Assembly: GCF_036321535.1 (NCBI RefSeq)
Contig: NC_087436.1
Span: 40,550,001-40,614,000 of the forward strand
Reading direction: 5' to 3'
DNA length: 64,000 nucleotides
From: Camelus dromedarius
Lineage: Eukaryota
Shown here: in pieces, positions 1-64,000 of the stretch
Numbering within the stretch: position 1 is the stretch's first letter
How the letters are laid out: every line of letters starts with the position of its first letter
Position numbers and translations under genes: made by a program
Notes under the pieces: model-generated
What the model was told of the DNA's origin: nothing
Databases searched by the model: none
Seen by the model: only the letters and a program-made list of their open reading frames with translations

Positions 1-440
1 GATTACATTTGTTATGTTATGATGCATAATCCCAGTAATGTTTTAGACTTTACAAATCTAGTTTTACCTATCCTTTACTCTTTTTTGTGAGATATTGTTT
101 ATTATAAAACTCTTGTGCTCCTGCCATACATACCAAAACAAAAGGTCATTTTACAGGCACTTTATGTTATAGTCAAGAACAAAAGAAAATAATATGATGC
201 TGTGAAATGTCGTACTGTAACAGGGTGGACACTGTCTTGCTATGCCTTTTTAATATCAGCTTAAAGTATACACATTACAAAAAAGCAAGTGGAAGAACAT
301 TTAGTTGGGACTCATTTTTGCAAAAATCATATGCCTTTATACGTACTGATAACTTTGGGAAGGACAGACAATAATCTGTTGACAGTGGTTTATATAAGGA
401 CAGGATATTTTTACTTTTCATTATATATCCCTTTGTACTC

Positions 441-737
441 TTTTTTAATTGAAGTATGTTTGGTTACAATGTATCAATTTCTGGTGTACAGCACAATGTC
501 CCAGTCATGCATATATTTGTTTTCATATTCTTTTCCATTAAAAGTTATTACAAAATATTGAATATAGTTCCCTGTGCTACAGAAGAATTTTTTTATCTAT
601 TTTTATATATAGTGGCTAACATTTGCAAATTTTATCCCTTCCCACCAATTTTCCCCCAGTAACCATAAGATTGTTTACTATGTCTGCAAGTATGATGAAC
701 TCATCTACAAAACAGAAACAGACTCTCAGACATAGTA
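441..737 (-). mobile_element. Short L1 3'-end insertion with a 5' inversion
   Basis: T-rich start followed by antisense L1 3'UTR-like sequence (441-690), then a sense-oriented piece (691-737) that overlaps the same L1 segment. Similar 3' ends occur at 3921, 11463, 15108 and 44657. Confidence 0.7.
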
Positions 738-3700
738 TCTTTTACTCTTAGATTTTCAGTGATTTCTCATAATAAAGTGCATAACATACTTAAAGATAAT
801 TTTATTGCATGTACCCCAAATACTATTTCCATTTCATCTTTTACCACATGCCTCTCATACTAAGTGCTGAAGAAGTTTTAAATTATTTGCAGTTCACTAA
901 CAAATCTTGTATGTACTGTTCCCTCTGTCTGGGATCTTCCCCTTCTCTCTCACAATGTGGAAATCATCTGGTACTCCTTCATGACTTAGGTTTTACCTCC
1001 TGTGGGAGGCTTCTACCCCAAGCTGATTTAAGTTTCTATTTCTCTGTACAAATTTTTAACTCTATATAGCCATCAAACATTTTGCAATAGTGTATCATAT
1101 CAAAGTTATCAATAGGCTTGGTGGGTTCCTACTGGAAACCACTGTAAGTGGAGGCAGTGTAGTTTTTTGTAACACCTTTTAAATATTTGTTGCTAAAAGG
1201 TGAATAAATACTAATTGTTGGAGAATGAATGAATAAATAATTCTAATAAGGAACAATGGAGGTAAGTTGTAGGGAGTCTTGGCCAAACTAAATGTCAAAT
1301 GTCAGATCCTGATTGTCATTAATTTTAGTCAGAATTAAATAATAGTAAACTCATTGTTCTTAGGACTCATAGGCTCTGGAGGCAAATGAGAGTCACTTTA
1401 ATAATAACTTGAATGACTTGCTTTTGTCCCCATCTGTCTGGGGACATTCTCCAGCCTCCTCTGGTGTCTGTGTCTGAGGATTCCTGTCCTTCCTGGGGAT
1501 GGCCCACGTGGGCTCTCAACCTTCATTAAATATATACTTGAAATGTCCACTCTGACCTTCCTCTCCTGCTCTGGCCTCCCTGGGCGGTATCTCTGGCTCC
1601 CAAGTGTACTTGAGGGAGCCTCACTGCTGCCAGTCCTGATGGCCCCCACCAGGTGAAGTCACCAAGACTGTTGGCTCCAAAGTGTCCCAAAGCCATAATC
1701 TTCAGATTTCAGAGAGGGGCAGTGGTAAGAATAAACTTTCTTTTTCTGATTGTCACTCCTCTCTGTTGCTTACGCACTCCAGGCAGAACTGTTATTCCTG
1801 TTATTCCGCCACATCTTGAAGCGCTCTCCAGGAATCAGTGCTGTCAGTCTCTGCTGTTCTCAACAGGGGCTCAGCGAAGAAGAAAAAATCGTCCAGAAAG
1901 TTGAGGAAAGTTCACTCACCATTGGTCTAGTTTCTTGCCCAGTAGAGACCTTGAGTACCATATGGGTTTTCCAGGACTGCTATAACCAATTATCTCACTG
2001 GTTGTTTGAATGCTTTATTTATCAGTTTATGTTCCTTTTCTTTCCCTGCATTTCCCCTCTAAAGCCTTTTGGTGGAGAACAGCAAGGCAGGTGTCTGTGA
2101 TGGGAGAATCCAGGACCTATGGAAGATGAGGAAAGGATCATATATAAGGGGCTGGACTGGCATGGGAAGTTGGAGCCCAAGCAGCAGTGAGGTGTCCTTC
2201 TAGGTCAGGGATGGGTGTGGCCTGCCCAGGAAAGGGGAGGAGTCTATCCAGGCCAGGGAAGGGGTTTGTGGCAGAGATGGGAGCTTGGTTATAGTCAAGA
2301 CTATTGATCAGATGAATTAAACAGTTAGGATAACAGAAGTAGATTTCTTTCTCATTTGGGGGGAAGGGAGTTACACATAAGGAGAGGGGGAAAAAAAGAA
2401 TATGTAAATATTTTACTTATATGTTTATTTACTTATAAACGGATAGATAAAAATATTCCTTCACTCTCTCCATTGAAAAGACATAGGAAAAGCAACACTC
2501 CAAGTATAATCTGTGTTCAAAAGACTTTACTATATTAAAAAGCAGGGAGATGCTCAAAGGATGAGGGGCACGTGTCAGCAAGACTCAGAACCCAGATGGA
2601 ATGGGTTCTTTCTGGGCAAATTGGTGGTTATTTGAGTCTGTTTGGAAATACCACTTATTTTATACTATGTTTTCATCTTATTGTTAAGAGATTCTCACCT
2701 GCTTAGAAACTGAAGAAAACCCCTGTCATGTAAGTTTTTTCATTGTGGCAAAAATTTACAAAAATTGCTTAACATAAACTTTTGGGGGGGATCCTTCCTC
2801 TAGATACCAAAATAATCTCACTGTGTTGAGGACGAGATCTTTTGTAAGGATGCACTACCTTTTTGTGAGTAAATGTGGGGCACGGGGACAGAAAACACTT
2901 CTCTGCAAAACCCAGTAGCATGGATGGCCGCTCCAGTGGCTGCAGAGTCTGCTGCCTGAGGGAGGGAGACGAGAGGGCTTGTCTTAAAGTCTCTTTGCGT
3001 GTCAGACACTTCTCAGGCGCAGTGTGTGTTTTGGGTGCCTTCATATAGATTTTGTGAGCACAAAATCCCTGTCCATTCAAGTCGCACTTTGCTGTTATCA
3101 CTGAATAGCTTTTATTAGGCGTCGCCAGTGCAAGGTCTTGCAGTGTTTGCCTGCCAGAGAGCTATATGAAACAAAGGAATTAATATCAGGCCTGTTTTAA
3201 GAAAATCAATCTAATATTTCTTGTTGTCTAATCTAATAGTCCTGAGCTAAGCATACACTGAAGCAGAGACAGTGTTTTATCACAATATCTTTGCCTTGCA
3301 TGAATCAACACACTAAGTCAGTCTCCTAAATTAGTATCCCCTCTCCTGTTCTTCCTAGCATGTTATCAGAGCTTCTACCGTTAGCTAAACTGGGTTTAAT
3401 AGTTTATGCTATTGGGGTGTGTGTACTCTGTGTTACTGTTTAACTGTTTGCCTGAAGTCAGTTATGAAGCAGGCAAATAATGGTGTCAATTTGTAAGTGG
3501 TGTTTGGGAGCAGCATATATGCACTAGGTCTGTCTGTGTAAGATTCTGTCAAAGAAAGTAAAGATTTGAATGGGAACTCTTTTCAAGCGCAGTGAGAGAA
3601 CATCACTTAGACAACATCTGTGTTCCCTTCAGCTTCATAACTACAGGGTTAAGCTCAGCAGCTAGTCTTACATTTCATATTAGCCTCTGCCCTGGAAAGA

Positions 3701-3920
3701 CTCACTGTTTCTGTTCAAACACAGGCCAACCAAGGGGTGGGGAGATGGGGATACCTGTGGGAAAATTCTGTAACTCATAAGAAAGGACAAGAACAATAGT
3801 AATTTGGTATAAAATCTTGTGCCCCAAATCGGCTGATTTAGTAAGTTTTACAAGGCCCTGAGTTCAAAGAAAACAGTGCAAGAGAAAAAGAGTACACTGT
3901 AGCTGTTTTGTAATTATGTC

Positions 3921-4254
3921 CTTTTGTGTCATTTTTTTAGATCCCACATGTAGGTAATATGAACATATTTACAAAACAGAAACAGACTCACAGGCATAGA
4001 AAACAAACTTACGGTTACCAAAGGGAAAAAGTGGGTAAGAATAAATCAGGAGTTTGGGGCTAGCAGATAACAAACTACTATATATGAAATAGATAAACAA
4101 CAAGGTCCTACTGTATAACACAGGGAACCATATTCAGTATCTTGTAATAACTTATAATGAAAAATAATATATATATATGTATATTTGAATCATTATGCTG
4201 TACACCAGAGACCAACACAACCTTATAAATCAACTATATTTCAATTAAAAAAAA
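3921..4254 (+). mobile_element. L1 3' end with a short inverted 5' piece
   Basis: aaacagactcacaggcatagaaaacaaacttacggttacc...tcaactatatttcaattaaaaaaaa is typical L1 3'UTR plus A tail. Bases 3921-3960 are antisense L1. Confidence 0.75.
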
Positions 4255-5075
4255 CAGATTTGCTTCTCTGTCAATGGCACCAGATAAAGGAACTATAGAA
4301 GTTCATCATCTGCTAAGTTTCCCCTTTCGCTGAAATGTGAACCCCATTCTGCACGACATTGTGTTCTGAGCTGCTGGCTCCAGAATGTCGGAAAATGAAG
4401 TAAGTGCAGTGAGGGGCACTGCATGTGGCACAGCTTGTGCATTTCCACGGCTTCCCCTTTGCCAACCTGGGCACGTACCCCAGCTGTGGTGGGAAGAGAA
4501 CGGGTATAGCGGGATTACTTAAGTGTTGATGTCCAACACACTATAATATTGCTTCCTTATTTATGAATTTATGAACATATTGCTACTTCCTCAAATTTTA
4601 TTCAGTCACTTTAACGTAGTTTATATCATCAGAACAAAAACCTAATGCCTGAGAAATAGTACTAACATTTTTTGCATGCTAATAAACATAAAATAATGAA
4701 ATGTATCCTAATTTTTAACTTGAGTCGTTAATTATTCACTCGGTGTTTTCAGATGCTCTTGAGGCTGTGTGGCATGGCTCCGTCAAGAATTTTCAAAGTA
4801 TGTCATTTGGATCTCAGGCAGGAACAGGCTTATAGAGAGGCAGAGTTGATAGTGACCTTGTGCTTACAATTTGAAAAGTATCACAAACAGCACTCCAATA
4901 CTGGACCCATCCAGAATTGTCTTGCCTGTTAAATAAAACTCTTTTGTTACCAGGATTAGAAGAAATCCAACTCAAACTAGCAAGCAAATGGGAAGGATGT
5001 TTATTGTCTCGTTAGCTGGGACTTCCAGGGATGCATTAGGCACAACATTCAGATTCACAAACATGCCATTGATAT

Positions 5076-5119
5076 TCTCTCTCTCTCTCTCTTTCTCTCT
5101 CCCTCTCTCTCTCTCTCTC
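5076..5119. repeat. (TC)n microsatellite
   Basis: Visible directly in the sequence. Confidence 0.95.
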
Positions 5120-5924
5120 ACATGCATGCACACACAGATACGTACAGGCACAGACAGGCACACACACATCTTAATGCTCCAGCAGTGTTTCTGCCATGCT
5201 ACCCTCACTCCGTTCTGATGCAGACAGTTTTAGTTTACCCAGTCAGGCAAGGTGGTCCAGACAGCTTGGGAATCACATCCTGCCAAGGCTATAAATAACT
5301 CTGGGGATAAAATAATCTCCTTAACATCCTTTTAAGTTTCTTACAAGATGCTGAATTTAAACTGGCTCCCTCCTACATGGTCTACGTTTGAGGGACTAGA
5401 GAGAACAAATTAGAGAAAGCTGTGAGACAACGCTGAAGAAAAAAAAAAATGTTTGATGTGTTGCATGTTGGGCTGTGGGTAGCTGCAGCCTGGGGCAGGT
5501 GGTGCATTAGAAAACAGTGAGGCAGTTGGAAAGCTGCTCCGAGTTCTTGTTGTTGCCTTGGGGTATGCAGCGTCTGACTGTTGTGATGGGGATTGATGGG
5601 GGATCTAGGAGAGTGTAATCAGGGAAGCAGGGAAGCCTTGGCTGAGAGAGATTTGAGGTAAACCTTTTCCAGAGGAGAGGTTTGCTGCAGCCCCTCCTCC
5701 TCACCGTCAGACCTCTGCAAGAAAGAGGATGGTAGACGATTTCAATAAAAGGAAGATTTCCTCCTAGTGTTGTTTTTTCCTGCTATTCTACCTACTGGGC
5801 ATTTCATTATGAAAATTTGAATAAACTTAATTTCTACAAAAAATGTACTGGACTTTGAGATTTCATTGATTCTCTAGATCAAATCTAGGGGAAGAGACAT
5901 TAAACAATAGTGGTCCCTTGGACC

Positions 5925-7180
5925 CATGAATAAGGTATCTCCCTCCCTCCTTTTAGGTCTTTAATCTGTATCAACAATGTTTTGTAGATGTTAGTGTACA
6001 GTTCTTGGAAAACTTTTGTCATATTCAGTATTTTAATGGTGCTGTTTTTAAATTTCAAAGTTCTTATTGTTTGTAGCTACTATATAGAAAGTCTACAGAA
6101 TTATTGATCTTCTATCCTGCAACCTTGTAAAACTCCGTTTTTAGTTCAGGTAGCTTTTTTGTAGATGCCATCAAGTTTTGTACATTAAAAAAATCATATT
6201 GTCTACAAATATAGGCGTATTCATTCTCACCAACTCGTGCTATGTTTTTGTTGGTTTTAGTAATAGCCGTCCTAACAAGTGTGAGGTGATACCTCATTAT
6301 TGTGGTTTTGATACTTGTTTCCCTGATGGTTAGTGATACTGAGCACCTTATCATACACTTGTTAGTCATGTGTATGTTTCCTTTGGAGAAATGTCTGAGT
6401 CTATTGACCATTTTTTAATCTGTTTTTTTCTACTATTGAGTTGCAGGAGTTTGATATGTATTTTAGATATTAGTCCCTAACAGGTATAGGATCTGCAAAT
6501 ATTTTCTCTCACTCTGTAGGTTGCCTTTTCATTTTATTGACTGGGGCTTTGGGGCTATGCAGAAGCCCTTTAGTTTATTTCGCTCCACTTGCCAGTTTTT
6601 GCTTTTGTTGCCTGTACTTTTAGTGTCATATTCAAGAAGTCATCCCCAAGACCAATGTCAAGGAGTTTACCACCTGTTTTCTTCCATGAGTTTTGCAGTT
6701 TCAGATCTTACATTTAAGTCTTTAGTCCATTTTGAGCTAATATTTGTGTAGGTGTAAAATGAGGGTCAAATTTCACTCTTTTGCATGTGGCTATCCACTT
6801 TTCGCAGCACCATTTGTTGAAGAGATGATCCTTTCCACATTGTTAGCTGATGATAACCAAGAATACTCCGTTGTATTCCTGGCTCTCTTGTCAAAGAGCA
6901 GGTGATCTTAAATGCATAGGTTTATTTCTGGGCTCTCTTTTCTGTTCCATTGGTCCATATGTCTGTCTTTATTTATCATTCAGTACCATATGGTTTTGAT
7001 TGCTATACCTTTTTTATATATTTTGAAATCATAAAGTGTGATAACACCACCTTTGTTCTTTCTCAGGATTGTTTTAGATATTTGGGATTTTCTGTGGGGA
7101 CATATGAATTTTAGGAAATTTTTATATTTTTATAAAAAAATGTTACTGGGATTTTGATTCTAATTCTTACCTTACTGTGC
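5925..7180 (-). mobile_element. Degraded L1 ORF2 3' fragments
   Basis: ORF 6112..6411(-) gives RHFSKGNIHMTNKCMIRCSVSLTIRETSIKTTIMRYHLTLVR, resembling the L1 ORF2 C-terminal region. Flanks are T-rich antisense L1. Confidence 0.8.
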
Positions 7181-7200
7181 TGTCTAAAAACACTAGTAAA

Positions 7201-7372
7201 GGGGGAGAGTATAGCTCAAGTGGTAGTGCACACGCTTAGCATGCATGAGGTCCTGGGTTCAATCCCCAGTACCTCTTCTAAAATAAATAAATAAATAAAT
7301 CTAATTACCTCCCTCTTCCACAAAAAAAAAAAAAAAAAAAGGAAGGAAGAAAGAAAAGAAAGAAAGAAAGAA

Positions 7373-7444
<72 letters not shown>

Positions 7445-7448
7445 AAAT
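7201..7448 (+). mobile_element. tRNA-Ala-derived SINE, Vic-1-like (camelid)
   Basis: Head GGGGAGAGTATAGCTCAAGTGGTAG...TTAGCATGCATGAGGTCCTGGGTTCAATCCCCAGTACCTC with A and B boxes, an A/(GAAA)n tail, and a 16-bp TSD taaaaacac(t/c)agtaaa at 7185-7200 and 7449-7464. Confidence 0.85.
7341..7447. repeat. (GAAA)n tetranucleotide repeat in the SINE tail
   Basis: Visible directly in the sequence. Confidence 0.95.
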
Positions 7449-10400
7449 TAAAAACACCAGTAAAATGTTAAATAGAAGTATTGAAAGGAGATAATTTTGA
7501 CATGTTTCTAATTTTAGGAAAAAGCATTCAGTCTCTCACCACTGAGTGCTGGTTTTTATACACACCCTTTATGACCTTCAAGAAATTCCCTGCTATCCCT
7601 AGTTTTCAGAGTTTATTTTTAAAAGATTTTGAATTTTGTTAAAAAATTTTCTGGGTTTATTGAGATGATCATATAGTTTATTAATATGATATGATTTGTT
7701 AATATGGTGAATTACATTGATTTATTTTGAAATATTAAGCCATAACTGGGCTAAGCCCTATTTGGTCTTAAGATTATTTTTTATATATTAATGATTCTCT
7801 TCCCTCCATGTCCTCTATATATCTGTATATTCTTTCTAGTGCAACTATTAGTTTGATACTGAATTCTTGGGATTAATATTCTGATTTGCTTATTTTTTGA
7901 TGCTAGTTTAGATTTATTTTGAGAGAATTTCTTTATTTTAACTTCCAATCTTTAAGTCAGGTCTTTTATAAAAAACTTATCTGTCTTATTTTTAATTTCT
8001 AAGAACTCTTCGGTTATTATATTTTTAAAAAATCTGTACTTTCTATTTTGACATTTTATTCTGTTGTCTGCATCATCTCTATTTACTTTGTGTTCCTGTC
8101 TTACTTGTTTGATTTTGTCACAATATTTCCTAGTGGAGAGTTTTCTCAAACATTTGATCTTCATTTTTGGCCTGTTTGTGTTTGCGTTTAGTGATGAGGT
8201 GAGTGTAAGCTGCCTGATGCTTTCTGTACATGAACGAATCTTAGGAACTGGTGTGTTTGACCAGAAACCCCAGGACTTTGTGGAGCAATCCCTAAATAGT
8301 AGTACCTATGTATCTTTCCTCTGGAGCTGTTCGATTTCTTTAGGGGAAAAAATCCTCTAATCTCATGGGAAAGTAAACTCTCATCTGCCAGCAATCTTTG
8401 GGCCAAGTGGCACAGGACAGAAGACACTGACACTTGAGTCTCAGTATGTAAATTCCTATAGTCATCATGTTTTGGCATCATCTCCTAGTTCATCTTGCTG
8501 TGTTTCATGTTACCTAGACTGGAGTATCTCTTGCTTACTGTCTTCAGAGAGAAAACCTTGAAATCCCAGCAAAAGTAAGGGAGCGACAGAAGCCTACGTG
8601 GATTGGTTATGTGGGGAGATCGTGGCACCTAATTGGTCTAATTGTACTTCCTGAGCTTTGAAACAATTCCTTTGTTCAGTACACCCTTTACCTTCAGGAA
8701 ATTTTATTAAAATTATCACCACTGCCTCTTGGAACTAAAGTAATATTAAGATTATTGAACTAACCTTTCCACTGAGCTCATCCTGAGACTGAAGGTAGAA
8801 CGTATGTTTATGATTAGGAACTGTCTCATGGACCTCTTCTTTCTTTTCCATACAGTCACCGACTCTGACCTCCAAGGTCACTCCACAATTTTCCTTGGAT
8901 ACTTCTCACTGCCAGGGAAGATAATATTTATGTTTATGTGTTTAGTGAACTCAGGAATTTAACCTTTAATCTCAGTCCCTCTGAATTTATACTTTATTTC
9001 TTAAAAGTGTCAGACTTCATCAAAAGCAGGACTTATTTTCTTCATATAAATCTAAAAAAGTAATAGCTTAAATTCACATAATGCTTTACAGATCTCAAAG
9101 CATTTTCAGCTGCATGTTTTCGTATGATTATGGTGATAACCCTTATAATATTGATAATTGTTTTAGGTATTTTATGCTGCTTTTCCAGATGGGAATGTAA
9201 AGACTTCTTAATAATCACAAACACAAAAAGTGGTAAAACCAGGATCCAACATGTATTCCTTATCTCACACTGCTTTTCCTATTGGAAAAATTCTAAAAGA
9301 TAAGCCATATATTCTTCTAACAGTGGATTTATTCAAAAGTCTGTTTTGGCAGAAGTCACATCAGTGTGTGCTCTAGCTGGTATCTCACAGTGACCCTGGG
9401 GGAGGCTGCGTATTTTATGTCATTGTCTCTGAAATGATAACTTAACTCACAATTGTTAAAACCTTTTCTTTCTCTGATTGGTCTCCAAACACCACTCACA
9501 CCTTCATGCATCGCTTTTCTTGTATATTGATTTTGTTTGATTATAATTTTCCTCACTGTTTGATATTTAAAATTATTTTAAAATAATTCCCAATAAGAGA
9601 GTATTTTAGAAGAGAATGTTGAGCCTGCAAATATACTTCATGATTTCAGCCGACCCATTGCAAATTTTCTACCTCTCTTGGAGCAGTGTTCCTGAGCAGT
9701 TCGTGAGCAGTGTTGCCAACCAACATTAGTAAGTTTTTGAGTTCCATAATTTAGCTTGTTTTGTTAAAAATATGTGACAAGCTCAGAGTAAGTATGAAAC
9801 ACATTATCTACAATCTGCTAAAGAAACAAATGCGCTGGCACTCAATTGAAATTCTTATAGGAATGTTCTTCTTTACTTCTGACACTTTTAAGAAATAAAG
9901 TATAAATTGAGAGGGACTAAGATTAAAGGTTAAATTCCTGAGTTCACTAAACACTTCTTTACTAATTTCCTTGGTTAAATACATCTTAGATCATATTAGA
10001 ACTGATAATAATTCAAAAAAGAAAATCTTAAGTCCCATTAAACTTTACAGTCATTTTTAAATTGCAAAACTCCATTTATATATTGCAAATACAAGTCCAG
10101 TTCTGCATGCTGTATTGATTTCTGTGATATAACAATCTTTCTTAATCCCTGCTCCTGGAGATCCAGTCTATACAGCTGGGCCCTTTAAACCTGTACACCT
10201 AGGTTGAGCAATGCCTGTGGTTCTGGAATAAATCATGCCCTTAGTTCAGGACTCACACCTCTTTCACAGCAGGCTGGCTCTGGCCTGAGGCAGGTAATTA
10301 GATTTTCGTCTTGTTCCTAAAAGCAGTCATTCCCTTGAGGACACTGGTAATTTCTGCCTGGTCTTTTAGTCTCCTTGCTCATCTAAACAAGATGTTGGAT

Positions 10401-11462
10401 GTTTCATACATAGTATTTCATTTAATAAGGAGGAAAGCATCAAATTGCTTTTGGAATAAATTATTTAAAAAATAACAGTAAGATTATAAGCTTCAAAAGA
10501 GTAAATACTTGTCAAACTGTTACAGCTTTTTCTTTCATACAGATTATAAAAGCAATAGGTAGGTGATAAGTAAACATCATACAGTGGATATCTGATTGTT
10601 TTGCACAATATCCATTCCACCTTTCAAAAAGCACCCCGATCGTATCTTTTCTCAGTCCAAGCCATGTGTTCAAACCTTCTGCACCATATCCTATGGAAGA
10701 ACAATTAGTTTCTACACATACACACACACACACAGAACACAAAAGTGTTTCAGAAAATATTTATTATTCAGAAAATAACAACAAAAGACAGTTATTGCCA
10801 TTAAATGTGATACCCTGTGATAATTTCCTTTTTTCTAGTCTAGAATATTATTTTTAATGGTGTTGAAAATTGATGTATTAACTTTATGACCTGCTAATAA
10901 GATATGAAGAGACTTCATGTAAGTGTTGATGTCTGGCCACTTGAACACTTGGCTTGAACACATGAATTATGCATGAGTTATTTTGTGCCTGCCCCATTTG
11001 TATCATACAGACTTGGAGCCAAGTACCGTGGACAGTATTTATGCCAATGGTAGGAAATATTATAGCAGTTAGATAAAGAAAAGGAACACACCCTTGACAA
11101 TGGTTTAGACTTCATTTCTACTGGCTTATTATTCAGAACAAGTTCCAAATGGATATCTGAGTTACAAAAAAATCAAAAAGCAAAGATAACAACAAGAAAA
11201 TTTCTGCTCGAAAAACTCCTAATGTTAGCATGCAATGTGCCCGAGTAGCATAATGAAACAAAATTGTTTTCATTATTTTGCTCTCTAAATTTACCACAAG
11301 TAACATATTAATAATTCAGTAAAACAGGACAGGTAAACCACTCATTTTCTGTGGAATATGCTATTATGCATTATCAACAGATTATGTGCTAATTGCTTCT
11401 AGTCACTATCTATTTTAAGAATAACTTATCATTGGGCTGAATGCATTGCTTTTATCTATTTA

Positions 11463-12210
11463 TTTTTAAATCTTTTTTTATTTAAGTATAGTTGTTACGT
11501 ATTGTCTTAGGTTCTGATATACAAGAAAGTGATTCAGTTATACATATGTATATATATTCCTTCTCAGATACTCTTTTCCACTATGGTTTATTACAGGATA
11601 TTGTGTATAGGTCCCAGGGATATACAGTAAGACCTTGTTGTTTATTTATTTAATATATAGTGGTCTGTATCTGCCAATCTCAAAAATCCCAATTTATCCC
11701 TCCCCGACCCTTTCCTCTTTGGTAACCATAAGTTTGTTTTCCATGTCTATGGGTCTGTTTCTGTTTTGTAAATAAGTTCATTTGTGTCATATTTTTGATC
11801 CACATATAAGTCATATCACATGATATTTGTCTTTCTCTGTCTGACTTACTTCACTTAGTATGATAATCTCTAGGTCCATCCATGTTGCTGAAAATGACAT
11901 TAGTTTATTCTTTATATGGCTGATTAATATTCCATTGTATAAATATACCACATCTTTATCCAGTCATCTGTCGATGAACATTAGTTTGCTTCCATATCTT
12001 GGCTACTGTAAATAGTGCTGCTAAAAAAAATAGTGCTGCTATGAACATTGGGGTGTATGTATCTTTTCAAATTATAATTTTCTCTGGAATATGCCCAAGA
12101 GTGAGATTGCTGGATCATACAGCAACTGCATTTTTAGTTTTCTAAGGAACCTCCATACTGCGTTCCATAGTGGCTCCACCAATTTGTATTCCCACCAACA
12201 ATGTAGGAGA
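11463..12210 (-). mobile_element. L1 3' end (ORF2 C-terminus plus 3'UTR), 5'-truncated
   Basis: T-rich end, then antisense L1 3'UTR and ORF2 motifs such as ctctaggtccatccatgttgctg and ttcccaccaacaatgtagg. Confidence 0.85.
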
Positions 12211-13317
12211 TGAACCCAATGCTTCTAAATAAATGGTCTTTTTGTATAGAGGACCCTATTTCTAAGGCAAAAGTGAGTAAACTGTTCCTTTCCATTTCTG
12301 CATAAATTTTTCTTCCTATATGTCCCTATTTTAGCAGCTTTTCCTCCTACTTAATCTTATTTTAATGCAGTTTAAAAACTGCTCTCCCTTTTGTAAATGC
12401 TTGGGCATGTGGGACAAGGAATAGCTGGGGCTGAGGAGGGAGTACATTTCAGTGTCTTCCGATGCCCCAGACTTCAAACATCAACTCAGACTGTCCTACC
12501 AAAAGTTCTCTATTCTTACTCTACATCGAACTTTCTTTCTCTGAACTAAACAAAGATACATAAAGGTTTAAACTGTATTTTCCTCATGAGTGCAAAGAAA
12601 TTAGGCATGTTGACTTCATCATCGAGAGTAAACCTAAATAGATTGATATAAAGTGATACTACATTTAAAACTCAAGCTTAAGTCACACTCGGGGGTGTTC
12701 GGTAAGTGTTCTATGTTCTTAGGGAGTTTGTGGAGAACTTTCATCTCCAGACACAGGAGTCAAGGTGCATCCTCTCCACTTTTCATTCTTTTCACTCAAT
12801 TTATTTTTATTATTCTCTTCAGCCTTAAAAAATCATATTGAGGGCTCTTCTGTATTCCAGGTTCATTGTCAATGCTTTTCTTTGGTTCTGAAATCTTGTG
12901 GAACTAAACTAATCTTGTAGAATTATTATAGGATTTGTTTGCTATGTTAGCACTAAAACTGTATGAGTATCTCCTTCATCTCTGGTATGTATTTCTTTTG
13001 CCAAGGATATAACATACCTTGAAATATAAGACCATCTTCAAGCCAGAAACAAGGCAAATTCCAGGATCCTAAATTGTTTATATATTTTAGATTTAAAAAA
13101 TTGTGTCACTCCAAATATAGGATTGGGACTACAATATCTTCAAATAAAACACACTGAGACACACAGTTTATATATATTTTTTCTTTTAATGGTGGTTATG
13201 GTAATCTTAAGAAAAACAACTATTGGCACTAACATTCAGGTATTTCAGAACAATTGAATTCTGTGAAGCTGGAAGAAAACTTTAGGTCCTGAAATATTTC
13301 TCCCTTGTGTTTTATAG

Positions 13318-13524
13318 TAGTGGTTCCATCTGGGGCACTTTGCCACCCAGAGGCATTTGGCAATGTCTGATAACCTTGTCGGTTGTCCCACCTGGGGGAT
13401 GGTGCTACTGGTGTCTAGGCGAGAAAAGTCAGGGATGCTATCAAACATCTACAGTGCATAGGATGGCACCGGACAATGAATAATCTGGCCCAAAATATCA
13501 ATAGTGCTGAGGTGGAGAAACTCT
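13318..13524. mobile_element. MER20-like hAT DNA transposon relic
   Basis: ggcatttggcaatgtctg...ggtgctactggtgtctagg...cagggatgcta...tctggcccaaaatatcaatagtgctgaggtggagaaac matches my recollection of the MER20 consensus. Confidence 0.75.
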
Positions 13525-14595
13525 CTTTATAGATAAGAAAAATTTAGGTGAAAGTGGGAATAACAGAGGCTCAAAATTTGTCTTGAGTAGGTAATAAAAA
13601 TGCAGCTCTCCATAGCTATATTAGACATTCTAAATTATGGTTTTGTGCTGGAATTCAGGATGAATTCCAAATGACTCATCCAGGAAGCACATTTGAGAAT
13701 CAGGAACATGGAAGGGGGCCCCTCACTCCAAGTTCCATGCTTTTTCCACTTCACCACAAGTTCTTAGAATACTATGTATATACAATAAATTAATTATAAA
13801 TTGATACAGAGTATGCAGTGAATTCTTGATCACAGATTCTTGATATTATTGACAAGAAATGTCAACCTTTCTCCCAAGAAGTACTCAGATCTACCTATTT
13901 GGCTGCACAGTAGTCACTTTGGCTTTTTTCATATTATTGTGGCTGTGGTTATAGAGGTGGATGATTAAGATCTGATACGTGAATTCTGGTCAAAGATATA
14001 GCTGGGGAAAAACAATATGACATTTGGGTCATGATTTTACAGAGATTTTCAAGGAACATTCCTGGCAAGACATATGTGACAGCAATTGATTTGCCATCAT
14101 TAAATAAACACTACTAAAAAAACAAATCATTGAAATAGTTGACCTTATATAAAAGCTCAGATTATAAAATGCATTAAAATGGGTTCTCCAGGTTTATACC
14201 AGAAATACTAAGTGACTTGCCAATAGAAGGAAAATCAATCATAGAAATTTTCCCTTTTCACCAGATGTTTTACTCCGTCTAGGCAGATAAGTTAGCCCAT
14301 TAACTCTCTCTTAAGCAGAAAAGAAATTATCTCTAAAATTGTACCAATTACAGATAACACTCTGTTTATTATACTTTTATTTGGATAAAGAAAAAAAAAC
14401 TGAGGTATTACAAAAGCCTTGTGTTTTTGAAAACAATAATCTGCTTTCAGAAATTTAAATGATCAAATACAATTTTATTCTTTAAATATCTAAGATGGTA
14501 TTATTGTAATATCTTACCAACACAATAAAATTAGTTGCTCAGTATTATGAGGTTTTTTTGTTTTTTGTTTATTTAGTCAAAAGAAGAATAGCAAA

Positions 14596-15607
14596 TGTTA
14601 GAGTAGGCAGGTAGCTAGATATGAGCAGAGAAAGGGGTGCACGGGCCAAATGCAAGAAAGCCATATATCTTGTAAACAATGGCAGGTCCTTGGACAGACC
14701 AAGAAAAACAGGGACCTCTGGACTAACAATAATCCATATATTCTGGGGTGACAAGTATCCTAGAGACAGACAAAGAAAGGTGGAACAATACAGGAATCTC
14801 CACCATTTGAATGTAACCTTTTGCTCATTACGACCTCATCTGACTTCCAGATAAAGACTAAGTAAGGACAAAAAAAAAAAAAAAAAAAAAAATCCCTCCT
14901 CCCTACTCAGGAAGGTGGAGCTGGGATGAGGGATGAAGATCAGGAAAGATGACCCCAAACTCCTCCCCATCAATGAATATTCTGCCCATTCATTTTTACA
15001 CCTATATAACCAGCCTGCCAAAGAAACTCTTGGCAGGTACCCACATGGGTCTGCCTGCTCTCCCCTTGTGAGCATACCACCCCTTAATAAATCTTCAGTT
15101 TACTTTCCTTTTTTAAGTTGAAGTACAACCAATTACAATGTGTCAATTTCTGATGTACATCACAATGTCCCAGTCATGCATATACAGACATATATTCATT
15201 TTCATATTTTTTTATTAAAGGTTATTACAGGATATTGAACATAGTTCCTTGCGATATACAGAAGAAACTTCTTAAAAATCTGTTTTTACATATAGTGGCT
15301 AACATTTGTAAATCTCAAACTCCCAAATGTATCTCTTACCACCCTCTTTCCCCAGTAACCACAAGATTGTTTCTATGTCTGCGAGAAACTATGTTTTTGT
15401 TTTATAGATGAGTTCATAGTGTCTTTTCCTTTTTTTTTTTTTTAGATTCCACATTAAAGTGACATCATGTGGTGTTTTCTTTCTCTTTCTGGCTTACTTC
15501 ACTTAGAATGACGATCTCTAGGTCTATCCTCATTTTACTCTCTTGACCTCTGTGTCTTGTTTCTGAATTCTTTCTGTGACGAAACAAGAACCTGCTTGCC
15601 GACAACC
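14596..15607 (+). mobile_element. Solo LTR (ERV1-like), interrupted by an L1 fragment
   Basis: Begins TGTTA, has a TATA-like TATATAA near 15004 and AATAAA near 15086, and is colinear with the solo LTR at 17567-18146. Approximate 4-bp TSD caaa/caac. Confidence 0.75.
15108..15530 (-). mobile_element. L1 3' end inserted into the solo LTR
   Basis: Antisense L1 3'UTR homologous to 441-690, with approximate TSD ttcagtttactttc / ctcattttactctc. Confidence 0.8.
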
Positions 15608-16611
15608 CAACTTTGAATCAAAAGAATGGAGTTGAGGCTTCTCTCTGTCTCTGACATACAGATTGAGTAAGTCAGTATATCTCCTAAGCCTTGAATAGGT
15701 CACCTGTAAGATGCTTAATAACGCACACAGCAATCTCAGTGTTTAATAAGATGACAATCGTGAAATACTTTGTAAATTATGACATCACCTCATTGATGTT
15801 ATTAGTTTTATTAGGTTTCTTGTTAGAAAATTGAATCAGTTACAAATAAAATTTTATTAATAAGAAGTTATTAAATGCAAATATTTTGTAACTATTTCAT
15901 TAGGTGCCCTGAATATGTGCATTCCAAATCCTTATTCCTACAGTATCACAGAATAGGTATACATCTTACAGAACTTTCCCTTAAAAGAACAATATTTCTT
16001 AAAAAACTTTTTGTGAAGTGCCTCTTAAATGTAACAGACTCTGAATACGAATATTTTCACCTTGAATAAGAGTGCTGCTTTACAGAAATGCAACCTTCAT
16101 TAATTGTCATAATTTTTCCTCACTCCACACTGTAATGCTCCTATCTTTTCACTCACTTTTCATATTTCCTGAGGATGCACAGTACAATTATATAGACAGG
16201 ACTGCTTCAGTTCAAAACAATGCATATTAAAGACAATCAGCTATACCTCTTTAATAACAATTTATATCAGAAATTTTTATAGAATTCTGAAACTAAGGCT
16301 TACATTTTTTTCTTTTATATATTCTTGTTGTCTTTTCCCCATGTATAAAATATAGTTCATAAATTTTACTTTGAAAATTATTCCTTGTATTTTAATAAGG
16401 AAAATCATTGCTATATATTAATAAAGTTTCAAGATGTTAAAAAGCCTATATACTCAACTATCTAATAAAACACGTCATAAATTTCTACATATGCAGATCC
16501 ATAAATGAGTAACAGGACAGGAAAGGCCATTTGCTCAGGGAAATTCTCTTTGTTGAGGTGTCAAGAATATAAGTAAGTAGCAAGTGCGTAATGCCCAAGG
16601 AAAAGTGTATG

Positions 16612-16811
16612 CCACTGGGTATCAAACTTGGCTTCTAATTGGAATCACCAGCAGTTTTTTTTTTTTTTTTAATACTGAAACTTTTCTAAATTATGTTCTA
16701 AATTCCACCAGAGAGATTCTGATTAAGTTGGTATGGAGTGTGGCCTCAGTAGCAGGCTGTTTAAAATCTCCTTAGGTGATTCTAATACCGTGCAAAGTTT
16801 GAGAATCTTTG
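16612..16811. mobile_element. MER5-like hAT relic
   Basis: caaacttggc...ggaatcacc...gattctgatt...ggtgattctaat...aagtttgagaa pattern. Confidence 0.65.
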
Positions 16812-17566
16812 GTATAGACAGGATATGCTATGACTAGAAAGAGTAGCATGGTGATCCCAAAGGTCTGCTTTAATACAGCAGACAGTCCCTGGAGAAGCTG
16901 AGGGTTGAATGAACTCATGCAGAAAGGGTAGCATTTAGATTTTCTATGAACCTTAATAAGATACCTTGCAATGTATGATTTAGCAAATTTTCAACGTTTA
17001 AAAAGCTTAAGCTGAGAAAGCAGCAGATTTGAGTTGCTTTCGTTTTTATCGACACCTTAAAATATTAATGAAAATCATCGCTTGTATTTTTGCAAAAAAA
17101 TAAGACAAAGGATTGTCTAAGAGCCACAAGAGGAAAAAGGATATGAAGAACTTTTGTACTTAAAAATAAACTTTGACATTAATATCCACAGCCTGGGGCT
17201 TACATAATGCCTGACATCCTTCCCACCACGGATACCTCTAATACCACAGGATTTGCCATGATTAAACAGCAAGCCTGCCTGCCCTGCAGCCCACACCTGC
17301 TTCAGACTCTTCTTGCTCTCGTCTCCACCCAGCTAGTAGCTGTTAATATTAACTAGTATATAGCTCAAAGCAGTATTCCCAAGTGTGGGATGTGCTGCTT
17401 TCAGAATTCAAAAAAGCACCCCAGGCACTGATCTTCCTTTTTGGCACTGGGTGGTGCAGATGTATTAATTCATCCTTTACTTTGGAAGGAATATCCTAAC
17501 ATGTCCCAGATCACAGAGCCCCTAAAAGTGTTATTGATATATATCTTTGTGGGATTTATGTACTAC

Positions 17567-18146
17567 TTTTACAGCAGGCAGATAGCTAGATGTGAGCAGG
17601 AAAAGGGGGACATGGACCAAATGGCAGGAAACCATGCATCCTGTGCACAACAGGCATCCTTGGACAGACAGAAGAGCAGGAACTTCCTAACTGATAAGAA
17701 ACCACACGTTTGGGGTGACAAGTGTCCTGGAGGCAGACAAAGAAGGGTGGGAAAAGGCAGGAGTCTTCCCCATCTGAATGTAACCTTTGCCTCATTATGT
17801 CTTCATTACAATAAAATCAGCCTTGCAGATTAGAAGTACCCATCACGGCACTGACACCATGACTCTTCCAAATAAGACTAAATAAGGACAAAAATCCCTA
17901 CTCCCCTTGGGAGGTGGAGCTGGGATGAAAATCAGGAAATAAGATCCCAGAGCCCTCCCTCCCCAATGAATATGCCACCTATTCATTTTTACACCCCATA
18001 TAACCAGCTTGCCGAAGAAACTCAGTGCAGATACTCAACTGAGTCTTCCCACTCTCCCTTTGAGAAGTACTACCACTTAATAAATCCTCTATATCTCATC
18101 TCTGAATTCTTTCTGTAATGAGACAAGAACCTATTCTCTGGTAACA
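17567..18146 (+). mobile_element. Solo LTR (ERV1-like), same family as 14596-15607
   Basis: Ends TAACA, has a TATA-like motif near 17998 and AATAAA near 18080, approximate 4-bp TSD ctac/ccac. Shares blocks such as ggggtgacaagt, tgaatgtaacctt, ggtggagctgggatga, attcatttttacac and tctgaattctttctgt with the first LTR. Confidence 0.8.
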
Positions 18147-19139
18147 CCACCGTCTAGAGTCCACATGTTTCATCAAGGCCTCCAAGACACTAGTCGCTTC
18201 TTGCACATCCACTTTGATTATTATATGGGCTACTGTGACATTCTGCTGGTGTCCAGCTGGTTTGGATTTTTTGTTTTGCAGATCTTACCATAACAGGTGA
18301 CAGGATAGTTAAAGGTGAGAGAGTTAGCATAGATGTAGAGCGTGAATGTAGGCTCCTTTCCATTCCAAGTGCGTGTCAACTGTTGATACAGATGGTTATC
18401 TCTGACTCTGGAGGGCCTGACTTGTGCCACAATCTTATCTCTGAAATGACACCTATTATTAGGTGGATATAATGACATCAGTGGCAGGTCTGCATCACAT
18501 CACCTACTGTCAAGGCAGGAGTTTGGATCATCTGAAGCAAATGGAGGGAGGGAAGGATGATTGGCCCTTCCGTGCTTTGTGCTACTGGAACCAAAATGGG
18601 GGAGGGAAGGATGACTAAGTCCCATGAACAAACACCTGTGTTGGAGAAAAAAGAACAAAACAACAAAAATATTGTTTCAATTTCTGGCCTGCACTTGCCT
18701 GGAGAGTCTGGGACCAATGTTTAGAAAATTGTCTAATAGAGGGAAACACCGAGCTTCCCTCCTATCGGTTCCTTCCACTCATTCAACAAGACCGTTTACT
18801 GTCCTCTGCCCACACTGTTTAGGCACAACGTGCTGGATTCTGAGGACTTAGAAGCAGCAGTTCATCCTCTACTTAGGAGCTCTCAGTCTGTCTCTTGTTT
18901 GTAGTCAGGAACGTGCAACCCTGAGGACTGATGCTGCTGAGAGGGCACCCACAGCCACAATGGAGACATGCGATCTAGATTAACTTACTATCGGGTCAAG
19001 TGACAGTCATCCTACTTTTCTAATAAGTTTATTCCATAAAGTGAATAATGGGTCTCTTCCCACGCACCGTCCTAGGTGTGGGTAGAAAAGGATCATGTGT
19101 GCGACTGTGCCCTAACTTTGGGGCGCTCTAAATAGCTGC

Positions 19140-19640
19140 CCAGTCAGCGATGCTTCAGGTACCGGCAGCGGATGAAGGCACCTCCAGCCCCGGGCTCCCG
19201 CCCCCTCCCCTTCCCCCGGCTGGCGGGCGCGCGCGGGCCGGCAGCGGGGAGGCGGCGTGAGGGCGGCGGCGGCGCGGCGGGGCGGGTCCCGGGGCCGCGG
19301 AGCGCGTCGGAGCGAGCGCACGAGTCCCCGGCGCGCCCGCCGCGCTCTCCCCGCAGCCGCTCCCGCCCGGCGCCGCCCGCGCTCCGGGACAGGCCGAGGC
19401 TCCCACCCGCCGCGTCCAGGGGGACCGGCCTTCCGCGCGTCGTTCCCGCCCGGCTCCGGGCACCGCGTTGTCCCCGCGGAGGCCGAGGATCCCGGGGACG
19501 CCCGCAGCCCGAGGGAATCACCAGGGACCGGGCGGTCCTCGCCCAGAAGCCGGACCCGGCGCCAGACTCCAGAGGTGGCGCGCACGGTCAGGACAAGTTT
19601 CTCGCGGCTTGAAGGGGGTCCTGAAACCGCCGCTCGTTTT
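19140..19640. promoter_or_regulatory. CpG island, probable promoter or first exon of an unidentified gene
   Basis: About 500 bp of very GC- and CpG-rich sequence with GC boxes (GGGGCGGG, CCCGCCC) in an otherwise AT-rich, CpG-depleted window. Confidence 0.85.
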
Positions 19641-20265
19641 ATTGAATCAGCCTTTCCTCTCCTGTTTTAAATAAGTTTATTTAAGCAACAAAAAGGGAGT
19701 CTCCTGGTGGTTATCGGGCTCCAGGTATAATCCTGAAAAATGTTTTGCTTTCTGTGGTTATTTACATGTGCATGTTTATTAACCTTTTGGTATTTCGCTA
19801 GTTAAAAAATTGACATTTAAACTATTCCTAAAGTCACATTACAGCTTGGCTGCTGCGTTTGGGAATGCTGTTATTTCCCACTTCTGTCTTCCCTTGTTGT
19901 ACACAACGGGTCCTTTGGAAATGTTTTTTGCTTGTGATACTTCCACTTGGGGAACCTCTGGCAGGTTGCCAGCCTTTTGGTGGCTAGTATTAAGGTGTCG
20001 GTCGAGTAACAGGAAGATCCCTCTTAGCGCTGGTGCCGCTACCCCTTGTGAAGCCTTTATCTTAAGCTGATGGGAGTGTTTAAGCAATGCTTGGTTCGCC
20101 TATCCTGTTTCTTAAAACTTACTCAAGCTCTTTTGCCTTTACTCGGAGTGAGTGTACCTATTTGTTTGCATTGTACACTAACAATGCCTCCATCTTCAGT
20201 GAAGGAACTTTTAAATGAGCAAAGTCAAGTCTGCTGTCTTTTAGTCAAAGAAATTCAGGGTTGAG

Positions 20266-20309
20266 ATGGTGTCTAATTCTGTTCGATTAGATGCAATAAA
20301 AACTTTTAG
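20266..20309 (+). other. Candidate first coding exon segment (MVSNSVRLDAIKTF...)
   Basis: ATG in good Kozak context (gagATGG), 14 open codons, then a perfect AG|GTAAGT donor, about 0.6 kb downstream of the CpG island. Protein not recognised. Confidence 0.25.
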
Positions 20310-21341
20310 GTAAGTTTTGTAAAAAAGTGAATGACTTATCCTGATACACTTTTAAAGCCTCTCTTTGTAATAAAAGGATCTGCCCCATAAAATTGTGTAA
20401 GATTGCAATCAGCTGGTAATTGTTCATTTTTCCTTGACTAGTTGGGTAGAATAACATGAAAGTTTTTCATTTCTTCCTAGTTTCTAAATACAAATCAAAA
20501 CAAAATAAATGCACACAAATATAAATATAAATGCAAATAAATCCAAAATAGAGTGCATTGAAATAGAAACTCATATTCTATTTTACGTATCAATATATGT
20601 ATGTATGTGTGTAATGTACCTAGACAATGTCACAGAGTGCATTTGTCCTACCCTCTATCTTGAAGGGTTCTAGAGGTGGGAGTTTTCTTGGTTGTACTTC
20701 AGGCAGACTTGCTTCTCACTTGCCTACGGAAGCAGAGTTAATTAGCATGACACAGTTTTACACTCTTCTCCTGCGAGTAAAGCATGTTCTGTACTGGATT
20801 CTAATATTATTAAATTACTTTTAGCAATTTTATGTAATGTATTTTGAGCCCTCTAAATAAACATGTTTACATACTTATAGTTAATTTTGTGAAAGATAGA
20901 TATTGTCAAGGACTGATTAAAAGATTTCAATTATTGGAAAGAACCTGGTGTTCTTTCATTACTAATACACATCTTCTGATGGCATTCTCTTTTTTTTCTT
21001 TTACACTGTTTATGCAGCAAACTCCAGGAGGATTTTGTTTTACTTATGACTTTTTTTTTCCATCCAAGTATAGTTCAGGTGTTGGAGTAACCAAAATAGA
21101 TTACATTAACAAATAAGTGTGTCCCTTTGCTCATTTGGTAAAACCTTGCAATCAATACTTTGCAAAACTTTGCAGAGTGTACTCTGTGTTACATAAATTT
21201 GGTTTTATCACTGTGTATATGATTTGTCTTGTGATTCCAGAAAATAATTAGTACCTCTAGGTTTTCTTAAACAGCTTTTTTTTTAAAAAAAAACAGTGGA
21301 AATTTTTTTCTTGGTCAAGTCTTGAGGATGGAGAAGAAAAA

Positions 21342-21442
21342 AATATATATATATATTTAATAATACATTAATTTGTGTGTATATATATGTGTGTGTATAT
21401 ATATATGTGTATGTGTGTGTATATATAAATATATATATATAT
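21342..21442. repeat. (TA)/(TG) compound microsatellite
   Basis: Visible directly in the sequence. Confidence 0.85.
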
Positions 21443-21708
21443 TTCCACTAAATTCTAGAAATCCCAGAATAGAAACATTAGATACTGAAGTAAGGTTCAG
21501 TGTAAGGTACATCCTACATCTGAATGTGCCTGATACATGTTGGCTCTGGGAGTTACCATCATTCACAGTGTTGATATTGCCTCCAAAGTTTAAAGTCTGA
21601 TTGATGGAAGCGTCTATTCATTGAAAGTGGTTTGACTTAACGACTCCCTGTTGGCTGAGCTCTTATTTGTGAATTTTAGTGAAAGTTCTTTATTCACTTA
21701 TTCTACAG

Positions 21709-21730
21709 GTATTCCCTGGGCTGCCATCAG
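21709..21730 (+). other. Candidate 22-nt micro-exon
   Basis: Pyrimidine-rich ...ttattctacAG acceptor and CAG|GTAAAA donor. Phase-compatible with 20266-20309, reading R-YSLGCHQ. Confidence 0.2.
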
Positions 21731-23899
21731 GTAAAATTCTATTCTGTCTCTCCCTGGCATACTGTTATGTCATTTTACTATTTAAGAGCAAGAGAGGTGA
21801 ACATGACTTCTTATAGAAGCTTTCCACAGTACACAGATAATCCTTTATTAGTTGGATGTACACTACCAGTACCTACCACAGAGGGAAAGTAATGCTTGAT
21901 GTGAGAGTATGTAGCAGGGAGAACTGACCGATCTTGGCCATCAGGGAGGATTTTCTGACGCAGGAACATTTACATTTAAAGCCAGAGGATTGAGAAGGTG
22001 AAGCCAAGCAAAGTGTAGGAGAACAGGTCTAGACAAAGGAAGTGGCTGTGAGAACACCTGAGGTGGAAAAGCTGGACTTATCTGGGGAGCTGAGAAAGGA
22101 CTCGTTTGCCTGGAACTTAGTAGAGAGTGCATCATATAATCATAATTCATCCTGAGACATGAGACGGGGAGGCAGGCACAATGCCCTGGGACTTAGAAGA
22201 CAGGGCAAGGAACTCAGTTAGCAAGGACGGTATGATAATTGTGGGAGAAATACAAAGGATGTATGAAATGACCGTATGTCACTGCTGGGTCTCACGAAGT
22301 TCAGAAGGTCAGAGATGGCTTCACAGGGGAATTGTGTACATACTTTTTCACCTGTACCTGGTCTTCTAACGGTACCTCTTGAAGAGCCAAGACCTTTGTC
22401 TCTCCCTGCTGCTACAGCCCCACCCCTGGCTGAAGAAGTTACAGGTGCACATCAGTCTGTCCTGAGCTATTCAGAGCTAAGGAGACAAAGCAGAGATGAG
22501 CAGCTCTGTCACAGGACCAGATTTCAGGAGAGAGTATTTTATGAGAGTCCACATCAAAGTGTCAGTTTGGCTACAACAAAGTTCAGTTGAATAAAATAAC
22601 TGTAGAAAGTTTTGATTTTAGGTTAATCTTAATGTATGTATTTAAATACATTGGGCCAAATTTTACCCTCAGTTATACTAGTAAATGTTTAACCATCTAC
22701 TCTCCATAAAACAAACGAAAAACCAAAAATAAAAACCTAGTTTGTAATAGTCACCAATTTTTGTAGTGTAATATTCCCACCGTGGCATTCCAAGCTCCCA
22801 ACGTAAAGTCACTGAATGTAGATTTGGGAAGTGATGAGAAAATCGTTTCTCTTTCTCTCTCTCTCTGAAATATAACTGACATCACCATTATTTTGAAAAC
22901 CATTCCTCTTGAACTTCAGTATACCCCTGCGTTACCTTTAGCTACAGAAGGGGACATGGAGTGTTAATTAAAAGAAATATATGAGTAGCATTTTTACATC
23001 TCCTGAAAGGAAAAAATGCCCCCAATGGTTTCCTGGTATCATTCATAAATGTTGAGGGCACATACATTTCTGCATAATCACAGGTAATTTTACCAGTGAC
23101 CTGCCTTTCACTTCTGACGTTAAGAAACAAACTGTGAAATGCTGGTATCTGAAATGTAAAATGTTGCAATACATTTTCTATTCAGTCAAAATCGCTTCAC
23201 AGAGACATTAAAAGCTACCATTGTAACACAGACATAGAAAGATGTGAAATATTATACCCTGTAGTTATAACCTACGATTTTACTCCAATAAGCTATATAA
23301 TATTAAAAGTACAATACTATGAACTACCATTCACATGAAGAAACTTCAGTTTCAGTTAGTTCTTCACTTCCTCAGGTGATCTGTATTTCTTAAATTACAC
23401 ATAGCTAGGCATATGGGGCTATGACACAACATGTACCCTCGCACCCCTCCCATCCCGTCCCCACAGTCTCCGTTTCCGCATCCAAATCCTATCCTCCTTC
23501 AGGGCTCTGCCTAAATCCTCCCTCCTCCTATACGTCTCACTACCATCCCTGGTTACCAGGGTCTCTTTATTCTCTTATCTCATGACAGCTGTTTATCTCT
23601 ACCATCATGGCCTTTGCTTTGTATCTGAAAATCCTTCATACAATTTATATGGCTACACGCATGCACACACACACACACACCCTGCTATATAAATACTCAT
23701 ACACATATACCTACACATACATTGTGAACGTATGTACACACACACATACACACGTATATATTTATGTGTCCATAGAAATATGTGTGTATTAAATACATTT
23801 AATATATTCATTCAATATTTGTTCAATAAGTGAACTGAAATATATAATTTAAAGGTATAAAATATAACTATATTCCTTGTGATATTGAGACGTAACATT

Positions 23900-24324
23900 T
23901 GTCTCAGTTATCTATTGCTACCTAACAAACAATTCTAAACCTCAGTGGCTGGGACAACACCATTTTGATATCTCTCATGGTTCTGTTGGTTGATCGGGAT
24001 CCCCTGAGTAGTTCTCTTCCTGGTCTCACTTGGGTCTCAGGTAGCTGCGGTCAGATGAGCCTGGGGCCGAGGCCGTGGGGCTGCTGGGCTGCTCTCCCTC
24101 TCCATGGAACCCAGGGCCTCTCCTCCCCTCAGGAGATCTCTGAGTGTTCTCTCCAGCAGGACAGATAAACTGCTTACATGGACCATAGGAGCTGCCCATC
24201 CTTCTTAAGGTTTAGCTGGGACCTGGTAGTGTCACTTGCTCCATGATATAGGGCCAGCTTCAATCCTAGAACTTCTTGGCTAGGGAGATGACAAAGAATT
24301 TGTAGCCATCTTTAATCCACCACA
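23900..24324 (-). mobile_element. MLT1-type MaLR solo LTR
   Basis: Minus strand begins tgtggtggattaaagatggctacaaattctttgtc and ends ...gtagcaatagataactgagaca, as in MLT1 LTRs. Confidence 0.7.
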
Positions 24325-27300
24325 GTATTCTTCACTAATCATCCTATTGGTGAAACTCACAAAAGTTGAGAGCCAAAAGTTTCCTCACGATAATTTAATC
24401 AAATCCCCCCAGTTTACAAGTGAGGGTACTAAAGAAAGGTATGAGGAAACACAGATGGGCCAATGACCCTGATTGAAAGTTTATATGTTTCATAGCATTT
24501 ACCAAACTAGCTGGCATATAGTATGTTAGTCTGGCTCCTTAGATAAGTAGAAATCAAAATGGGGTTAAATTGTTCAGGAAATTCATTAGGGGGAAAACCA
24601 GTGAGAGAAATTGGGGCGGAGGGATGAGAAAGGTTGAGCAAGCCATCCAACCTCCGTGCAGTCTGACCACAAGTAAAGGGGAGAGGGAAAGAAGGAAAGA
24701 CAGTTTGGCGGAAGCACCTTTGGTGCAGTACTCAGAAAAGACCAGTAAAGTTTTGGAGAATCCTCAGGAAGCCCTTAAATAAAAATCATCATCAGAAGAC
24801 CCCTGAGTCTCCCAGGAATTCTCAGCCTTAGTATCCCTGCCATGTAAGCCAATGACTGGGAGCAGCCTCTGGGAAGTGTGGCTCCCAAACCAACATGGCA
24901 ACACACTGCAGAGCTCAGTGGCTGGGGCTGTCCGGTAACTATGCTCCATGCAGTTGATGACAGGAGACGTGTTCTGCTGGCCAACACAGTAGATGCTCAA
25001 GAAACACTTGACAACATAGAGATTCACTAATATGAAAATGCAAGGGTTTAGTATCTTTTCCTCTAAGAAGCATCAACTTTCTTACTTGTTAGAAACTTCC
25101 CTTAATTTTAAAAAGTCATTGAAACTTGACAGGGATTTTAAATTATAATATAACAGGATATTTCAAGAAATATTAACTATTTCTGGTAAGTAAAAAAAAA
25201 TATTTTGAATAGTTTTCACATGAAATTGTGCTTTCCCCCCAAAAAATGGAATATTATAGACAATGATTCTACCAATAACTATTTCATTTGGCTTACATAC
25301 CAACCTCTTGGTCTGTAACCAGAGTTCATTTTGTCTCAGAAGTGTTTAATTTTCTCAGCCACAAGGATATCTTGATGTAAGAGAAACCTAACTGTATGTA
25401 TATACATTTCTAAAACAATAAATTAAATTCTGGAACCCTATTTGCAGACCAACCACGAGTTTATTGCCCTAGTAAATTCAGAATGTAAATGTACTGACAA
25501 AAGACAGTGTGCATAAAACTTTTAAGAAAAAAACATCTATTGTTTTAAGTGAGGCACTTAATGAAATAGTTCTAAACTCCACAATCTGTTCAATGTGCAT
25601 AATCAAATACAAATAGCTTCGTTAAAGCTTTACACGATGCTCACCTTGATGATAAAATGGTGGTGTACTGGGAAGATGCTGCCTCCAGAGTCTTAAATCT
25701 GTATTAGTTATGGAATTTGGTGCCCAGCTCAGTGAGGTGAAGTCTCCTTGTAGATAAATCTGAAGTCTTTTTCATGGTGGAGATTGAGGCCCAGCAAGGG
25801 TCAGTGTCTACTCCGCTGAATGGAGCTAGGAGTATTCTCAGACCACCTTTCCACCAGAGACTTTTTCTCCTTCCACCCCCATCCAATGTCTGCCATCCAG
25901 ATCTGGGAGAAGGAAAGGATTTTTCTACTCACCAAAAGCAGTTTCTTTTTCTAATAGTCTGCCATTTTTGCAAGTAAACAAGACTTAGTACTTCAGGCTG
26001 AATCCTGTATAAATACATTCTTCTGTTCAGAATACACTTTACTGGAGTCCTTGCCAATTCTGGTATGCTGGACATTATTATATTTTGTATCAGTCTGACT
26101 TTATATATGTAAGTGGCTCACAGATGAAAACTAACTGTTTGAGATGGCTTCAGATGTGGGCTGTGGTCATTTCTGACACATGATAGAGGCTAATGTCTGT
26201 GATACCTATTGGTTCCTTGACGAGAGACTTCATTCTTCCAGTGTCTGTGGACAGCCAGAACTCATCTTTTTTTTCAAGTCAAACTTTGGCTTTGTAATCA
26301 ATTTGGATTTCAGTATCAACTGAAAATGGCCCCAGGGAAGGGGTAGGAGGGTCTTCCAACAATTAAAGGCTCTACTGCAAAAATACATTTTCAGTATTTA
26401 GGAGATTATCTTAATACATGTAAATTTGGATCCTCAGGACCAAGATCATTTAAATAAGCACATGTAGAACACTTGTGGATGTCGCTGGATTCCACAGAAC
26501 CTACGGCAAGAACTTACAGAGCTCTCAGTTGAAGGCTTTCCCTTTTCCACTGACAGATACCTTGCTGTAGCAGGCGGTGGTTTTGTCTCATCCTCTGTTG
26601 CTCCTTGTGACCACATATTCTATGCTTGATGATAGTCCCTTACTTGAATAGACTGGAAAATGTTTTTCTTGGGTGAACCATTATCCAATCAAGAACTAAT
26701 CAATGAATGATATTTTCCAAAGTAAAGGCTCTAGACACCCCTTCTCTCCCATCTCTAAAGGCATTTTGTTTGCTATTATTGCACACATGGGGCTTTATCC
26801 TGGAATTCAGTGAATCTTTTTTGTCAGCAACTTGATTTGGTGTTGAAAAGAATATCTTCATAGATGTCATCTCCTCCCCCTCATGGAAGTAGCTGGCAGT
26901 CTTTGGATAGGTGCCCTGTTGTGGATATTGGTGATCTTTGAAGGGAAGGAGAAAACAACAATGATCAACAGGAATGTTGAGGTAGATGTCTGTTACATCC
27001 AAATTTCAATCTTATTTTATTTCTCTGCCTCAGATCTAATGAATATATACTTCTCTCTAAATTATGAAAAATGAAGGCAGTATCAAAGCATACAGAGTGT
27101 CATGATCTTAAAATTATTCTCTAGGTGGATCCACAATTACAGATCAACATCCTTTTTTGAAAATGCCTTTGAGGAAACTACTGTTAAGTCATGTTAGTAG
27201 TCTAATCAGCTTAACTGTGAAATCAAGATGAATACATCTTGATAATAAGTACTTACATAGGTTTTCATGAATTAAAATTTATATATCTATAGCAAATTCA

Positions 27301-27428
27301 GAATTTTTTAAAGCCAATTTATTTCTGTTATATTATTTTAGAATTCTGAAAATTATCTGAATTAGAGAGAAGTATGCACACAGAAGCACATTCGTACACA
27401 TCTTCTAAACATGAAGACTGAAACTGAC

Positions 27429-27853
27429 TGTCAGCCGAGGGAGGCTGATGTGGGGTTTTAGGAGGTGAGTGGCCCAAATGAAAAAATGCACGAGGAGTTG
27501 CCATACTGCTGGACAGACTTCAGCCAGAGACACCATGGGGTTAACAACACTTTATTGTCACAGGGAGGTGCGCCCTATGATGCACCTGTCCTGCTTCTAT
27601 CTGTTTTCTGTCAGCACACGCGCGGTCTGAGTTTCTTTGTTTATTAGGCTTACAGAATATCTCTAGCACATGCGTACTTCCATTTTCTTTGTTCTAAAGC
27701 TTATATAATTGACGCATGCGTGGAGCAATTATTTACTGCATCCTACAAACATGCTCCGATCGTGGCCTTGGGTCCCACGGCTATAACTCATCTCAATGCT
27801 CTGACTGTGGCCTTGGGTCCCACGGCCTTAACTCATCTCAACGCCAGCTCACA
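27429..27853 (-). repeat. 3' LTR (425 bp)
   Basis: Direct repeat of 33320-33745. Viral-sense termini TGTGAG...CTGACA. Confidence 0.97.
27551..27556 (-). terminator. Polyadenylation signal AATAAA in the 3' LTR
   Basis: Plus-strand tttatt; the 5' LTR copy is at 33442-33447. Confidence 0.75.
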
Positions 27854-29023
27854 TTCCACCCCCTAGGTCGTGAACACTAGCCCACAGGGCGGAGCATTGT
27901 GTCCAAAGATCACAACAACAATACAGAGTACAGTATCCTACCAATATACAGACAGCAACAATAGCCAGGACAGTTAGGCTCCATCTCCAGGAGGACGTCA
28001 AGGATGACCACCAATTTTTAAGGGGGTCTTGAGTTACATGATCTATGTGATCCAATTTTTGATCTATTTTATGCAGTGTCTTAGCTATTTTTTTTTTTTG
28101 GTGATCTGGTATATAGATACAACATTTAATATGTAACATAGCACATGTGCCACCCTGGCTTGTAGTGAGAATATTTAATGTCATTTTATTTTGTAAGACT
28201 ACCTTTTGCATCTGGGTAGTCTCGTTTAACAATTTTTTTATAGTTCTTCTAGTAACATTTAGTACAGCTGATATGTGTTGAGCTAAAGTTTTTACCTGTA
28301 ATTTAACACTGATGGTCCCAGCACCAGGCAGGAACAGGGCCATGGGATAAAACCATCAAGCTGCACACTTTTTCCGGTGCCACCGGGTGTGCAGTGGGTC
28401 CCAATTTGTGGGGCGCTCTGTCAAAGTGGGCCGGATATGTCCAGGCAAGTAAGCTCTACCCCAAGTACAGCACCCTGTCCATTTAGGTGGGAGATAAGAC
28501 CATTCGTGGATGTCACATATCCACAGATACCCTGGTGGCAGGAAATCAGTGGGTTTTGTGCCAATTAGAGGTCGTCCATCCCACCAGGTGGAGGCATTTA
28601 CATTATAAGTAATTTTGGCACACAGCTCTTTTGGGAGCCACCCCACTGTGCGGTTTGGAGCCTCGTGTTCAAACTGCTGTTCAATACAGAGGGGGCTTAA
28701 ATTTTTTACTTTTACATGAACACTATTTATTTATCTCCACCCATTTTATACAGTCCTTTTAATTGGGGGGGGGGGGGGCATTGCCCCGCTCATGTAGGAG
28801 TATTTTTTTAATAGTCTGCTGCCGCAAGTTCCAGGGCGATCTCGCTGTCCTGTTGGCATTTTATTGAATCAAGGTGCTCCAATTAGTTTTGGACGCGGGG
28901 TGGAGGTGCCACGGCAGTCCATCTCTTGTGTCTACAGGAAGTTTAGTACAGACCCAACAGTGAGAGACGTTGTGGACTCGCGTGAAAGTGTGTGCCCAGG
29001 AGAACATGGTGTTTGTTTTTACC
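27849..29023 (-). pseudogene. env: env (gamma-type SU/TM), disrupted
   Basis: SU motif CWVC, decayed furin site RKKC, fusion peptide (W)WFYPMALFLPGAG, ISD-like LQNKMTLNILTTSQGG, CX6CC CAMLHIKCC, and membrane anchor WSLTVLAIVAVCILVG. Stops at 28863, 28748, 28733 and 28358; frameshift near the 14-G run at 28765-28778. Confidence 0.92.
27854..27864 (-). other. Polypurine tract AGGGGGTGGAA
   Basis: Purine-rich run directly abutting the 3' LTR start (TGTGAG) in viral sense. Confidence 0.85.
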
Positions 29024-29050
29024 CTGGATGGAAGGACAGAGCAGAGGTGG
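29024..29050 (-). promoter_or_regulatory. Candidate env splice acceptor
   Basis: Viral-sense CCACCTCTGCTCTGTCCTTCCATCCAG|G is a pyrimidine tract plus CAG, 2 nt before the pol stop. The exon starts at 29023. Confidence 0.7.
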
Positions 29051-29953
29051 ACACCATGATTGGCAAATCTCTCCCTTCTGGGAGGATGCAAGCCACTTTT
29101 TTATTTTGTGAGAGTACAGTGGCAGGAAGGGCTGTTTGCCCTGGGCGGTGGTACCACACCAACCCGCCCACATTAGGTTGGTTACACTCTGGGAGAGCTT
29201 TAGGAGCTATCAGTGGAATTGTCCAAAGCCGTAGGGCTTCTGTTTTTTTAAGTAGGGACACTCCTGTTTTTTCTAGAGTAACCTGTACATCAAAAGGCCA
29301 TTTCCCCACTCGTGGGGTTACCTGCAGGGCTTTTTCTAGCCCATCGCCCCATGGTTTTAAAAGGGCTAGCCAGGGGCCTTTAGTCTGGACCTGATTTTTT
29401 CATGTCCAGGTGTCCTGTTTTTCTGAGTTTAACACCCTGGGGGCGCGTAATATTAACGCATGTCCCACTATTGAGACATCGGAGGCATCCTGCACAGGCC
29501 CAACTCTGAGCCTCCGAATAGTTCCTTGCAATAACTTTTTCAGTGGGCTCATACCGGTACGGCGAGGTTGTTTATTTAAAAGACGTACCGCCTGCGGCAA
29601 GACACTGTTCCAGCCTCGCCCTTGTGGTTTGAGAGCCCTCAGTTTGTCTTTTAATAGGCCATTGTACCGTTTAATCATTCCTGTTGCTTGAGGACGGTAA
29701 GGCACATGCAATATTCAGTTCATATTATTTTTCTTGGCCCATTTTTGGGTCTGCTGGGCAGTGAAAGAGGTTTCTCTGTCACTTTGTATTTTTAAGGGAG
29801 TCCCATAGAAGGCCCGTAAAACTTTCAGTGTTTTAATAGTAGAGTCTTGTGTAGCTCGGGGCACATGGTGAGCAAAACCTAGGCCAGTAGCAGTGTCTAC
29901 CGCTGTCAGCAGGTACCGCAAGCCAGTACTCGGAGCAAAGGGGCCTACGTAAT

Positions 29954-31990
29954 CTATTTGTCATACCTGCAGTGGCTGAATTTCCCGTGCAATCTTCCCC
30001 ATCTGTTGGGGCCATCGCTGTCGGTGCGGGTGGTGCTTAGCACACCATGGACGTGCCGCATGGCATCTTTGGCTTTACTGTGGCTCAGGTGCAGGCCCCA
30101 CCGATCGGCTACCTGCCTCATTGTGTATGAGCCAATATGACCAAGTTTTTTATGGAGCCAGGGACCTATATCGGGTCCTGGGACCATAGCCTGTACAGGA
30201 CGGAGTTGGGCTAGCGCGTCAGCAGCATCATTGTCCGGTGCCAGGGCTGGGCGGTGCCCTGGTACGTGGTAAACAGTATACTGGCCTTTTTGTCCTTTGT
30301 CCCATAACTGTTTCCACATCTGTTGTCCCCACAGGGGCCGGTGTCCAATCATCCAGTTTTGCAGGGCCCATTGGGGTATCCACAATGTAAGGCCTCGATA
30401 TATGGCCCAACTATCTGTACAAATCTGCAAGGGGCTAGGTTTATTTATCAACACCAGCCATACTGCCCATAACTCAGCCCATTGGCTGGATTGGCCTTCT
30501 CCGGTCTCATACCAGAAGGCTTTAGTGGCAGGGTGCAGTGCTACTGCAACCCAAGTGGGCGGACTGCCCTTACAAGATCCATCAGTATACCAAGCAGTTT
30601 CCGGGGGTGGCCCTTTCCCTTCACGAAAGGGACTGGGCACAGGGTCCACCCCTTGTTGTGGGAGCGTCTGTACATCAGGCGCAACAAATCTCATAGGCCC
30701 TAACACCTGCTGCAACTTTGCAGCCAAGGGGCTAGTGGTGTACTGGGCTCTCTGTTTCAAATAAGCACCCCACTTCATCAGAGTTGGGGTTTGGGCAGTT
30801 TCTGATCGGGATTGCTTTGCCCATGTCTGTACCCATCCTGCAATAGGGTATGTGGCTTGCACTTGGACCTCTTGCCTCCCCGTCAGGGGTTTAGTGGCAA
30901 TCAAGGATGTATAAGTTGCTAGCAACTGTTTCTCAATCAGAGAATAACGACATTTAGCCCCTTTCCACAACTGAGACCAGAATCCTAGGGGCACTTTCCG
31001 CTGCCCATGTTTCTGCCATAAGCCCCAGCCATATCCATCATTGTCCACATGGACTGTCAACCAGAAAGGGATGTCTGGATCTATAGTGCGCAGTGCTTGT
31101 GCTTGGGCCACTGTCCTCTTAGTTTTAACAAATGCACATTTGGTCTCATCAGACCAGTTCCAGACTTCTCCCTTTTTAATCAGTTTATAAAGGGGTTTGG
31201 CTATTTGGGCCAAATGAGGAATAAACACCCGCCAGTATCCCAGAAGACCCAAATAAGTCTGTAACTGTTTAACTGTTTTAAGACGGGAATATGCCTGGAT
31301 TTTGTCTATTACTGCTTTAGGCAGCACTTTTGTCTTACCCGACCAGACAACACCCAAGAATTTGATAGAATATCCAGGTCCTTGTACTTTGTTCTCGTTC
31401 ACGGCCCACCCCAAGCCCGCCAGGGCTTCTCGCAGCGCTGTGGCACTGGTTTTTAAATCTGAAAGAGAACCAGAGGTTAGCATTATGTCATCAATATAAT
31501 GGAACAAACAACCGGTATCTGGTTTGCTCCACGTAGCCAGGTCCTGGGCCACCAGGCCATGACACAGTGTGGGGCTGTGCAGATATCCTTGCGGCAACAC
31601 AACAAATGTCCATTGTCTGCCTTCCCAGGTGAAGGCAAACTGTTTTTGGCTCTCAGGGGCTATGTCTATCGAGAAGAATGCAATAGCCAGGTCAACCACA
31701 TAGTGACAAGTACCCAGTTCATGGGACAGTCGGTCCATTAAATCTGTTATATTTGGCACAGCTGTATGCATGGGGGGAGTGACTTTATTTAGTTCCCGAT
31801 AGTCCACTGTCATCCTCCAGGAGCCGTCTGGCTTCTGCACCGGCCATATTGGAGAGTTAAATGGGCTATGCGTAGCCCGAATTATACCGGCTTCCTCAAG
31901 CTTTAGAATAGTCTGTCCTATTTCCTCATGGCCTCCGGGCAATCGATATTGCTGGACATTTACCACTCGTGTGGCCTGTGGCAAAATCAA
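29954..31990 (-). CDS. Longest surviving pol reading frame: RT, tether, RNase H and start of integrase (678 codons, no ATG start)
   Basis: From the ORF track. Catalytic YIDD and RNase H acidic motifs are retained; the frame leaves the integrase register near 30055. Confidence 0.7.
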
Positions 31991-32392
31991 AGGTGCATGA
32001 TGAGGATGCCCCCGTATAACTGTTTTTACCCACGGACTCTCAGGCGAAATTCCCCTTGAGTCGTCTGTATTTGCAATCCTTGCAAAATCTCTATCCCCAA
32101 AATGTATTTAGCTACTGGGGATATAGGCACTTTATATGCAGCAGGGGGCAGACGGCCAATGCCCAAAATCAGAGTCACTCATTTAACACACATTTGCTTG
32201 TTTTCATATCCTTTTATATCAACCCATGGTCCCTGAAAATGCTCCGGATTTTCATGCACCAATGTAATTTCAGCTCCTGTGTCTACTAGTCAGCACTCGC
32301 TGTTTATTCATGGGGGACCAGTGAATAGTTAGCTCAACATGTGGCCTCCGGTCATCGGGGTGCCCCACGTCCCGAACACCTTGGCCTTCCTC

Positions 32393-33251
32393 CTAGTCTG
32401 GGAGGAAATCAGCAAAGGCCACCTCTCGGACCTGATGGGATGTTGGCAATGGAGTATATTGTTGCTCAGGCCGTAATTTTTTCCATTAGGCCATCAGCAC
32501 CTCCAATGGCTGGCCATCTAATTTTACACGGTCCAGGCCAGCTGCCAGTAAATCACACCATATCCGCCGGCGATCTAGCTTTTGGGGCCCTCCTAAAATT
32601 GGAGCATTCCCCTTTTTTTTCCTTGGTGTGGACTTCCCTTTCTGTGTCACTGCACAGGAGGAGGGGGTCTTGGACTCACCTTGAGTCTTGGCAGCATGTA
32701 CCCCCTTTTGGCGCACCTCTATGTCCCCCAGACGAGCCAGAGCCTCAGTTACTTTATGAATGGGGCGGTCTACATACAGTGCTAGTAGCGCCGCCATAGT
32801 CCCAAACGTTCCCGTTGGGCCATTAGCCAAAATCAAATCTTTTATTCGAGCTGTAAGGAGCTCATCATCTGGATGCTCCCAGGGGCAGTGGGACTGGAGT
32901 TACACAGGCATAGCTGCTCTCAGAGGCGGCAGAGCTAGGACCACGCAGACATCTTTCTGCTGTGCTGGGTCTCTGCTTAAGCTCCTCTTTTTTGCACTGC
33001 AACTCCTCCACTTGCATCTGTAAATCTCTCATGTCTTGGCTAGCATGCCATAAAACAGATAAGAACATCCAGGCCACCCTCCCGGCTGCCTCTCGGTGGG
33101 CTAATGGGACATTATTTTTTGACAGCTCCAATGCCCTCCGGACGTCATCTGGCCAGGGCGCAACTGTGTCCCAATCCTCAGGTTGAGCCCATGTCAGCAA
33201 ATAGGCTGCCACCGGGTACCATACAGAGGTAGGGGGCCACTTTGCTTCCAT
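32393..33251 (-). pseudogene. gag: gag (class III type), frameshifted and apparently internally deleted
   Basis: MEAKWPPTSVWYPVAA...WMFLSVL with a coiled coil, then EHPDDELLTARIKDLILANGP and IWCDLLAAGLDRVKLDGQP, resembling ERV-L-type Gag. No Gly2 and no Cys-His knuckle. Ends at TAG 32395-32393. The frame is open upstream to ATG 33395. Confidence 0.8.
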
Positions 33252-33290
33252 CAGAGCATCCCCGTCAGGGGCAGGGGGTTCAGAAGGGGC

Positions 33291-33299
33291 ACTCACCTC
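33291..33299 (-). promoter_or_regulatory. Major splice donor GAG|GTGAGT
   Basis: Consensus donor 3 nt after the PBS; the intron starts at 33296. Confidence 0.8.
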
Positions 33300-33427
33300 A
33301 TCCTGCCGACTACGCCAAGTGTCAGCCGAGGGAGGCTGATGTGGGGTTCTAGGAGGTGAGCGGCCCAAACGAAAAAATGCACGAGGAGTTGCCATACTGC
33401 TGGACAGACTTCAGCCAGAGACACCAT
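33297..33427 (-). CDS. Putative LTR/PBS-encoded Env leader exon, MVSLAEVCPAVWQLLVHFFVWAAHLLEPHISLPRLTLGVVGRM(R)
   Basis: ATG at 33427-33425, 43 open codons plus AG up to the donor. Splicing to 29023 restores the env frame (AG+G = Arg, then VKTNTMFSW...CWVC). Hydrophobic core at residues 10-26. Confidence 0.6.
33300..33317 (-). other. Primer-binding site for tRNA-Ser
   Basis: Viral-sense TGGCGTAGTCGGCAGGAT is the 18-nt complement of the mammalian tRNA-Ser 3' end ATCCTGCCGACTACGCCA, 2 nt after the 5' LTR. Confidence 0.95.
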
Positions 33428-33745
33428 GGGGTTAACAACACTTTATTGTCACAGGGAGGTGCGCCCTATGATGCACCTGTCCTGCTTTTAATCTGTTTTC
33501 TGTCAGCACATGCGCGGTCTGAGTTTCTTTGTTCATTAGGCTTACAGAATATCTCTAGCACATGCGTACTTCCATTTTCTTTGTTCTAAATCTTATATAA
33601 TTGACGCATGCGTGGAGCAATTATTTACTGCATCCTACAAACATGCTCCGATCGTGGCCTTGGGTCCCACGGCCTTAACTCATCTCAATGCTCCGATCGT
33701 GGCCTTGGTTCCCACGGCCTTAACTCATCTCAACACCAGCTCACA
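33320..33745 (-). repeat. 5' LTR (426 bp)
   Basis: Direct repeat of 27429-27853; by manual alignment about 14 substitutions and 1 indel. Followed by the PBS in viral sense. Confidence 0.97.
33643..33732. repeat. 2 x 45-bp tandem repeat in U3 (also at 27751-27840)
   Basis: atgctccgatcgtggccttgggtcccacggccttaactcatctca occurs twice, with 1 mismatch in the 5' LTR. Confidence 0.95.
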
Positions 33746-35364
33746 CTGACTTTCCAAATTTATGAAACACATATGAAGATCATTGTGCTGTGTTTAATTA
33801 AATTTATTTCTCATTGTGTAAAACTGTTGCATGTAAATGGGAATTATTTGAAGACCTTTAATATTTTGAATATATTGTGTTACATAATGACTTGTGTTTT
33901 ATTATTAATAAAGTATAAATAAATATGACCTACAGCTATTTCAGTTTTTGATCAAATCACTGGATGATCTTATCTCTTTTACATTATATACTGATTTCTC
34001 ACAAATGAAAGCAGAGATATTTGATTCTTAATCTTTATCTGCACAGCTTTGTCAGTTTTGGAGACTGGATCAAATTGGAGAGTAAATTACATTTTGCTAA
34101 AAATGCATTTTTTTCCTCTAGGAGTGAAATATCTCCCAAATATTAGTGATGTGAATCCCTTTGTTAAATAAGCTAAGAATACATTAAATGTTACCAGGTG
34201 AGTGTGCAGACTGAAAAAAAACAAAACCAATCATATGCTTTGTGATATTTTAGTCTCTCCCCTTTAGCATAACAGAAAATAATCAATAATGAATTATATT
34301 CAAGTTTTTGTTTAACTATTTTTGAAAGCCAGTACTGTATATGCAGCTGAATAAAACATTCAAATGCATTACATGCTGGGAGAAAAAAATATACGTAATT
34401 TTCTGTCCAATATTTACATTTCAAAGTACTTTATTGAAAACTTTAAATGTTTTTATTTATATTCTATTATTTACTGAAGTTTTAGAATATGGTATTTTGG
34501 CCATTAATGAGTTTCTTTGCAAATGTAGTTTTAGTCAAAGTAGATGATACCTTTGTACTTTTTAGATGAAGCCGTTTCCTAAGAGTTTCCTAAGGGTATG
34601 CCATGGGAAAAGCCTACCAAACACATTCAGGAGGAATTGAACACATGTGTAACTTACTTTATCACCTGTTCATCATTAGCTAGAAATATGTTTCCAAATT
34701 ACATAAAGACTGAAAAGACATGTTTTGAATTATTTGAGATTTGATCTGACTGTTAACTAATTCTATTACTTGAAATAATTCTGATTATTTGACCTAATTC
34801 TAAATCACGCATTTGATTGTATCTCAGAAAACCAATTCCACAGACAGGGAGCCTGCTCCAGTGATGGTTGGGACCTTCATGGTCCTGAGCCCCAGGTATC
34901 TAAATTTTCAGCAGTTGTTACTGCCATTCCAGGTGCCAGACATAGAGGCAATTAACATGATACAGTCATTAGTAGACATGGCTTCCATTTAAAGTGCTAA
35001 TTGAGGGAGATGGATTGACAGATGGATGGATGGATTACAAAGCTGAAGAACCGATCAATATATTGCATGTGTCATAATAAAGATCTACTTTAGTTTTACT
35101 TAAGCACAAAAGATTTTTGGAGTAGAGAATGTGGTGGGAAGGTAAGTATAATTCTTGCTGTGTTCTAGAAACTCTTTGTATGAAGGACAGAATTTGAATG
35201 CAAGATTGCAGCAATATGATGGGTCAGAAATCTATCACAGGGATTCAGACAAAGATGATGACTTCAGAAAAATCAAAGAGGGGTAGTAGGAGTAGAGAGG
35301 AAAGAAAATCTAAGAGAAATTTGGGTGGTGACATTGGAAGAGCATGTTGGTGATTGTGGGACTA

Positions 35365-35735
35365 ATGTTTGTAATATTTTGATACTTGACTGCAAACAGC
35401 TATTAAGCCTCACACCTGCGGCTTCTTGTGCCTCTCACCAGGGCAACAGGATTCCTAGCCCAGGTGTTCCCCCTTTAGCACCCGCAGGAGTGTCAAACCA
35501 CCCAATTGCCTGCTTTCTTTGGGAATCATCACCCAGGCCCACCCCCTTCCCTCCTTAAAAGCCCCACCCCCAGCCTGCTTTCTTTGCTCTCTCAAACCGC
35601 TTTTGACCCGCTTGTGACTGCTCCGCTCATCCTAGAGGCCTCGGTTATGTAAGTTAGAAATCTTTTCGTACCTTCTTGGTGCATGTATGTGTGTCATTAT
35701 CTGTCTCTACATTCAAACCAACTTTTTGGGTGGCA
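35365..35735 (+). mobile_element. Possible old solo LTR fragment
   Basis: Local GC rise with a TTAAAAG TATA-like motif followed by ctttgctctctc and a GT-rich tail, an LTR-like layout. Family not recognised. Confidence 0.35.
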
Positions 35736-37109
35736 TGCTTCTCTAGATTTTTCAGTATTTGAAGTTTAGGGTACCTTCAGAACTAAACCAGCAGCTTCTC
35801 ATAGTTTCAGAAGCTGACTTTACAACATAGGAGCTAACTGTAAATATTCTTTTGCATTTAAAGTGGCTTAATAGCATGGCTTAATAGCATGGCTTTATGC
35901 AGGGCTAGATGTTGGTTTCCTCACAAATTCATGTAAGAATGCATCTATGGTTGACATACAATAAGAGAAAATAAAATCCTTGGGGACTGTGTCCTGGTTT
36001 AGACTATCCTGGGACCTTATTTCACCAAACCACATTAAAAGGTGAAAAAAAACACAAAAATGAGGGTCAGGTTTTCTCACCTGACGTTGCATTGCTGCGT
36101 AAGACTAAACACATTTGGAATGGAGAGCCCTTCCCCACGTTGAGTGAACCTTTGGTCTGCTTATTTGGCTCTTCTTTATTCCTTCAGTCACTTATCTGTT
36201 TGGTTTTAATTACCTTTTTTTTTTTTTCCAGCATTTCTGTATCTGAGTACATCATCTTTAGATAGCACTATACACTGCTCATTTGATCAACTCAATTCTA
36301 TGCTCTGATTAACTTATTCAAATGAATGAGTAGTTAAATTTCCTTGGGCAGTAAGGTCATTTCAGTAAACCAGGGAAGCATAAAAGCAATCTAAAATCAA
36401 CATATTTTTGTTTATTTTGTTACTATGAACATTTTTTAAAAATATGAAAATGTAAAATTGGTATGCTTGGGTAAAAATGTATTTTTAACTTAATTCCTAT
36501 CAGTTATAAAGGTATTTAGATATTAAAATCTTACAATTAAATGACATATTTCCCATATTTTAAATGTTAAGTCATATTTCTCTTTACTTACATGAAAAAG
36601 TCCTTAGTTCAGAGAATTAGACTTCCTATTCTTTCCCCTTAAATTTACCTTGTAACTTTTATAAACCCATTGCCTCTATCTTTTGAATCTGAATACTTAG
36701 AATCAACTTTTTACAAATACGTGTATAGAAATTAAGGCAGTTGATTGGAACATTGGACTTGATCTTATTAAACACAAGCCTTCACTGTTTTTCACCTGGA
36801 GTTCCATAATCTTTGCTACTAAAACAATCCGTATCTAAGCCATTAACTTACTTTGGTATAAGAGAGAGAGGCACTTGAGTTCAATTACTAGACAGCGTTT
36901 CTGTTACTCAGGATAAATGACCAGGGTTGGGTGCCAGTTGCTCTCTTGAGAAGCTGGCACTGATATATTGTCTGAATTAAAATTTAAAATATCCTGCAAA
37001 CACTGTACATTTTCACTAAAATCATTTGGCAATATATTCCATCATAATGGGATAACATAAAGGGAAAAACATTATTATGAAAATGTGGTTTAAATGTATC
37101 GGCTGCATT

Positions 37110-39575
37110 CTAGTTAGTTTCTCCCGCGAGCAGGCCTTACTGAGAACAGAGCGCTCTAGTGCACTTCAGAGGGGCCCTTTCTCCTCCCCCTGCTGTAAGC
37201 TCAGGAACGTTCTCTAATGAGCACTGTGAGGACCTGATGGAGCTCCTGAAGGTATTTGTTGGCAGCACGTGGGGGCTCCCCCATGACTGGGTACCCTTGG
37301 AGTTTTTAACTGAGTTGTCCACACTAAGCCAACAGCAACTTGTCGATTCAGTTCAGGTTTTCCTACCCTAGTGCTGGTTACATCCAGGAACCCACCAGAT
37401 TCTCATAATGAACATTAACTAAGTCTCTGTGCTTCCAGCAGGGGAAGGATGAAAAGAAACCATTTCGAAATACACCAGAGTACTCTGTTCTCCTGGATAA
37501 GTCCTACCCTCAGAAACGAATTTCCCAGAGCTTAACCTGCTGGGGTTCTGTCAGTCTGACCATTTTGGGGAAAGGAATGTACCCAACTCCAGCCCACTCT
37601 AGCTGTGCTGTCCCATCTAAGGTGAGAGGGAAAAACACATTTCTAGCTGACCCTCCAGAGATATAGGCTCAATAAAGACTGAGGCTTAATCACAGGAACA
37701 GAGATTGTTTCCCCTTGCCCCACGCCTCACCACCACATCACTAAAGGCCTATTTACAGCAGTTCCTTTTACCTGGTACATCATGTCTGGCCATGAAGAAA
37801 ACATTCCAAGGCATTTCAAAAGGCAAAAAAAAAAAAAAACAAAAAAAAAACAAACCTCAAAACAAGTATTAGAACCAGACATGGCAGGGATGTTGAAATT
37901 ATCAGACAAGGAATTTAAAACAACTGTGATTAACAGGCTCGTTGATTAAAGGGCTCTATGGATAAACAGCATGCAGGAACAGAAGGGCACTGTACACAGA
38001 AAAACAAAAATCCTAAGAAAGTAACAAAATAAATGCTAGACACAGGAAACACAGTAGCAGCCATGAGGAAGCACTTTGGTTTTATTGTACACTGGACATG
38101 ACAGGGATTTATGAGTTAAGGACTTATTAATAGAATCCTCAAAACAGAAATGCGAAGAGAAAAAAGAGTGGAAAAGCAGATCCAAGGATGTGGGACAACT
38201 ACAAAAAGTGTAATTTAAGCATGGGAATATCAGAAGAAAAGAAAGGAAGGGCCTAAAGAAATATTTGAAACAATAACCACTGAGATTTTCCCTAAATTAA
38301 TGTCAGACACAAAACCGTAATCCAGAGGCTCAGAACACCAAGAAGGATAAATGCCAAAAAAATTACACCTAGGTATGTCATTTTTCAAATTACAGAAAAT
38401 CAAAGATAAAGAAAAAGCCATAAAAGAAACCAGATGAAAAAGAGACCTTACCTATAAAGGATTAAAGACCAGAATAACACCTGACTTCTCAGATACCATG
38501 CAAGCAAGAGTAGAGTGGAACATTCAGTGTTGTGAGGAGAAAACTCATCAACTTAGAATTCTGTACCCTATTAATTTATACTTCAAAAGCGAAGGGCAGA
38601 AACACTTTCTCATACAAATTGAGGGAATTTGTTGCCAGTGGAGCTGTCTTGTAAGGCATGTTAAAATAAGTCTTTTAGATAGAATAAAAATAAGTCAGAA
38701 ACTTGGATTTACATACAGAAAGGAAGAACATAAAGAATAAAGGAAGGTAAGAGAAAAGAAATCTTTATTTTTCTTAGTTGATCTAAATTTGTTCAAAATA
38801 ATAGCAGGAATGAGTTTGATTTTGCCTGCTTATGTATACATTATACATGCTTATATGTGAAATGAATGACAGCAATGACCTAAGGGATAGGAAAAAGGAA
38901 TTAAGATCAATTACTATAAAGTATACCCACTCCCCATGGAGTGGTGTCCTGTAATTTGAAAGTGGACTTGTATTAGTTGTAAATATATATTGCAAACTTC
39001 AGGGCAACTACTAAGTTTTTTTTTTTTTTAAACATGATATGCTAAGAAAGAAGAGAGAATGGGATCATATAACACTCAATTAAAGCCACAAATGAGGAAA
39101 GTAGAAGTCAAAAATACAAAGAACAAAGGCAATAGATACAAAACAGTGATGAATACGGTAGATACAGTTTTAATGCACCAATGAAAGACAGAGCTTGTCA
39201 GAGTGGATCAGGAAAACACAAGTCAGCTATAGATTGTCTACAAGAAGCCGACTTTAAATTTAAAGACACATGTAGTTAAAAAGTAAATGGATGGAGAAAA
39301 ATAAACCATGTTAACCCTAGGGACGAGGAAAAATACACAATGCTAACAGCAATTAAAAGAAAGCAAGACTAGCTATAAATTTCAGACAGAACAGATTTTG
39401 AAGCAAGGAAATGTATCAGGAATAATGAATATTACATTAGGCAAAGGGGTCATATCTCCTAGAACACGTAACAATCTTTAATGTGTACGTACCTAACAGC
39501 ATCTGACCACATGAGTCAAAAACAGAACCACAAGGAGAAAGAGATGAGTCCACTATTAATAGCTGGAGACAGAAA
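37110..39575 (+). mobile_element. Ancient L1 5' portion (5'UTR, ORF1, start of ORF2), degraded
   Basis: A-rich sense L1. ORF 38498..38740 contains QLRILYPINLYFKSEG (ORF1 C-terminal domain-like). Endonuclease-like remnants occur near 39180-39500. Confidence 0.75.
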
Positions 39576-42500
39576 TGCAGATGATGCCTAGGGAACCCCT
39601 CCCTCTAGCTGAGAGACTTGAGCATGCCACATAAGCTACTCAAAAAATATGTACTTTGCGGCACCACTGCCAATCCTTAGTTGCTATTTTGTATTGAATC
39701 TCATGCACTAATATCAGACTTTGGGGGATCCCAGCCACATTGTCTCCTGTAGCACCATAGTGAGTGCCAGGATCAATGACATTTACCTGCTTCAGCAGCA
39801 TTTCAGAAAAGCTGTTTACCCCTCCAAGCTTTCATCTCAGACTCTTAGAGGAGATGGGCACTTACTATATATTTTAGGCACAAATTGTGCCCTTGTCTTT
39901 AGTTCTTCACTCTAGGTTTATGAAATAGGATTCTTTCAGGCTCCCTTCGTGTAGATAAATATACAGGGTTTTTTGTTGTTTTTGTTGTTGTTTGCTTAGA
40001 ATTGGGTTCTTGGTTCCTTGGTTACCCACTCTGAGGTTCTCCCAAGGAAAGGAAAGATGTCATGCAAATAAATGCAATTCATTTTGCCAAATACCATAGC
40101 AGAGTAATGGAGATAACAGATTTAAAAAGTATTATTCCAGTATTTGCAGTCAAAGGACAACGATCACAAAATAATCCCTGCTTTTCATTGGGTCATCAGC
40201 TTTGCATATAGTTGAGAAAAACAAGATAATTAGCAATAAGATATATGAAAGGTATGCTGATATGGATAACATCTTATTGACTTTGTTCAAAACGTTACAC
40301 AAGGGTAAGTAGTATAGCTATTGCTGTTGGACCGAAGATTTGAATGCATTAAAATGTAACAAGGATGATTTTGCTACAAAATAATACTACATAGAGTGAT
40401 GCACAGAACTATCTGACTTGTAGCAATTGACAACTTGTGTCCAGATCATAAAACCCTGTAAATATCATTCTGTGTCATCTCACTTCTAATACACTATTGA
40501 AGACTGTCAAAATGGAGTCCTATAGGTTTTATAAATTGAGGCTTCCCTGATCAACATATTACTCCAGTGCTCATTTTGTGGAGGTGGCTGTCAGCAAACC
40601 TGGAGGCCCCAGAGAGATCCAATTATAACTACCTTCTCCCTACTCCAACTCAAAACCCTTGACTTGAACCAAGCAGTTTCTCTGTACTGATTAGCCTTGT
40701 GCCCAGGGATCTGTCCAACTCTGATAATGAAGTAAATTTGTTTTATCATGCTGTCAATCCTCCTTTTTGTTGTGAATTCAAAACAAAACTTACAGGATAG
40801 TGAGAACAGGTCTACTGTGTTCATCTCTTGAGCCAGCCTGGGAGCTGATAGATTCTGAAGGCCTTATCACACTGATAACTTGTGAACTAAATTTACCTAA
40901 ATCACCTGACAAAACCTAATGAGAACTTTTCCTTTCTTGTTTTGTCCATGAGAGTCAGATCTTCTCTGCAAAACTTCTGTGATTCCAGAATTACGCATCC
41001 TTAATATATTCAGTTGCTGATGGCTGGGCACTAGGTTGGGGGGCCAAGATAGGAGGTACGCATGCAATGACAACTTTATCCAGACTCGTGGTATTAACGG
41101 AGTCAAAACTTTGCCGCCTCGAGGCCAGGCCCCCACCTCTTCCATGTATTCTCACTATAAGTTTATTTCATGTATTACTCTACACAGCAAGCTTTCAACA
41201 AGGATAATTTAGAATTACCATGACTATTTGGGGGGAACTTTTGATAGGAAAAATATTCACTTTGAAAACAACTTGGAACAAGAAAGATACATATATAAGA
41301 AAACATATATTTTATTAGACACTCTCAAAAATTAAGATTCCAGAATTGCTTCCTTAAAAGATTGTTTGCCAAGTCCCATGAAGCTGAAAAACATCTAAAA
41401 CTATACTATTTGAGCTTCCTCCAAGTCATAACTTGAGCATAATGGCTTTTATCTAATTTTCCTGCCGTGTGTTCTTCCATTACCCTCTGCCTTCTCTTTC
41501 TGATCAGCCTCATTTCTCTTGTCAGCCAGAGAGCCCAAAGTTCAGTTTCTTCTTTACATTAAACATTTTGGAAGAATGGACACATCTTAATTTTAAACTC
41601 TGGCCTCATTATGAGCTAAAAGCCATTGTCTGAGACTTTCCAGAGTTTAGGCAGGAAAGACAAACATTTCAGAGGAATTTAGAATTATTTCTTAATGGAC
41701 AATCTAGAGCTCCCAGATCTGTTGTTTCCCATGTTAGCAGGAAACTCAGAGGTGAAGTATGGGAGGATAAAGCAATGTAGGAAGACCCTAAGAGCGACCT
41801 TAAAAAATAATTTTTTTTTCAAGATAAACCAGGGAGGTGTAGAAAAGCTATGGATGGTTGACAAGATCTTTTGGAGATGATTTACAAAAACTTCCTTACA
41901 AAAATAGATATTTCTAGTCCTGAGAGGAAGGGTGAAAAAAAGCATGAAACATTGGAGTTTTCAAGAATAGGTTAACATTTTTCACATTACACAGCAAGAG
42001 ATCCTAAAGGAAGTTCCATGTTCCTGTCACTTTTATGAATGGCCTTAGCTAAAAATAGAAGCTTCAAAATCAAAGTAAGAAATAGAATGGAAAGTAGCCC
42101 CATTGCCAGATCTCCAACTGACTCATGTACATTTTGAAAATGCCTTAGAACAAAATGATAAGACCCGGAATGAACTGACGGTCTCACAGTTGAAGCCCTT
42201 ATTCCAGGGACACATGTTAAAGATACCTGTAGGTCCGTCAAGCAGAAAAGATACTATGGAAACTATCGTGATGTGCTAGCTAAGAAACTGAAGAAAAAAG
42301 TCAGATTTTCAGAGACAGTGCTGTAGGAGTAAGTACGCACTTTCTTATATTTCACCAGGAGGACTGTTAATAAATAGTAAAAATAAATATTTAAAAATGT
42401 ATCAGTTATAATCTTGTCATTATCCTACAGCATTTCGCCTTCATTAGTAAACTGTGTAGATAGCCACTATCCCCAATAATTGTTAAAAATTCCCATGTCT

Positions 42501-44656
42501 TAGCTAATAATTCTTTATCTTAGAATCCAAACAAACAAGAAAAAAAAAATAGCCCTCTTTGTGACAAAGGCCTCACTAACTTAATATGGAAGAACCTACT
42601 GTCTCTACTAGTTGAAAGTCTAGCAGAGAAAGAAGCCATTATGTTAGCAGTTGTTATAATTTTCCTATGCTTTTAGTTAAAAAAACAAAAACATCAAAGT
42701 GTATAGACATGTTCAGGACCTCAGAGTCACCATGTGTCACTGTCAGAAAACTTCTAGAGCCCACTCCTGCCAATGAAGACTTCAAGGAAAATGTGATTTT
42801 AATGAAGCTGTAACTCTAAAATATACTTTATTTCAAAATTAGTCTTTTCTATTGTATTTTTTATGTCAACATGAAAAAGCTGTTAAGAATTTTCAACACA
42901 AACCCAGTAAAGGAAAAAAAAGAATGCTAAGGGCCTATGTAACAGGAGATGTTTTTCAGCTTCTTGTTTGGATGAGTTCTTTCTGAGCTATTTTCAGAGT
43001 CTACATCTCAAATTTTAAAACAGTTACTATTATTTAATTGAATATAAGACTTATTGGCTTCAGCCTTCTTGTAACATAGTTACACAATTTTTTGTGTACT
43101 TCAGTGGTTTCTGAGAAATCACCACACAATATCTAAAGGAACACACCTGGATTTCTCACAGGTATCCTATTGTCATAAATATTTTTGAGAGAGATTGAAA
43201 TTGACTGCAAGTCATATTCACGTAACCAATGAAGGAATAAAACATGTCAGTGGAGCCTGTGTATTTGGGCAGAAGAATGCGGCATTGCTCTAACCTAGGC
43301 TGTAATAGGCATCACGGGTAGGAAACGCAAGCAGAGTTGCTGATGTTCTGTTCCCCAGTAAGAGAAGCACCTAATAATTATGTTGTAAAACCACTGTCTC
43401 CAACAGCAAAGGAGGCTGCAGAGTAAAATAATTTTTTTTTGTCCTGAATGCCTAGTCAGTCTCCAGAGATCTAAAAACAGAGAATAATAACATTAAGTCA
43501 TTAAGCCAGTTATCATCCTCACCAACATCATCATTACCGTCCTTACCTAGAGTCGGATTTTAGTCAGACGCAGTTCTGTAACCTTGGGGTGGGGTGAGGT
43601 ACAAACTTCACTGCGGGCCAAGTTTTGTGCTAAGCACCCCGCATATAGCATCTCATTTAATCAGTTTACAACCTCCATTTTATAGACAGGAAGCTGAAGC
43701 ACAAAAAAATATATCCTGCAAGTTTTAAATAAGTCTTCAATTTTTAAAAAAAAAAGGGAGATTTAGGGTATTGTGTGTATCTAGCCATGTGTCAATTTTT
43801 AAAGCAGGTATACTGAAAACAAACTGTTACACATTTCTTAGAAAATTTCAGTAGTAAAAAGGACACTGAAAAGCCACAGAGAGCAAAAGATACAGTTTAG
43901 GGTACCATGATACAAGGATGTAGGTTGGACAATTAATCATTTTTATAACTGGGACGCTTTGTTGTTGTACCATTGACTTTTGATACTAATTTGTGTGTAA
44001 GGGATGAAGAAAGGAGAGAGTCAGAAAAAGAAGGAGAAAAGAAAGCATATAGCTCTAAACCAAGGAAAACTAATAAATATACATAACTGTAAACAGCATT
44101 CGCAAGACAGGTACATGGTGCGGAACATGATTTAGATATTTTGCTCCTGGCTTGAAAATAAGTCTCAGCACTGGATTCATAGAAGCTGTTAAATTCTTCT
44201 GGGGTTGAGCACTGCAGGAAACTTCTATAATTTAACTGTATGCTCAGAAAGCCAATCCACTGGCTTGCAAATTTATGCAACTTTTAGACCTGGTAAATTG
44301 GGTGAGTGCAAGTATGGCAGAGAGGAAAGAAGGCTTAATTTACTCAGAGATATAATTCATGGTTAATAAATTGTAACAAGCATCAGTAAATTAAAAAAAA
44401 AAAAAGGACAGAACAAAGCCAGAGGCAAAATAGGATTATGTTTTTCCATTTTAAATGTACTTAATTAGCACAGTCCCTCCTCTTAGGAATGGAAGTGATG
44501 AGTTCATGAAAGCTTGCCTCTGAATGCTAATAGAAGCAACATACTGAGACAGGGGTAAGATATCCCTCCTTTATATGCCAAGAATTAGGTGGTCACATGT
44601 GTACTTTAAAGTAGAGAGGATAAGGAAAATAAAAAGCATTTGTGTAATTCATTGTC

Positions 44657-44975
44657 TTTTTAATTGAACTTTTTAATTGAAGTATAGTTTACAATATGTC
44701 AATTTCTGATGTACAGCATAATGTTTCAGTCAAATATATACATACACATTCATTTTCATATTTTTCATTATAGGTTAGTACAAGATATTGAATAAAGTTC
44801 CCTGTGCTATACAGTATAAACTTGTTGTTTATCTTACATGTAGTAGTTAGTATCTGCTAATCTCAAACTCCCAATTTATCCCTTCCTACCCCTTTTCCCC
44901 TTTGGTAACCATAAGTTTGTTTTCTCTGACCATGAGTCTGTTTTGTAAATAAGTTCATTTGTATCTTTTTTTTTT
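44657..44975 (-). mobile_element. L1 3' end (younger family)
   Basis: Homologous to 441-690, 11463-11790 and 15108-15430. Confidence 0.8.
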
Positions 44976-44979
44976 TCCC

Positions 44980-47900
44980 CTCATATACACCCATCCCCAA
45001 ACATGAATAGCCTCCCTCATTATCGGCACCCCCCATCAGAGTGGAACATTTGTTAGATCTGTTGAACTTACACTCAACAATATTGTAATCAACCAAAATC
45101 AATAGTTTATCCTAAGGTTTGGACATGTGTATAATGTAAAATATATCTACCATGGTAGTATCAGACAGGGCAATTTCACTGCCCTAAAAACCCTCTGTGC
45201 TCCACTTATTCAGAGCCTTCTCAACCCCTGGAAATCACTGATCTTTCTACTGTCTCCATAGTTTTACCTTTCCAAGAATGTAATTTTGATTAACATTTCT
45301 TTCTGAGATGTCTTCTGCAAATATTTTCCCTCAGTTTGTGGCATGTCTTCTAATTCTCTTGTCATTGACTTTCGTGGCACAGAAGTTTGTCTTTTAATGA
45401 AGTCCAGCTTATCAATTACTTATACAAATTGTGCCTTAGATGTTGTATTTAAAATGTCATCGCCATACCTAGATTTTCTCCTATGTATTATTCTAAGAAT
45501 TTTATAGTTTTGACTTATATTTTGGCTTGTGATTTATATTGAGTTAATTTTTTTGGCATATGGATGTCTGGTTACTCCAGCATCACTCATTGAATAGACT
45601 ATTTTCCTCCATCATTTTGCCTTTGCTCCTTTGTCAAAGGTTAATTGACCAAATCTATGAGAGTCTATTTCTGAGTTCTCTGTTCTTTTCCATTGTTCTA
45701 TTTGTACTTTCTCCAGTACCACACTGTCTTGATTACTGTATCTTTACAATCCTGCCAGCATTATTCTTTTCCTTGGTTATTCTGTTGGCTATTCTGGGTC
45801 TTTTGCCTCTCTTTATACAATTTAAAATCAGTTTGCCAGTATCCAAAAAAAAAACTTGCTGGGATTATGAATGAGATTGCATTGAACCTAGAGATCAATT
45901 TGGGAAGAACAGACATCTTGACAATATTCAGGTTTCCTATCCATGAATATGGAGTATCTGTTTATTTCTTTGATTTCATTCATCAGAGTTTTGTAGTTTT
46001 CTTCATGCTGTTTTTGTACATATTTTGTTATATTTATACTCCAAGTATTTCATTTCAGGGGGTGCTAATATAAATAATACTGCCTTTTAATTTCAAATTC
46101 CACTTGCTCATTGCCGACATATAGGAAAGCAACTAACTTTAATGTATTAACCTTGTATCTTACAATCTTGCTATAATTGCTTACTAGTTCCAGGAGTTTG
46201 ATTCATGCAAAGTTCCTACATATATCATCAGATCACCTGTGAGGAGGGGCAGTTTTATGTCTTCATCCTCAATCTTTATACCTTTTATTTTACCTCTTTT
46301 TTTTTTTTTTTGTCTTATTAATACTTCCAGTAAGATAGTGAAAAAGGAGTATTGAGAAAGGGCATGCTTGCCTTGGATCTGAGCTTACTGAGAAAACTGC
46401 AAGTTTCTCAACATCGAATAAGATGGTAGCAGTAGTGGTTGTTTTTGTTGTTGTCAGGTAGATATCCTTCATCAAGTTGAAGTTCTTCTCTATCCCTAGT
46501 TTACTGATATTTATTATGTATAAATGTTGAATTTTATCCATTTTTTTCCTGCATCTAATGATATAATCATGTGATTTTTCTTCTCCTGGCCTGTTGATAG
46601 ATTGGGTTACATTAATCAAATGTTGAACCAGCATTGCATACCTGGAATAAATCTCATATCATGATGTATAATTAATTTTGTACATTGTTGGATTCAATTT
46701 GATAGTATTTTGTTGAGCATTTTTGCATCTATGTTCATGAAAGATACTGGCCTGTAGTTTTCTTTTTCTGATTTTGATACTAGAGTGTTGATGGCCTCAT
46801 AGAATGAGTTAGGAAGTGTCTCTTTTGCTCATAATACCTGAGATTGTAGAGAACTGGTAAAATTACTTTGTCAGATGTTTGGTAGAATTTACCAGTGAAC
46901 TCAACTGGGTAAGTATTTTCTATTTTGGAAAGTTATTAATCATTGATTCAAATTCATTAGTAGATTTAGGCCTATTAAGATTATCTTTTTTTCTGTATGG
47001 ATTCTGGAAGCTTCTATCTTTAAAGAAATCAGTCCATTTCATCTAGGTTATCAAATTTGTGGGCATAGTTACTTTATAGCATTCCTTTATTACCCTTTTA
47101 ATTTCCACAGGATCTGTATCAACGTTTCATTTCATTTCTGATATTAGTAATATGTGGGGGGTTTTTTGTTTGTTTTTGTAGTTAGCTTGGCTTGAGGTTT
47201 GATTTTAGTGGTCTTTTCAAAGAAGCACTGTTGGATTTCATTATTTGTCTTTTCCTTCTATTGCTTTCCTGTTTCCAATTTCATTGATTACTTCTCTAAT
47301 TTCCTTCTGTTTACACTGTATATAATTTTCTTTTTCTAGTTTCTTAGGTGAAAATTTAGATTATTGATTTTAGATCTTTCTGCTTTTCTAGTATATGCAT
47401 CGATGCTATAAATCCCTCTGTACACTGCTCTTACTCATCCCACAAATTTTGATAAGTTGTGTTTTTATTTTCAATTCCCTCAAAATATTTCCTTTCCCTT
47501 GAAATTTCTTCTTTGACTCATATGTTATTTAGAACTGTGTTGCTTAATTTACATGTATTTTGGGATTCTGTTTTCTTTACTGTTGATTCCTAGTTTAATT
47601 CCATGTTGGTCTGAGAGGATACATTGTGTGATTTCTGTTATAAATTTCTTTGTTGAATGGCCCAGGATATGGTCTATTTGTTGAATGCTGCATATGGCTT
47701 GAGAAGAATGTGTATTTTTCTGTTGGATTAAGCAGTCTACAGGTGGCAATTATGTCCAGTTGACTGATGGTGTTGTTGAGTTCAGTAAGTTCTGATTATC
47801 TGCCTGCTGGATCTGTCTATTTTTGAGAGAGGTGTGTTGAAGTCTCCAACTATGTCCGTGGACTCATCTGTTTTTCCCGGCACTTATATCAGTTTTTGCA

Positions 47901-50570
47901 TCACAGTTAGATGTTCTGTTATGAGGTGCATACTCCTTAAGGATTGCTGTATTTTTGAGAAAAAAATGTTCACTTTGTCATGTTGTAATATCCTTCATTA
48001 TTACTGATTTTCCTTCCTTTGAAGTCTCCTCTGTCTGAAATTAATACCGGTCCTGATTTCTTTTAATTATTGTTAGCATGGTATATTTTCCTCCATTAAT
48101 TTACTTTTAATCTACATGTGCTTTATATTTAAAGTGGGTTTCTTGTAAACAACTTAATAGTTGACTCACATTTTTGATCCACTCTCACAATCTTTGCCTA
48201 TTAGTTGATGTATTCAGACCAATGGTGCTGAAAGTGATTACTGATACAGATAGGTTAGTATCTACCATGCTCATCACTGTATTCTACTTGTTGCCTCTGT
48301 TCTTTGTTCCTATTTTTGTCTTCAACTCTTTCTGCCTTTTGTGGTTTCAGTTGAGTATTTTATAATTGCATTGTCTCTAGCATATCAGTTATGCTTTTTT
48401 TTTTTAATTTAGTGGTTGCCTTCCAGTTTGCAATATACTTTGCCAACTAATCTAACTTCACTTTCAAATTTCAGCTTACTACTTGAAGGGTACAGTGAGT
48501 ATGTTATACTAACCAAATAATTCTAACTCCTCTTTTCCATCCCTTTGGTCACTGCTGTCATTCATTTCATTTATATAAGCACACATAAGAATGTATATGA
48601 TGCACCTAAATATGCCTAAACAAATAGATGTTGCTATTATTTTGAACCAACTCATGTTAGATCAACTAAGAATAAGAAAAATTTGTTACATTCATTTATT
48701 TCATCTTCAGTGCTCTTCACTTCTTTATGCAGATCAAATTTCTGACCTGTACTTTTCTTCTCTTTAAATAATTGCTTTTAATATTTCTTGCATGACAGAT
48801 CAACTGGCAACAAATTTCCTCAAATTGTTTGAAGAGCTTTTTTTCTCTTTTCTCTTTTGAAGGGTAATTTCACACGGTACAGTATTCTACGTTGTTAGTC
48901 TTTCTTTGACCATTTTAAATAATTGACTACACTCTCTTGATTGCATGGTTTCTGAAGAGAAGTCAGAGAATTCTTATCTTCGTTCTTCTGTATCCTTACA
49001 GAGTATAGAGGCGTTTTATTCCTCTTTGTTTTTAAATTGAAGTATGGTCAGTTATGTGTCAATTTCTGGTGTATAGCATAATGTCCCAGCCATGCATATG
49101 TTTACATATATTCATTTTTTTCTTTTTCATTAAAGGTTATTACAAAATACTGAATGTATTTCTCCCCTGGGGTTTTTCTAGGATTTTTTGTTCATCTTTG
49201 ATTTTCTATAGTGAGAAAATGATTTGCCTAATTATCACTTCTTTCGCATTTTCTTCTTGTTTGTTTCTGATCCTCCTTCACCTGTGGTTTGGTGTCTGAC
49301 ATTAAATTGGGGAAATTCTCAGTTTCAAATATTTCTTTTGTTTCTTCTTCTGTTATTCCCATTGTATGAATGCTATGCCTTTTATAGTTGTCCCATTTGA
49401 AATTCTGTTGAAGGTGTTTTTCCCAATTGCTATTCTCTTTGCTTTTCATTATTGAAGATTTCTATTAACACATCTTAAGGCTCAGGAATTCTTTCCTCAG
49501 CCATGTCCAAGTGTACTGTTAAACCCATCAAAGTCATTTTTCATTGTTAGTGTTTATTTGTAACATATTTTCATTCTTTCTTGGAATTTTGATTTATCTG
49601 CTTACATTGCGCTTCTGTTCTTACACGCTGTCAGCCTTATCCATTAGAGCCCTTTACTCATAGAGCATGTTAATCATAGTTGTTTTAAATTCCTGGTCTA
49701 ATAATCCCAACTTTCCTGCCGTATCTGGCTTCGATGCTTGCTCTCTCTTCAAATTTTGTTTTTGCCTTTTGAAATGTTTTCTTGATAACTGGATGCCACT
49801 TACCAGGTTAAAGCAACTGCTGTAAATAGGTCTTTAGTGATGTGGTGATGAAGTGCTGGGGTAAGAGAATCATCTATAGTCCTGTGATTAGGTCTCAGGC
49901 TTTTAATCAGCCCATGCCTCTGGTCTGTGAGAAACACTTGTGAAGTTCCAATTTTTTCCATCCTCCTTGAGTGGGACAGGATGGCTAGAGTGGACTGGAG
50001 TTGGACAATTCCCTTTCCCAGGTCAGTGAGGCTCTGCTAATATCCTAGCAGGTTAGGTTGTGGTTAGTTTCCCCTGAGCGCAGACTTTGTTTAGAAGAAC
50101 AGAGTGCTCTGGTGTATTTCAAAATGGTTCCTGCTACCTTTCCTCTGCCAAAAGTCAGAAGGAATATTTCTCTGATATTTACTGTGGGAATCTGGTTAAG
50201 TTCCTGAAAGTAAATCTTAAAACACAGCTGGGATTTCCCTATGACTGGGTCCCCCTGAAGTTTTAGCTCTCAGAATTGTCTACATTGAGCTTCTAGCAGT
50301 TTCTCAATCACAGTTCAGATTTCCTTCCTGGCACTGGTTCTGGAGGTGGCTTCCTCCCCTGAGTCTCAGCTGTGGTGAGTTTTGTCTGTCTGTCTCTCCA
50401 GTCATGGGGGCAGTAGTTTGTTCTGTGATGTTTCCTCTCAAATGGATCTTAGAAGAGTTTTTTTGTTTTGGTTTTTGTTTTTGTTTTTGTTTTTAGTTTG
50501 TTCAGCTTTTCATTTGTTAAGATGGAGTAGCAACTTCCAAGCTCCTTACATGCAAAATTGGAAACTGGAA
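44980..50570 (-). mobile_element. Ancient, internally deleted L1 (5'UTR, ORF1, ORF2, 3' fragments), with a small younger L1 tail near 49030-49155
   Basis: ORF remnants IDHILGH...ILSDQHGIKLGIN (endonuclease) and DKIQH...RQACPFSILLF (RT). 49670-49855 is an inverted homolog of 37727-37935. Confidence 0.8.
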
Positions 50571-50725
50571 CTATCCTGATATATGCTCTAATATTCAGAA
50601 AGACAGGGACACAATGTGGTGGCCATGTGTAACTTTACCAGTTACTGTCTCAGAATGTAGGGTCCTGTGGTATAATTACAGTTTGACAGAGGCTTCATAT
50701 TTATCTTATCTACTATAAATTTTTT

Positions 50726-50731
<6 letters not shown>

Positions 50732-50779
<48 letters not shown>
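50732..50779. repeat. (TA)n microsatellite
   Basis: Visible directly in the sequence. Confidence 0.95.
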
Positions 50780-50783
<4 letters not shown>

Positions 50784-51959
50784 AACTAAAAAAACTAAAG
50801 AACCTACTTTTATATAAAACTTAAATATTTAAGAGAATCTTGGTAGATACAACTTTTGTAAAGGCTCGAAATAATAGCAACAAAAAAATACCTTGATATT
50901 TAAAGTATTTTATTTTTAAAACATCATGGAAAAGATTTGACCACTATAAAATCTATATATGTTTACTCTTCATAAATGAGGTCACTGGATTTTGTTGTTC
51001 AGGTACATGGTCAAAAGAAGTAGTGATTTCTCTTTGTGTTCTTTTCTATTGTTCTCTTAATACATTACCAGTTGATCATATCTGTGCCTCTAATTTTATC
51101 AGAAGAATGACCAATAACAAAACAATTGGTCCTAAATGGTATATATTTATGCACATTTAAAAACAAATACCGGGCCCAGGCAGGAGAGAGGTCAGAAGGA
51201 GATGGAAGCAACTATGGGAGAGGTGAGGAGGGTAGGAAACCACACAGAGAAGGGATTCTGGATGCCTCCAAGGTTGACCTTGTTGGATCAGTAAGTGAAT
51301 CCATCGACCAAAGGGGTGGTCTGTTTATGGAGGTCAGTTCTCCACTTGGGTGAGTGCCTGGCAGTGGGGACTCTGAGGCAGCCAGCCTGGCCCTCCTCAT
51401 CTCCTGCCTCCTCATCTTCTGCCTCAGGCAACCTTTAGAGAAGGGGTCAACTGAGGGTCAGGCTAGGAAAAAAAATACCATAAGCCTTTTATTTTAGTTT
51501 TCATATCTTTAGTATTACTGATTTGAATATCCATTAAAGTTTCAGTTGTAAGTCCTAATAAATTTTGGAAAAATTTTTATTTAAAAACGATTACTCTGGT
51601 TTAGCTTAAATTGGCAGATATAAGACACCTTTGATGAAATTTATGACAACTGATTTAATATGTTATTATGCTGCCCACTGTATCAAAGCCATTTGGATAA
51701 TTTTATTTCAGGAAATGCAATTGCACTGTGCAAATGGACTTAAAAGTTCATGGGGAAAGATTGAGAGGATAAGTTGAAAAGGGAGAAAACATGCCAGATG
51801 CTGTGTTGCTTATATTGCCAGCATCCCAGGACTTGACAATGAGCTTAAAAGGTCACAGACGATTGTGAAGGATCAGGAAATACCATAAGAAGTAATGATA
51901 TTAAAAGGAGAACAGGAATAAACTTCATGCCAACACTTATCACTGACTTCTAAAATAAA

Positions 51960-52690
51960 CTAATTTTTAAGACTAATGTTTTTAGAGCAGTTTTAGGTTT
52001 ACAGCAAAATTGAGAAGGTATAGAGGTTTTCCATATGCCCCCTTTTTCCATATATGTATTACCCCCCCGCCCTCCCCCCCCCCCAAGCCTGTTATCAGCA
52101 TCACTCAACAGAATGGTACATTTTTACCAAGGAAGGACCTACATTGGTATATTGTCACCCAAAGTCCATAGTTTACATTATGGTTCACTCTTGGTTTTGT
52201 AAATTCTGTGTTTGGACAAATGTGTGATGTATACCATTCATTATAGTATCTCACAGAATATTTTCACTTCCCTAAAAATCTTCTGTGCTCTGCCTGTTCA
52301 TCTCTCCCACCCCACCCCTGGGAACCACTCATCTGTTTGTTGTCTGTGTAGTTTTTACCTTTTCCAGAATGTCATAATTGGTATGATACAGCAAGTAGCC
52401 TTTTCAAATTTCCTGATTTCACTTAGTCATGTGCATTTAAGTTTCCTCCATGTCTCTTCATGACTTGATGGCTCATTGCCTTTTATCACTGAATGGTATT
52501 CTGTTGTCTGGAGGTACCACAGTTTGTTTATCCATTCACTTGCTGAGGGGATGTCTTAGTTTCCAAGTTTTGCCAGTTAGGAATAAAGCTGCTATAAACA
52601 TCATGTATAGGCTTTTGCACAGACAGTTTTCAACTCCTCTGGTTTAATACCAAGGCACGTTATTGCTAAATCATATGGTAAGTGTACATG
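51960..52690 (-). mobile_element. Old L1 (L1MC-like) 3' end
   Basis: ttttagagcagttttaggtttacagcaaaattgag...caaagtccatagtttacatta...aataaagctgctataaacat, similar to 44980-45290. Confidence 0.75.
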
Positions 52691-53609
52691 TATTTTAATT
52701 ATTTTAAAAATAAATTATAGTGTGATATTTGCTCCCCAGTTAAATTCAGATACTTTAAATCAAAACAGAGTACCAGAGGACTGATGCTTGATTTATATAA
52801 TCAAGGATGTGGAATCTTACCACCTTATTTTTGGCCTATGTGGGCTTTTATTAATGATCATAGTATATGTCTTTTCTTTTAAAAGGGATTCTTCAGTAGA
52901 CTCTAGGCTGCTACTGCAATGATCCCCATCCCAGGTATAGTAAACTATAATCTTGATTTTTATCAGTGTCCCTGGCTAATGTGTGTACACATAAGCTTTG
53001 AGAAGTCTTATCCCACTGCAAGTGGGGCAAACAGAACAGTGGCAGCGTAACAGGAGGTGATATCCTTTATGGCTGGACATGACCTAAATAATGCCAGTGG
53101 GCCTATCTAAAGGCAGTCTTACGATTTTGACAGAAGGGTAGCTGTGTTAAAATCAGCTTAGACAGTATGGCCACTCTCAGATAGGACAGTGGTCACTTCA
53201 GCAACTAACAGTGTAACCAGAAACCCTCCAAGATGAAATAACTGATTTCCCCCCAATCAAATGCCAAGACACTGTATAAGCCACCCCACAGAACTCAAAG
53301 GCCATCATGAAGGAAAAGTAACAACAACAAATGTGGATGGGGAAAACCTTTATTTGATTTAGTTTTTACTTAACATCAGTTAAACTGAACTATGTAGTCA
53401 TGTTTCATGTATAGCTTATTTTTGTGCACTGGGAAATTGTGTACCCAATAGACAGCAAACATGGAAATCAAGACTAATCTTTTTTTTTTTGTCAAATAAT
53501 TAAGCAATTGTTTGTCAAAGTTTATTTCCTGCTGATGAACATTGTCCTATTTCTTAGTGCTTCCAACCTTCCCTTGGATGATACACTTACCTTATAATTT
53601 AGGAAACCC

Positions 53610-54003
53610 GTTGATTTATCCTCCTCAGCTGCCATAACAAAATGCCTTAGAATGGGTGGTGCTAACAGTGGAAATTTATTTTCTCACTATCCTGGAGGCT
53701 AGAGGCCCAAGATCAAGGTGACCTCAGTGTTGGTGTTTGGTGAGGTCTCTCTTCCTGGCTTGCAGACAGCAGCCTTCTTGCTATGTGTCTTTACCTGGAC
53801 TTTCCTCTGTGTGTGTGTATAGAGAGAGAGAGAGAGACCCCTCCTTATGTTCTTTCCTCCTCTTATAAGGACACCAGCCATATCCTTATTACTTCATTTA
53901 ACCTTAATTAGCACCTTAAAAGTCCTATCTCCAAATATAACAACATTGTGGGGTAAGACTTCAACATAGGAATTTGGGGAGGACAGAATTCATTGCCTAC
54001 CAC
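53610..54003 (-). mobile_element. MLT1-type MaLR solo LTR
   Basis: ctgccataacaaaa...aaatttattttctcac...ctggaggctag...aagatcaaggtg...cttcctggcttgcagac...tataaggacacc pattern. Confidence 0.8.
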
Positions 54004-57000
54004 ACATTTTATGACAGACAGGTACATACTTATTTGAAAGCCTCTTGGCCAAATCCAAGGTAAATTGTATTTATGCACAAAGATCCCCTGTGCGAGGGCA
54101 TCAGGTTGCCCTCCATCCCTTTGTGATGCCATCAGAGGCACTTACAATTCCAAGTCCAGATCAGTTGCTGCCATGAGCATTTCACAGGGAAGGTTGTGGC
54201 TGTCTTTTCTGCAATGTCTGGTATCAGAGGTAAAGTTTGAGAGTCAGGTCTATAAAAAAACAAATCTATTTCCATTTTTATTTCATTTTTAATTTTTAAA
54301 TTTTTTTTATAATTTTATATTTTTTATTTTTAATAGATTAAAAATCTTCCACTTTTTTAACCTTTTGTGAAGTAAAGTTTATTCTCTTAGCTGGTGTGAA
54401 CTGTTCCCAGGAAGCCTGGCAGATGTCCCGCTATGCTAATGGGAGTAGTCACCATGTCTGTCTTCTCTGTATTAGCAGTTTCTTCTATGTTTTAAAAGCA
54501 GTTTCTTTTATTTATATTTTATTATGTTTATTATGTTCTATTTATGTTTTAAAAGCAATTTCTTTTATTTGTTTTAATAAGTGACATTCTCTGAAGATCA
54601 GATGAGATTGATATTAGGCCAAACAGTATTTTTCTACAATCCTCAAATAAAATATTGGATTAAATTATATAGAAGTTTTTTTATAGGTCCAACCATTATG
54701 ACTTCCAGTTGCCTCAAATCCTAGGAATTTTTTTCATTTCAACAAATATTTATAAAAGTCTATCTATGCTACTCTTTTAGGCTTATCAATTTTCTTTTAT
54801 TTAGGATTCTTTTGTTGTGGATGGAAGGGACAATCACTATAACTGGCTTACAGATATAGGGATACTTGATCAATGAAATATGGCCAAACTCTTGGGGAAA
54901 AACTGAACAGAGACCACAAAACTCTTTTTCATGTGATATTTCTTGTGCATTCCCACTTCATGCTTCTCTCTTTACAAAGCTTCTTCATTTTCTTTAGTCC
55001 AACTGCTCCATTAAAAACCCAAGGTTTACATATTATAGCTGAAGCCTCTGTATACATATACACTAATTCAATTCAGTCCCAGCTTTCCCAGAGTAACCTG
55101 TCTTCACCTGACACAGGGTACAACTCCTGGACCAATCAGTCTTTGTAGGGTGTTTTAAAAGGAGCTGTGACTACTCTGCTAGAGACAGTCGCCCTAAGAA
55201 GGATGATACTGAACTTAGAGATACTCAGGCCGTTTGATATACTAGAGATGGAATGAGGAGACAGGTCTGAGAAAAGGGAGATGGAGGCTGTTCAGGCAAC
55301 GTCCTTCAAGTGCAACCCTGACCTTGGTTATACGAGGTGCTCATGTGTTCTGAGCTCTGTGTGGAGAGTCTGTGTCATTGGATCTCACTGCTCACTTCTG
55401 GTGTTCATCTCCAGGATCTTGAGCTCAATCACAGCTGTGATTTAATATATCACTTTAAAATGTCATTATCTCCCACCCTCAGATCCATCCTATTCTGCCA
55501 TTGGCTGGGCTTTGCTATCATTGAACCTCTTAACAGTATAAACTTTACTATTGTCTGGCATTTCTTGTGAAAGCTTTCAATAAATATTCTGGCTTCATCA
55601 TAAGGATCTCATTTTCCTGAGAGAACAAGCCACCTAGAGCCACATCCTGAAAGTTACACATGCACTGAATTCCAGCAATCATCATGAGTTCCAGAGAAAA
55701 ACTAGTATTACCATTAAAGAGTCCCCAGTACTGTCACCCCAGATTTATAGAGGAAGAACCATAGGAGTCTAACATGCTTGAACTCCTTGAGAGTAATTCT
55801 TTATGTAACATCTTATATCTCTCAATGCTGGCATGCTGCCTGAAGCATATATAAGCTCAGTAACTGAAATAATGTTATTTTTCTAAACAATTTTAATCAA
55901 AATATTACTTCAAAATTAGTACTGGAATTACTATTGGAGATGTGTTAAAAGTCTTAAGAAATTGATACATTTCTGAGCTGTACTGTACTTACATTTCATT
56001 GTCCATTTTTAACCTTTTATTGATTTCTGAATCATACACAAATTTTAAGTAAAGCATTTCTAAATTGAAAAAAATTGATTAGCATTTTAAAGGAGTAATT
56101 ACCAAAATAATATAAAGGAAAGTGTGTCTTGCTTCTGAATTTTTCAGATCAGTGCTTCTCATGTATTCAATTGTTCTTCCCAAAACTCAATGTAAATTCT
56201 AAATGAAATTTCTCAATCTTACATCAAAATAAGAGGTTTGCCTAGTAGACAGACTAAATATTTTAAAAGTGCTTAAAAGAAGATACTAACAGAGCATACT
56301 ATGTATTTTTTCCAAACTTTTTAATTCTAGTAAGAGTTAAATTTCTTCATTTAATTATTTATTTATTCATCAATTACGGCTCAAAAAAATAGCCTTGAGA
56401 AATCAAGAGATTTTTGTAGACATCTGTGAGGATCATCAACCATAAACTTCTTACATATGGACCATCAAGTATTGGTTACAATATAGACCACATGCTAAAA
56501 GACAGAGGAGGATAAAGCCTTTAAGATTGTGTGTCAGGAGGACACCTGCCAGCATGTGTGACAAATGTTAATTATTCATCAAGAACTCAAATTTTTCTGC
56601 TTTAAGTTTTACAAAAAAAGAATCCAGCTTTCACATTTACACAGGAAATAAGAAACTTAGCAATACTGGAAAATTCAGAAATGCCCATACACTAACAAGT
56701 CATTTGTCAACTTTCAATTGGTTAAATTTTCAACAACAAAAAATGATCCAAAACATGTCAACTAAAACATATTTACATTGAAATAAATGTTAACCAAAGG
56801 AGTCATTCAAAAATTAACTCCCCAGGAGCATTGACAACTATAAACTGTTTACTCTTGTTACCTTTAATGATAAATTTAGTTGAAAAACCACAATCTTAAA
56901 CATTTGATCATGTAAATCCAAATTAAATGTCACAAATAGGCAAATACAAACACACTCAGCCCCAAACCCTGGGCTCTCGGTTCCTGAGTTTCAACTCCCC

Positions 57001-57059
57001 AGTGGTCATTTCTTCTAACCCACCCCATCCATAACTACTGTAGTCATGTCCAAGACATT

Positions 57060-58125
57060 GTCAGCAGCAATAACCACGTCACCTTCACATTGTTGATTTC
57101 AGGCCTCTTTTCTGTTAGTATCACTAGCTTTCCAGTTCTAGCATTCTTAATCCCAAAGTCCATGAACCCAACAGATTTTCAATCCAATTTTCACTCTGCT
57201 CTTTATCTTCCTTTCCCATTTTACCTAACTTAGATTCCACAGTTACTGGAATCAACCTTCTTGCAGTCTCTTGCCTTCTTACTTTACTGCAAAGAGTTAA
57301 AAACAAACAGAAAAACCAATCACTCCTCACTCATCACCCTTCTGTGGCTTCAGCCATTCTGTGAAGGTGGCTGGAGAGAAGTGTAGAACCTTACTAACTG
57401 CATGTTACTTTCAGTTTAGAAAGTTGCATCTCAAATTGGCCTTGAGCATTGCCTCATGCATTTCTCCGGTCTACTTGCTTTCCTACTGCTGTAGAGCTAT
57501 GACACAATTTTACCACTCTTCTCACATCCCCCAAACCCTCTCCCCACTTCTCATTCTAAACAGATGATCTTGCTTCTCATTCCACAAGAAAATACAAATA
57601 ATCAGGAGAAAACTACCTAATGATCTTATTACAAAAATCATTAGCCCACCTCCATCTATACATTTATTCTTTGCCTCCCCTTCTGTTACACTGGATTAAA
57701 TGCCTCTGTCCTATACAAGGCTTCGCTTGCACTTTGAATTTCAATTTCCCAAGTACCCAGTGATCTCCACATCAAGCAAACATCTGAACTAACATCTTAG
57801 CAGCATAAACATAGTCGATTACTTCTTCCTTCTTGAAAAACTTTCTTCTCTAAGAGGATGCCATGCTGTTCTACTTTTATTAATACTTTACTGTTTGCTT
57901 CCTTTTCCAGACTCAATTTGCACTGTTTGGCATGATCAGAACTCTGTCCTCCAGCCAGATCTATTACCTATCTAAGTTTAATCCATAATTTACTCAACCA
58001 GTCCCTTGGCTTTCAGTATTAGCAGCAATTTTAATGATATAAATCTGTTTTATCCCTATATACTGGGTTCACATCCAATTGACTAAATTATATTTTTCTT
58101 GGATGTGTAATAAAGTATTTAAAAC
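57060..58125 (-). mobile_element. Probable L2 relic
   Basis: CT-rich degenerate sequence with L2-like blocks such as gatgatcttgcttctcattccacaagaaaat and cttccttcttgaaaaactttcttc. Confidence 0.5.
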
Positions 58126-58212
58126 TTGTGATCCAGTTGATGGCAATAAACACACGTCTAATTTTAGGACCATTCACTATTAAGACTTTTTCTTAAATTC
58201 GTTTTAATGTGA

Positions 58213-58808
58213 CAGTTCATTCTCATTGTTCTCAGTAGTTGTTTTATAAAGTCACCATAAACACTGACTTAGTGATGACTGAGTCATCGATCCCAGAGGA
58301 AATTCAGGGTTAGGTCCCAGTAAGCCTCTGGTTATAACATATTCATCAACCAGTCAACACATAATCTTGTTTTGTGTGTTTCTGTATAAAGATATTGTAT
58401 TTAACATATATGTTGATTCCTTAACATTGGACTCATGGCCAGTGGTACTATAACTCATGCCTGAAACTTATCGAACACACATATTTTCTCCATAAAGCAC
58501 ATCACAGCCTTCCTGCATTTTGAAACTTTAGACAGCACCTCAGCACCAGTAAATAGCCCCCAAATGTGAAAACATGACACTACGCTGTAGGACACTTGTT
58601 TACAGTCTGAGAACTGAAACTGGAAGCAAAATATCACTTTGTTTGATCTCAACTGGGAATCTGTGTTGAGCAGCACTATATTTTCCCACTCTGTTCAAGG
58701 GTATTTGCAAATTACTACCAGTGATTGAGGTTATTGATTTTGATGTTACACAATGTGTGGGTGGGAAAATTTGCAAGTATAGAATCTGTGACTAATGAGC
58801 CTCAACTG
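58213..58808. mobile_element. MER82-like Tigger DNA transposon relic
   Basis: Imperfect terminal inverted repeats cagttcattctcatt... and ...aatgagcctcaactg, followed by TA; about 600 bp. Confidence 0.7.
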
Positions 58809-58877
58809 TATATATGAATTTACAAAGAAAGATACATGTGTTTCATTCAGTGGCTTGCTATCATTTTTAATAACTTC

Positions 58878-59349
58878 TGTGATGAATTGAATTGAGTTCA
58901 TCCAAAATTTATGTTCAAGTCCTAATCTCCAGTACCTAAGAATGTGACTTTATTTGGAAATAGGGTCATAGAGATGTAATTAGTTAAGATGAGGTCATAC
59001 TGGTGTAGGGTGGTTCCCACACCAATATTATGGGTGCCCTGATAGAAAATTTGGCAGGCAGGCAGACAGACAGACACACACACACACACACACACAATGT
59101 CATGTGAAGGTAAAGGCAGAGATTGAGCTGATGTAACAGGAGCCAAGGAACACCAGAGACTGCTAGCAAACTCTTAGAAGCTAGGAGAGAGACAGGGAGT
59201 GCATTCTCCCTCAGAGCCTTCAGAAGAAACCAACCCTGTGGACACACTCGTATTGGGATTTTTAGCTCTAAAACTGTGAGACAATACATTTCTGTGTAAG
59301 CTACCCAGTTTGTGATACTTTGTTTTGGCGTCCCTAGAAATGTAATACA
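58878..59349 (+). mobile_element. MLT1C-like MaLR solo LTR
   Basis: TG...CA termini with gaatgtgactttatttggaaatagggtc, gttaagatgaggtcatac, aggagccaaggaacacca and ttctccctcagagccttcagaa. Confidence 0.85.
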
Positions 59350-60839
59350 GCAGGGTTTGGAGAAAATATAATTGCTAAGCACAAAATCCACAGGAGAAAA
59401 ATGTGCAAGTTCCCGGTATAAATTGTCCAGGACATTGGTATTCATCTGCCCATAAAAGACTCTTACCTCCATGAAGATATCTGAGAATGTGCTTATAAAG
59501 ATTTTGGAGATTAGGTTTCTCTCTTCCTTCGTAAACCCTATGCTTAATTTTATGCTTGTGTCACTTTTTTTTTTGTCCAAGGTGAAATACCATGGTGATA
59601 GAGGCATGATTATTTCACTTCTGGTATTTAAGAGAGTGCTTCTAAGATTTGCTATTGCACAGTCCTTTTGATTTAACCCTTACATTCATTAAAAGGTCAC
59701 TAAGTTTCTTAGGTAAATATAAGGAATGTATTGTCAGCTTGCATATAAAAGATAGTTGAAAATAGGCCAACATTATGCTGTATACCAGAAATTGATAAAT
59801 TATAACTGATTATACTTCAATTAAAAAAATGATAAAGATTAAAAGATGGAAAGTAGGCCCTCAAGTATAAATATGGACAATTTCTAACAAATTAAAGGAT
59901 GTTACAATGGTCTTTCTCAAGGAGCCAGAGACAAAAACCAAGAGATTTAGAGAAAAATGGATATGGTTTACAATACCAGAGGTCAGAATACAGCCCTACT
60001 AAAGGAACCTTCTTTGTGCCTAGATTTGGAGAAACTGGCACCATGGACTGGGCTGGATTTAAGGATTAGTACCAATTGGTGACCCTATGAGCTTCCTTTT
60101 CTTTCCTCTTTAAAATGAGAGCATCTATTTTCGTTTCCATGTCCTCAGTTCATCACTGTATGTAGTGTGGGTGGGAAATGGACAGATAAATTAGTTTTAA
60201 TTCACAGGTCTCCAGCTCAAGAATTTCTGAGGAGACTTATCCACATCCAGATCTGATTCAGATGACGAGCTTCCGCTACCATGATGAGATGATACTTTGA
60301 GGGTCTTGGGAGGAAGTGGGTAAATTTTGCCTGTGGAATATATGTAAAGTATGGCAGTCAGAGAGCTGTGGCGGATTTTCTCCAGAGTTGACCACTAGCA
60401 CTTTATCCCATTATCATCCATTTGTAGACCACACTATCTTATTGGTCCAGTGGAGTGCATCCTATGGCATATTAGCTGCTGATGAAAATGTTAGAGTCCC
60501 ATAATTCATTAAAACTATGCATGTATATCATTTACAGTTAAGAAAAGTGAGCTGCATTAAAACATGGACTGGGTCATTTTCCCCCTTCTGGTCCAAGAGC
60601 AAACTGATTCCAGTTAAAACCAAAGATATTATCTTACTTAAATCACCATGGACTAAACTTCTAAAACTTATCTTGTCAGTATATTATGATCTATAAATGT
60701 TGTTTTCACTATCTATTAATTCACCATATCATCCTGTTTTCTTCAAGTATGCCTTTATGTTTCATCAATTGACATTCCATTCCTGCTTGAGGAAGTTGCC
60801 AATATCTAAGAACTGCTGGATCAGCCCTATTTACTTTTT

Positions 60840-61500
60840 CTTAAAAAAGAACCATTTGTACAGGAAGAAAACTTGCAAATATTAGAATTTATATATACCC
60901 TGCATACAGTTTTCCCTATTACCATATCATATTAATGATATATTTGTTAATGAATCAATTAATGAATCAATATTGATCATTATTTGAAACTAGAGTGTAT
61001 CCTGTATTCAAATGTCTGTTCCAGGACACCACCTTACACTTAGTTCTCATGTCTCCATAGGTTCCTTATAAGTATGACAATTTCTCACACTTCCCTTGTT
61101 TTTGATGACTTTGACCATGTTGAGAAGTGCTGGTTTGGTGTATTATAAGACTCCCTTTTATTAGAATTAGTATAATGTTTTTCTCATAATTAGATGGCAT
61201 AAGCTTTGGGGACGAAGATCATAGGATAACGAACAATTTTTTTCTCATCTTAAGGGTAATCCTGTCAACATGACTTATTGATGTTAATGTTGACCTTTGT
61301 AGCCTGGCTGGACTGTGTTTTGTCAGGCTTCTCTACTGTAGAGTTATATTTTTTCCCCATTTCCATAGTGCATTCTTTGGAAGGAAGTCAGTATGCAGAG
61401 TCAGCATTTAAGAAGTGGGGAATTAACGATTCTACTCCATGAGGATGGAATATGTGCATGCATTATTTGGAATTCTTAAGTATGGGAGATTTATCTTTTA
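60840..61500 (-). mobile_element. Old L1 (L1MC/ME-like) 3' fragment
   Basis: ctgttccaggacaccaccttacacttagtt...gtttttgatgactttgac...ggcttctctactgtagagtta pattern. Confidence 0.55.
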
Positions 61501-64000
61501 TTTATTTAATAATATATTTATGTAATCATATGTATGAGTAAACCAAATAGTGATCTGAGTCCTTCTGAAAGATTAAAACCTTAATTCTATTCAAATGAAA
61601 GACTGTTAGGGCTACTCTGGATAGAACATCATAGATCTAATGAAATCTGTGCAAACGAAAGGGATACAAAACAGTTTAAGGAGAACAGTGTAAGCAGCGT
61701 ATTGTAAACACATTATGGGTTAAATACCAAAACTTAATCATCCTTTCAGCATCTCACACATTTAAATTTATTTGAAATCTCCAAAAATTTAATATCTGCA
61801 CACCAGAATTTCTTTCCCAAGTTATTGCTATCCAAATCATTAACTATCACAGTGAAGTTCCTATACTATAGCTGATCGTTTTTCTTCAAGCCATGATGTT
61901 TTAGGCTTTAGACTTTCAAAGTACAGATTTTTGATTGCCTTATGTAAACTAAAACAAACATTAACTTTTTAAAACTAATGGACATATAACATATACCATA
62001 TTAATGAAAAAACAGCATTGGTTTCTCTCAGAAAATTTAACTATGTGATTAATATGATCATATTTTACTGAAAATCGTGACTAGTAAGAATTTTAAAAAC
62101 CTTACTAGCAAAGACTTTCAAAAGCTGAATGGTAATCCTATGTCTTCAATGAACATCTTCTGAAAACTCAGAACTGAGCAGATGTGAGGGAGGAAATGGA
62201 GGGGAAGAGCCTAGAGGAATGAAAGAAGTGAGAAAATCAACTACATAGACGTAGTGTATAACACAACACACTTTATATAGCCTTATTTTTTCAGGGATTT
62301 TCAATTGAAGAATAATGAATATAAAGAAAAGAATGAAAATAAAAACAAATATGTAACATCAGTAATAGTCAACTAGAGAAACACAGTATTGCACAAAGAT
62401 TGTCAAAATATTACCTAGACATTTAATTTACTACTTGTGAAAGTTATATGAATCATTTATGAACAAAATTTGTGTGATGTGTTGTATTCCTTGTTAGAGT
62501 ATCACGTAAAATGTTTGCAGCATGGTATAGTGTATACTGTATAGATACAATATAGATTTATATTTTTAGTACATTATATATGTATATAGCTTTTTTTTTT
62601 TGCCACAGCACATATTGCTTAGATAAACATAGAAGCTGGTACATCTATTCTTAACATCTGGTATTGTTTTAAAGATGAATTGCCCCCTGTTAATTGTAAA
62701 GACGTATGTTAAGAAAATAAGCACTGAGTAACATTTTACTTTGCATGCAAAATGAAGAATGCATTTACAGAGCAAAATCTGAATGGGTTTTTAAAAATGA
62801 CATTGTACCAATACATTTTTCTTTGAGGAAGGCATTAGGCTGGTTTTTCCTAGTAAGCTTACGTTGACCATTCTGTTTTAGGCATGTGTTGTGTAAATGC
62901 AGAGGAATATTTAAGTTGTGTTCTAGTCCAGCAGACCAGGACTTCCTGTCTCACAGAAGAATGAGCACTAATACAGATTTCACAGCAACTAGCCTTTTAT
63001 TTCCATTGTGGTAATTTGCCCAGGAGACAGCCTAGCACACTATTGTATTTCTCTGTATCTAGAAAAAAAAGTATCAGTTTTTTTTTTTTTAATTAATAGG
63101 ACTCGTTCTTTTTGCAATGACTTAAATTTTTAAAAATTGGATTATCTTGGCAGAAGTCAGTCCTTTTGATTACAAACGTATTGGTTCACAGTGGGAAAAC
63201 AGGATTTGGTTTCAACCTGAATAAAAACAAGATATATTTCTACAAATTTATTAACCTTAGATTTGGCTTATTTCAGTAGTGTGAGGGTATGTGTGTAATA
63301 CAACACACATAGACATTCACTGAATAATGTTTAACTCACTGTCCTCACTTGTGATACCACAGAAAAATCAGATAAGGATCTCCTTGAAGGATATTTTCAT
63401 TTTATAAGAGAGATGCTATAGATATGACTTAGCAAGCTTGTATACTTTATGTAGCAATCCAAAAGTTACACTGATAGACAACGTGGCGGTCAGGAGATGT
63501 TTAGATAGTGGAGTAACTGTGAGTAGAAATTAGAGAACCACTGGAACATTGTATCCATTATTAGAATATAGGTGATAAATAACTTAGGAAAGATGGATGG
63601 ATAGATGGAAAGTTTGAGGAAAGCCCTGAGAGCTGACTTGGGAAGAATGAAATATTTTGTATTATATGTTGAGATATATATATATATATCAAAAATATAT
63701 ATATATATTTTTTATTATATATATAATTATATATAAGATTATTCCTTACAAAATATGCTTGTAGAAATTTGTTCAAATGGTCTACTTAACCTAACAAGAC
63801 TAGCGTGATACTTATATAGTGGTTGGGTATTTACAGTAAGATCAAAGGAACCATATTTAACAAATTTTTGCAAAGTTAGTAAAATTAGTAGAAGTGAAAG
63901 GATATTCATTTATATTTAATTGCATTTATTATATCTAATTTAGACATCTTGCCTCACTATTCAGTTTTTTAAATAGACCAGCACTTTCTACTTATAGCGT

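Follow-up and report, generated by a model that had tools for sequence, protein, structure and literature searches.

Strand-biased G-to-A hypermutation, probably by an APOBEC3 enzyme, in a gag-deleted, putatively ERV-S-like provirus of an Old World camel

Hypermutation of endogenous retroviruses (ERVs) by APOBEC3 is already known from mouse and human ERVs. The endogenous polytropic MLVs Pmv and Mpmv, as described in PMC2041998, show G-to-A changes far in excess of C-to-T, a TTC optimum, a rise from 5' to 3', nonsense changes and an absence of purifying selection. The camel provirus reported here shares all of these traits and differs in its host, its class III-type pol, a secondary TGC target equal to TCC, and a gag-deleted template. 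The endogenous MMTVs (Mtv) of PMC12548423 resemble the camel family in that TTC ranks first, new targets arise in C runs and signatures differ among copies, with possible 3'-LTR-specific edits in both. However, both Mtv signatures are TTC-centred and belong to two mA3 alleles, whereas a possible second camel signature (L006) is of the purine-C (AC) type, and the load of the camel copy (~12% of G) lies below that of hypermutated Mtv. Edits in cow and rhino ERVs follow a GxA ("rodent-like") motif (PMC4866542), and artiodactyl A3F, a Z2-Z3 protein treated for cow, sheep and pig in PMC1636497, prefers T at -2, with pig A3F preferring GC; in both cases, as here, A at +2 (T at -2 on the minus strand) is a main determinant. 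According to PMC4866542, primate and rodent ERV editing is found in ERVK and ERV1 and not in ERVL; neither its main text nor that of PMC1636497 names camelids, which the supplements of the former may list. A genome-wide strand-bias screen included Camelus and alpaca genomes (PMC6955324), and our literature search found no copy-level report of hypermutation for camels. Since the basic phenomenon is established, the gain from the present locus is comparative, not conceptual.

The provirus lies on the minus strand of an Old World camel genome, at 33745-27429 (6.3 kb) of the window, the whole 64,000-nucleotide stretch that was analysed (Table 1). The initial annotation had placed the hypermutation at 27849..32300, with a 5' limit that excludes gag and the 5' LTR. 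From its serine PBS, class III-type pol and gamma-type env we classify the element as a putative ERV-S-like provirus. In common with XtERV-S of Xenopus tropicalis (PMC8278194), it has a PBS for tRNA-Ser (AGA/TGA; 18/18 here), TGT..ACA LTR ends, a 5-bp TSD and a YIDD motif, and a gamma-type TM with CX6CC and an SU with CXXC occur both here and in XtERV-S/ERV-S-like elements. Unlike XtERV-S, it has a mammalian host, a 425-bp LTR and no detected dUTPase. The best X. tropicalis Pol match is 43% identical, and that protein may differ from XtERV-S. A PDB sequence search did not place its RT, with MLV-type and foamy RT scoring about equally, and the best full-length protein matches were unnamed, pheasant, mole and frog proteins. 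The gag remnant matched no Pfam family at E<0.08.

Table 1. Features of the camel provirus, in window coordinates, with G-to-A counts by region
Feature	Coordinates	Strand	Remarks
5-bp target-site duplication, 5' copy	33746..33750	-	same 5-mer flanks both provirus ends
5' LTR	33320..33745	-	426 bp; TGT...ACA ends; 57-bp tandem duplication inside
Primer binding site, tRNA-Ser(AGA)	33300..33317	-	18/18 match to 3' end of host tRNA-Ser(AGA) gene + CCA
gag remnant, broken	32330..33300	-	lacks 512-bp stretch of longer copies; near-unedited, G-to-A 4/217
Protease region, broken	32020..32330	-	DTG motif in translation; G-to-A 6/61
Reverse transcriptase (YIDD), tether, RNase H	30150..32020	-	Pfam RVT_1, RT_RNaseH, RNase_H; no premature stop; moderate editing, G-to-A 29/396, GAA 17/32
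Integrase, broken	29019..30150	-	Pfam rve; heavy editing, G-to-A 46/240, GAA 22/25
env, gamma-type, broken	27854..29030	-	Pfam TLV_coat E 3e-11; SU CXXC and TM CX6CC in translations; heavy editing, G-to-A 51/247, GAA 16/20
Polypurine tract	27854..27864	-	purine run adjoining 3' LTR
3' LTR	27429..27853	-	425 bp
5-bp target-site duplication, 3' copy	27424..27428	-	same 5-mer as 5' copy
Zone of top G-to-A density	27854..30150	-	~20% of non-CpG G sites; GAA 47/55 by gene bins

Using the criteria applied to endogenous MLVs (PMC2041998), we compared the copy in turn with each of 22 further loci that belong to the same ERV family and lie in the same genome; these comparisons are not independent, as all include the window copy. 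The main counts were taken at sites where the sister copies L002 and L005 agree, with CpG tallied apart. Outside CpG, G-to-A changes occupied 136/1161 sites and the C-to-T control 4/980, which bears out the APOBEC3-like hypermutation proposed in the initial annotation; the motif strings and stops on which that proposal drew are present where it had placed them. Against L002 alone, the partner had G and the window copy A at 191 positions, with 62 in the reverse direction, 24 C/T and 32 T/C, and sites in GA context were changed in 92/353 cases compared to 1/193 for the TC control (p ~2e-18). The excess was also present with other references, where p was 9e-18 once corrected for 22 copies. The changes do not fall mostly at CpG, where counts were symmetric (9/61 G-to-A, 6/63 C-to-T), and they are private to this copy: L002, L005 and L036 lack these A residues, and L036, the nearest copy, scored 5/621.

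These counts bear directly on whether post-integration CpG decay, common ancestry of the A residues or an assembly error could have produced the pattern. Decay at CpG does exist, both in the counts above and among the LTR differences (14 over 425 aligned positions, 6 of them CpG), but with CpG left out the C-to-T control and the L036 count give this group of explanations hardly any probability. Assembly error is further opposed by contigs of three other runs, which show 0 differences where they match heavily edited stretches and have a depth close to that of the flanks there, and by a second organism (organism C), which has 51/54 edited letters in common. Because of these common letters, the editing is old and not an artefact; it predates a species split. 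In the contigs of four runs, neither junction was bridged by 31 letters each side, so orthology rests on the common edited letters. Between the two LTRs, three non-CpG G/A differences had G in the 5' LTR and A in the 3' LTR and two ran in the opposite direction, too few for a claim of 3'-LTR-specific editing, which was dropped.

Editing followed a sharply defined context. GAA was edited at 63/95 sites compared to 0/31 for its TTC control, followed by GCA (20/91) and GGA (19/108), while only 11/609 sites without A at +1 or +2 were edited and GT sites were almost spared (7/207). The changes had been described as lying mostly in GA context, and 83/136 do have A at +1, but A at +2 accounts for more (105/136), with plus-strand odds ratios of 17 for A at +2 and 11 for A at +1. 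The target on the edited strand is TTC, with T at -2 as strong as T at -1, the known GxA type. The suggested "TC target preference" needs narrowing, since what this copy records is TTC/TNC and not TC as such. Alignment-free dinucleotide counts showed a GA drop from 0.45-0.5 to 0.27-0.3 and missed the +2 rule.

An older account of GA-context hypermutation is misincorporation by reverse transcriptase at low dCTP, with no deaminase. The top rank of GAA and the enrichment of runs would suit it, but the +2 base acts across an intervening C (GCA 20/91, GCC 1/93; GAC, GAG and GAT together 20/208), an effect not predicted from slippage on an adjacent A, and a positional trend set by single-strand lifetime is not expected, leaving this account very improbable. 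Editing of GGA was concentrated beside edited neighbours (16/31 vs 3/77 otherwise, p 3e-8); new targets arising in C runs are described for mouse A3 (PMC12548423).

The expected rise toward the 3' end and the PPT was recovered, with editing at 6% (39/674) 5' of 30150 and 20% (97/487) 3' of it (p 2.5e-13). The context-corrected slope had an odds ratio of 1.87 per kb (p 3e-16), while C-to-T changes showed no trend along the provirus (rho -0.01, p 0.72). A linear slope and a step near 29800-30200 describe the data equally well (log-likelihood -261.7 and -261.4, respectively), and there is a plateau from IN onward, with env TM not more edited than IN. The "gradient" could accordingly be a step of two-stage origin, in which the 3' half was edited earlier or was derived by template switch or gene conversion from another edited copy. 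Besides the equal fits, with the provirus divided into eight bins, editing of GNA sites other than GAA jumps from 8/149 in bin five to 34/100 in bin six, much like the abrupt change reported for Mtv61 (PMC12548423). Against this, GAA editing already reaches 50-70% across pro-RT-RNase H and is 1/5 in the first bin, so that there are at least three editing levels, and the 3' edits are shared beyond chance at GAA with no examined copy, a comparison from which at least seven long copies were left out. We consider a two-stage origin unlikely.

RT-RNase H has 20/31 Glu codons (window copy/L002), IN 7/16 and env 9/15, in line, in aggregate, with the claim that gag and early RT retain Glu better than IN and env; the corresponding Lys counts were 42/28, 25/11 and 20/8. 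Relative to L002, codon changes involving G/A only comprised 85 missense, 36 synonymous and 5 nonsense changes. The edits were not purged, and purifying selection is absent.

Deamination was probably not the first event to disable this element. A 512-bp stretch of gag is missing from the window copy and from L002-L005 and is full length in eight other copies; as these four sister loci are unedited or lightly edited, the RNA that served as template was, most likely, non-autonomous by then. The view that the copy was "inactivated at integration" is right only in part, as the template had by then lost 512 bp of gag.

Together, the strand bias, the context and the heavier 3' half support the view that minus-strand cDNA was deaminated in APOBEC3 fashion before it integrated, and we regard such editing of a gag-deleted template as the best explanation, with a probability of about 0.88. 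A few million years ago, in an animal ancestral to the present Camelus species, an ERV-S-like RNA with deleted gag would have been packaged by means of the proteins of a helper copy, on which it probably depended. A host APOBEC3, most plausibly a Z2 or Z2-Z3 protein, would have been present during reverse transcription and converted C to U on single-stranded minus-strand cDNA, best at 5'-TTC and then at TGC and TCC, creating further targets on its way along runs of C. The minus strand that faces the 3' half of the genome is synthesised first and remains single-stranded longest, which would explain why IN and env are most edited and gag almost not at all. The uracils would then have been copied as A, and the product would have inserted into the germ line, reached fixation and persisted as a fossil scarred by G-to-A changes.

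We infer that the enzyme was an APOBEC3 with a Z2 or Z2-Z3 domain and not APOBEC1. At the host APOBEC3 locus, the Z1, Z2 and Z3 types are each represented by one catalytic exon that looks intact, and the exon of Z2 type shares 98-99% identity with APOBEC3 proteins of Camelus. Two more deaminase genes, probably AID and APOBEC1 judging from the layout, adjoin each other on C25, and either could have edited the minus-strand cDNA by the same mechanism. AID targets WRC, and the -2 T rule, which fits artiodactyl A3F, speaks against both enzymes. APOBEC1 is reported to have activity towards single-stranded DNA in some mammals (PMC6854741) and was likewise kept as a possible editor for mouse MLVs (PMC2041998). 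AID prefers purine-C according to PMC1636497, yet the GT sites of the window copy are the ones almost spared, and we judge editing by either enzyme to be improbable.

With APOBEC3 editing as the preferred reading, the camel copy and its siblings form a record of the DNA words attacked by ancestral camel enzymes: an in vivo specificity (TTC > TGC ~ TCC), a few million years old, against which the three Z domains of present camels can be set. It also documents that a class III-type ERV was heavily edited in a placental mammal, a setting in which the known cases of editing mostly concern ERV1 and ERVK. Strand bias was found in 4/22 screened insertions, so most genomes of the family escaped editing; at least seven further long copies and ~10 env-only matches were left out of the screen. 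Three of the four have the GAA context: the window copy, L032 and, weakly, L004. L032 lies on a different tree branch from the window copy, and its editing rises weakly, with an odds ratio of 1.17 per kb (p 0.017). Common descent of the edits in these two copies was considered, as their overlap at all G sites was 54 against 15 expected, and rejected because within GAA it was at chance (28 vs 26 expected). L032 therefore came by this signature independently of the window copy. The L032-L004 overlap at GAA was somewhat high (12 vs 8.5, p 0.02). L037, L011 and L035 showed weak bias with some references, which was gone after correction.

The fourth strand-biased copy, L006, has a GT context. G-to-A changes stood at 64/923 and C-to-T at 10/779, with GT edited at 27/174 compared to 2/181 for the AC control (p 2e-7), GTG at 18/68 compared to 0/59, and GAA at only 4/66. 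The signature was stable over five reference sets and its slope was weak (p 0.04). A weaker purine-C lean was seen in L002/L003 and L038, with L002 overall not strand-biased. Tentatively, and at somewhat less than even odds, two deaminases may have edited this one camel ERV-S-like family, one directed at TTC/TNC and the other at purine-C, with 5'-AC as its target and CAC as the best site; the L006 contexts were picked after inspecting the data and come from one clear copy. If true, a dominant AC signature would be unusual for a mammalian provirus and would implicate either a Z1 or Z3 domain of camel A3 or else AID as acting on germ-line retroviral cDNA, which raises the testable question of which camel deaminase reaches that substrate. 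The overlap between L006 and L038 at GTG sites was raised (5 vs 1.5, p 0.002).

The window contains a complete provirus (Table), whose features agree with the published description of XtERV-S, an endogenous retrovirus (ERV) of class III that carries a class I env (PMC8278194). On the basis of these features we call it ERV-S-like. A 57-bp tandem duplication in both of its LTRs is absent from many copies. LTR read depth in three runs was ~100x flank depth, which implies many solo LTRs.

Table. Features of the window provirus
Feature	Position	Strand	Details
Complete provirus	33745-27429	minus	
LTRs	33320-33745 and 27429-27853	minus	426 and 425 bp, TGT..ACA ends
Target-site duplication	flanks provirus		5 bp
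Primer binding site		minus	18/18 positions match host tRNA-Ser(AGA)
Internal regions		minus	gag, protease, RT (YIDD), RNase H, integrase (IN), gamma-type env, polypurine tract

Searching the same genome identified 22 other loci of the provirus family. Since two of these, L002 and L003 (G000:C20:38.23 Mb and C1:4.03 Mb), derive from a single insertion that was duplicated together with its flanks (9229 bp, 99.1%), the set comprises 22 independent insertions including the window copy, and leaves out at least seven further long copies. The two LTRs within each of L002 and L003 are 99.5-99.7% identical, above the identity between the two loci, which suggests LTR gene conversion. Approximately ten loci on C13, C37, C9, C6, and C1 match the TM half of env alone (query 1279-2141, 81-83%); a related family that has this part of env in common but differs in pol and SU may account for them.

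APOBEC3 scars in ERVs are established, and strand bias has been scored in 160 mammals, camels and alpaca among them (PMC6955324). Our literature searches turned up no study of hypermutation in camel ERVs at the level of single copies, although subscription papers and the supplements of PMC4866542 may hold one. The initial annotation had described APOBEC3-like G-to-A hypermutation of the window provirus, which our comparisons, made pairwise or at positions identical in two or three natural copies, bear out. Against L002, the window copy holds A opposite G at 191 positions and G opposite A at 62; the corresponding C/T mismatches number 24 (T in the window copy) and 32 (C in the window copy). At sites identical in L002 and L005, G-to-A changes outside CpG (136/1161) outnumbered non-CpG C-to-T changes (4/980), while CpG sites were symmetric (9/61 and 6/63). 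Further reference sets gave the same result (130 vs 13; 118 vs 11; 96/757 vs 8/627; 96/943 vs 7/796), although these are not independent tests because the window copy is common to all. The nearest copy, L036 (1.1% by G/A-blind distance), showed 5/621 G-to-A changes, indicating that the A residues are private to the window copy, whose hypermutation is real and well supported. L036 itself (G000:C16:31.77 Mb) is unedited but has been rearranged: it carries internal deletions and an inverted segment.

Editing depended on both following bases. On the proviral plus strand, GAA was edited most often (63/95), followed by GCA (20/91), GGA (19/108), GAC (8/71), GAG (6/63), GAT (6/74), and GTA (3/50), with 11/609 edited across the nine contexts without A at +1 or +2. 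The deaminated-strand preference is TTC, then TGC and TCC. The TC (GA) preference proposed initially thus holds in part: A at +1 had an odds ratio of 11 in a logistic model, but A at +2 was stronger, at 17. GGA was edited at 16/31 sites when the next G was edited versus 3/77 when it was not, so much of the TCC signal reflects new TTC created during editing, as in Mtv21, where new TTC targets likewise arise (PMC12548423); this cannot account for the TGC signal. The pattern is of the GxA type known in rodents, cow, and rhino (PMC4866542), and fits the preference of cow, sheep, and pig A3F for T at -2, with pig also favouring GC (PMC1636497).

Three host deaminase exons lie within 30 kb on C11 (L043-L045; G000:C11:8.198-8.229 Mb) in the order Z1-, Z2-, and Z3-type, each with intact HxE and PCxxC. 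Their closest single-domain structures are the A3G C-terminal domain (Z1), the A3F C-terminal domain and A3C (Z2), and A3H (Z3). An APOBEC3 exon of this genome shows 98-99% identity to Camelus proteins, against 88% to alpaca, which marks the host as an Old World camel. The Z2 exon carries the YYFW loop present in primate Z2 domains, which may be tied to TC preference. Some camelid database proteins (P0121, P0124) join all three types.

Editing per non-CpG G was 4/217 in gag, 6/61 in protease, 14/164 in RT, 15/232 in tether plus RNase H, 46/240 in IN, 26/138 in SU, and 25/109 in TM. A rise toward the 3' end, as first noted, was evident from a split at 30150 (39/674 upstream, 97/487 downstream) and from the slope after context correction (p 3e-16; C-to-T without slope, p 0.72), in the direction expected from minus-strand exposure (PMC2041998). 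A smooth gradient was not preferred, however, as one step near 29800-30200 fitted equally well and the rate plateaus from IN on.

Four insertions were strand-biased after correction for 22 tests. L032 (G000:C13:37.56 Mb) was edited as heavily as the window copy and with the same motif (G-to-A 85/873 vs C-to-T 31/740; GAA 30/58), but nearly flat along its length; because it lies on another tree branch and its GAA overlap with the window copy is at chance level, its editing was an independent event. L004 (G000:C26:24.71 Mb) showed lighter, independent, GAA-type editing (35/946 vs 6/776; GAA 13/73). L006 (G000:C1:55.96 Mb; 64/923 vs 10/779) was edited at few GAA sites (4/66) and instead in GT (27/174 vs control 2/181), including GTG (18/68 vs 0/59), mostly after A or T, a result stable across five reference sets. 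A similar lean in L002 (13/17 G-to-A changes in GT) comes with no overall strand bias, and L038 shows it weakly. This signature suggests a possible second enzyme acting on 5'-AC, based on one clear copy and contexts chosen post hoc.

For codon changes from G/A alone versus L002, the missense and synonymous counts were 34 and 13 in RT-RNase H, 25 and 11 in IN, and 26 and 12 in env, with 2 nonsense changes in IN and 3 in env. Glu was down and Lys up in every region, and the pattern is unselected. A 512-bp gag stretch (window 32873 region) is missing from the window copy and from L002-L005, and is full length in 8/20 copies probed (L008, L009, L012, L014, L015, L016, L035, and L006, the probe source, counted as the eighth). 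It is partly kept in L034 and L037, and L036 has a larger gap. Six copies (L007, L010, L011, L031, L032, and L033) have a different, shorter gag deletion. The spread of two separate gag-deletion lineages, these six and the window copy with L002-L005, points to mobilisation in trans within the family. Because unedited sisters have the same deletion as the window copy, it predates editing, and the RNA template was therefore probably already non-autonomous; editing would have hit genes that it could not use alone. The initially suggested inactivation at integration therefore holds only in part, autonomy having probably been lost beforehand.

Contigs from three other runs (two from organism A, one from organism B) covered edited stretches with 0 differences, their depth being close to that of the flanks. 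In organism C, seven pieces differed at 20/1687 bases, yet 51/54 edited letters were present. No contig from the other runs spanned a provirus junction by 31 letters on both sides. The window LTRs differ at 14/425 positions, corresponding to ~7.5 million years at the slower of two rates, 2.2e-9 per year. The camel rate used in PMC8605555, 2.5e-8 per 5-year generation, gives ~3.3 million years. Such LTR-based ages are rough, since the same paper describes frequent LTR gene conversion in camels. Elsewhere in the window, at 7205-7278, ARAGORN called a tRNA-Ala(AGC)-like sequence that may be a SINE head.

Follow-up and report, generated by a model that had tools for sequence, protein, structure and literature searches.

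A putative three-exon envelope mRNA with a signal-peptide exon inside pol in a camelid endogenous retrovirus

Retroviral Env is normally translated from a singly spliced RNA in which the start codon and the signal peptide immediately precede SU. Conventionally, neither U5 nor the PBS is regarded as coding. In avian leukosis virus (ALV) and Rous sarcoma virus, the Env start codon precedes the major 5′ splice donor, and splicing places it in frame with env. The ALV AUG is gag's own, lies downstream of the PBS, and contributes only 6 codons, and a single splice joins it to an env exon that holds the signal-peptide core. In yeast Ty1, an LTR retrotransposon without env, the gag open reading frame (ORF) starts within U5 of the 5′ LTR and continues across the PBS. 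Here we describe a camelid endogenous retrovirus (ERV) in which the Env signal peptide appears to occupy an exon of its own, overprinted on the RT coding sequence, and in-frame AUG start codons are confined to the LTR/PBS leader. Such a three-exon env arrangement is unusual.

The provirus and its envelope frame

The window, by which we mean the whole 64,000-nucleotide stretch of Camelus dromedarius DNA that was analyzed, carries a provirus the features of which are collected in Table 1. The 5′ LTR is 96 to 98% identical to 27429-27853 as a direct repeat. A 15-nt part of the PBS complement matched the terminus of tRNA-Ser(aga) genes at four of four host loci checked, with nine matches genome-wide. 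When RT was compared with solved structures only, MLV/XMRV RT and foamy virus PR-RT scored alike (E values of 4e-45 to 3e-44). No dUTPase family appeared among the Pfam matches of the RT-RNase H and IN ORFs, which is weak evidence because the copies are decayed. The ERV-S label used in the earlier note is reasonable, as the provirus combines the ERV-S traits of a tRNA-Ser PBS, a 5-bp target duplication, TGT..ACA LTR ends, and YIDD in RT with a PABL-type Env. YIDD, TGT/ACA ends, and a 5-bp duplication are class III traits in the available text of PMC8278194, and the HERVS envelope is class I and related to PRIMA41, PABL, and HERV1_ARTIODACT in that of PMC4724089. The provirus probably represents a camelid ERV family in which a tRNA-Ser PBS and LTR and RT features of class-III type are combined with a class-I (gamma-type) Env acquired by capture.

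Table 1. Features of the provirus, in window coordinates
Feature	Position	Strand	Details
Provirus	27429-33745	minus	Defective, G-to-A-mutated
Target-site duplication	33746..33750; second copy 27424-27428	(-)	GTCAG; sequence read directly
5′ LTR	33320..33745	(-)	TGT...ACA ends; TATATAA 33599-33593; AATAAA 33447-33442
PBS	33300..33317	(-)	Complementary to tRNA-Ser(AGA) 3′ end
Leader ORF, env phase	33297..33427	(-)	ATG 33427-33425; 43 codons plus 2 bases across R/U5 and PBS; coding part of exon 1
Gag-phase ORF	32865..33395	(-)	Second U5 ATG 33395 (A at -3, G at +4); through U5, PBS, and donor into gag; 176 codons in window copy
Second in-frame env-phase ATG	33299..33301	(-)	Overlaps last two PBS bases; leader codon 43; A at -3
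Major splice donor	33291..33296	(-)	Intron start GTGAGT; contig joint 33297 to 31458 with GT..AG ends
pol ORF (RT, RNase H)	29954..31990	(-)	Pfam RVT_1 1.1e-22, RNase_H 1.9e-17
YIDD	31498-31487	(-)	About 30 nt upstream of mini-exon
Mini-exon acceptor	31459..31485	(-)	Branch-point-like CTAAC, pyrimidine tract, CAG; CAG kept in 36/37 copies
Mini-exon (exon 2)	31339..31458	(-)	120 nt inside RT coding region, frame other than pol; 41 residues including 13-residue hydrophobic core of predicted signal peptide
GTG codon	31407..31409	(-)	Counterpart of initiator Met in sloth, bat, and P0114 relatives; candidate non-AUG start
Mini-exon donor	31333..31338	(-)	GTAAGA, phase 2; GT kept in 35/37 copies; joint 31339 to 29023 in run X14
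env acceptor	29024..29050	(-)	Pyrimidine tract and CAG; CCAG/G; exon 3 begins at 29023; seen in RNA contig joint
SU start, window copy	28861..29023	(-)	VKTNTMFSWAHTF..CWVC; CWVC 28959-28948
Rest of env	27854..28860	(-)	Stops and frame changes in window copy
3′ LTR	27429..27853	(-)	Direct repeat of 5′ LTR

The env frame carries the motifs of a gamma-type Env, CXXC in SU and CX6CC in TM (C-AMLHIK-CC at 28145-28119), and terminates within the first bases of the 3′ LTR. The env ORF of one copy (L006) matched the Pfam family TLV_coat (PF00429; E value of 1.1e-14; 54.5 bits with a cut-off of 22.5), which related Envs also carry. In other copies, a basic SU/TM cleavage site is followed by the fusion peptide (HRGKR/AAWWFYPMALFLPGAG); this site is altered in the window copy, the SU of which is cut early by a TAA (28863-28861) that is TGG elsewhere. 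Env was broken in every copy examined.

SU has no conventional start. The earlier note had reported that the env frame is bounded upstream by a stop at 29103-29101 and that its first ATG, at 29007, lies 16 codons before CWVC with no hydrophobic stretch, both of which were confirmed by reading the sequence. The absence of a conventional start held across the family, as 26 of 28 copies lack any in-frame Met codon from the upstream stop to the acceptor, and no hydrophobic stretch was found directly upstream of SU in any of the 28, including the two with an in-frame Met. Thus, the layout in which an ATG and a hydrophobic core are contiguous upstream of SU was not found. The acceptor AG is kept in 26/28 genome copies, and the pol stop codon (TAA, 29021-29019) sits at the start of env exon 3 (29023).

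Splice joints and the mini-exon

RNA-library contigs from runs X3, X8, and X14 contained a joint from 33297 to 31458 with GT..AG ends, and contigs from copies with the other PBS variant contained the leader-to-mini-exon joint in runs X2 and X3; with both PBS variants taken together, the joint was present in four of four runs from three studies. The joint from 31339 to 29023 was found in run X14 only (one of four runs), in a single contig at a depth of 8. The contig joints had only 28 to 30 letters on the shorter side. No spliced DNA copy occurred among 30, 40, and 41 genomic matches, and all full matches carried intron flanks. The leader donor (33297) and env acceptor (29023) that the earlier note had predicted are therefore real, as both are used in the contigs. 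The exon structure so established has all junctions in phase 2 and a mini-exon with a length that is a multiple of three.

Protein models from other camelids have the same exon order. The models of alpaca (P0004, "PABLB member 1 Env polyprotein-like [Vicugna pacos]") and wild camel (P0012, Camelus ferus LOC116668910 isoform X2) run from the leader peptide through the mini-exon peptide to SU and map to 33427-33296, 31460-31338, and 29022 onward. The leader ORF matches residues 1 to 44 of both models, the mini-exon is residues 44 to 84, and both coding sequences begin at the R/U5 ATG. Because database models generally pick long ORFs by design, the fact that these two begin at 33427 carries no independent weight. 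Camelus ferus isoform X1 (P0013) includes an extra exon without a match in the window copy.

Of 37 copies of the mini-exon, 33 have the length of 120 nt, and an in-frame ATG is conserved in none. Its peptide forms the strongest hydropathy peak of the precursor (P0012), with a mean Kyte-Doolittle value of 2.47 versus about 1.6 to 1.9 for the U5 segment. Homology to signal peptides of related Envs is demonstrated by alignment of the mini-exon peptide with the N-terminal hydrophobic segments of the donkey (P0001), sloth (P0003), and bat (P0002) proteins. A profile search of 1.84 billion representatives yielded one further protein with a similar core, P0114, and a protein search with the mini-exon and SU N terminus against longer proteins yielded only one partial camel match. 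We conclude that, as judged from sequence, the Env signal peptide is encoded by the mini-exon in pol and not by the LTR itself.

One way in which the leader could be joined to SU without the mini-exon is a single splice from 33297 to 29023, and the earlier note had proposed this junction, with the 43-residue U5/PBS peptide itself serving as the Env signal peptide. The join would be in frame, skipping the mini-exon keeps the frame because its length is 120 nt, and the U5 segment is moderately hydrophobic. The direct joint, however, was found in none of the four RNA-library contig sets, which may miss a minor isoform, whereas both mini-exon joints were found. Moreover, none of the three camelid models with a start at the leader ATG (P0004, P0012, and P0013) omits the mini-exon, and it is the mini-exon, not U5, that matches related signal peptides. 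We consider the single-splice arrangement very improbable. The broader proposal of an Env leader in the LTR and PBS survives in part: the R/U5 ATG is in frame with Env and SU lacks a start and signal peptide of its own, but the signal peptide is probably that of the mini-exon, which the earlier note had not recognized, rather than the U5/PBS peptide.

Candidate starts of translation

Reading of the leader agreed with its earlier description. The ATG at 33427 lies 14 nt after AATAAA (33447-33442) and opens a frame of 43 codons to GAG/GTGAGT, with the exon end at 33297; the frame stops immediately if unspliced (AGG TGA), its U5 part is also open in the 3′ LTR, and it is in phase with the env acceptor, the donor leaving two bases and the acceptor giving one. 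In 17 of 29 copies, diverged subfamilies included, both the leader ATG and its frame are preserved, with one in-frame 12-nt deletion, and the U5 ATG is missing in two copies of one subfamily (L055 and L057). The ATG that overlaps the PBS was found in 26/29 copies. Three further ATGs in R (33563, 33536, and 33511) lie upstream of the leader ATG and have short ORFs and weak context. A strong-context gag-phase ATG (33395) falls between the env-phase candidates 33427 and 33301, and its frame is open to the MEAKW region in 21/29 copies. The 33395 ATG leaves phase 0 at the donor and, when spliced, meets a stop in the mini-exon; Env needs phase 2, as provided by 33427 or 33301. A start shared by gag and env, as in ALV, was not found, since the gag-phase ATG has the wrong phase at the donor.

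We propose that the env mRNA is doubly spliced and that exon 1 would comprise the R-U5-PBS leader and end at the donor (33297), exon 2 would be the mini-exon (31458-31339), just past the RT YIDD and in a frame other than that of pol, and exon 3 would be SU-TM from 29023. Exon 2 would supply a real signal peptide, with a positively charged n-region ahead of the 13-residue core. The likely cleavage site, VTA/N, straddles the second junction, which would place the N terminus of mature SU about 20 residues ahead of CWVC. Neither exon 2 nor exon 3 contains an AUG upstream of the hydrophobic core, and therefore, translation most likely begins in exon 1. Initiation at the R/U5-border ATG (33427) would produce an 84-residue pre-sequence, the first 43 residues of which are the U5/PBS peptide, and initiation at the second in-frame ATG (33301), which overlaps the PBS end, would produce a 42-residue signal peptide. 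We give a probability of roughly 0.6 to a three-exon env mRNA with the signal peptide in exon 2 and the translation start in exon 1.

When LTR-like sequence was simulated with a Markov-1 model, an open frame of 43 codons in the env phase arose with a P of about 0.10, such that the leader ORF alone is not beyond chance, and env and gag phases that were both open arose with a P of about 0.008. A codon-position test on variants common to at least three copies, conducted on 27 copies (L034 and L052 were left out because their 5′ parts are unrelated), placed 13 variable columns at env-phase position 1, 16 at position 2, and 13 at position 3, with no coding signal in either frame. By a simple estimate, survival of the leader frame through 42 shared substitutions has a P of about 0.10 to 0.16 under neutrality, which is not significant, and thus, selection on the leader peptide is not demonstrated. 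We conclude that selection on the 43-codon leader frame has weak support.

The simulations and selection tests also bear on whether Env was already nonfunctional in the camelid lineage, its ATG lost, with the family spreading without Env, the spliced RNAs being relics, and the leader ATGs having arisen by chance. The P of about 0.10 for one open frame and the lack of a selection signal in the leader are consistent with such a loss, as is the broken state of all envs examined; for instance, 15 of 20 proviruses for which all three parts were fetched are broken between the U5 ATG and CxxC, and 5 are open. However, splice sites, phases, and SU/TM motifs are kept across subfamilies 79 to 97% identical, the opening of both leader frames is much less expected by chance, and the breaks vary among copies, as expected for decay after insertion. 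Loss of Env before the family spread seems to us decidedly unlikely, and Env was presumably functional while the family was active.

Relatives in other mammals start inside the mini-exon, which leaves some probability for initiation there, at the GTG codon (31409-31407) of the same three-exon mRNA, with the leader frames either incidental or serving as upstream ORFs only. The GTG aligns exactly with the start Met of the sloth, bat, and P0114 proteins, 11 residues before a conserved W, and in 34 of 37 copies it is flanked by G at both -3 and +4. The flat coding-constraint test of the leader and the lack of the U5 ATG in L055 and L057 are also consistent with a GTG start. Scanning ribosomes, however, would reach at least two ATGs earlier, one of them in frame, and GTG starts are usually weak. 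Moreover, the position that aligns with the start Met of the relatives holds GTG in 27/37 copies, GCG or another codon in 9/37 (GCG in 4 and other codons in 5), and ATG in 1, and across the 37 copies the 27 codons from the acceptor to the core stay open except for decay at one CpG. We regard a GTG start as unlikely, and favor initiation in exon 1.

Initiation in exon 1 can be extended to a wider reading, which we offer tentatively and hold to be somewhat doubtful as a whole: that U5 and the PBS are translated, that the R/U5 ATG and the second U5 ATG are both used, that the Env signal peptide is overprinted in RT, and that a class I env was captured in an arrangement possibly shared with other elements. 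Initiation at the R/U5 ATG would lead to the Env precursor when the RNA is doubly spliced and to a 44-codon upstream ORF when it is genomic, and initiation at the second U5 ATG would lead to a Gag with an N-terminal extension. The arrangement may stem from a class III virus that captured a class I env without a leader of its own, and it may be common to ERV-S-like elements of donkey, sloth, and bat.

Implications and comparison with known systems

If the leader start is true, about 130 nt would be under mutual constraint as the PBS/U5 reverse-transcription signals, the major donor, and two reading frames, and synthesis of Gag and Env would be coupled through start-codon choice. ERV envs that apparently lack a signal peptide, including candidates for co-option, may carry one on a distant exon, and therefore, searches based on ORFs alone would call such envs defective. 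In the openly available literature searched, which included text of PMC8278194 and PMC4724089, we found no description of a signal-peptide exon in pol or of a leader start for env. The element resembles HERV-S and mammalian ERV-S, as far as the available accounts describe them, in its tRNA-Ser PBS, 5-bp duplication, TGT..ACA ends, YIDD, lack of a dUTPase match, and PABL-type-related Env; for ERV-S, the available portions of that literature described neither env splicing nor a leader start, nor a signal-peptide exon in pol. The extra pol ORF of XtERV-S (Orf-x2), considered as a parallel, sits in IN in the available account and is unrelated to the mini-exon.

A long N-terminal pre-sequence before SU cleavage and doubly spliced RNAs are likenesses to mouse mammary tumor virus (MMTV; Rem/Env), HERV-K(HML-2) (Rec/Env), JSRV, and the foamy virus Env leader, as available descriptions present them. 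In those descriptions, however, the signal peptide is contiguous with env and the extra functions were shown experimentally, whereas the camelid case is known from sequence and RNA contigs. The PABLB member 1 Envs (HERV-R(b)-like; donkey, sloth, bat, and deer), a name also borne by the closest relatives of the camelid Env that carry one, are 38 to 47% identical in SU/TM and have CWVC near the N terminus, and those of donkey, sloth, and bat have the signal-peptide core CQI(L/F)xGC in common with the mini-exon. The PABLB-named Envs differ in that their first residue is a Met 11 to 13 residues before the core, and the deer protein (P0008) differs in having an unrelated core after a long arginine-rich N terminus. 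The camelid leader is like Ty1 in a coding start in U5 that would be read through the PBS, with the difference that the Ty1 ORF is gag and that Ty1 has no env. As in ALV, the camelid env-phase ATGs lie upstream of the donor and are joined in frame to Env; unlike in ALV, they are located in R/U5 and the PBS, do not coincide with the gag-phase ATG, and are separated from SU by an exon of its own for the signal-peptide core.

Structure and class of the provirus

The minus strand of the window carries a provirus of 6.3 kb, the features of which are collected in the table. Fifteen bases of the complement of its primer binding site (PBS) match the ends of host tRNA-Ser(AGA) genes at all four loci checked. 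The env is broken in this copy, but the env open reading frame of another copy matched Pfam TLV_coat. TGT..ACA LTR ends, a 5-bp target duplication and a YIDD motif are listed as class III traits (PMC8278194), and HERVS is described as a class III element with a PABL-related envelope of class I (PMC4724089). Because the provirus shares these class III traits and HERVS has such an env, the "ERV-S" label given in the earlier note is reasonable. The reverse transcriptase (RT), however, scored equally against the MLV and foamy virus RT structures.

Features of the provirus
Feature	Position	Strand	Details
LTRs	33745-33320 and 27853-27429	minus	96-98% mutual identity
Target duplication	flanks both LTRs		5 bp, GTCAG; read in the sequence
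5' LTR end	33320	minus	CA
PBS	33317-33300	minus	18 nt, two bases on from the LTR end
ATG, env phase	33427	minus	leader exon; C at -3, G at +4
ATG, env phase	33301	minus	overlaps last two PBS bases; A at -3; present in 26/29 copies
gag	internal part	minus	decayed
RT-RNase H ORF	29954-31990	minus	YIDD motif; Pfam RVT_1 and RNase_H
Mini-exon	31458-31339	minus	120 nt; about 30 nt past the RT YIDD codons; frame differs from pol
Mini-exon flanks			acceptor side CTAAC...TCTCTTTCAG; donor side GTAAGA
Integrase	internal part	minus	
env		minus	broken; CWVC in SU, CX6CC in TM

Two PBS variants occur in the family, TGGCGTAGTCGGCAGGAT in the window copy and one near TGGCGCTGTGAGCAGGAT, the second of which presumably fits another tRNA-Ser isoacceptor. 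Both variants retain the in-frame ATG as well as the CAGGATGAG/GT donor (leader loci L040, L042-L046, L048-L052, L054, L056, L058 and L059). U3 (33650-33740 and 27760-27850) contains a tandemly repeated unit of about 35 nt (GAGATGAGTTAAGGCCGTGGGA.CCAAGGCCAC...), which occurs twice in the window copy and, as judged from the repeated translation, about seven times in another copy's 3' LTR (L002). The TM frame of env closes only just inside the 3' LTR (27850-27880), at the TGA inside the opening TGTGAG.

The env transcript and an exon within pol

The earlier note proposed that the Env signal peptide is encoded in the 5' LTR and PBS and is joined to env by a splice from 33297 to 29023. The sequence features on which the proposal was built are present: ATG 33427 lies 14 nt past AATAAA and opens 43 codons (MVSLAEV...GVVGRM) that are followed by AG/GTGAGT and would stop immediately if unspliced (AGG TGA), and the U5 frame is open in the 3' LTR as well. 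Moreover, a stop (29103-29101) interrupts the env frame, the first ATG of which (29007) is 16 codons ahead of CWVC, and a CCAG/G acceptor places the first base of the exon at 29023, adjoining the pol stop. A conventional env start is missing family-wide: of 28 genomic copies of the pol-env junction, which share 79-93% identity with the window, 26 contain no in-frame Met in the interval from the upstream stop to the acceptor, and the remaining two lack a hydrophobic stretch. Taken alone, the 43-codon frame is unremarkable (chance P about 0.10); the chance that the env and gag phases are both open is about 0.008.

RNA contigs from four libraries of three studies were matched to 27400-33800 at 90% likeness. 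The direct joint from 33297 to 29023 appeared in none of the four runs, in a type of data that can prove presence and not absence. Instead, a joint from 33297 to 31458 was found in three contig sets (X3, X8 and X14), skipping 1838 nt bounded by GT..AG on the sense strand, and was found again from copies carrying the other version of the PBS (X2 and X3). A joint from 31339 to 29023, skipping 2315 nt with GT..AG, was found in one contig of X14 at depth 8. The shorter sides of these spliced joints are only 28 to 30 letters. None of the genomic matches from the env-junction, leader and mini-exon searches starts or stops at an exon border, and thus the joints are not copies of spliced DNA in the genome.

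Protein models contain the same middle exon. When the C-terminal two-thirds of another copy's env served as the query, matches were returned in donkey, bat, sloth, deer and alpaca that carry the source name "endogenous retrovirus group PABLB member 1 Env". The alpaca protein P0004 and Camelus ferus isoform X2 (P0012) consist of a U5/PBS peptide, then RFG(N/S)..., then VTANT(M/T)FSWAHTF...CWV(C/Y), and the middle piece maps to the mini-exon. The leader donor and the mini-exon donor each leave two codon bases and the mini-exon is built of 1+39x3+2 bases, such that ATG 33427, the mini-exon and SU share one continuous frame. Across 37 genome copies, the 120-nt length is kept in 33, the acceptor AG in 36 and the donor GT in 35. 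The recurrent stop of the mini-exon frame is at one CpG, where CGA has become TGA in eight copies and CAA in five, a pattern of post-insertion decay. We note that Camelus ferus isoform X1 (P0013) has an additional in-frame exon of 68 residues between leader and mini-exon, for which no place was found on the window copy. We hold, with a probability of about 0.9, that env has a three-exon structure.

The window copy itself cannot produce Env, as its SU ends at a TAA (28863-28861) and the remainder of env is out of frame. Across about 870 aligned bases the window copy has 27 private differences, and 18 of these are sense-strand G>A changes (contexts GA 9, GG 4, GC 4 and GT 1). Likewise, read in the sense direction, the window copy has A where the RNA contigs have G (plus-strand T>C) at 144 to 165 places per run in the four runs, whereas every other difference type occurs at 51 places or fewer. 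The bias suggests cytidine-deaminase (APOBEC3-type) editing before or at insertion, and such G-to-A editing would account for the TAA where other copies have TGA or TGG. Several stop codons of the window copy are of the G-to-A type.

Signal peptide and translation start

A 22-residue segment of the camelid mini-exon aligns with the N-terminal hydrophobic segments of donkey (QSPGTWLICQILEGCLVGWSVAN), sloth (QITRAWTVCQIFGCYLIGTVGN) and bat (QSARAWVLCQILGCYVGGVTGN) Env. The hydropathy maximum of P0012 is the mini-exon peptide (2.47, versus about 1.6-1.9 in the U5 segment). Given this alignment and hydropathy peak, the homologous signal peptide is encoded inside pol and not, as had been proposed, in the LTR. 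Asn is preceded by small residues at -3 and -1 in each of the four proteins, and the usual (-3,-1) rule suggests VTA/N as a candidate cleavage site.

In the deer-type PABLB Env relatives P0008 and P0153, roughly 60 N-terminal residues, among them an arginine-rich stretch (RKGWYARRRRSLNQQ), precede an unrelated hydrophobic core; these N termini are reminiscent of betaretrovirus Rem/Rec-type signal peptides. The representative protein P0114 (599 aa) has nine tandem repeats, each opening with MAGECRQKAKTWMTCQLLGCFLA, which resembles the mini-exon signal peptide and includes a Met of its own.

Where translation begins is a separate question. The start Met of the sloth, bat and P0114 proteins is 11 residues ahead of a conserved W, a position at which the camelid codon is GTG in 27 of 37 copies, GCG in four, ATG in one and something else in five. 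No further conserved in-frame ATG was found in the mini-exon (37 copies) or in exon 3 before the core. The main rival to a start in the leader exon is a GTG start inside the mini-exon. For the leader, 17 of 29 copies retain both ATG 33427 and an intact frame, diverged subfamilies included, the leader peptides of which are very different yet open (e.g., MSAPGAICFAVWQLLMHF...), and one of them has an in-frame 12-nt deletion. The frame is open from ATG 33427 to CxxC in 5 of the 20 proviruses with all three parts retrieved. Against the leader, R holds three upstream ATGs with weak context and short ORFs, and the strong-context ATG 33395, in gag phase, intervenes between 33427 and 33301. Moreover, variants shared among copies are spread evenly over the three codon positions, survival of the frame is just mildly improbable under neutrality, and the U5 ATG is missing in two copies of one subfamily. 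In light of these points, we modestly favor a start somewhere in the leader exon, and regard ATG 33427 specifically as a tentative assignment, somewhat short of even odds.

ATG 33395 opens a frame of its own that runs from U5 through the PBS and splice donor into gag (32865-33395, minus strand). In 21 of 29 copies it stays open up to the MEAKW region, and in three the downstream ATG (that of MEAKW) is GTG. As the frame is open through U5, PBS and donor, Gag translation may begin within the LTR; alternatively, the upstream portion may represent an extension resembling glyco-gag.

Comparison with known env arrangements

The exon structure is already present, unremarked, in two database protein models, and no published account of such an env arrangement was found in the literature searched, as far as its accessible text goes. 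The nearest known mechanism is that of avian leukosis virus, the env of which takes the gag AUG upstream of the donor. In contrast to avian leukosis virus, the camelid Env start would be distinct from the gag start and situated in R/U5 or in the PBS. The hydrophobic core also occupies a separate exon, which overprints RT, and the RNA has to be spliced twice. The possible 84-residue camelid pre-sequence resembles the foamy virus leader peptide and the long signal peptides known from MMTV, HERV-K and JSRV in length only.
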